Source of the DNA: Owenia fusiformis
Taxonomy: Eukaryota
Reading direction: 5' to 3'
Length of the DNA: 64,000 bases
NCBI GenBank assembly: GCA_903813345.2
Contig: CAIIXF020000001.1
Location: 19,964,001-20,028,000 of the forward strand
Shown in pieces: positions 1 through 64,000 of this stretch (position 1 is its first letter; the number at the start of each line of letters is the position of its first letter). Under the pieces are notes generated by a model, which was not told the origin of the DNA, searched no databases, and was given only the letters and a program-made list of their open reading frames with translations. A program made the translations under genes and the position numbers.

Positions 1-761
1 TTGTCAAGATCGCTGTTACATGAGACTAAGAAATTGAGAAAAATGAAGAATGCCATAATATTTAAAAGTCTCCTTCACTAGAGTGCTCAAAGAAATACAA
101 AATTAATGCAGCTCTTTGAATGAAAAATATTCTTACTAAATATATGTCAACAAAAACAATCATTTGTACAAATACTTTGACAAATGATTAAGATTGATAT
201 TTTCACTTTCCCTGACAATGCTACTAGTTTAATTAAGTTTATTGGTTCTTTCCCCCCATAGCACTCATAGTAAGTAATTTCCCACAAATTTACAACACTC
301 AGGGACAAAACTTTGATCATAGGCATTGGGAAGCAAAGGTTTCTCCCTTCCCTTGCAAGACAAATCTGAACCCCTTGTTTTCTCAAAATACAATAACTGC
401 ACAATGTATTGGGTTTCTGTTTAACTTAACCCTACAATATTTTAATTCTGCTTCATATACAGGATGAATTTTTTTTTTAAAACATTACCCCCATATCTAA
501 AGGTCCTTCCTCTTACAGTAGTGAATCTCACTATTAATGGTAGAATAAGTGACAGCTACTTTACTTAACTACCATAATGGCTTCCAAGTCAATATCATTA
601 AGCATGTTATAATTTGCTTTATTTATAATACTGCAATAACAGATTAATAACATTTTTTCAAAAAATCTCAATCAAATATTGCAATGACTATTGTTCCCAT
701 AACTGTTAAAGGTGCAATTAAAACTGTCTTATATGATGACTGAATTATTTGAATCTTATAA

Positions 762-10341
<9,580 letters not shown>

Positions 10342-11228
10342 AAATTATTTCCACCTTACTCACATTCAATAATTTTACATATCTCATATTCATCATCGAC
10401 ACATCTGATTAAGAAAAGTAAGCTATTTACAATATATATAAGAGTTATGTACTGGGGGATTGGATAAACCCTGTATCCTAAACAGACAGTACATAACAAT
10501 GTATCCCATACCTACTGTGGTACGAGGTTCATTCTACTTTCTAAGGTTCCAAGATAAAAATAATGTTTTCTTTTAAAAATTAATTTTTAAACTTTATGCT
10601 TGAAATTTTTCAAAAAATTATTTTTAAAATAGTAAAAAATTATATTCAAAGTTTTATATTACACATTCATATACGAGAGCAGTTTGTAGCTTTGTAGCAA
10701 TTGCCAAGATGATTTGAAGGGTTTGAAATTCCTACAGTACCTCAGGGTCCTTACTTGTCCCAGCCTACTTTCTTAAGGCTTCTATGACGGCAGACCATAC
10801 CTGCAGAACTAGGTATACTGTGTAGGCCTACTATTCTTTATAATGATTGTGTCTGTTGCCAGAAATGCTAGCGAAATCTCATGAATGGCTACAATCTGTG
10901 CAATCCACTGTTTTTCAGATACACATTACTGTGTAGGCCTACTATTCTTAATAAATTGTGTCTGAAATTCTAGTGAAATAGCTACAATCTGGACAAAGCA
11001 CTGTATTTCAGATATACATTACTGTTTATCTTCCAGTACAGGTATATTGGTAATACAATGGATGATCAATATGTTCCAACCTTTGGAGCACCTTTGGTAC
11101 CTCTAAGAGGTGTTCTACTTGGGGGGGGGGGCTGTTCTAATTACAGAGGTTCATTAAACATTGAGTCAATTTGTATTGGAATTCTGAAAAGTGTTCCACT
11201 AATTGAGGTGTTCCACTGTCACTGTATT

Positions 11229-12700
11229 CAGCAGGAGATCCAAGCCGCAAATGTGCTTCGGTTAGCCGATTTCTACTTCCGCCGGGACGTCATAAAGTCC
11301 GATATTTCGATTTCGTCGGTAGAGCCCCAAATCACCCAGCCATTTTTGATTGTTCCTAACTTTGTGAATTTTTGATGAAATTGAATTCTGTTTTCAGTTT
11401 TGAGTTATATAAGTCTAGAACTTAGTTCATTAGAGTGTATATGACTCAAAGCTCGTGAAAATGCAGCTGAAATGCTTTCGAAACAATTCGAATTTTTTTC
11501 AAGCGATTTTTTAAGAAATTAAAACTTTTTCGAAAAAACTGGCAGAAAACCATCTCCCCCTGCTCTGAGATTCAAAGTGGTATTTAAATGATACAAGACG
11601 ATATGGGAAACATTTTTATCGACTTACATTTTGTGAAGAATACGTGCAACTCGCTGAAAATTACTTTCAAACCTAGATCATTATTTTCGATTTTCTTGTT
11701 TCACTATTGAAGAGCGATCGTCAGTTTCCGGTTCCGCCGTGCGTTTCAAACTTTTTGCTTTTGAACATATAGACCTTTTTAGGTTGAATATAATGGTACT
11801 CATGCAGATTTACTATGTTGTATATGTATGCTGTATATCTGACTACCCATGGACCTCATAATGAGTAAGTACAAACGCTTAATTGAGCCTAGGATCGACG
11901 AAACATGTCAGTTAATTGACCTAGATTTTTCAAAATGGATGCCATATTTTCGATTCAAAATCGGTAAAAACTATGTTTTGATATCTACAATAACATATTT
12001 TCAGGGTAATAAATTGAGCGATTACAATACACCTGGAATTCTAACGACATATTGTGGACATCAGAAGGTGCAAATCGTTTAGAATTGCAGCATTAACACA
12101 TTGAACAGGTTGGTTATTTCCTTATTTCATGGGTTCCAAGCTTCAAAATGTTGATACATTCTCTCTGACTGCAATTTTGAACCAGGGTAAACGGTTTTAG
12201 AATCTGTCTTTATATTCTCAAGTCAATTTATAATTTTTGACTCAAATTGCTGTAGATATTGACTCTATCTTTACTTGAGATACTGTTCTAGCTTCTAATC
12301 ATTTTCTATTATCATAACGAGACCCTGTATCTGTTGCAAGACTAACGCCTGGCGTAACCGTCACCATGTTATTCAGTGTTTTTAAGTAGCGCAAGGATCC
12401 TGCCATGACCGCGGTAATGTTATCATGAAAGCTTGGTATAACCGCGACAATGCTGTATTATATTGCAATGCCTGCCATGACCGTGACAATGTAATATAGT
12501 TCTGCAAGGCCTGGCATGACCGTGACAATGTTATATAGTTCTGCAAGGCCTGGCATGACCGTGGCAATGTAATATAGTATTGCAAGTTCAGGTATGAGAG
12601 TGATAATGTATAAATTTACGATAAGGACTGCTATAACCGTGACAATGTGTATTGCAAAGCCTGGCATGATCGCCACCAGGGGGCTGATTCGGGGAAATAA
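11229..12700. mobile_element. Left arm of a non-autonomous DNA transposon (CAGCAGGAGATCCAAG terminus); right boundary approximate
   Basis: Abrupt switch to CpG-rich sequence at 11229. The terminal 16-mer is the exact reverse complement of 26228-26243. The internal motif AAAAACTGGCAGAAAACCATCTCCCCC is shared with the 24.9-26.2 kb repeats. Confidence 0.55.
12395..12670. repeat. 39-bp tandem repeat
   Basis: CTGCAAGGCCTGGCATGACCGTGACAATGTTATATAGTT units; these generate the periodic ORFs 12382-12585 and 12458-12703. Confidence 0.85.
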
Positions 12701-13068
12701 CATGGCAGGGTATTACAAAATTCCCTTAAACCTGAATATTGATAAGTTTTAGTGGTTCACTTTTCATATTATCCTCATGTATGTGATAGTTATACAAATT
12801 AAAATATGTCCAGTAAAAGAAAATATTATCTGCCCAACACAAGAAAATATATTTCACTTTTTGTGGTTTTACAACATGGGGTCTATGGGGAATCTCCCGA
12901 CCTATAAGTCACATTTTCAAAGAAAATTGAATTTTCAAAGTTGATAAACTCTTTTCAAAACCACATTTCTAGATATAATTTTACATGTCGATTCCAAATA
13001 TGACATCCGTTTGAATGAATTGTGAATTTCTAATGATGTAAATCAAGATTATTTCTACTCGCATCTAG
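12673..13068 (+). repeat. Dispersed repeat with an inverted second copy at ~56531-56865
   Basis: AAATTAAAATATGTCCAGTAAAAGAAAATATTATCTG and AATCAAGATTATTTCTACTCGCATCTA recur as reverse complements at ~56.5-56.8 kb. Confidence 0.7.
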
Positions 13069-13451
13069 GATATTTAATATGACTCAAATAATGATCAAAT
13101 TAATCACTTTTGGATACATGTACTGTATGAAGTAAAATGAAAATATCTTCAGCTTTGACTCCCATTTTGAATAAGCCATCAATATTGTTAATATCCTATG
13201 TGTTCATTTTCTAAATGTATTATAGTTGTTTCATTTTTGTAGGATCATGTGCTTCTAATGTGGAGTGAGGATGCCTCAAATATGAGCAGCTGGCTTTGAA
13301 CTCTTATGCAACTGGCTCTTACAGACATCTCTCTGAAATGTTTACAAAACCACACGACAGGAAGTTCTTATCAGTGTAAGTCAGCTTCTCATATGGTTCA
13401 TAATATGTTCTACCTGCTGTCAAGGTTGGAATTGTCATTTTGGAGATTTAA

Positions 13452-15174
13452 CCCTGGAAGGCCTAAGGGAGGTACATGTACAAAAAGCTCCTGGAGTTTC
13501 GTTTTTTCTTCGAAACATTTTGTCGGTTTTGGGTAGTGTCTTCAAATAGCTGGGGCTACAGGTACATCAAATGTATTCTTAAAAAATTAGTACCGTGGGT
13601 ACTGGGCTCACATGGTGACAGAATAATTTTTTGCTGATTTTTTGTTACAAAATTATTTCAAGCCATCTGTCTCTCAGTCAATTAAAATGGCTGAAAAAAC
13701 GGATATAATTTTTTGCCAATAATTTGAAACAAAATTATTTCATACAACTACTCTTTACAGTGACATGGCTTTTTGCAATGCAAGACACCTGAAATTATTT
13801 GTAAAGCTAGGAAATGGGCCAAAATTGAATTTCGCGAGACAAAAATGGCGACCATTTTGAAATCAGGCAAGCTTTTGAACCAGGAGTCATAGGGGAGTTT
13901 TCTGAATTCATATTGAACAGAAATAACTTAAAACAGGAATCCTATCGACAGAGGTTTTAAAACGTGCCACAGAAAGTGGATTTCGCGAGTCAGATAGACA
14001 AATCAATGTTAACTAAAATGGCTGAAAATAAAAAAATGGATACAATTTTTCGCTGATTTTTTGTATCAAAATTATTTCATATATCTACCCTTTACATTGA
14101 CATGGATTTTTACAATGTAGGACACCTGAAATTATTTGTAAAGCTAGGAAATGGGTCAAAAGTGAATTTCGCGAGACAAAAGTGACGACCATTTTGAAAA
14201 TAGCCAAGCTTTTGAACCAAGAGTCATAGGAGAGTTTTTTGTATTGATGTTGAACAAAAATAACTTAAAATGGGAATCCTATCGACAGAGGGTTTAAGGC
14301 AAATGGTCCAAAAGTGAATTTTGCGAGACAGATGGACAAATCAATGTTAACTAAAATGGCTGAAAATAAATAAATGGATATAATTTTTCGCTGATTTTTC
14401 GTAGCAAAATTATTTCATAGCATCTACTCTTTACTTTGCAATGGATTTCTACAATGTAGGACACTTGAAATTATTTGTAAAGCTAGGAAATGGGTCAAAA
14501 GTGAATTTTGCGAGACAAAAATGGCGGCCATTTTGAAAATAGCCAAGCTTTTGAACCAGGAGTCATAGGGGAGTTTTCTGAATTCATGTTGAACAGAAAT
14601 AACTTAAAACAGGAATTCTATCGACAGAGGTTTTAAAACGTGCCACTGTTATTGACAGAAAGTGGATTTCGCGAGTCAGACAGACAAATCAATGTTAACT
14701 AAAATGGCTGAAAAAAATGGATACAATTTTTCGCTGATTTTTTGTAACAAAATTATTTCATATATCTATTCTTTACATTGACATGGGTTTTTACAAAGTA
14801 GGACACCTGAAATTATTTGTAAAGCTAGGAAATGGGCCAAAAGTGAATTTTGCGAGACAAAAGTGATGGCCATTTTGAAAATAGGCGAGCTTTTGAACCA
14901 GGAGTCATAGGGGGGTTTTCTGTATTGATGTTGAACAGAAATAACTTAAAACAGGAATCCTATCGACAGAGGTTTTAAAACGTGCCACTATTGTTGACGG
15001 ACGGACGGACGGACGGACAGACAGACGGACAAGTGAGTGATTGCAAAAGCTCACCATGTGAGCTAAAAATCAGTGGAATTGTACATAGGGTAATTAATTT
15101 AATATGCTTATGCCCTTTGTACCCCCTCCCCCTCTTGGGACTTTGTGTGAAATACATACCTAAGGCTTCAAGGG
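13452..15174. mobile_element. Non-autonomous piggyBac-like element carrying ~340-bp tandem repeats and a HINE-like microsatellite end
   Basis: TTAA|CCCTGGAAGGCCTAAGG ... CCTAAGGCTTCAAGGG|TTAA (TTAA at 13448-13451 and 15175-15178; CCC...GGG termini). About four ~340-bp internal units (13680-14995), then a (GACG/GACA)n tract and AGCTCAC..GTGAGCT hairpin. Confidence 0.75.
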
Positions 15175-16705
15175 TTAATATAGATGTACTTTGCCAATGA
15201 TTTGATACGCAATATATTTTTATAATGAAGTAATATTTCTGTAGATCTGACCTATGGTTAATAATTAAAAATGGATTGGAAACAATGTTTTCAATGTCAA
15301 AGAAATTGTAGATTTCCTTTTGTTGGATTAAGTGTGAAACTTGTGTAATTTATGATTGACATTGATCAAATATTGTATTTGTTTTTATTATCATTTATTG
15401 CAGCAAAGTTAAGATATAACAAACCAATGGGAAAGAATCTATCATGGATTGTATGTTGCTTCATGCAGCACATCTGATTGGTCCTATATGTTAGACAAAC
15501 TTGACTGGAGGGTATGCAGATCCTATGATAAAAATGATAAAAGTAAGCTGATACCTGTATGTCTCATTATTTATTCACATGTAGGCAGGCATGACATCCA
15601 AATATCCAGTCAATCAGAACACACCATTCAAACTTATATGCATTTTACATTTTACAACTGATTAAATATTAACAATTTACTTGATTACCTTCCTCAATTT
15701 TGTAAGCAGTTGAGTGAATAGTACCAATTTGAATAAGTATAAATCAATAACAAGGTAGGTACTTATGCTGGTCAAAATGTTAAAAGATTGAATCCTTTTG
15801 AACAGGGAAACCACTCTCATGCAAAGTATTGAGCTTTATTTTACATCAAATGTATACATGTATATTTGCAGGATTATAAAGCAGGAAAGATTCCAAATAC
15901 TCGAATCTTACCACTTTGGCTGTCAGGAGGTCATCTTCCAACTAACAAACATTGAACAATGGGAATACAGGAGGATAGCTTTCCCAAGATCATCTGGGCT
16001 TATTCCAATAACATTCAAATAAATCCAGTTCCCAAATACAATTTCCATATGCATCAGATATATTGGATGTTCATGTTATCCCACATGGAATATCCAAGCA
16101 TATGTGACTACAGTAAAACCTGTCTAATCCGAACACCCATGGGACTATTGTTGGTCGGGGGGGATTATCATTGTTCAGTCCACTTAATACTTAGTCAGAA
16201 AACAATACATGTTGTTGCTGAGTTTATTCTACAATAAGCCTATAGCCTACATGTATATGCTATGTTTTATTTACATATTGAACAATTTCATTATTTTGGG
16301 AAAAATAACTCTTTAATTTTGGCAAAAACTTTGTAATACACTGAATAAGTATATGAAAGTCTTGTACAAAATCTTATGCTTATTAAATGACCTATCTCAT
16401 ATTATGGTTACATAGCACTGCTTTACTTTAGCTTGAAAAAGTCGTTCATTGTTGTTTGTTTCTTGGCACTTTTAGCATTAGCAATATTTGAGTAGATACC
16501 CTCTTTAATTAAAAAGAATTTTTCATGAGTGCTCATTCGAGATGATGCATAATCTTTCAAAATATCAAGGGCATTCAGTATGTCAGAGGCATTTTAGTGA
16601 TTTTTTTTTTTTTTTTATTTTTTGATTTTTTTTATTTCTCTATTCAAACAGTACAAGTACAATAATTAGAACAGTTCAGATATTTTTCACACCACCTCCA
16701 TTCAT

Positions 16706-19700
16706 TCAGACATTTGCAACAGTCATACTTTTAAGTTCAGGTACATAATAAAACATATTTTTTTCAAATTGCGCCTCATACAAATTGGGATTCACTTCGT
16801 CGAACTCTTTAATAAAAATATAGTACTTAATTGCAAGGGTAAGTCTATTTGGTAAGATATTTTTCTTATTAGCTTGCCTTCCAAAAACCATGTCATGGGC
16901 GTTAAAATCGAAATCAACTTTAAATAAACGCTTTAAATTCCCTTTGATTGCTTCCAGAAATATTTGAATTCTTTTGCACTCCCAGAATTTGTGTTTTAAC
17001 GTATCTCGAAAGGCACAATAGTTACATTTAGAGTCATTTTTAATGCATATCTGCGCTAAAAAGGCATTTGTAGTGCAGATACCATGAAGTATTTTAAACT
17101 GAAGTTGTCGCGTTTTATTCTGTTTCGTACACATATAAGGCATTTTAAAATAATCGGTTCTCTTTAATTCACGATCATGTTTGTCTTTATATAACGGTTC
17201 CAAGAACTTGTTTCCATTTAATATTGTTTGAATTGATTTAACCGTTATACTAGAGATTGTCACCTGTTTTTCACCAAGTTTCAAATACACGAGTTCTTCC
17301 TGTATGCTGGGTTCAAAGGTCGAACTTAAATCTGATTTCAATAAAAATTTCCAATCATTTGGTATAGCCGATATGATTGAAAAATACTCAAGAAAGTTGA
17401 TATTAATATTATACTTAGTCTTAAACTCATTGTACTGTAAAAAAGCCCCATTCTCGTTAAGAAGGTCATTAATATAAATGACCCCCTTTTCCATGACATG
17501 TTTGTACATCACCTCCTTATCATTAATTAGAATTGATTTGTTATTCCAAATTATTTCACCTTTAACCCCTGAGCTGGTTCTAGGCGGCGACCTATTTCTT
17601 AATTCTGAATAGTTTCGAAGCAAATTCATATAAAAGGTAGGAACACTGTGTGCCAATGTTTTAATATCATAATTACACTGCAACAAAAAACTCAGTCCTC
17701 CAAGACGCTTGAAATAAACTTGAGGAATAAGCTTCCAGTGACTGGTTCGTGTGTCGAGTAAACGTCTTAACCACATTAATTTCAAGGCTTTCTCCATTGT
17801 GAACATATTAATCATTCTTAGACCCCCATCCTCAAAATCCCCTATTAAAGTATTTCGCTTAATTTTCTCACCCTTTCCTCCCCATAAAAAAGAATAGACT
17901 AGTCGTTGAGCCTTCGTCAAGATATCATCAGGCGTATTGGTCATTGTCATCGAGTATATTAGCTTCGACACTGCCTGGGACTTAATTATGAGTACTTTTC
18001 CATAAAAAGTAAGATCTCGCTTTGACCACAATATAAGAACCTTTTCAAGCATATTTAACTTTCTCTCAAAATTATCTGTGTTATTTGCATTTGTGTCATA
18101 TGATATTTTTATCCCTAAAAGTCTACTTGGTATCTTTACCCATTTCAGACCAAAAAGGTTTATTTCATTATTATGACGATCACTTCCAATATACATACAC
18201 TCTGTTTTTTCTCTATTAATACATAAACCTGATATTAGTCTGAAATCTTCAAAGATGTCCAATGCTTTTTGTAATGACGTTACGTCCTTAAGAGTCAACG
18301 TGGTATCATCTGCAAAAATCGCTAGTTTTTGACTTGCCTCGCCAATGTCAATTCCCTGTATACCATTGTCTTGTCTAATTTTTAAGGCTAGCATCTCTAT
18401 AACAAGTAAAAAATTCAAGCAACTGATCGGGTCCCCCTGCCTGCATGAGCGTTTAACACTAAACCAGCCAGTCGACACGTTGTTGTTAAGGACGCAACTT
18501 TTAATATCATTATTAAACATCTTAACCCATCGGATCAGGTCATCTCCGAAATTAAACACCCTTAGTACATGCTCAATATAATCAAACTCGACACTGTCGT
18601 AGGCTTTGAGAAAATCCACCATACAAACGATTCCATGTATACCCCTCTTCTTGGTGTAGTCCAAAAGATCCTCGACATAGCGAATATTTTCTCCGATAAA
18701 CCTCCCTTCAATAAAAGCAGTTTGATCCGATCCAATAATTTTACCTAGAACAGCATTTATTCTCTGTGCTATTGATTTGGATGCAATTTTATAATCAATA
18801 TTTAGCAAAGTAATTGGTCGCCAATTTTTTAAATATTCTGAATCTTTTTCTCCCTTCGGTATAAGGGATATAACACCTTGCCTTTGGCTCATTGAAAGAA
18901 TACCCTTTTCAAAAGCAAAATTGAATGAGTTAACTACGGATTCTTTAATGTCACCCCAAAAATGCTTGTACCATTCGGAGCTAAGACCGTCACTTCCGGG
19001 TGTTTTTCCATTTTTAAATCTCTTTAAGGCTCTAAAACATTCATCAGTTGTTAAGGTTCCCTCACCCGATAATTGTTCATTATTATCTAATTTATCTATT
19101 TGTATTCCTTCATCAAAACGTCTAAATTTCTCACAATCTTTTAATGATTTCGATGAATATAGTTCTTCATAAAATGCTTTTATTTGATTAAGAATTTCAG
19201 TCTCATCCGTAACAATGGCTCCATCAACAATAAGTCTTGTAATGTGTTTTTTATTATGGTTAGATTTTTCCAAATTGAAAAAATACTGAGTACTTTTCTC
19301 CCCCTTTTCAACCCATTCAGCCCTTGAGCGTTGGATTGCCCCTTCAGCTTTATACTGATAAATGTCATTTAGCTTAGATTTTGCTTCATCGTATTTCCTA
19401 CAGTTGTCTGCATTAAGATTATTTCCGTTGACCAGCTCACTGTCTAGATTCTCTAATAATTTAATTAGCTCTATCTCTTGCGCCCTAAGTGCCCTGGCCT
19501 TTTGCTTAGAAAACTCAATAGTTCGAACTTTAACTTTGTATTTTAGAAATTCCCACATTTGGATATTATCAAGGTCATTATATTCTGTTTTAACATCTTT
19601 CACCAATTTCCTGATAATATTTTGATATTCTGCATTCTCAATCAGTTTATTATTAATTTTCCAAAAGCCAGGGCCTCGTTTATTATTTCCATTTGACATA

Positions 19701-20464
19701 GTGTCTAGTAATACACATTTGTGATCAGACTTAACCGATGGAGCTATCTTACAGAGGCTACTGTTACCCATGTTTCTTTTAATGAACCACATATCTAACC
19801 TACTTTTGGAAAGAGAATTTCGCATGTCATCTTTTGCATAAGATTCATAGGTATATTGAATTTTTGTGGGGTTCTGATGCCTCCATATATCAACGAGGTC
19901 ATAAAATTTAACTAAATCCACCAGCGCCCCACGAGATGCATCATTATTTTGAATATGTTCAACATTTTTTGAATATCTGTCTAATCTATTATCCATAGTA
20001 ACATTAAAATCTCCCCCTAGAATCAGATTTTCGTGTGAAAATTCTGTTGTTATAATTGCTGATACATGGTCGAAAAACTCTTTCCTAACATTTTCATCAT
20101 TTGGAGCATATATATTGCATAACGTGTAGTTTTTACCCTCACTTTGTATTTGAATGATGATGTATCTTCCTTCAGTGTCACTCAACTGTTTTATGATGGA
20201 TATACGGTTATTTCCCAATAAAATAGCTACTCCCCGTTCATTTCGAAGTCTGCCATGAGAAAATATACACTTCCCTAACCCCCATTCATTTTCCCATCTC
20301 TTACTATCATCTACACTTGAATGCGTTTCTTGAAGGAATACAACATCATTCTTAAAACGTTTTACGTATAAAAATATAGATATTCTCTTCGAGTGACTCC
20401 TAATGCCTCTTACATTAAGAGTGCATAATCTTAAATTTGTGTGTGGACCTTTAGTAGCAGCACA
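16706..20464 (-). CDS. LINE ORF2: APE endonuclease + reverse transcriptase + C-terminal CCHC zinc knuckle (1252 sense codons, stop to stop)
   Basis: The frame is open 82 codons upstream of the TTG at 20218 used by the ORF track. EN motifs: TLNVRGI, FLQETH, NIYAPN, GGDFN, SRLD, SDH. RT motifs: KTPGSDG, NWRPITLLNIDYKI, DFLKAYDSV, RQGDPIS, FADD. C-terminal CNYC...HKFWEC. Confidence 0.95.
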   Translation of the reverse strand, partial: CAATKGPHTNLRLCTLNVRGIRSHSKRISIFLYVKRFKNDVVFLQETHSSVDDSKRWENEWGLGKCIFSHGRLRNERGVAILLGNNRISIIKQLSDTEGRYIIIQIQSEGKNYTLCNIYAPNDENVRKEFFDHVSAIITTEFSHENLILGGDFNVTMDNRLDRYSKNVEHIQNNDASRGALVDLVKFYDLVDIWRHQNPTKIQYTYESYAKDDMRNSLSKSRLDMWFIKRNMGNSSLCKIAPSVKSDHKCVLLDTMSNGNNKRGPGFWKINNKLIENAEYQNIIRKLVKDVKTEYNDLDNIQMWEFLKYKVKVRTIEFSKQKARALRAQEIELIKLLENLDSELVNGNNLNADNCRKYDEAKSKLNDIYQYKAEGAIQRSRAEWVEKGEKSTQYFFNLEKSNHNKKHITRLIVDGAIVTDETEILNQIKAFYEELYSSKSLKDCEKFRRFDEGIQIDKLDNNEQLSGEGTLTTDECFRALKRFKNGKTPGSDGLSSEWYKHFWGDIKESVVNSFNFAFEKGILSMSQRQGVISLIPKGEKDSEYLKNWRPITLLNIDYKIASKSIAQRINAVLGKIIGSDQTAFIEGRFIGENIRYVEDLLDYTKKRGIHGIVCMVDFLKAYDSVEFDYIEHVLRVFNFGDDLIRWVKMFNNDIKSCVLNNNVSTGWFSVKRSCRQGDPISCLNFLLVIEMLALKIRQDNGIQGIDIGEASQKLAIFADDTTLTLKDVTSLQKALDIFEDFRLISGLCINREKTECMYIGSDRHNNEINLFGLKWVKIPSRLLGIKISYDTNANNTDNFERKLNMLEKVLILWSKRDLTFYGKVLIIKSQAVSKLIYSMTMTNTPDDILTKAQRLVYSFLWGGKGEKIKRNTLIGDFEDGGLRMINMFTMEKALKLMWLRRLLDTRTSHWKLIPQVYFKRLGGLSFLLQCNYDIKTLAHSVPTFYMNLLRNYSELRNRSPPRTSSGVKGEIIWNNKSILINDKEVMYKHVMEKGVIYINDLLNENGAFLQYNEFKTKYNININFLEYFSIISAIPNDWKFLLKSDLSSTFEPSIQEELVYLKLGEKQVTISSITVKSIQTILNGNKFLEPLYKDKHDRELKRTDYFKMPYMCTKQNKTRQLQFKILHGICTTNAFLAQICIKNDSKCNYCAFRDTLKHKFWECKRIQIFLEAIKGNLKRLFKVDFDFNAHDMVFGRQANKKNILPNRLTLAIKYYIFIKEFDEVNPNLYEAQFEKNMFYYVPELKSMTVANV

Positions 20465-21169
20465 CTATAAGCTTTGAGTAAAATAAAATACAATTATCCA
20501 ATAGTCCTTGCACATATAATTCGAGGCATATAAAATATTCAATTTCTAACAAATAATTTGTCCAAACCAACATCACATTCATCCACCTTTCATTCCATTC
20601 ATACTTTACATTCATAACTTCATTTCCCATATATAAAACACTTGATAATAAATAAAAGAAGCAAAAGTTTACACTTTTCAGGCGCTTGCTAAAGTAACAT
20701 AATTTACAGTACGAATAATCCAGCTTGGCCAAAAGCCAAGCTTCAAGCGCTAACCAAACATATATACAACTTGATTTTTGCATTTCCAAAGCACTCCATT
20801 CGCTTACTTTTGACCGCTTAAAAAATCTACACGCATTATACATACCATTTAGTGGTTTATAGAGCACATTATACGAGCATTACAGCGGTCGATTTCAGCA
20901 TAACTGATCTACTGTGTATAGATTTTGCCATCGCGCGGACGTCAGTGCGCTATCAAAACAATAACAACATTTTGTTTGTGAAATCTGTAGTGCTCGTATT
21001 TTGTTCCTATAATGATCAAAGAATACATAAATGATACACATGATTACAGAATTTTTGTAAAAAACTCGGCATATCGCACTTTGCTCGTGGGATAGATGCA
21101 CCAACTAATGCTCGCACTATCCTGGTTCAATCTATCACTGTATATTGTATATATTGCTATGTGCTTGTG

Positions 21170-22642
21170 TTATGCCTTGTCAATCTTCCTGATATGGTTT
21201 CTCGTTTCCATGAGAGCGTTGCCACCAAGATTTTGACCTCTCCAGGCACTTGTGTCACTAGCAGTTTTATCATTTAAACTACATCCTGTGCCCATAATCA
21301 TATCATGTGGGTTACACTCTCCTATGGTTTTGGACCCAGTTCTCATCAAAAGAGCTCTGATTTGCTTGTGCACACTGAATTTAATAGCCGTAGCTTTTAT
21401 CACATGGCTGTCACTTACTTTTCTCCATGATTGGCCATCACTTCCTCTGATTTCAGATATAAGCCTTCTTATTTGTCTGGGGTCAGATGTTTGTAGCACC
21501 TTGTCTGCAGTACGCTGATCCTTCATTACGATAGCTCTATTATAGGCTAGGTATTGCGTCACACTACGGAACATCGTGCCTTCGCATTCAAAGGGTGTGC
21601 AGCTATCTGGGCCAAGGGGGGATGTGGACGAATTGTACAAAAATACCGTGTCCAAATCTCGCATTGATGAGTTGTCATTCAAAAGTTCCATTGGTAATTT
21701 TTGTATGTCTCCAATCTTATATCGCTCATCTTTCACTATAAGGGTGTCTGCGATCATGGCACATTTCCATTTTAGTTCCTTGGCCTTTTTGAAATATGGC
21801 ATCAACAGGCGTCTGTTATCCTCAACTTCCTTTGGAAAGCTCTCAGTAACGTATATATTTGATCCTTTAAGACTAAAACGTTTTCCCCACACTGTCTCTC
21901 TATCCTGGTACCAGTTGAATTTCACGGTCATTGTTCTAGTGAATCTGTACTTTTCTTTAGGACCAAGTGGGATTCGATGTACACGCTCGAAGCGAATATT
22001 TTGCACCTCATCCTTCGACATCTTAAGTCTATTGACAAAGAAGTGCTTCATTACGTCTCCTGGATTCTCGCCATCCTCCTCAGGAATGTTCTGAAAGTGG
22101 AGTGCACTTCTACGAGAGTACACATTCATATCCAGAAGTTTAGTGTTCAGTTCATCATACATTTTGTTATATTGATATGACATATTCTTTATAGCAGTAG
22201 ACATGGAAGATGATTGAATTTGAATATCCTTAAGACATTCTTCGTGTTCCTCTACTTTGATCTTATTCTCTTCACTGACTTCCTGGGCATAGGTGATACC
22301 ACTCTTCAGTTCACTTATTTCCTCCTTAAATGCATTTTTCATGTCATTTGTGTTTTTTCGAATATCATCTCTCAATACATTCATTTCATCATGAAATTCC
22401 GAGTTTTGTTTCGTGATTTCTCTACTCAAGCATTCCATACGATCAATAAGGATCCGTCCTTCTTCACTAATATTGACATTATCTGTTACTACAGGATTTC
22501 CTTTGGGCGTGGTACATGCTGCCTCCTCACTATCAGTCTCTTCAGTATCACAAACCTTTCCCTCATCATTTGACATTTCTGAACTTGATCTAGTGTGCCT
22601 AGTGGTATTACGTGCACGAGCCTTTTTGGCTTTACCCGGCAT
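21170..22642 (-). CDS. LINE ORF1 (coiled coil + RRM-like + CTD-like) fused to a C-terminal NADAR/YbiA-like domain; 490 aa from first ATG
   Basis: First ATG at 22642 (MPGKAKKAR). Heptad-rich segment, then L1-type YSRRSALHFQNIPE..FERVHRI..MTVKF..IYVTESFPKEVEDNRRLL. Last ~155 aa: PFECEGTMFRSVTQYL..KFSVHKQIRALLMRTGSKTIGECNPHDMIMGTG..WRGQNLGGNALMETR, matching the NADAR layout. Confidence 0.9.
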   Translation of the reverse strand: MPGKAKKARARNTTRHTRSSSEMSNDEGKVCDTEETDSEEAACTTPKGNPVVTDNVNISEEGRILIDRMECLSREITKQNSEFHDEMNVLRDDIRKNTNDMKNAFKEEISELKSGITYAQEVSEENKIKVEEHEECLKDIQIQSSSMSTAIKNMSYQYNKMYDELNTKLLDMNVYSRRSALHFQNIPEEDGENPGDVMKHFFVNRLKMSKDEVQNIRFERVHRIPLGPKEKYRFTRTMTVKFNWYQDRETVWGKRFSLKGSNIYVTESFPKEVEDNRRLLMPYFKKAKELKWKCAMIADTLIVKDERYKIGDIQKLPMELLNDNSSMRDLDTVFLYNSSTSPLGPDSCTPFECEGTMFRSVTQYLAYNRAIVMKDQRTADKVLQTSDPRQIRRLISEIRGSDGQSWRKVSDSHVIKATAIKFSVHKQIRALLMRTGSKTIGECNPHDMIMGTGCSLNDKTASDTSAWRGQNLGGNALMETRNHIRKIDKA

Positions 22643-22949
22643 GACTGATTTATTATGGGCAGATCTCTTACACAAAGGACTGGTGTACGTGCATTTCGTA
22701 TAAATCAATTTTTTCACTCACCACGATAGTATACTATCCTTCATATATCCTACGACTGTTCAGGACATATCCAACATTAGATAATAGCAAATAGTAACAC
22801 GTTTGTAATCGTCTATTTACCTCTACGCCTGAAAATAAGAAAACTTTTACCGGAGAATCTTTTTAGACCTCCATTTTGTTTCACCCTCACTTTCACTTTC
22901 ATTTTAGTGATAGGATATTACGAAGTTAAATTTTTTCTCTTTCTCATGA

Positions 22950-23450
22950 TATAATCTTGTCTGCAAATGTGTCTGTGTTGTCCTGTCTATAAAACATTTA
23001 CTGATTGAATCCTAGCTGTCATAACAGACCCATGGGATATAAAACAGTCAAGACTTGTTCATAATCCAAATCAAAAACATCCAGTTAATTTAAAATAAGG
23101 AAAAACCAATTATCTCCCAGATTCTCACCTTTCTCTTAGTCCAAATCAAAAACATCCAGGTAATTTCTAATAATGATAGAACAATTATAATCTTGTCTGC
23201 AAATGTGTCTGTGTTGTCTCTGTGATTATAAAACATTTACTGATTGAATCCTAGCTATCATAACAGACACATGGGATATAAAACAGTTAAGACTTGTTAT
23301 TCATAATCCAAATCAAAAACATCCAGTTAATTTAAAATAAGGATAAAGCAATTATCTTCTTGATTCACACCTTTCTCTTAATCCAAACATAAAACATTCA
23401 GTTCTTTTCTAATAGGATAAACCAATTAACTCCCGTATTCACACCTTTCC
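22950..23450. repeat. ~240-bp tandem duplication with shorter sub-repeats
   Basis: TATAATCTTGTCTGCAAATGTGTCTGTGTTG... occurs at ~22950 and again at ~23186. Confidence 0.85.
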
Positions 23451-24789
23451 TGTTGTTTTCCACAATTAGGGATGTCATTGAGACTTAAATAATTTAATTA
23501 GGACAATATTGGTTCTTTGATTACATTGCATATGTAAAGATAATAAGAACTACAACATTGACTCAATATGTGGCTATTATTGAAATGTCCAGACATTTGA
23601 TTCCTGATAAAATGTTCAGATTAGACAGGTCGGTTTTTCAAATCTGGTTGTTCACTGTTCAGATTAGGTGTTCAGATTTCAAGGTTTTTTTTAACATGGG
23701 AGTCAATGGGAGGAAAAAATGGGACCGAAAAAAAGTGTTCAAATTGGAAGGTGTTCGGATTAGCCAAGTGTTCAGATATACAGGTTCTACTGTATTTGAA
23801 AAATATTAAATGTAGGCATAATGTTCAAAATAAAACTGTTATTATAAACCTTGAAGTAAATGTTGATCAATGTGAAAAAACTCAACATTTATATGTTTTT
23901 TATGTTGAACTCTACCTGTATATGATAGTACATTTAATTATGCTTTGGGTGAAAATATATTTTACTGTATATTCTGAGAACACATCTGCCATCGAAGTTT
24001 GTATAACTAGTTTACATTTTTTAAAGAAGTTCCAATCATATTTTTAGTTCTTGGCAAGTGTGCACAGTCACAGTATGATGTTTCAATTTTATATATATCC
24101 TTATCAATTAGGCCTATATGTATTGAATAAGATATGTCCAGTGCTGCCATATTTGAATTGGATAAATAAATATTTTTACTTTCGCTCTACACAGATTTTT
24201 ATTTGTCAATCCACATGATCTATACCCAGGGATCCATAATAATTTCAGAATCTTTTTATTTCATTTAACTGTCACATTATTAGAATAGTACTGGCAAATG
24301 GATGGATATGCAAAGTATGTGTATTATTTACCAATTTATCCAATCGGTTTTGAAAGACAGGAATCATTGATTTATCCATTTAATTAGTTAATGAAAACAG
24401 GGAATGAAATTCTGCACAAAGGGCTAATGTGAAAAATACAGTCCAATCTAGTGGGATCCGAGTTCTTGATCTTAAAACAATTATCGCTGAAGCTAATTGA
24501 CGAAAGCCGTGAACATCTCTATGACTTTTATCGCACATTCAATAGTTGGCAAAAATAAATAAGAAAATTTGGACATTACACGCTAAAAAAGTTGATCATC
24601 ACTTTCACCAGTCCATGCCATTTTAGAAGAAATCACATTTTTGCGTGTTCTTTTTGTTTCTGTCGTTTTTTTCTTATTCACGCGACATTTAATGAACAAT
24701 GAAATATAAAATTAATTTACTTAAACTACTTATTTCATGAAATACAATTCGGATATAAAACAGGGGCATGTAAACACAATAATAATATA

Positions 24790-26243
24790 CAATAATTTTT
24801 TAAATCCGATCGTCAACGATGTGTCCGCAAGGCTTGAAAGGTTAGCAAGATATCATACATCGTGTAAAACGGCTGCATATCCATTCATATTTCTTTATGA
24901 AAGTTGCCGGCGACGACGTAAAATGAAAGAAATGGAAGTGAACTTAAATTAGAATTGGTCGCACTAAAAATGGCAGAACCTCGTTTTCCCCAGGATAGGT
25001 AAAAAAGAATAACGATCATTGAAATCCTCTTATTTTGATCTACAAGTGGTGAAATAATTTTAGATAAAACCGGTTGTTAGCGATGTGTCCGTTAGGCATG
25101 AAAACAATATCGTTGTTGGATTTTTTAAATATCCGGATGCGATTTTAATTATGGCGGAGACTCTACCTTCAATATAATGTATATATTAGATAAGATAATG
25201 AGAATAACCTTCTGAAATTTCTTAATATAAGCTTTGCAAATCAGTTTACTTTGTGGGAAACCGATAAAAGACGAGTGCTCTAATATCATGTAAAAATGGG
25301 CGCATCTCCCAGGAAGTTCAGTCACGCGACAATCTGGTATTATGTGACGTTAAATGATGAAATAAAAGGCTAAAAGACACTTGCACTAAAAATTGGCAGA
25401 AACCCATCTCCCCCAGGGTTGGTAAAAAAGAATAACACCATTGAAATCGTCTAGATTTGAGCTAAATAGTGCTGAATTAATTATTTGTGAAGGCCGCCGT
25501 TAACGATTTATCCGTAAGGCTTGAAAACAGTATACATTTTTGCGTTTTCTATGAAAATATCACAATTGCGATTTTGATTATTGAGACCAGACCTTGAATA
25601 TAATTAAAAAATGAGAAAGACTGTCTGAAACTACTTGATATACGTTTTTCAAAACTGTTTACCTTGTGGGAAACCGATAAAAGACGAGCGCGATATCATC
25701 GTGTAAAGATGGATACATCCGTCCAATAAAGTTCAGTCACGCTACAATCCGGAATATGTGACGTTAAATGATGAAATAAATGGCTCTAAAAAACACTTGG
25801 TCGCACTAAAAATTGGCAGAAACCCATCTCCCCCAGGGTTGGTAAAAAAGAATAACACCATTGAATTCGTCTAGATTTGAGCTAGATAGTGCTGAACTAA
25901 TTGTTTGTGAAGGCCGCCGTTAACGATTTATCCGTAAGGCTTGAAAACAGTACACATTTTTGCGTTTTCTATAAAAATATCACAATTGCGATTTTGATTA
26001 TTGAGACCAGACCTTGAATGAAATTAAAAAATGAGAAAGACCGTCTGAAACTACTTGATATAAGCTTTTCAAAACCGTTTATTTTGTGGGAAACCGATAA
26101 AAGACGAGGGAGATACCGTCGTGTAAAAATGGGTGCATCAACCATGACGTTCATTCATGCGAAAATCGCGCGGGCTAATCACCGTAGATTACTACGCGAA
26201 ATATGCAGAGAACAATGGAAATGACGTCTTGGATCTCCTGCTG
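24790..26243. mobile_element. Right arm of a non-autonomous DNA transposon with ~420-bp tandem repeats (about 3 copies)
   Basis: GCACTAAAAA..TGGCAGAA recurs at ~24961, ~25383 and ~25803. Ends in CTTGGATCTCCTGCTG, the inverse of 11229-11244. Confidence 0.6.
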
Positions 26244-27891
26244 TTACAGAAACATTTACTGAAACATATTAATCACCACTTTATGTATTATTTTACTATA
26301 AACATCTCATCAAATGCAATTTCACCATTCCAAAAGTAAACGACATATTTTGAGGGGTGCACATTTTTACCTCATTGTAAAATCTATATAAAATATATAT
26401 TACTCACACAAAAGTAAAGCTGTAATAAACAGCAGACTGTATATATATATGTAAATATATATACAGACTGTATATATGTAAATAAATGTATGTACCTTTA
26501 ATCTCATGATGTACTTAAGCACATAATATATATTGTATATAATATAATAAAATGGATATTTAATTTGTATAAATTATGTTGTTATGTTAAGCAAAACAGA
26601 ATCTAAGATTTTTCAGAATTTAAATTCCAATTCTTATATTCTTCCCAACTAGTTCACCTTACAAACAATAACAAAAATACTCTTTTAAATACAAAATACT
26701 GTATTGAACTATATATAATATTATGCGACATGTTAGAAAAAGCTGCCATTGTTTACTCTAAATGTCAATACTGTTACTTCAATATTAACAAGTACATTTT
26801 GTGCACTTCAATAACAATATTAACAAGTACATTTTGTGCATTTCAATGAGAGGTATCAGACTTAACTAAGCCATGCTGTATTGCATGTTTATGATTTTTG
26901 AGCCCATGATGAACAGTTGTCTGTATGTAATCTTCCCACCCCAAAAATACCAACTTGGGTGAGCTGTAAAACCAAACCTTTCAGCCCTCTTTCTAAAATC
27001 TGAACCTCACAGGCTATACTGACACATACAGGCCAAACTGACCACATACATCTAATGGTAATATATTTATTACATGTTTTCATGTTTATAGCCCTATATT
27101 TCTATAAATTACGATATCCCATATTGTTACAATTCCTTCCTTCTGTACAAAAAGTGTTAATAATTAATAAATAATAATAATAGTTAATAATTATAAAATA
27201 CATAATTAATTGTCAGGTGATCAATGATCCAGCGTGCAATAGAGCTTTTCTAGCCATGAATTATCTCAACATAAAGAAATGCCATGATTACAATCTGATT
27301 TATTTAATGGCTCTGCAATGTTCAACTTGTAACTTTCCAAGATTTTAATTATAGGAAAACTAAAAGAACAGCCTCTCAAGCTAAGCTCATTTTCATCACA
27401 GATTTCTGTAAGACCATATATTCATTAATATTACATTATATCTATAAAATTATATAAAGATGCACATCCATGAAAACATCCCAAAATTGCAAGTATATTG
27501 TTTCAAAATTCTAATTCAAGTACCACTGACTTTCTACTCCAGTAAGTTTGAAAGGTACAGTGTTTGAAAGATACATGGTAACACGAAACCAAATATTGAT
27601 ACATGAAAGTTTCACAATCATGTAATCTGTCAAAATGTAACCAACACACTTGATGGTTATCGTATAAAACACTTATAGATTTTAAACAAACTTATTTTTT
27701 ATCTTAAAGCACCTAATTATTTTCTGAGAATGTTGATACAGTAACAAATCCAACAGTAATCAGATTGTAAACTTTTAAATCTCGAAGGATTTCTTTCTGA
27801 AACTTCTAAGTAGAATAAATAAATTATGCCGTAAGCCAAACAATGTGTCCATTCCATGACTCACGTAATTGTATAGCACCACTCTGAGGGT

Positions 27892-30800
27892 TTACTTAAC
27901 TTTGTGACCCATAGTAAAGACAAGAGGAGCATCTGTTGCTATGGTAACGACTTCAGCATCAGTCCATGTGTTACTTGAGCTGATTAAGCCACCAAACTCC
28001 ATTGCATCGCCATCTATAAATAAATCATTAGCTTATTTTGAGGATAGGTCCGTTATTTTCATTTCATTTCATAGGCATGAAATCAATTCAAGTTCATCTT
28101 ACATTTGGACTGGTAATAAAGGAATGAAATAAATTGGAAGCAATATTTCATTCACATTTGAATCATATTCACATCACATTTTAGGAAAAGAATGTTCATG
28201 TTAGGTTTTAACAAAAAAGAGTACATGAACATCACATCTAATATCTGGGTGTGAATGGTAATGACAAAATAACCAATTTTGTAATGTTATTGAAGATAAC
28301 TAAAAATTGTCTTGAAAAACAGCAATTTTCAACAATGCAAAACACATTTTACCATCAATTTGAATATTTCATGGTATTTCTTATAATATCTGTTACCTCT
28401 GATATCCCATATTTAACAATGTTGAAACAACCTACTCAGATTCCATTTGAAGCCTGTTGTTGTGACACTAGCACACCTGCCACCTATGGGTAAAAAGCCA
28501 CACCAATCTCCTCTATTCTCTTTCTCCACATGAATTTGATGTTGGCCCTGGAACATCATAATATTTTTATTTAACATGAGACTCAAATAGAGCTCTCTCA
28601 ATTTTGATCTCAACTCTTATATATGTATTACTAGACAACCAGCGATCCTGTAACATGTAATAAATAGAAATGCTCTAAGGGAGTGACATCTTTAAATCAA
28701 AGAAGAAACGTTCCTTATGTTGAGTAACCTATGGTCGCCTTACCTCATCAAACTTATGAGGAATTCATGGATTGCCAACTGCATTAACTCATAAATTTGA
28801 TTCATTAACACTGTAACATGCAGTGATCAAATAGACTTGTTACCTGAGTCAGCAAGCATATGATAGAGGTCCTGGTCACTATGTATGTTGGTATGTTGGA
28901 CAATTGAGCTCCAGTATATAGTGTATTCACATTAGCCATCACATGGTCAAACCTGTCCCCACCTATGTCACACAATGCATATATGGCACTGACCTGGAAC
29001 AATACAGCACCATGGTAAATAAGAATTATTTCATTAGATCTGCAGTGTGTTATAATATCAGGATGGTATTTTGTTTTGTTTTTGTTTTATTTCCATTACT
29101 ATCCTGGTAAAATTATACATTTTTTATACATTTGTATTTCCATTTCTATTGCACAATTTTAACATTGTATGTAGCAGTGTGGGCCATATTTACTTGAGAG
29201 TAGCCCCAGGCGGATGTAAGTATTTAGAGTCGAGTGTAAAATTGAAGTGCCTTGCCACATTGTCTAACATGAAAAACATGAAAGGCATTGTTAAATATTA
29301 TTAGAACAAAGTCATTTTTAAGTACTTCTATAAACATATTATTTTCTTTTTTTAAGATTTTTATTCACAAGGAAACTGTGAGTATACATATACATTTAGT
29401 TAATTTTTCATCAGTGGCAACACTGTGGCGGGTGTAATTTTTCATTGCCGAGTGTGAAAACACAAGTCGATAGCCAATTGTTGATTGACAGAAAAATCCT
29501 AAGACCCACACTGTTGTAGCAAATCTATCTTTCCTACACACAAACTTCAAAAGGATAGCCTTTTACATTACACCTTATCAACAACCACTAAATGGTAATT
29601 GGTGTAAGAAATGGTTTACTGACAAGGTTTGCAATTCTACCTGAAGATTTCTCTTGTTTATCCTGTCAACTAATAATCTTAGACATTTAGTGAAGTCTGT
29701 CTCACTTTGGTCTAGAGTTGGGATTATCTCACAGCCCTGAAATGTGACATACAAAATGCAATAATAAAAAAACATACAAAACAATACAAAAACACAAAAA
29801 AGGATTAAGGTAATCCTAGTATGAATATTTGGACTTGTATGTGCATTACAAAAGTATGCAAGCACCGAGTCTGCTTGAGCTATTACTCTAAGAATCATTC
29901 AAATATTGACAGTGTGATTCCTTTTGACCTAATCCTTTATCTTAAAAAACCCTATTTGATATAATTTACTATTAAACAAAACTTGTGATTTTGCCTACCT
30001 TGGATTTATAATACTGCAACACATCAGCTACTGCTGAATCAAAATCCCCAGAGATTATATCAGGTACAAGTTGGGGGAAATCCTGAACAGTATGCTTGTA
30101 CAATTCATTTGTGCCTCCATCAACACAAGCAGTCAACACAGCTGTAACACAAGAAAACTTATGTCCACTTGTCCTTGTACAATACATGTATTTTTGTTAG
30201 CATTTTCAAACAAGATTTTAGGATGGAAAATCCAAAATTGCTGCCTGAACATTTATCCAGAATGCCAAAAAACTAATCAGATCTAAACCTTTCTAGGAAC
30301 ATCCCTGAAAATTTCAGATGAATCCCTGGAACAGTTTGCCTGAAAACCACCCACCTGGCAAACTGATTACAATATAGCACCCAACATGTCAAAAAACAAA
30401 ACATGTAATCTCACATCCTTTTCTATTTTGGCTAGAATTCTATGGAAGAGGGTCACATTTTTTACTGTTGTTGTTTGTTGTTTAATAATTTATTTAAGTC
30501 TCACGCTAAAATACATATACAATAAATAATACTAAAAAATACATAGCCCAGCCGGCATTCGGCTTATGAGAGACTGAAACATTCATTTTAAAACATGAAA
30601 TAATAAATAATTTAAAGTGTAAAATCAATGTCAATCAATGAAATAGTTTTTTCTGTTTAAAAACATGCTATTAACAGTTTTTGCCAATGTTCTTGTGATG
30701 TTTTCATTTGTAATAAGAGTGCAATATTTAGCCAAACTAGAGAGCGAGTCAAAATTGATAATGTGAAGTCTTGCTTTTTCAAATAAGTCAGTCCTTAGAG

Positions 30801-33710
30801 TTTCATGGATTGAACAGTCTACGAGAAAGTGTATCTCGTTCTCAACGACGTCACGCTCACACATACATTTACGCTCATTGACAGGGACACCAGTGTATCT
30901 ACCAGTCTCCAATCTCAGTGGCAGTGTACCCGTTCTGAGTTTTGCCAGATTTGCACGTTCATATCTGTTAAGGCTAATGCGAAGATAGTGTTCAGGCTCT
31001 GTTTTGTGTACCTTGTGGAGCCGATATGTCCTTAGCTTATTTCCGTTTTCCTGGTTCCTGGAGTCGTTCCATATGGAGTTGTGCCAAGTTATATGTTGTT
31101 TTGAGTTTAAGTCAGATCTATACTTTTTAATTTCATATTTCACTGATGGGATATGGTCATCCGTTAAAAAGTGATCAGCTTTTTCCTGTTGTAATTCCAG
31201 CTTAACCTTAGAGTCCCATGATCGTGGTTGCGTTAAGGACCAGTTGTGGATTGTTTTTGTGATTCTGTAGTTATTCATATTTTTAAAACGACACCACTGC
31301 CTGGCCTTTTCAATTTTTTGTCGAACATTTGGGTCAGTCCAGCACATGTCCCCGCGTGTTGCATCGTTCGGTGCACATTTACCGACTCCCATAAAGAAAT
31401 GCTCAGCTTTGTTTTGGACTTTAACTGCTGGTGCTCCCGAGGTGATGTTTGCACTCCATGTGCCGGCAGCATATAACAGAATTGGATCGACCATTGAGTC
31501 GTAGAGCTGGGTATAGACGTTATAGTTCATTCCTCCTTTAAGCCGAAATTTTGTCATAATTGCTCCTAATGCACGTGTGGCAGATTTGGCAAGAATGGAT
31601 ACCGATTTAGACATGTCCATATGCTCATTTAAGGTAAGTCCCAAATATTTGTATTGTCCAACGTATTCAATGACACTGTCACCACATCGAAATACGAACA
31701 GGGACCGCGGGTGATCTTTCGGACGATGGTGGATAATGTTCGTTTTCATAGCATTAACAGTCATCCTCCATTTGCAGCACCTAATCTAACATTCAAACCC
31801 AATATGTCAATTTTTATGTTATGATTTGCTTAAGAGAACGAAAGTCATTCAAAATCAAATGTATAATGAATTGTTTTAATTTAGTTTGAATAATCTGGAA
31901 TATACTTAGTAGAACCCATTTATACTCAGACTTACCAAGCCAAAGCTCATTTACTTATTAGACTCACTGAGCCATGCACAGCTTGTGCACTCAGACACAT
32001 TATTCTTTATCAATAAAATAAGGTACATGTACAATCTGTACAATTTAAAGGAAATTGATGGAATATTTGTGGAGTTATACCAAAAAGAACTGAAAATCTG
32101 ATTTATCGGCAATAAAAATGGCTGCTATTTGATGAACTCAGTTTCAGATTCAGCTTCATGAAAAATCTTACCTTTATTCCACAAAGTGTGAAGTTGGTCT
32201 AAACAGCCGGCCAATGGCTGGTTTAGGATCATAAGGCATATCTTCTCACCTGGAAGGAAAAGATATATCTTTGTATACAGTAATAGACTACCCTTTGCAA
32301 CCCCCCGACTTCACTTCTTAAAAAAGACCTTCGTCTACATTCTTTTAGTTTACAATAAATCTCTGATTTCAACGTGCCAATCAGACTTCATCTTTGAAAT
32401 ATGAATGACTTTCTATAATTGGTAATTTCCACTGACACCATCACATATTAAATGAACATGTACATTATTTACCACATGTTCCTTCCAGTCTGCTGACTAG
32501 TTGAGAAAAGGTCAGCGTGGTAGATTTGAAACGATTTATAACGTGCCTTGTCTGTCACAGGTACCAATATTGTGGGGGTGGGGCTGCTAAACTGTTATAT
32601 AGTCTATATTAGACAAAGGGTAATATCCCTGGTGGTAATTTATAACTTAAATCTGTGTGCAGGGTATTAATAGACTGAGTAGGCAAAAAAGTATTTTCTA
32701 ATGAGTGAAATTGTTACAGTGAATGAATTTGATCAGATTTCAATTGTAAGAACAAGCAAAAAGCCTTTGATTGGTTCTGATCTGTCCTGAATTAGTAAAA
32801 ATGGTAAACCTTCTATCTGAAAATTTTCAACTGATTAGGCACTTATTGCAGTTTGTGAAAAGGGTCTCTGAGAAATATATCTATTACTGCCTAAATAAAC
32901 AAAAGCCATCGACATTGATTACTAAATAGTACATGACGCCTCAGTCAGATTTGCTCCACGACAGCCAAATCGCGACTGTAGCTTCACAAAATCGATACAA
33001 AAGAGTCTTCATCGTTCTGCTTATCCCTATATTTTATGCTGCATATTTCTCTCGATTTTGGGAAAGTACAGCTGAGGTACAAATGCCATGGATCAGGGAC
33101 GTCGGATCATATTTGAAAGGGGGGGGGGTGCGTTTTCCAGAAAATATAGGTGGCGTGCAGGCTACTTGGTGGGTCCGGTTTCGTAGACGTTATCTGGTGC
33201 AATCTGAGCATTCAAGGACTACAAATAGTTCTTTTCTCTGATAAAACTAAATCAGTGTTTATACAATTTATCAGATCAAAATTGATACTGCCCGTTGGTA
33301 CCAGCAGCGGATCGAGGATTTTGTATTTGGGGGAGGCACTTGATATTGGCTGTAAAGGAAGTGAACCATGACGAGTAAGCGGAGTAAAAGAGGGCCAGAA
33401 TAGGGGGATCTGGGGGTTTCTTTTTCAGTTAATGAGCATGTAATTAGCACACATTCCTTCCACTTTGCTGATGGTTGAGAAAGGGTCAGCGAAGTAGATT
33501 TGAAATTATTTATTACCCGGTCTGTCACAGGCACCAATCTTTTGGGTGGGGCTGCTAAACTGTAATATAGTCTATACTAGGCAGAGGGTAGTTTATAACT
33601 AAACTAGATGCGCGCAGGGTACTGCATCATCTTACACACAAACTCTTACCTGATTGTTTGAGAAACTCCAAGGGTGACCAGATACGTGTGTCTGTCGTGG
33701 CATCCCCCAT
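27892..33710 (-). CDS. TPK1: Thiamin pyrophosphokinase 1, 253 aa, 7 coding exons
   Basis: Exons (-): 33710-33650, 32249-32172, 30141-29999, 29736-29641, 28993-28844, 28547-28436, 28013-27892 (762 nt, all GT-AG, in phase). Motifs: WSPLEFL, CLMILNQPL, CVDGGTNELY, PDIISGDFDS, DQSETDFTKCL, GGDRFDHVMANVNTL, WCGFLPIG, VTTTGFKWNL, FGGLISSSN. Confidence 0.95.
30465..31781 (-). mobile_element. 5'-truncated LINE (CR1/L2-group-like) in TPK1 intron 2, same strand as the gene
   Basis: Open 377-aa ORF (30631-31764) with RT thumb YKYLG and C-terminal KLRTY..LRLETGRY..RKCMC..ENEIHFLVDC. Short 3' UTR ending AATAAA followed by an (AAC)-rich tail. No clear TSD; clade assignment tentative. Confidence 0.85.
32470..33620. 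repeat. Diverged ~150-200-bp direct repeat pair in TPK1 intron 1
   Basis: GTTGAGAAA.GGTCAGCG..GTAGATTTGAAA...TCTGTCACAGG.ACCAAT...GGGGCTGCTAAACTGT at ~32500 and ~33474. Confidence 0.7.
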
Positions 33711-34951
33711 AGCCTACAAACACAATGTGGATCTCTCAATCAATGTAGAAATGATTTTTTGGATCTCCAACTGTCTGACATTAACTGTAACATCTGACAT
33801 GTACACTGTCAACATGAAGCTGAAATAAAAGTTAATGAACTTTACTCAAACTCATTGATCTATTCAAATGAAAGATGATTTATTATCATAATTTTGAGAT
33901 TATTTTCATTTTCTAACAGAGGTTGAAAGGGTATTTGGCATTGAAAGATGACAAAGATTGACAACACTGAGACTCAGCGTTACTGAAAGCCCTGTGATTG
34001 TTATCTTAACAACTATATTAGGTTATGATGATAAAACTATGATGTGAAATATGCTGACAAAGTTCCAAACTTAGCTTTGAAAAGGAAAAATTGAGGTTTT
34101 AAAAAAATCTTAAATATACAGATATGTTGTAATTTTTAACCCTAAGTATAATGATTTACATATCAACAAAGATACACTCTGTCAGACATATAAATAATAA
34201 ATATAAATCGATAGGTCCCTGATAAAAACTGAGACCAAGGTGAATTAGACTCAGTGAATTGAAGATGATTTAGCCATTTGTTTGTTTCAATAAACAATAA
34301 AACATGTACAATATAAAGTATCGGTACTCTAGCCTTTACGTTTTACTGTATACCTAAATATTTGATTGAAAATTAGATACATTACTGTGTATCAAAGGCT
34401 GAGGGAGATTAACCCCCCCCCCCCAGTCACTGTATAGCTAATGTAAAAAATACAGGCTCACTTCGTAAACATCGAATTTTCTTCTTTAACAGCTGAATCT
34501 CACCATATGTCCAATGATCTTCTCTAAAATTCTCAGATTATGTATATATCTTATAGACGAAACAATCTGGTTGTTAACAGCTGTCAATCTGTAGGATTTG
34601 TGGCCAGCTGGCTTTTACTGAGCAACCCACGGTCACGACAAATCGACGTCCACTCGCCATCTTGTTAACTTGAAAGATGTCTCTGCAGTCGACCAATCAA
34701 ATTACAGCAGTTATTAATTAATATTATTTAATTAAATTACACATTTAATTTAACATTCACACACTTATTTATTGTTTTTTGAATTTTTTGAATTAAAAAC
34801 CTACAAAGTTTTGATTTTTAAACGGCCGGATTATTTCTAATGATCATTTCTTGGACGTGAATTATAGCGGAAAATCATGACGATTATTTTTAGAAATAAA
34901 AAAAAGCTAATAGTATACGATATACTATTTGAAATATACCGAGACTGCTAC

Positions 34952-35375
34952 AACTAGATAACGGCAACTCCGCGGAGTAGCAAATCCCAACGAACAAAAT
35001 ATCAATTACCGAATTCCAATCAATTATACTCATTACTTTGGTTGAAAATGAAAAAATTAGATTTTAGAATTGCAAATTCCTGCAAAGCAGCCATTTTGAA
35101 TTTTCTGAGGTACAAATCTGAAAAATAATACCATAATTGTGATCTACTCCAAAATTCCTTCAATTTGAGTATAATATAGCCATACTTTGAAGGGATCGAA
35201 AAATTATTGCGAAATCGTACATTAGACGGCCATTTTGAATTTTACGAGGCTCGAATCAGAAAAAAGATACAATATTTGCAATCTACTCTTAATTTCCTTT
35301 CATTTGAGTATAATAAAGCTATACTTCAGAAAGATCTAAAAATAAGCGAAAATTTCTGTTTTTCTGTCCCCCACG
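34952..35375 (+). mobile_element. 5' part of a Helentron-associated (HINE-like) element
   Basis: AACTAGATAACGGCAACTCCGCGGAGTAGCAAATCCCAACGAAC matches, in reverse complement, the terminus at ~55870-55915. Followed by ~130-bp core repeats containing GCCATTTTGAATTTT. Confidence 0.55.
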
Positions 35376-38300
35376 CGAGACTAATGCCATTGCTAATTGC
35401 ACCCCTGCGACCAAAAATGGTAAAAGTGTGCATTAAATAAAAAATATTGATCAAAAATCAAAAAGGTTTTTTATGTAGAGTATCCTTGTCCTAAACAATC
35501 GCCACGGTGAATTTCATTCAAAATAAAGACGTTTTGGTCAAGTCATGCTTAACTGAAGTTGCGCATGTGGTTAATTGTAACCCACATGGCGACTCATAAA
35601 AGTGCACCTAATTCGATAATTTTAAGTAATAAGTAGGTCCCTCGGGGGCGATTTCTTGGTATAGTGGTCGATTTTACCGCTCTTTGTACATAATTATCCC
35701 GTTTTGAGAGAAAATGGGCCACTCGGAAAAATGATCTGACATGATTATATCATGGTCGTGATTTATCTATCCTTCGATCGCATTCATTGTTCATTTTTCG
35801 TTTAAATGAAAAGTTTTCGCTTTAAAAACGTTTTGACGAGATATTTGTGATGGGGAAGGATGGGGAATTCAGGAAATGTAATCAGTTTCGTAATATTATT
35901 TCATTAAAATATTTTTTTTGAACAAAATCGGATTCGCTTGGTCAATTGTAACTCGTGGTTAATTGTAACCCAAATGCGCGACCAAACTTTAATTTTGACC
36001 CAATAATTAATTTTATCACGTCTGCAACGAAACACAAACAAATATAACAGCTTTAAATCTAATTGAAGACATAGATATTTATTTTAATGTATGTTGAAGG
36101 ACGTTTTAAGGGAGTTATCTATTAATAAAACGTGTAAAAACGATTAAACAAAACCAACGATTTACGCTCGATTGTTTCATCATTTTAATGGGACGCATCA
36201 TCTTGTTCTACCAAGCTTCTGATAATTGAACTGTTTGATTCTGCATCCAAGGCTATTTGGCGGCAGGAACTTTGATATAAACAGAGACAGATAATGAGAT
36301 ATGTCAGAAATCCACAACGCCGAAGATCCTAAAAAATAAAATAATAAATACGGACATCGGACAATACGACATTAAGTCTGATCGCACGTCTTATTGCAGT
36401 CTTCAGAGGTTTTAATTCACCGCTTGATTATTTTGTTTTTTTTCTAAAAAATAATTAAATTTCAACGATGTATTCACGGGAATACCTTGCACCAAACGAT
36501 GTATTCACGGGAATACCTTGCACCATCGATAAAATAAAATTAAATTCGCGTTGTTAATCGCAACTTAACAAAATGTTGATTAATTGTAACCCAATTGGGA
36601 CCCGATCACGCTAACGCAGTGATTAATTCTTTCACATCTGCAATGGAATGCACCAATTTTTAAGTTATTTATTAGACGTAATTGAAATTCAGCATATCAT
36701 TTTTAACAGCACGAATTTTTCAATTCATCATCATTGGATTTGTCGTAGAATGGAGTGATCGACTCCGTCATGGTCGAAAAAAAACCAAAACATTTTCTTG
36801 ATTTTAGGTTGGTGTTAGTTTGAAGTTACTTTTATGAATATCTGTGTGACAAGGTTATCAAATTTAATGAAAGACGTCTACAATTTCAACTGGAAAATGA
36901 TTTTAAAATGGATACAAATTTATCTATTTGTTATGGGTTGTATTTTTAAAACAGTAAGAATGTGTTTTCCATGTGAATGCAATGGCCCATAGAATGTAGA
37001 AACTTGCTTGATTGACACATGTCAAAAATCCATATCACTGAAGATGCTAATAATAAAATAATAATAACTCTGAGATATAAGCATTTTTTATTTACAGTTT
37101 ATTTTATTTCACTAAATCATCAATAGTATTACAATAACATTTTGGGAGGCTGAAAGAGCATTAGCAAAAAGGTAAGCACAGATTCAACTATTATAATGAT
37201 TATATGAACACTGAAACAATTTTCTTAAAAACTATCACAGTGTTTTGTTCACAATATTTTATATCATCCCTATTTTCTAGTCTATCAATTCGGATTTTAT
37301 TTCATGACAAACCTTTGATTTTAATGATTATTTCATATCTTCTCAGGGGATAAACTCAATATGTATCTCAACCCTTGGATACTAGATTTATTTCATGATT
37401 ACAACAGAGTTGCTCAATTAGAGAGGGTTTCAGTATGAAACTAAAATATTGATATCAAACAAGGGAATATATTTTGCCATGGAATAAACTCTATATTTTT
37501 CTCAACCCATAGAATAATATGTTTGGTGTTTTTCAAGGTCAGAAGAATAATCATTTGTTTAATTATGTGTCTTAAGAGTCCAGGAGTTCAGATTTTATTT
37601 TATGATAATCCTTTAATTTTAATGATTATCTCAGAATCTTTGAACAGTGGCTGGCTATTCTAATGAATTTTGACATTTTGTTTCTTAAATATTCAATTAC
37701 TCCTATCAGTCTATAATTGATAAATATCTCAATTCTTTATTTCAGAATAATAAAATCAAACTTGTAGGTGATACATGTTCATGCTAGAGATACATTGAAA
37801 TGATTACTTCCAACCATTTAATTTTATTTCAGAGAAAATATGTTAGGCCTAATTCAATTACAATAAATACATAATATTTAAGTGATATAACTGCATTTGA
37901 GAAAATATGTTGAAGCAATTACAACACAGTTACATACTTAAATTACAATACTGCATTTGTTTACACTTCAGTATTTTGGAAATGTTTACATTTTGTGGTC
38001 TCTAATCCACATATTTATAGGGGGTAGCATAGATTTAAATAAGGGTTAGACTAGCTGCCTCCTGCCTACTCCCCAGATATGATATAATATATATTCCCAG
38101 TTGTTATCATGGCCTTTGGATTTCATTGAAAATAGATTCATGTTTTAGTCCTTTGGTTTATTTCACATAGCTTCTTTTTCAGGTTTGATTGAGTTGCAAA
38201 AATATTTGTATTGTAGTTTAATGATATGTCATTATTAACTGACATCATTTCATCATAACCCAGCCTATTCTAAGGGGTCACTGTGTTTCAAACAAAATTA

Positions 38301-38774
38301 TGTAACACCTATAAAATGTTTAGTGTGTTACATGTATGAATTCCAGTCCATGGAATGATCAAATCAATTATTACACTTGATAAATGTTCTTGGAAGTCAG
38401 TTATGATCAAAAACAACTAATAAAGAAGACAATACCAATATAAACATTTTTTATATAGATTTATTTAATTTCAAACTGATGCGCCTCCATTTTATTTAAT
38501 TCTTAAAAATAAAAACACATTTTTTAGTAAAGTGGTAACCCAGAGTCGATGCAGAATATACAGTATCTACACCTGGATCATCTCCAGACTATATTTTAAA
38601 TAAATAAAATAAAATGGACATGCATCAATTGAAACTAAATGTATTTAAATCCATATTCAGATCTATAAATGGTTTATCTTGGAGACTATGATCAGAAAAT
38701 GGCGTAATAAGTAGTCTGCCCCATTTTCAATGACTTCATATTGTTTAACCTTGCATCTAGGCCTAGCTTCTAAT

Positions 38775-40740
38775 ATCATCAACCTATAATAAATGCATAA
38801 TAAATTATACTCCATCCACCAGTCAGTCATCTCATTGACCTATAATAAATTATACTTCATTCACCCCATCTCATCGACCTATGATAAATGCATAATAAAT
38901 CATACTCCATTCACCCAATCTCATCAACCTATAACAAATGCATAATAAATCATACTTCATCCACCAGTCAGCCCATCTCATTGACCTATAATAAATGCAT
39001 AATAAATGATACATTATCCACCAGTCAGCCCATGTCATTGACCTATAATAATTGCATAATAAATGATACTTCATCCACCAGTCACCCCATCTCATTGACC
39101 TATAATAGATACATAATAAATGATACTTCATTCACCAGTCAGCTCATCTAATTGACCTATAATAAATATATAATAAATGATACTTCATTCACAAGTCAGC
39201 CCATCTCATTAACCTATAATAAATGCATAATAAATGATACTTCATCCACCAGTCACCCCATCCCATTGACCTATAATAGATACATAATAAATGATACTTC
39301 ATTCACCAGTCAGCTCATCTCATTGACCTATAATAAATATATAATAAATGATACTTTATCCACCAGTCAGCCCATGCCATTGACCTATAATAAATGCATA
39401 AGAAATGATACTTCATCCACCAGTCACCCCATCTCATTGACCTATAATAGATACATAATAAATGATACTTCATTCACCAGTCAGCTCATCTAATTGACCA
39501 ATTATAAATATATAATAAATGATACTTCATCCACCAGTCAGCCCATGCTATTGACCTATAATAAATGCATAATAAATTATACTTCATCCACCAGTCACCC
39601 CATCTCATTGACCTATAATAGATACATAATTAATGATACTTCATCCACCAGCCAGCTCATCTAATTGACCTATAATAAATATATAATAAATGATACTTCA
39701 TTCACAAGTCAGCCCATCTCATTAACCTATAATAAATGCATAATAAATGATACTTCATCCACCAGTCACCCCATCTCATTGACCTATAATAGATACATAA
39801 TAAATGATACTTCATTCACCAGTCAGCTCATCTAATTGACCTATAATAAATATATAATAAATGATACTTCATCCACCAGTCAGCCCCTGTCATTGACCTA
39901 AAATAAATGCATAATAAATGATACTTCATCCACCAGTTACCCCATCTCATTAACCTATAATAAATGCATAATAAATGATACTTCATCCACCAGTCACCCC
40001 ATCTCATTGACCTATAATAGATACATAATAAATGATACTTCATTCACCAGTCAGCTCATCTAATTGACCTATAATAAATATATAATAAATGATACTTCAT
40101 CCACCAGTCAGCCCCTGTCATTGACCTAAAATAAATGCATAATAAATGATACTTCATCCACCAGTTACCCCATCTCATTGACCTATAATAGATACATAAT
40201 AAATGATACTTCATCCACCAGTCAGCTCATCTCATTGACCTATAATAAATATATAATAAATGATACTTCATCCACCAGTCATCCCATCTCATTGACCTAT
40301 AATAAATACATAATAAATGATTCTTCATCCGCCAGTCAGCCCATGTCATTGAGCTATAATAAATACATAATAAAAGATACTTCATCCACCAGTCAGCCCA
40401 TCTCGTTGACCATAAAAACATAATAAATGATACTTCATCCACCAGTCAGCCCATGTCATTGAGCTATAATAATTTAATAAATGCATAATAAATGATACTT
40501 TATTCACAAGTCAGCCCATCTCATTGACCTACAATTAATACATAACAAATGATACTTCATCCACCAGTCAGCCCATGTCAATGACCTACAATAAATTATA
40601 CTTCATCCACCAGTCAGCCAATCTCAGTGACCTATAATAAATGCATAATAAATTATACTTCATCTATCAGTCAGCCCATCTCAATGACCTATAATAAATG
40701 ATATGTCATCTTTCAGTCAGCCCATCTCAATGACCAGCAA
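38775..40740. repeat. 57-bp minisatellite (~33 copies) with a 171-bp trimeric higher-order structure
   Basis: Unit ACCTATAATAAATGCATAATAAATGATACTTCATCCACCAGTCAGCCCATCTCATTG. The AGATACAT variant recurs at 39107, 39278, 39449, 39620, 39791, 40019 and 40190. Confidence 0.95.
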
Positions 40741-40959
40741 TAAATGCAAATGTTTAACTGGTAACCTGGAGATATTCCAATACCTGTATTGATGGACTGA
40801 GCACAGTAAGAAGTACAGTACAGTAATTGAATGATTTTGAAGAAATATTTGTCAGTACTCTATCCCCAGACTAAATGAAACATATGCAATGACACCATGA
40901 TAAATGTATCACTTCTTGCCAAAGCATGTCATTAGGTTTTGACCCATGATGTTTAAGTA

Positions 40960-41697
40960 CACTCCCCTCCATAAGTTTGGACACCTTAGCTTCCCCATTG
41001 AACTATGTGTTGAAGCCTCTTTATATTTGAATTCTTATTTACTTAACCTGCTATTAAATACTTGAAATATTGATGGAAACAAATGGGAAATGGTGAGTTC
41101 AGGGCAAATCAGAAATCTGGATATCTATTCAGTAAAAGATTCACCAAAAAATATTTTTATATAGAAAATTGAATTGTCTAACTTTTTTGTACACTGAGTG
41201 TTTAGTTTACTTTATGAATACATTTTTGAAAATCATTTTTCGCCTCCTGTGTTATTTCAATGGGAGTTTTTTAAAAAATAATTCTGATTTTAAAGACCTA
41301 TAACTTTGTTGAACCTGAATCTGATGAAATATGTCAATTTTTGGTTAAATGAAGTTAGCAAATTCAATTGACTACCTAACTTGTACTTCTTGCGAGAAAT
41401 CGGAGAGATGGATATTCTGTCATATGACTTGAGACAAACGTACCATTTCCCATGAGTTAACATGGGAATGTTGTTTTTCAAAAATTCATCAAATTTATCA
41501 TCAATTTTCAACCTATTGTAATTGAGGAAAGAAATGGGAATATTTGGAGGTATTGGTAATAAAGTCAAGTTACGTTTCCCTCAATATACTAGTAATAAGT
41601 ATTTTTATCACAGGTTAAGTAAATAAAATTCAAATATAAAGAGGCTTTAACACGTAGTTCAATGGGGGGGAGCTAAGGTTGCCAAACTAGGGGAGTG
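40960..41697. mobile_element. Tc1/mariner-like MITE with ~90-bp TIRs
   Basis: TA|CACTCCCC..CTTAGCT.CCCCATTGAACTA.GTGTT.AAGCCTCTTTATATTTGAATT..TATTTACTTAACCTG with its inverse ending GGGAGTG|TA. Confidence 0.85.
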
Positions 41698-43009
41698 TAG
41701 GTGGAGTATAAGTTGTCTGTAGGGTCCTCTGTGTCTCAACTGACATTGATAAAGGCAAAATCAGATCAAGCAAGCAACATTTTCAAAATTTCAATTTTAG
41801 AATGCAAGTAAATAGGCTTATATCATTTTAACTTCAAAATTTGTATTGTGTTCATTTTCTATAGATGCATTATAATTGTAATAAAAATCTTTAGTTTTCC
41901 TCAAATTCATACAGTACACTCTAGAATTTTTGTCAAGTCAGTACTCCGAGAGTGCCCCTACTAGATCTGATTCTGCCTTTAGCAGTGGAAAATGAATCAT
42001 ATGTTCACTGAAAATAGCCATGCTATGTAATCAGAATCAGTAAAACATTGATTCATTTTTAACCTCAGTTCTTACCTGTTGACACAAAGCCATACACCAT
42101 GGTCATCAGTGGTGATACAGACAACTGAACTTTAACATTTAACATATGTAAACAGAAACTTGGTAACTAAAGCCTTATGTAAACTTATGTAAGTACATTT
42201 GTAATTTTTAAGTTACAAATGATATAAAATTAATATAAAAAAGTTACATTGTTTTCACTGCCATGAAAGGAACTTCTACTAAATCATTCATTTTTATAAG
42301 TTATGAGGCTAGATCTTGTAGAATGTTAATCTCTGGACAGTCTAAAGTCTAAACACTAGACTTATGTTCACAAAATATTGTGAAAATGGTGTGAGAAAGA
42401 TATCATGGATCACAAAATGCAATGTCCTCATAGCTTTTAGTCAAGAAAGCCTATTTAAAAAGTCCTTGTTGCTTATCTATAAAAACATCAAAACATAAGC
42501 TGCATGCAAGTAACTTATTGATCAATAATAATGTGTTTGATGACTGGTATGAAAGGCATGTTTTTGAACAGGAATACAATCCTTTAACTTAGATTTAAAT
42601 TCATCATTATTCTGAAAGTTTATATGAATTAACAATCTAAAATAGTGTTTCAGTTCAAAATTGCCACCCATTGAAAGTCATCTAGCACATTTTGCATAAT
42701 TTACTGTCACCTTTTGTTAAAAGATGGGCATCCAGTTATATTCATTCCTGCAAACAAACAAAAATATTGTTAAAATACATGTATTACCAAACAACAATAG
42801 CATACAGTACAAGGTGATCATTAAGTAAGATGAAAAGTGCTCTAACTATTGTAAACATTAATGAATCAGGCTCATTGTCTCACAGGATGATGCTCTAATA
42901 ATTATATATACACAAAATAAAATTCAATGTATTATCAATATTTAATATTCAGTGTTCTATAACGATGACAACCCATGTCACGGGTCCTAGAGCAGTCAAA
43001 AAAGAAAGA

Positions 43010-43335
43010 AAATATTGTGATCTTGATCAAACAAGCACAACAAATTGGGATGATCCCCATATTTGTACTGACTTATACAATTTTTTGCAATAGCAATAAT
43101 ATAATTGATATAGTCTTCTTCCTTTTTACATTCATATTTGAATAAGATGTGTTTGTGTCCTAGTCTAAGTCTGTGCCCAAATCTAGCATTTAATTTGCAA
43201 CCTACTTCATTCCATAAAAGCTTTACTCTTTTGCATGAAATGAAAAAGTGTGCAAATGAATCTTCCTCGTTACAATATGAACAATTCTTTGAGGTACCTC
43301 CTTCAATTTTCCATTTAAAAAGGTGATTACTAGTG
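43010..43335 (-). mobile_element. 3' fragment of a different L1/Tx1-type ORF2 (zinc-knuckle region)
   Basis: Manual translation (-): HLFKWKIEGGTSKNCSYCNEEDSFAHFFISCKRVKLLWNEV...YINYIIAIAKNCI. The CxxC..H..C layout matches the ORF2 end of the 16.6-22.9 kb element, but the sequence is divergent. Confidence 0.75.
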
Positions 43336-43369
43336 AAGGTTCTTGAAGGCTGTTCCCAGAACTCATCAT

Positions 43370-44150
43370 AGGATCTGGAGGCTATACCATCTTTGACTCT
43401 GGAGGCTATACCTATTGTAGACTCTGGAGGCTATACCATCTTAGACTCTTGGAGGCTATACCAATTGTAGACTCTGGAGGCTATACCATCTTAGACTCTT
43501 GGAGGCTATACCATCTCAGACTCTTGTAAGCTGTTCCATCTTAGACTCTTGGAGGCTGTACCTATCTTTGGCTCTAGAGGCTGAATTCATATTATACTCT
43601 GAAGTCACACCATATTGGTCTCTGAAGGCTGAATTCATAATATACTGTGGTGGCTGTACCATCTTTGACTCTGGAGGCTGAGTCCATATGATACTCTGGA
43701 GGTTGTACCATATGAGACTCTGTAGGCTGTATCAATTTTAGATTATAGAGACTGGGCCATCTTAGCATCTTGGAATTGGAGGTTGTAGCCATCATAGAAG
43801 TAGACCATTAAACTCTTGAGGCTGAAGTCATATTAGACTATGATTGTTAATATTACTCATAGACTATACCATTTTCCACTCTGGAGGCTAAACCATCTTA
43901 GGCTCTGAAGGCTGTACCATCTTAGACTCTGGAAACTGATCCCATGTTATAACTGGAGGCTGTACCATCTAAGGGTCTGGAGGCTGTATCATCTTAGATT
44001 CGTGGAGGCTGTACTTATCTTAGGCTCTGAATGCCAGAGCAATCATAGGATCTGAAGGTTGTATCATCTTGAGACTCTGGAGACTGATCCCATGTTACAT
44101 CTGGAAGCTGTACCATCTTAGACTAGTGAAGAGGCTGTACCTATCTTAGG
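43370..44150. repeat. Degenerate 24-25-bp tandem repeat
   Basis: GACTCTGGAGGCTATACCATCTTA-like units. Confidence 0.85.
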
Positions 44151-45059
44151 CACATCATATACATATTTCATGTTATAAAATGAGTGTTCTCAGAAAATAT
44201 GCACTATACTACACTATTTGCGTTTATTATGCCCTGTTACTATGGCAACCCATTGACACTCACCATATTAAAGAATAACATCAGTTTTCATGAGCCCTAT
44301 AAATAAAACTGTGACTGATTCTGTAAAATGACATTTTTGAGAAATAATCATCAAAAAGTACCATGCCCACTTTTGAGAAGATAGAGTGGTAGTCACTTAA
44401 TAGAATAGAGTCCAGAGTTGAAGATATCATATAATTCATCATATTAATCGTGTTATCTTATTAAACACTCCCCAAATATGTTTTTAAGGTAACTTAATGT
44501 TTATTTTTAAATCATTTGAAGAGAAATAGAAACATCTGTTATTATAGAAAGCTTCAGATTTACCTGAAATATTAAAGATTTTGAGCAATTAAGTAGTGAT
44601 CTCTAATCACTTATAAATGACAGGACACATGCTTGAGAACCAATATACATATATATTCAAATAAGGGATGCCAATAATGTAATGTTTACCTAGGCCTTGT
44701 ATGTTATCAAGTGTAAAATCTTATAGCAAATAAATAAAACCTTATTATATTAAACCAGCCTTATTGTGATTGGAGTTATATAACAGAAATTATTAATGTT
44801 TATCCTAGTACCCCCTCATAAAATTACCCCAGGGAGTATAAATGGTGATTTTAAGGTTTTCCACAAGTTAGATTTTTCTAGATTTTTTATATGTTGTTTT
44901 ACTTACAAATGGCTATTGATAACACTAGGTTTACCCTGTACATTGTACTGTGTATTGCAATTTTTAATTTATTTGTGAATATTTACAATGGTTTTACTGG
45001 AGAATAATATGGAATCATCTTATGATGGTCTGATCCCATATCTCAAGTCTATGGCACGG

Positions 45060-46395
45060 TCCAAACCCCACTGTGGATATTGCGGTCAATTGTAACACAA
45101 TCACTGAATGAAATCTAAAGTGGTTAAATTGTAATCCAAATTTAAAAAATTTAATTTTCTGTCATAAATTATAAAAAAAACTAATTAAAATTGGTTTTAA
45201 AGTATTTTTTATTGACTTAATTTGGTGATTGCTTTTGGCCTTTAAATTGTGTAAAACCCAATTAAGAAGTGGTATTTAATGATTTCTCAATTGATTTCTA
45301 AATCAATTAAGTTGGAGAACTGGATGGTGGTACCATCATTTTTTAGATGTTCCTGTAAGGAGTGTTGAGGAATGTTTGAAAGCAGATCTGATTTCCTCTG
45401 GGCTATGCAGCCGTAGGGAAGACTGTCAGAATCAATCAATCTTGAACTTTTTGATTATGTTTTATAGATTTGTATAATATTTTTAAATGATTGTACATGT
45501 ATTATTTATTATTTGCATTAATTATTTTAAAATTTACAATCATTTTTTACATCCAATTAGGAATGATATGACAAAACAAGATGTCATATACCATTCTGAG
45601 CTCATATGAGATGCATACATTGCATATTTCAATAATTATTAAGGTAAAATAAGGTTACCCCTGAGCCATAAGAGCTAAAAATTGAAATTTCAATACTTTT
45701 TTTATCAAAAATACATGTGCTAACTTGGCTATTTATTTTGTCTGTGTAAACACCCAAATCTCTATTACAATAAATTTTTTAAAGACTTCAAGTCATCAAA
45801 TTCTTGAAATACAGTACTGGATGTCACATATCTTGCCCTTTAAACCATGAATTATTGCTAGATAATTTAGTTAACATGTATTTTCCCTCTAAACACCACT
45901 TTCAAAATGGGTTATACACAATTTCAAGACTCAAAGCAATCACCAAATGAAGTCATTTAAAGAAAATTACTTTAAAATCATTTTTAATTAGTTTTTATAA
46001 TGTACCCTCACATGCATGATAGGTGAGGGGGTCAGGGGCTAAAAAATCCACAAAGACTATCCCAAATCACTTACACTGAAATCATTTTTCACTCAGATGT
46101 GGTGTTTCTACAAATATACCTAGTTAATTGCTTTTCTGAAAAGATGAACTGATAAAGGGCTTATTTCTGGACATCTGACTCAATTGTAGGATTAACAGAT
46201 TCTAAAACTACATAAATACCAATTAAATTGTATTTAAGACTTTAAATTAAATTTTCAAAATTTGGATTACAATTAACCGCTTTAGGTTACAATTAGTGAT
46301 TGGGTTACAATTGGCCGCAATATCCACAGTCGGGTTACAATTAGCCGCATTGCGGCCAATTGTAACCGACAGGGTTACAATTAGCCGCAGTCTCG
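45060..46395. mobile_element. Foldback-type non-autonomous DNA transposon with GGTTACAATT-rich arms
   Basis: 45068-45160 is the inverse of 46250-46333. A second inverted pair lies at ~45165-45237 / ~45934-46000. Repeated (G)GGTTACAATT motifs. Confidence 0.65.
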
Positions 46396-46780
46396 GGACC
46401 CCCATACATGGCCCCTGGGGGTCAGGATGAAAAACACGGAATATATGTGAAATAGATAAATGTTGTGAATACACTGCCAAAATTTCAAACAATAATATTA
46501 ATTACTTTGGTTTAGAATGAAAAATTTATGATTTTTGCGAAAAAGTCCCGTCATTTTTAAAGCGGCGGCCATCTTGAAAAATTTTTTTTTGCGTAAAACT
46601 ATTCACCAATATACATCTTTCCACTAAATATGAAGAAAATCTGTCAACTAGTATTTGAGTTATCTTCCGGACAGACGGACGGACTGACTGACTGACGGAC
46701 TGACGGACTGACGGACAGACGGACGGACGGACGGAGGGCTTCACTATATCCCTAACGAACTTCGTTCGTTGGGATAATAA
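46396..46780 (+). mobile_element. 3' part of a HINE-like element
   Basis: GGCGGCCATCTTGAA core, (GACG/GACT)n microsatellite and terminal hairpin TATCCCTAACGAACTTCGTTCGTTGGGATA followed by ATAA. Confidence 0.7.
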
Positions 46781-47016
46781 GTTCATAGCATCACCACAGA
46801 TATATCTAAATACTAGAATTGAGATTTGTTATCGTAATTGTAAAAATACAATTCTTAAAGTAATGAGACACTCGTCATGGATATCATAGAGGTCGCAGTT
46901 AATGGAGGTCGAAATGTCGTGATTTCAAAAGTGATCATTTTTTCGTCCCATTTCCAATGTTATTCGCACAATTATGCTGATTTAAGAATTGGTGAGTTAC
47001 CATAAATACGATTTAA

Positions 47017-47655
47017 AGCGGGTATATGGACTGTGGAGAAAAAAATTGAAAAATTTTACCTTTTCTGAGCTATCGGGGCGAAGTTTGGTCTAACAACTTC
47101 TTCCTTATTCCTATTTTATAAAAATGTATGCATATGCCAATATTCATCAACCAGTAGATTTGGCAAATCGTTTAGAATCTACAATTCTATAGAAGGAGTC
47201 CCACCCATAGATTTTTCAAATTCTTTCCAAGTCGACGTCGAAACACCTAGCGGGTGAAATTGAAACTAATTTTTCTTGCTGCTCGAATCGATAGAATCTC
47301 CGATAGTGTGAGTCTTTTTATGAAAATGTTTCTTATAGAAATCACTTGACGATTATTAGAAAGCATTAAAAGTTGAATCCAAAGTGTAATCTGAAATAAA
47401 AGTGAAAAAACATTGCGCGGACGTTAGAGAACAAACTTCCGGTTTAATAAAAAATGGCGTAGACGAAGGAGAAGAAGCAGACGAAGAATTCGAGGATTTT
47501 CTTTTGCCATTATCGATCGATATAAGGTATGTGCACAAATTCTAGTTGCATACATGGAAAATAGATACATTTTAAAGGCTAAAACATATTCAAAGCTTTC
47601 ATTTTACGATAGGCCCAGGATCACTGGATACGACTCGGCAGTCTTTATACCCACT
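47017..47655. mobile_element. Kolobok-like MITE
   Basis: TTAA|AGCGGGTATATGGACTG ... CAGTCTTTATACCCACT|TTAA; AG...CT termini with TTAA duplication. Confidence 0.7.
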
Positions 47656-47870
47656 TTAATGTCTTGCCCGTGCATTGGGACAAAAGATAATGCATGACCC
47701 AACTCAGTGACGGAGAAATGCGCAATTAGAGTAGAGGCTTAGATTTCCCGAGATAAGAGCCTGTCTGTTTTCTACCTAATACATAGTGAGTGGGAGGGGG
47801 ATGAACTCTTGTTCCCGTGCTGTGTATAGGCTGCAGCCAACTACATGTACAGTGGGGGACAAAAATAAAA

Positions 47871-48336
47871 CTCAACGTTCACAAGTTGTCACAATGAGCT
47901 AATTTCCAAGTTTCGTGTCTCAAACTCTCCCAAGCGGTAGGAAATAATTCCCGTTCACTAAAGTAGCACAATAAAGGAATCCAAAGCTTCATACCTGCAA
48001 ATAATGGATAAATCCCTAACAAATCGAATGAATGTTTTAATGAATCGCCATGTTTGTTATCCAAGGACGGTTGACTCCCAGAATGCAACATCAGTTACCG
48101 TATTTACTCATGACAGGTTTTAAAATGGCGGAACAGCATTTTGAAAGCTGGCACGTGTCATGTTGCATTCTGGGAGCCAATCCTCCATTCAGGCGCAATC
48201 GGGCGACAAAATCACCTCAACATTTGAAGAGTCGGCATAACATGTGAATATCCACTTCAACTTTTAAAATCCACTATATTTGGACTTACTCAGACGGAGA
48301 AAATAGAGCACGGAATACACTGAGGTAAGAATTTAT
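47871..48336. promoter_or_regulatory. Inverted duplicate of a bidirectional promoter-like segment with splice donors at both ends
   Basis: Reverse complement of 50066-50700. Contains two opposed CTCCCAGAATGCAAC (ZNF143/Staf-like) motifs, AAAATGGCGG and AACATGGCG (YY1-like), and CCAATC. Donors: GAG|GTAAG (+, after 48324) and CAG|GTATG (-, after 47995). Confidence 0.6.
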
Positions 48337-48947
48337 TACATGTGCAATAGGTGCATTCATTCACCCTCTGGGTCTCTGAGGATCGTGTTGGCCCCAGGGG
48401 TGCATAACGTGCAATGTAAATTTATAAAATATTAGGTGCATTCATTCACCCTCTGGGTCTCTGAGGATCGTGTTGGCCCTAATGCAAGTCCTTACGACAA
48501 TCCAACGCATTAGAGGCGGTGTTCACCGTCTACATGTGCAACAGCATTTAATTTTCATAGCTTTTGCAATTCTTTATGATCCCCACTGTAACCAACCAGC
48601 CAACCAAATAACCAAACATATTATTCTCTATAAGCTAATTGATTCATACCTTTCATACGTTTCAGATTGATGCAGTACAATGATTATATTCACGATATTT
48701 TACTATGCCATTTTGTCAATTTGCAACATGTGTACTTTCCATTTAGACGTTCTCAAGAAGTGACCTCTATTATCAGTTAAAGCTAATCGATCAACTCTAA
48801 AACAACGCGTTAATCAATCAGGATCTAAAATATTAATCTCAAGTAAAGTAATTGTGATCAATAGTATATTGAGATTCAATTAATATAAATTAACCAAATA
48901 TTGATCAAACTTAGAACTCATCTATGAAGATTTTTGATTGATTAGTC

Positions 48948-49534
48948 GGGTGTTACTAAATACCACCTAGGTGTCCCCTTGGGCACCTGGATTTATAATT
49001 CCATTTTAAATAATTAAATATAGTATTATTTCCTTTGTCATATTAACTTGACATAATAGACTTGAAATAATAATTTGTAGCCGAGAATATTGCAAAGAAA
49101 TGTAAAATATCTATGCAATGAAATGTAAAAAGTTTTTTTGCTAGATGGCCACCTGGAATTTTGTTCATGTATATGGTCACTTATTTGTAATAATATAACT
49201 GTTTTAATGCTAAAGTGCGCATTTATATTTGAAATATATATATTGTTCTTACTTGAGTTGCTAAAATAGTGAATTTGTGGCATTTTTAGTGAGCAAATAA
49301 TGAAATATTATCCTAACAAATGGCCTTTTCTACTGATCGATCAAAATTTTCAAGACAATTAAAAAGATAATGACAAACAGAAATCTTTACACAAGTTCCA
49401 TAAAAATACTTTATTATGTACCATATTACTCTTGGAAAGATGTTAGCTTGAAATAAAGTAGTAAAATAAGCCAGTAAGGCATTTCAATGGGGGCACCTAG
49501 GTGTGGGGCACCTAGGTGGTATTTAGTACAACCC
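48948..49534. mobile_element. MITE with ~30-bp TIRs and 8-bp target-site duplication
   Basis: GATTAGTC|GGGTGTTACTAAATACCACCTAGGTG...CACCTAGGTGGTATTTAGTACAACCC|GATTAGTC (TSD at 48940-48947 and 49535-49542). Confidence 0.85.
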
Positions 49535-50065
49535 GATTAGTCTGTTCCTACACAAATTTTGATGACGTAGTTCACAACAGGTAAATTGGAAATAAACAAA
49601 ATTTCAAAATTCTGGCCAATATTTGCTCTGTTATGACATCCACCTTTAATTTAGTTTAAATTTTATCGATGAATGACTTCATTGATATACTATCTTTGAT
49701 TCTACCAAGTAAGGCGTTATATAATATTGGAACGTTTGAGTAATTGGTTCTAAACCGTCGCTAAAGTCAGAGTCATAATTCCATCCATCCATCCATTGTT
49801 GAGTAGATTCTACTTTGAATCTAAAAATAATCAAAGGACCACATTGAAACAGTGTATGAAAAAAAGAAACATTCACACATAGCCTAACTTTTGTACATTT
49901 TGATTTGTTTCGTATCATATGTATGGCCTCTTACATGTTATGTAACATGGTTGGAACTCCCTAAATTACAAAAAGGTCACAGCTTTTCTGCACATTATAC
50001 TAACAAAAGCGGTAAACATAAATAATGCCTAAAACTATGAAAAAAGACATTCTGTCACATATCTC

Positions 50066-50700
50066 ATAAATTCTTACCTCAGTGAATTCTTACCTGAGTG
50101 CTCTATTTTCTCCGTCGGAACGTTTAAATATAGTTGAATTTGTGTCCATAATGACAAATAGGAACTTAAAAATTTGAAGTGATATTCACATGTTAATGCC
50201 GACTCTTCAAATGTTGAGGTGATTTTGGAGCCTGATTACGCCGCAAGGAGGATTGGCTCCCAGAATGCAACATGACACATGCCAGCTTTCAAAATGCTGT
50301 TCCGCCATTTTGAAACCTGTCATGAGTAAATACGGTAACTGATGTTGCATTCTGGGAGTCAACCGTCCTTGGATAACAAACATGGCGATTCATGAAAACA
50401 TTCATTCGATTTGTTAGGGATTTATCCATTATTTGCAGGTATGAAGCTTTGGATTCCTTTATTGTGCTACTTTAGTGATGTTACATTCTGGGAGTCAATC
50501 CTCCTTGGATCACAAAAATGGCATTTCATGAAAACATTTTTTTGATTTGGTAGGAATTTATCCATCATTTGCAGGTATGAAGCTTTGGATTCATTTATTG
50601 TGCTTCTTAGAGTGAATGGGAATTATTTTTCTACCGCTTGGGAGAGTTTGAGACATGAAACTTAGAATTTAGCTCATTGTGACAACTTTTGATGGTTGAG
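50066..50700. promoter_or_regulatory. Putative bidirectional promoter and non-coding first exon(s) of the LRR gene
   Basis: ZNF143-like TCCCAGAATGCA pair, YY1-like AACATGGCG and CCGCCATTTT, ATTGG box. Plus-strand donors CAG|GTATGA after 50438 and 50574; minus-strand donors at ~50077 and ~50093. Next plus-strand acceptor is TTCCTTGCAG at 51684. Confidence 0.6.
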
Positions 50701-50934
50701 GTTTATTAATGTTTCTGACTATATCTGAAATATACAAAAGTTAAGCCTTGGACATACATGTATGTTTCTATTTTTCCATATACTGTTGCAATATGGTGAT
50801 TATATTTTTTTAATTCAAAGTACAAAATAGAATTTTAAAGCGGACTGTATACGTTTATAATAATTGGTGTAGGATAGGTGCTGACCTTGCCATGCATACA
50901 TTTCTAACCTCAATTGATTCTAAACAACACCTTT

Positions 50935-51266
50935 CACTGGCGGATTAGGGGGGGGGGCCTGGGGGCCCGAGCCCCCCCCCCCCTTGGGTAGGCCCAGAAA
51001 AAAAAAATTGGGCCCAAAAATTTTTTTGGGCCAAACAAGGCCTTCAGGCTCCAAAAAGTGGGCCTTTTTGGTCATTACTGGGCCTTTTAAGGCCTTATTT
51101 TTTAATTTCAGGCCAAATTTTGAAGAAAATGGGCCTCAAATTTTCAAAATTTGGGCCCACTTTTGGATTTTAGGGGCCCAAAATTTTTTTCCTCGCAATC
51201 GCGGACGTTTTTTTCTCTGACCTGAAATTTGGGCCCCCCCCTTGTTGGTTCCTAGATCCGCCCCTG
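50935..51266. mobile_element. GC-rich MITE with 5-bp flanking direct repeat
   Basis: CCTTT|CACTGGCGGATTAGG ... CCTAGATCCGCCCCTG|CCTTT; internal GGGCCC repeats. Confidence 0.7.
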
Positions 51267-51754
51267 CCTTTAATGTTCACTTAAAGGCAAAAAAGTTTTG
51301 GCTGTCTCCTATTGTAGAGGTAATAACATGATCTTTAAATCGGCCAGTATTTCAAAATGTCCAATATCAACCTGGGGAATTAATTCTGAGTACAATTAGC
51401 AGCATTACAAAATGAGGTTACATCCAGTATCTTTATAATATGGGAAATACCATGTAGGCAAGTTGTTATGCAATGATAATTAATGCCTGGTGCGACTCAC
51501 TTTTAAAATGCCATAATTTTTTGTCTTTATAACTTTTCAACAAGGTTGTACATACAGGGTTCAATTTTTAAAATTAGAAAATGATGCTTAATAAAATTTC
51601 TATTTATGCTCAATTAGTGTCAGCTCAGTAACTAATTTTGAAAACATATTGGATGACAAACTATGATATTTTTCTTCCTTGCAGGAAAATCCTCATTTAC
51701 CTCATATTGTATGATACTAGAATCCATTGGAAAAAATGTGCAAATTGGAAAATA

Positions 51755-54700
51755 ATGTCTGAAAACGGGTAAGTAAGACTCTCCAAACTGCCAAAGTAAA
51801 TTCTCTATTATTTAAAGGGGCAACAAGGCCTGTAGAGAAGATAGGAAAATTTTAATTTTTTCTGAGCTATCAAGGCAACAATTGGCTTAACATCTTTAAC
51901 ATCCCAATTTTCTTAAAATGTATGGATAAACTATCAATTTCAGCATTAAGAAGTATAAATTCAGTTCTAAGCTTCAAAAAGTGGAAATCCACTTTTATAT
52001 TTTTATGATCCACCATGTTTGAAGAGGAATATCAGCTGAAATAATGTTCACCTAGGGGGTTTCTTTGGTAGATAATAAAAACAGATTCAAGTCTTGATGA
52101 AATATCCAAAAGTAAATATATTTTGACACTGGTCCATGATCGTTGCACTTATTGTTGCACCTTTAACACCTCTCAAAGTGAACACATTCAGTCTCTTTTT
52201 CATTTTTTGTCGATTCCCATTTTAAAGACTTAGTTCAATGTTTTTATTCAACTGATTATCATTTTTGACAGGTCACATTTGTGGTGACATACTGTTATGG
52301 TCTCCAACTTTTTGTGGACTATGTTTGACATCCTGTGGTCGGTGTCTGTAACAAATGGCAGGTGACATTTTGCATGTTAATGCCATGTAAGTAATTTTCA
52401 CTTAGGAGATATTACTTTTTCAGGTCATCCCAATATTCAAATAACACCCGTGGGTCTCATCCTCACTCTGAGATAAGTGGCACCAATGTGCCACTTCCAC
52501 TAGTGACAGCATATAAAGGAGATGTAAAATCTAACAAAAGCAATCCAGAGGTGCTTCCAAAGGTAAACATTCCATTTCAAAGACTTGTATTTTTTAGGAA
52601 TCCTACTTGCTTTGAACATCTAGAATTGTGTGGCTTTTTGGCATATTCGGTAAAATTTGATGGCCATTTTGGACTTTCCATTCTAAAACCTTGTCTACAA
52701 AGACTTGTCTGCAAAATTGTTCCATGGTTCGTGGCATGTCTGTGGCATGTTTTAAAAAGGTCATTTTGGATTTAGATGTGAAATGATTTTTACTGACTTA
52801 ACTAACTTAGTTATTGTTTTCAAAATAAGTTGAATACTGATTTTTGATGAATATATTTGCAGGATAAACAAGAGCTTAGTAAAATATATTATAGTTGAGA
52901 TAAAGTTGTTAGCTCATGCAAGTCTCAAACTATATTTGAATTAATGTAAATACTTTTTTTAAGTTACCCTCTCATAGATTTCGTTGGACAAACTGGCATG
53001 AACTACGTAACAATCACATTCAAGGCCCCCAACTGAAGGCACCTAGAGTGAGAGAGGGCCCTCCAGAGAAGGAAGAACAGTTCTATACAGATAAAAATGA
53101 TGAAGGGGAGCTCATGCACACATCAAAGAAAGGCAAGGAACGTAAAGATTACCAGGATAAAGCTGAAGATTGGGAGGAAGCTGAAGTAAGTATGGCAAAA
53201 GAGTAAAGGACACCATTTCATTTTTATTGACAATCTTTAGATGTGTTGACTTATTGTTATGGCCTCCAGCTTCTTTGTGGACAGTGTGGGACGGTTGGTG
53301 TTCAACAGTTTACTAGTATGTTCAGCGATCTGCATTCAGCATCTGTAACAATGGTGTGCAGTGACATTTTGCATCTTTAAAATGCCTTGTTTTAATGATA
53401 TACAGGGTGGTCAGAAAAATAGAAAATTGAATGATGTACAAATGTGCAAAATATCAGGGAGTTATTCCTTAAAATGACAAATATATGAGGAAAATGGTGT
53501 AAGGGTTTCCATTTTTTTGACCACCCTGTACAATGAATATAAATGTATTTCAGTTTGCCAACCTGTCATTCCAAGACCTACAACACAAGTACCAGAAAGA
53601 TAACTTTCTTCGTGTTTTGAAGCGTCTTCATGTTGTAGAGGAATTGAACCTTATTGACAACAACCTTACTGACCTCTCATCAGTCACATTCCCAAAGTAA
53701 GACTATACTGCTTCTAAGAGGAGTTTTTATATACTGCATTGAAATCTCTTGACTAACTTTGATTTATGTTTCATTTTCCATGGCTTTTCCAACTTTTCAA
53801 AAGAAAAGTATAGGCCAAATCTCAATTGATGCAATGTTAAAAATTCTTTAAAACCTTGGTTTATTTGTTCAAAAAACAAATTTTTCATGATTTACCACTA
53901 ATATACATTAACATACATCCCAGAGTATGCCACTTGAGTTTCACTGATTCTTCCAGCACTTTTTGATAAAACATGAAATAAAGTGACTATTGCAAGTTTT
54001 TACGATTGAAGCCTATTGCAGTTTGGTCCAATCAATAGAAATCAAAAAGTGCTGATATCTATTTATTCAGCTATATAGCAACTCCCTTCTTGTTCAATCG
54101 TTAGACAGTGTCTAATGATAATGATTGATTCAAGTGTTCCAAAATAGTTGATATTTGTTACATTTTAAATGTGAAATACAATAAAACATGATGACATTTG
54201 ATAGGGTATTACATTTTTTTTATTTTTTTTTTATTTCAGATGTGAATTCTTAAACTTGAATAGGAATCACATTGCATCATTCAAGGTAAGCTATTATGTG
54301 ATTTTTGATGATTAGGTAGGTCAGGTACAATAGGAAGGCCAATGTTAGCATAGGCTTGCATATAACAGCCAGTGACATGCACAATTATGAACCAAATTCC
54401 TCCCATTTTGCCTGCCTTAATTAACATGAAACAATTTTATTAACATGGACTATAGATAACAATTATAAATGATAAAACATCTTCCAAAAACAAACGTCAT
54501 CCACTCATTTTCTGAAGGAATGAACAGAGGTCTGGAGCCATGTGCTTGGAGAATGATGATAAAATAACAATAAATTAAAATGTTGAACTACAAACTATGT
54601 CTACCTGCATTAGCTTTAGTATGTTTGTATGTATTTACCACACTGGAGTACTGTTCACTAAATTGTTTAAAAAAATACACCAGACCAAGGATCAAGAGGT

Positions 54701-57127
54701 CATGAAAGTTTTGAAATGAATTTGGGAAAAAATATTGATATTTTTCAAAAAATACACCTTTTCATCATGGTTCTCCAGATTTGGTAGTATACAAGCCTGA
54801 GATAACAGCCTAAATGATAAGGAAAAATACTGGATAGTAATCAAACCTCACTATTGCTATCATGTTTATAGAAGTACTTCTCATTACCAGACTTACTGTT
54901 TACACATTTAATGAGTAAATTAATTAAGTTAGAGATTACTTAAATTTAAATACTAGTATGAAATAATCTTGTATTATTATCCCATCGAATGAAGTTCGGA
55001 GGGATATAGAAAATGCCTCCGTCCGTCTGTCCGTCTCAAGTCTGTGGACCCTGAAGAAAGATAACTAAAATCGCAATCAAATCAAGACAAAGAAAGAAGA
55101 AAATAAATGAAGAAACCAATGCAGCAAAAACCGGGCAATAATTCAAATACCGTTGGCCCGATTTTGTTCATATTTTGTACACATATACCCTATGGGGGTA
55201 GAAGTTCTGCTCGAAAGCCAATTTTCAAAATGGCTGCTCATTTCAAAATGGCGGCCATTTCAGTGCCGAATTCACAGTAATTTAGGTGCAATATGTAAAA
55301 CTGTAATAGCAATATGTTTTAGATGTAAAAAAATTATATAGGACATTAATAAAGCTAGAAATGTAGATATTAAAGAAGCACATGGCAGCCATCTTGAAAA
55401 ATGGCTGCATTTACTCGTTATTTTACGATTTTTGCTGTAACTCGAAAAGTAGGGGAGCGATTTTGTTCATATTTGGTATGTGAATACTATAAACATTGCA
55501 CATTGTCTAAAGACGCTTTTGGTAGAAGGTGGCCATTTTGAAAAATGGCCGCCATTTTGAAAAATGGCCGCCATTATAACCTATTTTACTATAACTCGAA
55601 AAGTAGTGAAGCGATTTTCTTGAATACTATAAGGATGGCACACTGTCTAATGACACTTTTGGAAGAAAGCGGCCATTTTTCAAAATGGCCGCCATTTTAA
55701 CGTATTTTACTATTACTCGAAAAGTAGTGGAGCGATTTTGTTCATATTTGGTATGTGAATACTATAAGTATGGCAAATGGTCTAATGACACTTTTGGTAG
55801 AAGGCGGTCATTTTGAAAAATGCCTGCCATTTTTGCTATATACTTTGTTTGTTAAAATGCCATCCATGGCTGTTCGATGGGATTCGCTACGCTTTGGCGT
55901 TGCCGTTGTTCTGATTATCTTTTTGAATAATAAATGATTTTTATAAAAATTGACATTTCAGTCACTGCCAAAGCTTCCTAAGGTCAAATATTTATCAGTA
56001 GGAGAGAACAACATCACATTACTTGATGGAATAGACAACCTGAGAAAATCTCCCATAGACATACTTTACCTTAAAGGAAACTCTGTAGTGTTTACAGAGT
56101 ACTATAGACAGAGGTATGTACAGTAGGACTTGAGCACCCATGTAGGTCTTAGATATTTTCTTCAACTGGCAATCGCCATATTGATTATTTGATCCATGAT
56201 CCCTGAAATGTCGAAATGTGACCTGTAATTGATAGTTCTTTCCTGATACATGTGCATACAGGGTGACCCAAGAAATCCAACACTCTAGTTGTGAAATTAA
56301 TTTCTCAATTATGGGATATCGTTTTGAATTTTCTTGTGATTTTTCTTGAGCAAATAGCAGGCAGCTCTTATATCATGCTGTTTAGTGCTGATTAAGCGAA
56401 GCCTTGTACCTTTTCAGGAAAGAAGCTTTGTATCGTAGTCTATTCATGATTCATATTGCAGGCTGAAGCCCTCAGAAATGTTTGAAAAGAAGATCTCAAA
56501 TTAGCAAATTCAATCAATGAACCATTAGAGTAGATGCGAGTAGAAATAATCTTGATTTATGTCATTAAATGTTCAAAATTCAGTCAAAGAGATGTCATAT
56601 TCGTACATGTAAAAGTACATCTAGAAATATGGTTTCGAAAATTGTTTATCAACAGGTCCCTGTTACAAAATCATAAAAAGTGAAATATCTTTTCTTGTAT
56701 TGGACAGATAATATTTTCTTTTACTGGACATATTTTAATTTGCATAACTATTAGATACATAAGGGTGATACGAAAATTGAACCACTAGAACAGATTTATT
56801 TAAAGTAAAGGGAACTTTCTACTATACCCGCCATGCTATCTGACCCGAACGAGTCATCTGGTGGTAAAACTGGTAACTACCTACTGGCATCTGCGTTTTT
56901 GATCGGGCACTTAATAAATTGACAGGACCCTCAAAAATGTTACATGATTTCACCAACCACTAGTTACAATATAATATTCTTGTTTTAATGTATTTGAAAT
57001 ATATTTCAGGGTTTTCCTGGAGTTACCCCACCTGAAAGTCCTAGATGGCATCCCCAAGTTACCCTCTGATACTGCACCTCTACCTGATGACTTTGTTGAT
57101 AAATCCTCCACATGCGTTATCTCATAA
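51755..57127 (+). CDS. Uncharacterised leucine-rich-repeat protein (SDS22/U2A'-like LRRs + LRRcap) with C-terminal CaaX motif, 226 aa
   Basis: Exons 51755-51768, 52978-53185, 53554-53696, 54240-54285, 55962-56113, 57010-57127 (681 nt, all GT-AG, in phase). LRRs: VEELNLIDNNLTDL, CEFLNLNRNHIASF, VKYLSVGENNITLL, IDILYLKGNSV. Cap: YRQRVFLELPHLKVLDG. Ends STCVIS-stop. Missed by the ORF track; the start ATG is the least certain part. Confidence 0.88.
51816..52162. mobile_element. Kolobok-like MITE related to 47017-47655
   Basis: TTAA|AGGGGCAACAA ... TTGTTGCACCT|TTAA; shares CTGT.GAGAA..AAAATTTTA..TTTTCTGAGCTATC with the 47-kb copy. Confidence 0.65.
53401..53530. mobile_element. Very small Tc1/mariner-like MITE
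   Basis: TA|CAGGGTGGTCAGAAAAAT ... ATTTTTTTGACCACCCTG|TA. Confidence 0.7.
54973..55916 (-). mobile_element. Complete Helentron-associated (HINE-like) non-autonomous element in an LRR-gene intron
   Basis: Subterminal inverted repeats ATCCCATCGAA (54979) / TTCGATGGGAT (~55873), a terminal hairpin, a (GTCC)n microsatellite, and ~115-bp tandem cores containing AAAATGGCCGCCATTTT. Confidence 0.7.
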
Positions 57128-57342
57128 TCCTCAATACAGCACTGTACAATAACTTATGTGACGGAATAGAATTCTGAAGACACTATCTAGAAGACTTCTG
57201 ATTATAACATAAGGCTGATAGAAAGGAATCCTCCATCTGTTCAGGATTGGTTTTTGTTTTAAAATGGTGAAAGTGCCATAGAACTTGGAGAAAGTGATTG
57301 AACATTATGAGGTTCTGATAAACAACTTTGTGGTTGAATTAA

Positions 57343-57475
57343 AGTGGCACTGTCTTTAATATTTCATTCAGAATCACTAACAAAACAGTATTTCACACTA
57401 TTTTACTGCCCCTCAAAAGTGATGTGTTGCATATATTATGTATAGTCAAATGTAGATTAAATAGACAGTGCCACT
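57343..57475. mobile_element. Kolobok-like mini-MITE downstream of the LRR stop codon
   Basis: TTAA|AGTGGCACTGTCT ... AGACAGTGCCACT|TTAA perfect inverted termini. Confidence 0.75.
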
Positions 57476-58755
57476 TTAAAAACAGCCATATGTAATATTA
57501 AATGGCTATATTCCGTCAAGAGTATTATAAAAATATATGTTCAATAATTATATTCCGTCCATCTCGTGAAAGCCCAGTCACTAATTATACTAGCACAGCA
57601 TCTGTGATATGCACATAGGGCAATATCATAATTGTACATGCAACAACAACATAGAAGTTTGTCCAATCGGAGTCTAGAGATGTTTCTTAGGGGACTCACA
57701 TTCGACTTTATCATACACATTCCTAGGCCAATAAATCACATTATGTATTTTTTAGTTGATTTGTGACTGCTAAGTTAAAATGAATATAATCTTGCATACT
57801 TATAATTAACAGGAATAATTTACAGGTTGAGTGAAATAGTTAGTAATCTTTAATGTGGATATCATTTTTACACTCACTATATATGAATGTAAATACTAGA
57901 TATAGTAGACTGAATACTGGCAATTTACTTTGTTTAATTTCTTGTATATTTGGGCAGGACCCATTGTCCCATTAACATACTGCATTAATAACATATTTCA
58001 GCATTTTCACAATCATTTATTGTATTTAATCACTTAATTGTACATTTTATTAAGAAAAAATATATTATTATTGTATAATTTCTCATAAAAATAGTTTATG
58101 TTCTATCTTTTGGTGCAAACTGGTATGTAAAAGATTGCATAAGTACCCTTAGAAAAATTGGCTTTTTATTTGGCAGATTTTTGAGAAAGTCCATCAATAT
58201 ACCATATACATGTATTATAAATATACATAAATTGATGATCTTCCACAATATTTAACTCATGAGTCCTTGACCCAGCACAAAAAGCACAGTTGTATCGTAT
58301 GATTTGTCATATTAAAATATTATGTTCTATGGGATCTGTCAAGGAGGTACATTTTTACAAAATTTTGTTCATTTAAGAATTTTGAAGTTTTGTTTCATAA
58401 TTATTACATTTTTCTGGGAGAAAAAATCCTTGAAACCATGCAGCTAGCTTGATTTAAATAAAAAATGAGAACTAGAACATTATAATGTCAACAGGAATAT
58501 TCAAAATAATTTGCACACAATTCACCATTAGTTTTTATGTGGACTAAAATAATGTTATATTTGAGATTTTTTTGAAAGGGCTACATTCAAAGTACAGGAT
58601 CTTTTGTGTTTATATATAGTGCTTTTATATGAAAGTGTCAACTGTAATTCACCTGAGCAAATGTCAAAACCCCCAATGATGTCATGACGATACACTTCAA
58701 TGCATTTGTGTTTTGACTAGTTGTTCTAGTTTCAATGAAGAAGTTTATTGTTATG

Positions 58756-61546
58756 TTACATTGGAAAGCATGTGTTGGCAACTTTCATCATGGCACATGC
58801 AAAATATCTAATCCCACTTGCTGTGAACCTTTTATCACTCCAGCCCATAGTCATTAAATCCAGCCTCTGTAACTGGTCATGGTCAGTGTCATCTTCAAAT
58901 GAATGACCGCCGAATAGGTACACCTTGTTTTTGTGGAAGACATGTGACATACAACTGGCTGGGTAGGGGATGGTGGATATACTTGTCCATTGGTCACTTG
59001 CTGGGTCATAAAGCTCACATTCCTGAAAGACAAGATTTTATTGGTCAGCCATTTCATTGATTTCCTCAACTCCATTTGTCAATTTCATATACCAGGTCAA
59101 TCAATAAATTCTGAGAAAATGGCTCAGACTAAGAGTTTCGTGACATTTTTCTCAAAGTTTTCACAGGAGGTTCTTGATAAAATCTTGAATAAGAAGGTGA
59201 AAATAATTAGAATGTTAAAATTTCAGGTAGAAAGTCATTTAACTCTTAATCTAGGAGACTATTCTCAGAACTCATTAATCGACCTGGTATATGTAAGCAC
59301 TTGAGACAAAGACAATGTATAATCGTACACTGAATATGGCATTTATAAAAAAATGAACAATGTATTATCTGATCTTATCATGAATGGACAAGTTTGTACA
59401 ATCATACAAAAATAAAAACTTAAAATATTATCAGCATATACCTTTACATCTTCAAATTCCCCATCACCAACATAATTCACTCCTCCAATCACCATTATTC
59501 CTGTTGCTATGGAGATCATGCTGTGGTAACTTCTGGCTCTATGCATGGGTGAACAAGGAGTGCAAGCAGTGTCGAGTTTAAACACACAATCTAGATGACC
59601 AGCATCAGGGCCTTTGTAGCCTCCACTTGTGTATATAGTCCCATTGTAAACACATGCTTAAAGTAACAAAAAACATGCAAATAAGTTCAACATAAACAAG
59701 ACTTCAAAATATCCAATGTAAATGATTGGTTATTCCATGGGCTGTCAAGAGAAAGCCCATGCTTACTTATTCCTTCAACAACAAACAATATAAATTACGT
59801 ATTCTCTCTCTACCTGCATGCTCATGAAGCCCTTTGGGGAATGTTAAGTGTGGAAGTTCAGTCCATGTATCTTCTATAGGGTCATAAACTTCAGTCTTTT
59901 TGGTTGTAGTACCTGGGCCTATCCACCCTGCCATCGCATACAGTTTCTTGTCAAGTTCAACCATTGCAAACAAACTTCTGGCTGTTTTCATAGGGCTTAT
60001 CTGAAAAATGCCAATATGTATTTTCAAAAGCGAGCATCAGTATTTCATACCATTTTTGATGCAATTACAAGTCTGTTAAATAATGCATTCATCTGTGAAT
60101 TTTTTTGATATTTCAGAATAAAAATTTAATAAAAACTCTGGTGGTTTGGACTTTACAAAAAAATATTTTCAAAATTAAGTACTATTCTAGTAATGAACCT
60201 ACCTCTTTCCATTGTAGTTTTACTTGTGATCTTTTACCCTGCAGTGGCATGTAGTTTGAGTGAGAGATAACAGGATTGAACCTGTATGCAGTGTTCACAG
60301 TATTCCAGCCATGTTTAGAATATGCAGTTTGACCCCCAACAACATACACTATATTGTCTATTACACATACACAATGTTCACATAATGACTTTGGTAATTT
60401 TTCTTTCATGAAACCGTGTATCACAATTGTGTTATTGTCAGTTGGAAATGATTTTTCAACTGTTTTAGGTGTGTCATTTAGCCTACTCTCAGTAGATGTT
60501 TCAAATGCTGCCTCCAGTTTTTCAATACCCAGAATTTGCACTCGATTAGTACAGGCCTCAGAGGCAGTAAATCCTCCATAGAATAATACAGCATTTTTTG
60601 AATTCCGTTCTTCAACAGTTGCATAGGGGTACTTGGAGATCATTTTATGGGGATTGTCAATGTAATCCTCCAGCTGTATGCTACTTGTGTTCAATGAATT
60701 CAAAATCATATCTCTTAGCTCTTCATCATTAATGGCTCTAACAGTTTTGTCAATTTTATTTGAAAGCGATTTGAATTCTTTGGATGTAAGCAACTGAGCA
60801 ATAAAGGGAAACCGCACAGTGTGAACTAATTCTCTTTTTGCATTATATGATGCACAAGTGACCTTTACATGTGCATCTTCAGATGAAGAACTTTCATGGA
60901 TTTGGGACATGTTGCCCGTAAACATATTTGTTAAGTCTTTATTATGGTTGGTTAACCATAAAAGTAATGCATCTAACACAATACATTCATCTTTCACTAA
61001 CAAACAGTCACTTTTCAAATATTCTTTCAATTCACTAACATCCATTTCAGTGAAAGCTTCCGTCTTACAAAATGCACTAACATTTTGAAATCTAACAAGC
61101 TCTAGCATAGAAAGCATTTCTTGTAAGTCATACTTGTTTGCAAGGAGAAACACCTTGTCATAAAATAAACTAATGTTACTATTCAGGACAGTCTCCATGC
61201 TTTTAACACATACATCTATCAGTTCTTGCATCTGTAGATAGACTGCTGCATTGAGCACATTTTCTAAATACTCAATATCCAAGTCTAGTTTTTTCCTCAG
61301 TTTATCATATGCTAAACTAGATTGTTTTGATTTGGATTCTAAGTATAAATATATGAATTTCAGGGCATTTGATGAAACTGCTTGTAAATAAATCTGTCGA
61401 TCTAAGCACTCTTTCATCCCACTGTTTAACATGCCACTAAAATAATCACTATGGTTAACAAGTTCTTCTTGTGCAAATATAAATGAATCCTTTTCTCTTG
61501 AAAGTAATTCAAGAGAATTGTCAGTTTTAAGTTCCTGAGTTGTCAT
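58756..61546 (-). CDS. Kelch-like protein (BTB-BACK-Kelch), ~670 aa, 4 coding exons
   Basis: Exons (-): 61546-60203, 60000-59814, 59656-59442, 59022-58756 (2013 nt, in phase). BTB: LVNHSDYFSGMLNSGMKE..VLNAAVYLQM. BACK: LKSDCLLVKDE..VRFP. Kelch GG repeats: VYVVGG, LYAMAG, IYTSGG, IMVIGG, VYLFGG, with ECELYDP..DQWT. In-frame TAA lies upstream of the ATG. Confidence 0.92.
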
Positions 61547-61744
61547 CTCCTGCGGCTCTTTAGAGGCTGTTAGATAGAGTTGTAAAGAGGCTCTTTTTGC
61601 ATCATTTTAGAGGAGCCTAGATATAGGCCATTTTGGTCAGTTGTATCATAACACAAGATGTAACACAATGGAAACAGTGGGCATCTCCCACCTGGAAAAT
61701 ATAAAAAGATGGTATAGATATTTAAAATATTTTCAATACTAGAT

Positions 61745-63410
61745 AAACCATCTTTTGGGACTGTCACTACAGAAATCACCTTTTTCAACAGTTATTCAGT
61801 TATTAGAGAGATCATCTTTTGAGAGAATTCACCTTTTGTGAGTGACACTCGAGAAATCACCTTTTGTGACCAAAACTAGAGATATCACCTTTTGTGACTG
61901 TCACTATAGAAATCACGTTTTGTGACCAACACTAGAGAAATCACCTGTTGGGAATGTCACTAGGGAAGTCACCTTTTGTGTCTGATACTGAAGAATCATC
62001 TTTTGCAACTGTCACTAAAGAAATCACCTTTTTTGACCAACACTAGAGACATCACTTTTTGCAACTGATACTAGAGAAATCACCTTTTGTGACTGTCACT
62101 AAAGAAATCACCTTTTGAGATCAACACTAGGGAAATCACCTTTTGGGACTGTCATTAGAGAAATCATCTTTGACTTTTGTGTCTGACACTCTAGAAATCA
62201 CCTTTTGCGACTGTCACTAAAGAAATCACCTTTTGAGACCAACACTAGAGAAATCACCTTTCGGGACTGTCACGAGAGAAATCACCTTTTGTGACCAAAA
62301 CTAATCACTTTTTGCATTTTGTGACTGTCACAAGTGAAATCACGTTGTGCAACTGATACTACAGTAATCACCTTTTGCGACTGTCACTAAAGAAATCACC
62401 TTTTGCGACCGTTACTTGAGAAATCACATTTTGTGATCAACACAAGATAAATCACCTTTTACGACTGTCACAAGAGAGATCACCTTTCGCGACTGTCACT
62501 TGAGAAATTAAATTTTGTTACCAACACGAGAGAAATCCGTTTTTGTGAATGTCACTAAAGAAATCACCTTTTGTGTCTGACACTAGAGAAATCACATTTT
62601 GTGACTATCTCTAGAGAAATCCCATTTTGTGACGAACACTAGAGAAATCACCTTTTGCAACTGTCACGAGAGAAACCACCTTTTGTGACCAAAACTTATC
62701 ACTTTTTGCGTTTTGTGACTGTCCAGGAGAAATCATGTTTTGCAACTGATACTACAGAAATCACCTTTTGTGACCAAAACTTACAACTTTTTGCGTTTTG
62801 TGACTGTCCAGGAGAAATCATGTTTTGCAACTGATACTACAGAAATCACCTTTTGTGAAACACTAGAGAAATCACCTCTTGTGACTGTTACTAGAAAAAT
62901 CACCTTTTGTGACCAACACTAGAGAAATCACCTTTTGCAACTGTCACTTGAGAAATCACCTTTTGCGACTGTCACTGGTGAAATCACATTGACCAACACT
63001 AGAGAAATCACCAACTGTCATGAGTGAAATCACCTTTTGTGACTAAAACTAGAGAAATCACATTTTGTGTCCAACACTAAAGAAATCACCTTTTGCGACT
63101 GATACTAGAAAAATCACCTTTTGTGTCCAACACTAGAGAAATCACCTTTTGCGATTCATACTACAGAAATCATCTTTTGCGATAAAATTAGAGAAATCAC
63201 CTTTTGCGACTGACACTAGAGAAATCACCTTTTGTGTCCAACACTCGAGAAATCGCCTTTTTTGTCCATCACTAGAAAAATCACCTTTTGCGACTGATAC
63301 TACAGAAATCATCTTTTGCGATGCAACTAGAGATTTGTGATTGTAAAGGAAATCACCTTTTGAGACCAACACTAGAGAAATCATCTTTTGCAACTGTCAC
63401 TAGAAATCCA
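61745..63410. repeat. ~28-bp minisatellite (roughly 55-60 copies) upstream of the Kelch coding exon
   Basis: Unit TCACTAGAGAAATCACCTTTTGYGACTG with CCAA/TGTC/TGAT variants; begins just beyond a candidate minus-strand acceptor at ~61692. Confidence 0.95.
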
Positions 63411-64000
63411 ATGTGACCAAAAGACACTCTACCCATCCTGCAATTTGCTTATTTGTCATGCATTTTCTGAAGAAATTGAAGTCAAGCCAGCCTTTTTTGC
63501 ATGACAGCAGAATATGTCATGCAGATACGCAGAATTTTTCCTTAGAAATTCATAAAGAAATACTCAAAGTGAGGTAGGCTTCTTGAAAAAACTGGAACTT
63601 GTGGAAGTGCAAAAACTTCTCTTCCTGTTTTGATATTGTGTTTTAATTCAAGTTCATAATGAGATGCTTATCATTATTTTAAGAAATATTTTATTGCTTA
63701 CATATACGGCTAAGATCGCCAAAACTCAGTTGGAGAAACAGGAGATTGATATCTTACCTTAATCTACACGAAACTTGGTATTATGAAGCAGAATAGAATA
63801 TGCAGAAAACATTATCCCAAATTATGTGCGCGATTACGTTTGTCTCTAGGTCATTCGCTATAGCGAAAACAGCTGTTTACTTTGGAAATGTTATGCCGTT
63901 TCACGAAAGCTGAGGTACACGAAATCAAGAGTTGCATTCACATGGCTTTCAAATAGTTGTCTTAGTGGCATCTGCAAGTACTTTTGTTTCTCGAAGAAGT

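Follow-up and report, generated by a model that had tools for sequence, protein, structure and literature searches.

The window that we analyzed, a 64,000-nt stretch of Owenia fusiformis DNA, holds a LINE of the L1 superfamily whose ORF1 runs without a stop from an L1-type core into a YbiA-family NADAR domain. LINE ORF1 proteins are commonly viewed as passive RNA chaperones. We put at roughly one in two the probability of our overall account, namely, that a recent LINE encodes a Type II ORF1 protein (ORF1p) with a NADAR that would act as a glycohydrolase on base-linked ADP-ribose (ADPr) and that this activity would have been altered in Owenia. What is new is the scale of the family of such fusions, the equal constraint on the NADAR and on the ORF1 core, the Type II architecture of ORF1, and the Owenia-specific loss of a catalytic Glu.

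A LINE whose ORF1 continues into a NADAR domain

ORF1 and ORF2 of the element share the minus strand, and both lie inside the target site duplications (TSDs) (Table 1). The 11-mer CATTTTAGTGA occurs twice and nowhere else on either strand of the 64-kb window, and this unique repeat pair, together with the A-rich tail, bears out the first-pass annotation, which had described a TSD-bounded element. The 11-bp TSD and the A tail demonstrate that ORF1 and its NADAR moved as one unit. Reads from paralogous copies of the flank jump over 6331-6345 nt, and a contig from a DNA run stops at 22895, close to the 5' boundary of the LINE. Relative to the dominant variant among the reads, ORF1 has 2 changes in 1473 nt, corresponding to L432L (synonymous) and T44A. 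The inter-ORF spacer was found ungapped in a 2700-nt contig from another run and is thus a family feature rather than a private insertion. The copy is a recent insertion that has probably retained its competence for mobility. RNA reads cover ORF1 at low depth, from a library of unassigned strandedness in which sense and antisense are not separable, and none of the indexed runs listed as carrying the element is an RNA run. A tblastn search of the 64-kb window with ORF1 and ORF2 returned the self-match and no second copy, and Rfam gave no matches across 15500-24500.

Table 1. Features of the element, with positions in the window
Feature	Position	Strand	Remarks
Whole LINE element, L1 superfamily	16601..22899	(-)	6299 bp; flanking identical 11-bp TSDs, A-rich tail
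5' target site duplication	22900..22910	.	CATTTTAGTGA as read on the + strand
5' UTR, 257 nt	22643..22899	(-)	Between TSD and ORF1 ATG
ORF1, 490 aa, intact	21170..22642	(-)	
ORF1p coiled coil, aa 61-176	22115..22462	(-)	One long helix in the model
ORF1p RRM-like and CTD-like core, aa 177-330	21653..22114	(-)	Foldseek to human L1 ORF1p
YbiA-family NADAR domain, aa 336-485	21188..21637	(-)	Pfam PF08719, PDB sequence and fold matches
Inter-ORF spacer, 705 nt	20465..21169	(-)	
ORF2, open over 1252 codons, without an initial ATG	16706..20464	(-)	Aligns to human L1 ORF2p
APE-type endonuclease of ORF2, aa 14-251	19712..20425	(-)	Pfam Exo_endo_phos E 8.9e-7, Exo_endo_phos_2 E 0.0016
Reverse transcriptase of ORF2, aa 536-773	18146..18859	(-)	Pfam RVT_1 E 4.3e-28
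A-rich 3' tail	16601..16637	(-)	
3' target site duplication	16590..16600	.	Identical 11-mer CATTTTAGTGA, + strand

ORF2 aligns to residues 3-881 of human L1 ORF2p (E 2.2e-78), and its APE domain matches L1 endonuclease structures (E 1e-15 to 1e-17). The presence of APE and RT domains in ORF2, an A-rich tail, and a TSD places the element in the L1 superfamily of LINEs; neither the protein atlas nor the names of ORF2 homologues carried a signal for Tx1 versus L1 clade.

The AlphaFold2 model of ORF1p (mean pLDDT 86.8, pTM 0.70) divides into a helix (residues 61-176), an RRM-like part of alpha/beta structure (180-267), a part resembling the CTD (271-330), and the NADAR (333-489). Block pLDDT along the coiled-coil helix, on which Pfam coiled-coil matches are weak, goes from 59 (residues 61-70) up to 97 and is at least 90 from residue 91. 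Foldseek matched the model to the human L1 ORF1p trimer in the PDB (2yko_A, E 1.9e-7, TMt 0.67), and further matches of the core were 2ykp, 2ldy, and 2w7a (RRM; TMt 0.70). Pfam Transposase_22 and Tnp_22_dsRBD gave no match on ORF1p at E<=1, and the N-terminal part is thus assigned to the L1 type by its fold and not by a sequence profile; the earlier description of a canonical L1-type ORF1 holds for the former but not for the latter. For the L1-type assignment, the protein atlas provided no more than feature-based leads (0.81). Stand-alone ORF1 proteins of 280 aa are homologous to the core, and their C-terminal end is that of the core. As modeled, ORF1p is of the Type II (coiled coil-RRM-CTD) architecture. 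Like human LINE-1 ORF1p, it has a coiled coil followed by an RRM and a CTD and is encoded upstream of an APE-RT ORF2; however, the two proteins share 18-20% identity, and the human one stops after the CTD, without an enzymatic domain.

The NADAR matched Pfam PF08719 with an E value of 7.7e-29 (101.5 bits versus a cutoff of 35.1) over profile positions 14-163 of 163. Among PDB sequences, phmmer retrieved the NADAR 8bau_A (E 5.5e-9) and YbiA (2b3w_A, E 0.0029). In the model, residues 333-489 have block pLDDT values of 86-98 and the YbiA fold, in which small sheets flank a helical core, with Foldseek matches to 8bau (E 1e-9, TMt 0.74) and to YbiA 2b3w (E 1.9e-6, TMt 0.78) at a probability of 1.00. 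We therefore confirm, from agreeing Pfam, fold, TSD, and downstream ORF2 evidence, that a NADAR lies in frame within ORF1 of this autonomous LINE, as the first-pass annotation had proposed from the reading frame and residue pattern. The domain has its fold, the YbiA-type Glu, and the equivalents of D130 and W89 in common with the Phytophthora nicotianae NADAR (8BAU) and E. coli YbiA (2B3W); in contrast to these stand-alone enzymes, it is fused to ORF1p.

Spread and constraint of the ORF1-NADAR fusions

In the representative library, the fusion had 8943 matches at E<=1e-3, of which 285 reached E<=1e-30. ORF1 core and NADAR were both present in 142 of the 150 best representatives of 50%-identity clusters, which excludes a fusion exclusive to a single copy, the case that had been named at the outset as telling against the proposal. 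Pairwise identity among fusions has a median of 31%, and its mean by part is 35.9% for the NADAR, 36.0% for RRM plus CTD, and 17.3% for the coiled coil. As judged from these sequences, the NADAR is conserved equally with the RNA-binding core across the family, in which K421, F422, E442, G451, G453, N471, and G474 are at least nearly invariant and W406 is invariant. We consider it highly probable that the domain is functional and under selection.

The family is large, old, and diverse, made up mainly of environmental and marine-invertebrate sequence, and its range beyond Annelida rests on the oyster literature and environmental contigs. Named matches of a profile search with 49 fusions were from Owenia only, and near-identical ORF1-NADAR proteins carry the label Owenia fusiformis. 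IMG calls several of the fusions "ribA/ribD-fused uncharacterized protein," in line with the earlier suspicion that they are filed under host-like names. Single-protein scans for further ORF1-NADAR loci with a downstream ORF2 found no relatives of P0024 and P0017 (metagenome contigs), P0029 and P0291 (genome contigs), or P0181 and P0027 (viral contigs); one 5517-nt contig is listed for both the ORF1-NADAR protein P0027 and the ORF2 relative P0189, a weak hint. Since no second ORF1-NADAR plus ORF2 locus was found, we infer the LINE context of the other 142 fusions solely on the basis of their ORF1 core and the size of their contigs.

Esterase and PHD domains occur on ORF1 in CR1/L2-type LINEs. 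Like the NADAR, they are appended, potentially enzymatic accessory domains, but domain, LINE clade, and presumed chemistry differ. Such ORF1 proteins are mentioned as Types III/IV (PMC5203782). A LINE ORF1-NADAR has been mentioned in print once, in a brief remark on oyster Tx1 elements that places a YbiA-family NADAR in the ORF1 proteins of several Tx1 LINE families from Crassostrea gigas, calls the function of NADARs in transposable elements unknown, and suggests RNA processing (PMC12477816, Genome Biol 2025). Thus, the fusion is not unpublished, as had been thought possible; our search of the literature on NADAR/DUF1768 in transposable elements found nothing relevant besides this paper. The oyster and Owenia elements are alike in carrying a YbiA-family NADAR on a LINE ORF1 in a lophotrochozoan host, but the host phyla differ (Annelida here), and the comparison draws on the published description of the oyster elements. 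Moreover, Tx1 ORF1s are described as RRM/zinc-knuckle and Type I-like (PMC5203782), whereas the Owenia ORF1 is Type II by fold. In Ectocarpus, Pol of a Gypsy LTR lineage begins with a NADAR (PMC12477816). This too is a retroelement-borne YbiA-family NADAR that is conserved within its lineage, but it sits in an LTR element of a stramenopile host and is fused to Pol instead of an RNA-binding protein (PMC12477816). Its best matches are mostly bacterial, according to the authors (PMC12477816), and this NADAR seems to have been acquired independently.

Catalytic residues of the Owenia copies

E442 of the window's copy aligns, in the last strand, to E127 of the 8bau chain (E125 of the P. nicotianae [Pn] enzyme in the numbering of its paper). 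A Glu in the last strand marks the YbiA family, with Asp in BC4488 and His in phage NADARs (PMC11125620), and this residue places the window's copy in the YbiA family and outside the class of DarT1-linked and phage anti-DarT NADARs. T362 takes the place of the conserved catalytic Glu within SxEQ[YF] (Pn E43; E88 of the E. coli C7 NADAR, Ec-C7). The stretch "SV.QY," read in the first pass as part of the NADAR pattern, does belong to it but conceals this change from Glu to Thr in the window's copy and its Owenia relatives. R369 occupies the site of the phosphate-binding Lys (Pn K50, Ec-C7 K95), Met is found at the equivalent of Pn-W133, and Pn-R79, Y84, D86, and R93 correspond to Ser, Ser, Gly, and Ser in the HMMER alignment. 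The window's copy does keep E442, D447, and W406, and its residue at the Pn-K50 site is still basic. Across 144 fusions, the catalytic columns contain E in 134 (the SxEQY Glu), K in 131 (plus R in 7; the Pn-K50 site), W in 143, E in 137 (the E442 column), D in 121 (plus N in 14), and W in 119 (plus F/Y in 17); the complete EKWEDW set is present in 88.

A clade with a support of 0.998 unites the five Owenia sequences to the exclusion of all others, and none of the five has the first catalytic Glu, which is T in four of them and A in one. The 94%, 57%, and 41% relatives point to at least three families in Owenia. At the Pn-W133 column, four sequences carry M, F, S, and T and thus no Trp, and P0001, with a truncated NADAR that extends only to W406, falls short of this column. 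W406, E442, and D447 are kept in the sequences other than P0001, except that the partial P0010 has N at D447. In each of the complete copies (the window's copy, P0002, and P0003), the NADAR frame is open. NADAR identity to the window's copy is 58% for P0002, 40% for P0003, and 31% for P0010, compared with 70%, 46%, and 56% for the core, and this lower conservation of the NADAR within Owenia would fit relaxed constraint. One of the two catalytic glutamates was replaced once (by Thr/Ala) in the Owenia clade, and the domain was retained afterwards through divergence to about 31-40% NADAR identity. With this Glu replaced, activity in the clade may be weakened or retargeted; in the window's element, it has probably been weakened, retargeted, or reduced to binding. 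In the Ec-C7 NADAR, E88A had a minor effect in vitro, K95R was active in vitro without rescuing cells, and mutants at the equivalent Glu did not rescue cells from DarT1 (PMC11543638).

Proposed and alternative functions of the domain

NADARs hydrolyze guanine-ADPr on DNA (PMC11543638). They act on this adduct in RNA as well but leave phosphate-linked ADPr intact (PMC11833690), and cytidine-ADPr is also hydrolyzed, including by a sponge NADAR and YbiA-type enzymes (PMC12945103). Animal NADARs are described as having no known physiological role (PMC11125620). By analogy with the characterized enzymes, the function that we favor as most likely for the ORF1p domain is the removal of ADPr from guanine or cytosine. 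Trimeric ORF1p would coat the element RNA, so that the RNP would hold many NADAR domains acting as base-specific ADP-ribosyl glycohydrolases. These would cleave ADPr from guanine, and possibly from cytosine, on LINE RNA, nascent cDNA, or single-stranded target DNA, where uncleared adducts would block translation or reverse transcription. For action on ADP-ribosylated nucleic acid as such, we rate the chances a little below even.

Pfam found no ART domain in the element, ORF1 and ORF2 being its sole coding content. No annelid ADP-ribosyltransferase is known to act on LINE nucleic acids. The orphan NADAR gp30.3 of T4-like phages, likewise borne by a mobile parasite, neutralizes DarT1 (PMC11825919, PMC11125620) and provides a precedent for a counter-defence role. 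However, phage NADARs have His and DarT1-linked ones Asp at the last-strand site where the Owenia domain has Glu (PMC11125620), and the phage NADARs are separate proteins with a known opposing transferase, whereas the Owenia NADAR is fused to ORF1p. We regard counter-defence by the Owenia domain as possible but doubtful. It seems unlikely, in particular, that base ADP-ribosylation (of guanine or cytosine) by pierisin/CARP-like or other transferases would be an anti-retrotransposon defence of marine invertebrates to which the ORF1p NADAR would be the answer of LINEs.

The absence of the catalytic Glu from five of five Owenia sequences, and of the Trp at Pn-W133 from four of the four that reach it, would also be expected if the Owenia NADAR were catalytically dead and served as a non-enzymatic module that binds or reads ADP-ribose, nucleotides derived from NAD, or nucleic acid, or as a structural or oligomerization add-on. 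Several contacts of the Phytophthora enzyme with the ADP-ribose phosphates and adenine are not conserved in the window's copy, and the domain is still open in P0002 and P0003, with the invariant W406 and near-invariant family residues, which also fits such a role. We consider it an improbable though serious alternative, given that E442, D447, W406, and the basic residue at Pn-K50 are all kept and that the bacterial E88A protein retains most of its activity in vitro (PMC11543638). The conservation of the Glu in 134 of 144 fusions indicates that an enzymatic role is ancestral. An enzyme might instead process RNA in other ways, acting on RNA ends or caps (5' ends linked to NAD or ADPr) or on ADP-ribose derivatives that arise from splicing or ligation, as has been suggested for the NADARs of RNA viruses. 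RNA processing has been proposed for the NADARs of transposable elements (PMC12477816), and a Nucleocytoviricota cluster of the atlas pairs an mRNA cap methyltransferase with a NADAR (a lead only), but tested NADARs were inactive on ADP-ribose linked to 5' or 3' phosphates of RNA and DNA (PMC11833690), and Pfam found no cap-related domain in the element; we hold this explanation to be distinctly unlikely.

The Glu of the last strand, which is that of the YbiA family, and the "ribA/ribD-fused" names given to relatives by IMG could point to a small-molecule N-glycosidase (damage control of riboflavin intermediates) or to a hydrolase of free NAD or ADP-ribose, with no action on nucleic acid. Such a metabolic role is very improbable, as it offers no obvious gain to a retrotransposon and leaves unexplained why at least 142 diverged clusters keep the domain covalently joined to a protein that coats RNA; moreover, YbiA-type enzymes do cleave G-ADPr and C-ADPr (PMC11125620, PMC12945103). 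The missing Transposase_22 match and the truncated NADAR of the Owenia relative P0001 would fit a chimera that arose in annotation or assembly, or the capture of a host NADAR exon by this copy alone, which would now be decaying. Both are refuted by the continuous frame inside the TSDs, by contigs of independent runs that cover the junction ungapped with 2-6 differences, by the architecture common to 142 of the 150 best representatives, and by the fold of both halves.

Among the best 150 clusters, at least 142 keep the NADAR on ORF1p, as tightly as the core, which would imply that retrotransposition in many invertebrates is affected by base ADP-ribosylation of nucleic acids or by related NAD-derived chemistry. 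ORF1-NADAR LINEs provide a concrete, testable context for a role of animal NADARs. If the removal of base-linked ADPr by ORF1p does serve counter-defence, the LINE ORF1-NADAR would be the eukaryotic transposon counterpart of the T4 phage NADAR against DarT1, and the replacement of the Glu in Owenia would be a later step of the arms race, either a retargeting or a conversion into a decoy or reader.

Structure of the ORF1-NADAR element

Pfam analysis of ORF1 placed a NADAR domain (PF08719) at residues 336-485 (E 7.7e-29, 101.5 bits; cut-off 35.1), and phmmer searches of PDB sequences matched ORF1 to the Phytophthora nicotianae NADAR 8BAU (E 5.5e-9) and to E. coli YbiA 2B3W (E 0.0029). The Pfam profile Transposase_22, consulted for the L1 ORF1 part, gave no match at E≤1. 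We therefore rely on the fold for that part. An AlphaFold2 model based on 49 aligned family members (mean pLDDT 86.8, pTM 0.70) resolved the regions listed in the table below. When this model was compared with the PDB by Foldseek, the top match was 8BAU (E 1e-9, TMt 0.74) and the second was the human LINE-1 ORF1p trimer 2YKO (E 1.9e-7, TMt 0.67), followed by several further chains and 2LDY/2W7A; YbiA matched with a TMt of 0.78. The first-pass annotation had proposed an L1-type ORF1 joined to a NADAR domain, and the predicted fold confirms both halves, since it retrieves NADAR/YbiA and human ORF1p structures. On the model, the protein is assigned a Type II ORF1 architecture.

Features of the element (window positions; aa, residues of ORF1p)
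Feature	Position	Strand	Remarks
LINE element	22899..16601	-	about 6.3 kb, L1 superfamily
ORF1	22642..21170	-	intact, 490 aa
N-terminus of ORF1p	aa 1-60		disordered (AlphaFold2 model)
Single long helix of ORF1p	aa 61-176		AlphaFold2 model
RRM-like alpha/beta part of ORF1p	aa 180-267		AlphaFold2 model
CTD-like part of ORF1p	aa 271-330		AlphaFold2 model
Compact helical domain of ORF1p	aa 333-489		AlphaFold2 model
ORF1-ORF2 spacer	20465-21169	-	705 nt, unusually long
ORF2 open frame	20464 to 16706	-	1252 codons, downstream of ORF1, same strand
A-rich tail	16601-16637	-	element end
Perfect 11-bp duplication CATTTTAGTGA	16590-16600 and 22900-22910	+	flanks element
242-bp unit, repeated twice	22950-23428		flank of LINE
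Flanking repeat sequence	16301-16600 and 22900-23428		surrounds LINE

ORF2 contains an Exo_endo_phos domain (E 8.9e-7) and an RVT_1 domain (E 4.3e-28) and aligns with residues 3-881 of human L1 ORF2p (E 2.2e-78), whereas R2 proteins match it far worse (about 1e-18). Its frame begins straight after a TAG, and the first ATG is codon 157. Because a 2700-nt contig from another run covers 20145-22844 with 6 substitutions and 0 gaps, we attribute the long spacer and the lack of an ATG at the frame start to the family as a whole rather than to damage in the window's copy. A 130-codon ORF of odd composition lies in another frame (20843..20451, minus strand), and its end is 13 nt into the ORF2 frame. 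Reinitiation, a non-AUG start or a frameshift are candidate routes for ORF2 translation.

The duplicated 11-mer has no further occurrence on either strand of the window. The element's flanks are part of a very high-copy repeat, and reads of paralogous repeat copies omit 6331-6345 nt, thus crossing the insertion site as expected of empty sites. Since the element has perfect duplications at its ends and paralogous reads skip its length, the ORF1-NADAR fusion transposed as one unit, in agreement with the first reading of the sequence. The flanking repeat is abundant in RNA and DNA runs, at tens to hundreds of times the depth of the LINE. Tx1-type elements target specific repeats, and the LINE family may likewise target this one.

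Copies in Owenia and the wider family

The proteins nearest to ORF1 are labeled "unnamed protein product [Owenia fusiformis]": P0001 (94% identity by BLASTP, 97% by phmmer), P0002 (57%), P0003 (41%) and a further fragment, P0010. P0001 is 434 aa long with a truncated NADAR part; its core (RRM-like and CTD-like parts) is 100% identical, and similarity is lost past about residue 417, shortly before its early end. Therefore, at least one genomic copy of the Owenia family carries a broken NADAR part beside an identical core. The exact ORF1 sequence is present in a protein atlas, in a 124-member cluster labeled Annelida. Only 2 positions of ORF1, L432L (synonymous) and T44A, set it apart from the dominant variant in four public runs, so the insertion is young. 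In one DNA run, summed contig depth, which is not copy number, fell from about 5000-6700 near the ORF2 3' end to about 350-430 over ORF1, a gradient as expected of 5'-truncated copies. Raw RNA-seq reads were thin over ORF1 and had a 3-4:1 direction bias that can be read as sense or antisense according to the library type.

When 1.84 billion cluster representatives were scanned by HMMER with ORF1, 8943 matched at E≤1e-3, 285 of them at E≤1e-30. We then compared the 150 best representatives with the core and the NADAR part separately: 142 combined the two in one protein, and the remaining 8 consisted of 2-7 tandem NADAR domains. The fusions are diverse (median pairwise identity, 31%), and are mostly encoded on 1-10-kb contigs from ENA, JGI or Logan; we infer their LINE context from the shared ORF1 core. 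Several are labeled "ribA/ribD-fused uncharacterized protein" in IMG, a kind of mislabeling that had been predicted. Stand-alone ORF1 proteins of 236-287 aa stop exactly at the NADAR start point. A midpoint-rooted FastTree phylogeny of the RRM-CTD region, built from 147 of 150 sequences (the other 3 were too short), unites them in an exclusive clade (support, 0.997). ORF2 relatives (35-41% identity) are as abundant as the fusions and include a protein of the coral Oculina patagonica and a clam-symbiont MAG record. A full-length APE-RT LINE ORF2, P0291, is filed under a Candidatus Thiodiazotropha endolucinida MAG, and atlas clusters of such ORF2 proteins are labeled "Pseudomonadota"; these bacterial labels most likely arose when DNA of the clam host was binned with genomes of its symbionts.

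Tandem proteins with 3-7 NADAR domains include P0009 (Haliotis rufescens LOC124129589, 4240 aa), P0008, P0011, P0012, P0023, P0051 and P0126, and had no other Pfam domain above the curated cut-off. They are 27-31% identical to the ORF1 NADAR versus 20-23% for YbiA and 8BAU. By sequence, they are among its closest non-LINE relatives, and the captured domain may derive from host proteins of this kind. A 242-member Mollusca atlas cluster, 78% of it with Impact_N (PF01205), shows structural similarity to ORF1p over residues 114-475 (TM 0.40-0.45); its members may be ORF1 proteins that carry another accessory domain at the C-terminus.

Constraint and catalytic residues

Mean pairwise identity over 2000 sampled pairs was 35.9% for NADAR, 36.0% for RRM plus CTD and 17.3% for the coiled coil. 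Catalytic sites of the Phytophthora (Pn) and E. coli C7 enzymes, as given in PMC11543638, were mapped through a HMMER alignment to 8BAU, whose chain index equals the paper number plus 2.

Residues at catalytic sites (Pn numbering)
Site	144 fusions	Window's copy
E43	E 134, T 4, A 3, Q 2, D 1	T362
K50	K 131, R 7	R369
W89	W 143	W406
E125	E 137	E442
D130	D 121, N 14	D447
W133	W 119, F 12, Y 5, M 3	M450

Because these columns are conserved, with the complete EKWEDW set in 88 of the 144 fusions, the family overall resembles active YbiA-type enzymes. Owenia is the exception, as the first catalytic Glu is absent from all five of its sequences (T, T, T, T, A). As these form an exclusive clade in the RRM-CTD tree (support, 0.998), the replacement probably happened once. 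The Owenia NADAR frame remained open through the divergence that followed; identities of the Owenia families to the window's copy are 58%, 40% and 31% in NADAR versus 70%, 46% and 56% in the core. Published mutants of the bacterial enzyme, in which E88 and K95 correspond to Pn E43 and K50, cut both ways for the Owenia-type loss: PMC11543638 reports that E88A barely changed hydrolysis in vitro and that K95R was active in vitro, but also that none of the mutants at E88 rescued cells.

A putative ADP-ribose glycohydrolase on the LINE RNP

L1-type ORF1p forms coiled-coil trimers and coats RNA in cis. A LINE RNP of this family would bear many copies of a base-ADP-ribose glycohydrolase, whose substrates could be the RNA and cDNA of the element itself or single strands of the target. 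CARP-1, a clam enzyme, is a candidate source of base ADP-ribose adducts, and pierisin-family transferases are also on record (mentioned in PMC11833690). NADARs are reported to strip ADP-ribose off guanine N2 in DNA (PMC11543638) and off guanosine in RNA (PMC11833690), and a sponge NADAR and YbiA-type proteins to remove it from cytidine as well (PMC12945103); PMC11125620 states the roles of animal NADARs as unknown. The orphan NADAR that phage T4 sets against DarT1 (PMC11825919) is a precedent for a parasite-borne NADAR. We consider an RNP-borne base-ADP-ribose glycohydrolase the most economical reading of the fusion. It seems less likely that the domain counters end modification of the PARP or TRPT1 type, because the NADARs assayed were inactive on phosphate-linked ADP-ribose (5' or 3' phosphates in PMC11833690). 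That base ADP-ribosylation is an anti-LINE defense in invertebrates, we regard as unlikely.

The only literature that we found joining NADAR domains and transposable elements was PMC12477816 (Genome Biol 2025), which describes a NADAR domain in the Pol of an Ectocarpus Gypsy lineage and also notes YbiA-family NADAR domains in ORF1 of several Tx1 LINE families of the oyster Crassostrea gigas. Thus, the first-pass annotation, whose counter-defense role is a candidate function, stood as to structure but not in its suggestion that the fusion might be unpublished: the kind is already known, and the Owenia element is a new member from another phylum. What the present analysis adds is the Type II ORF1 architecture predicted by fold, the extent and diversity of the ORF1-NADAR family, the finding that NADAR is constrained as much as the core, the conservation of the catalytic set across the family and the Glu replacement specific to Owenia.
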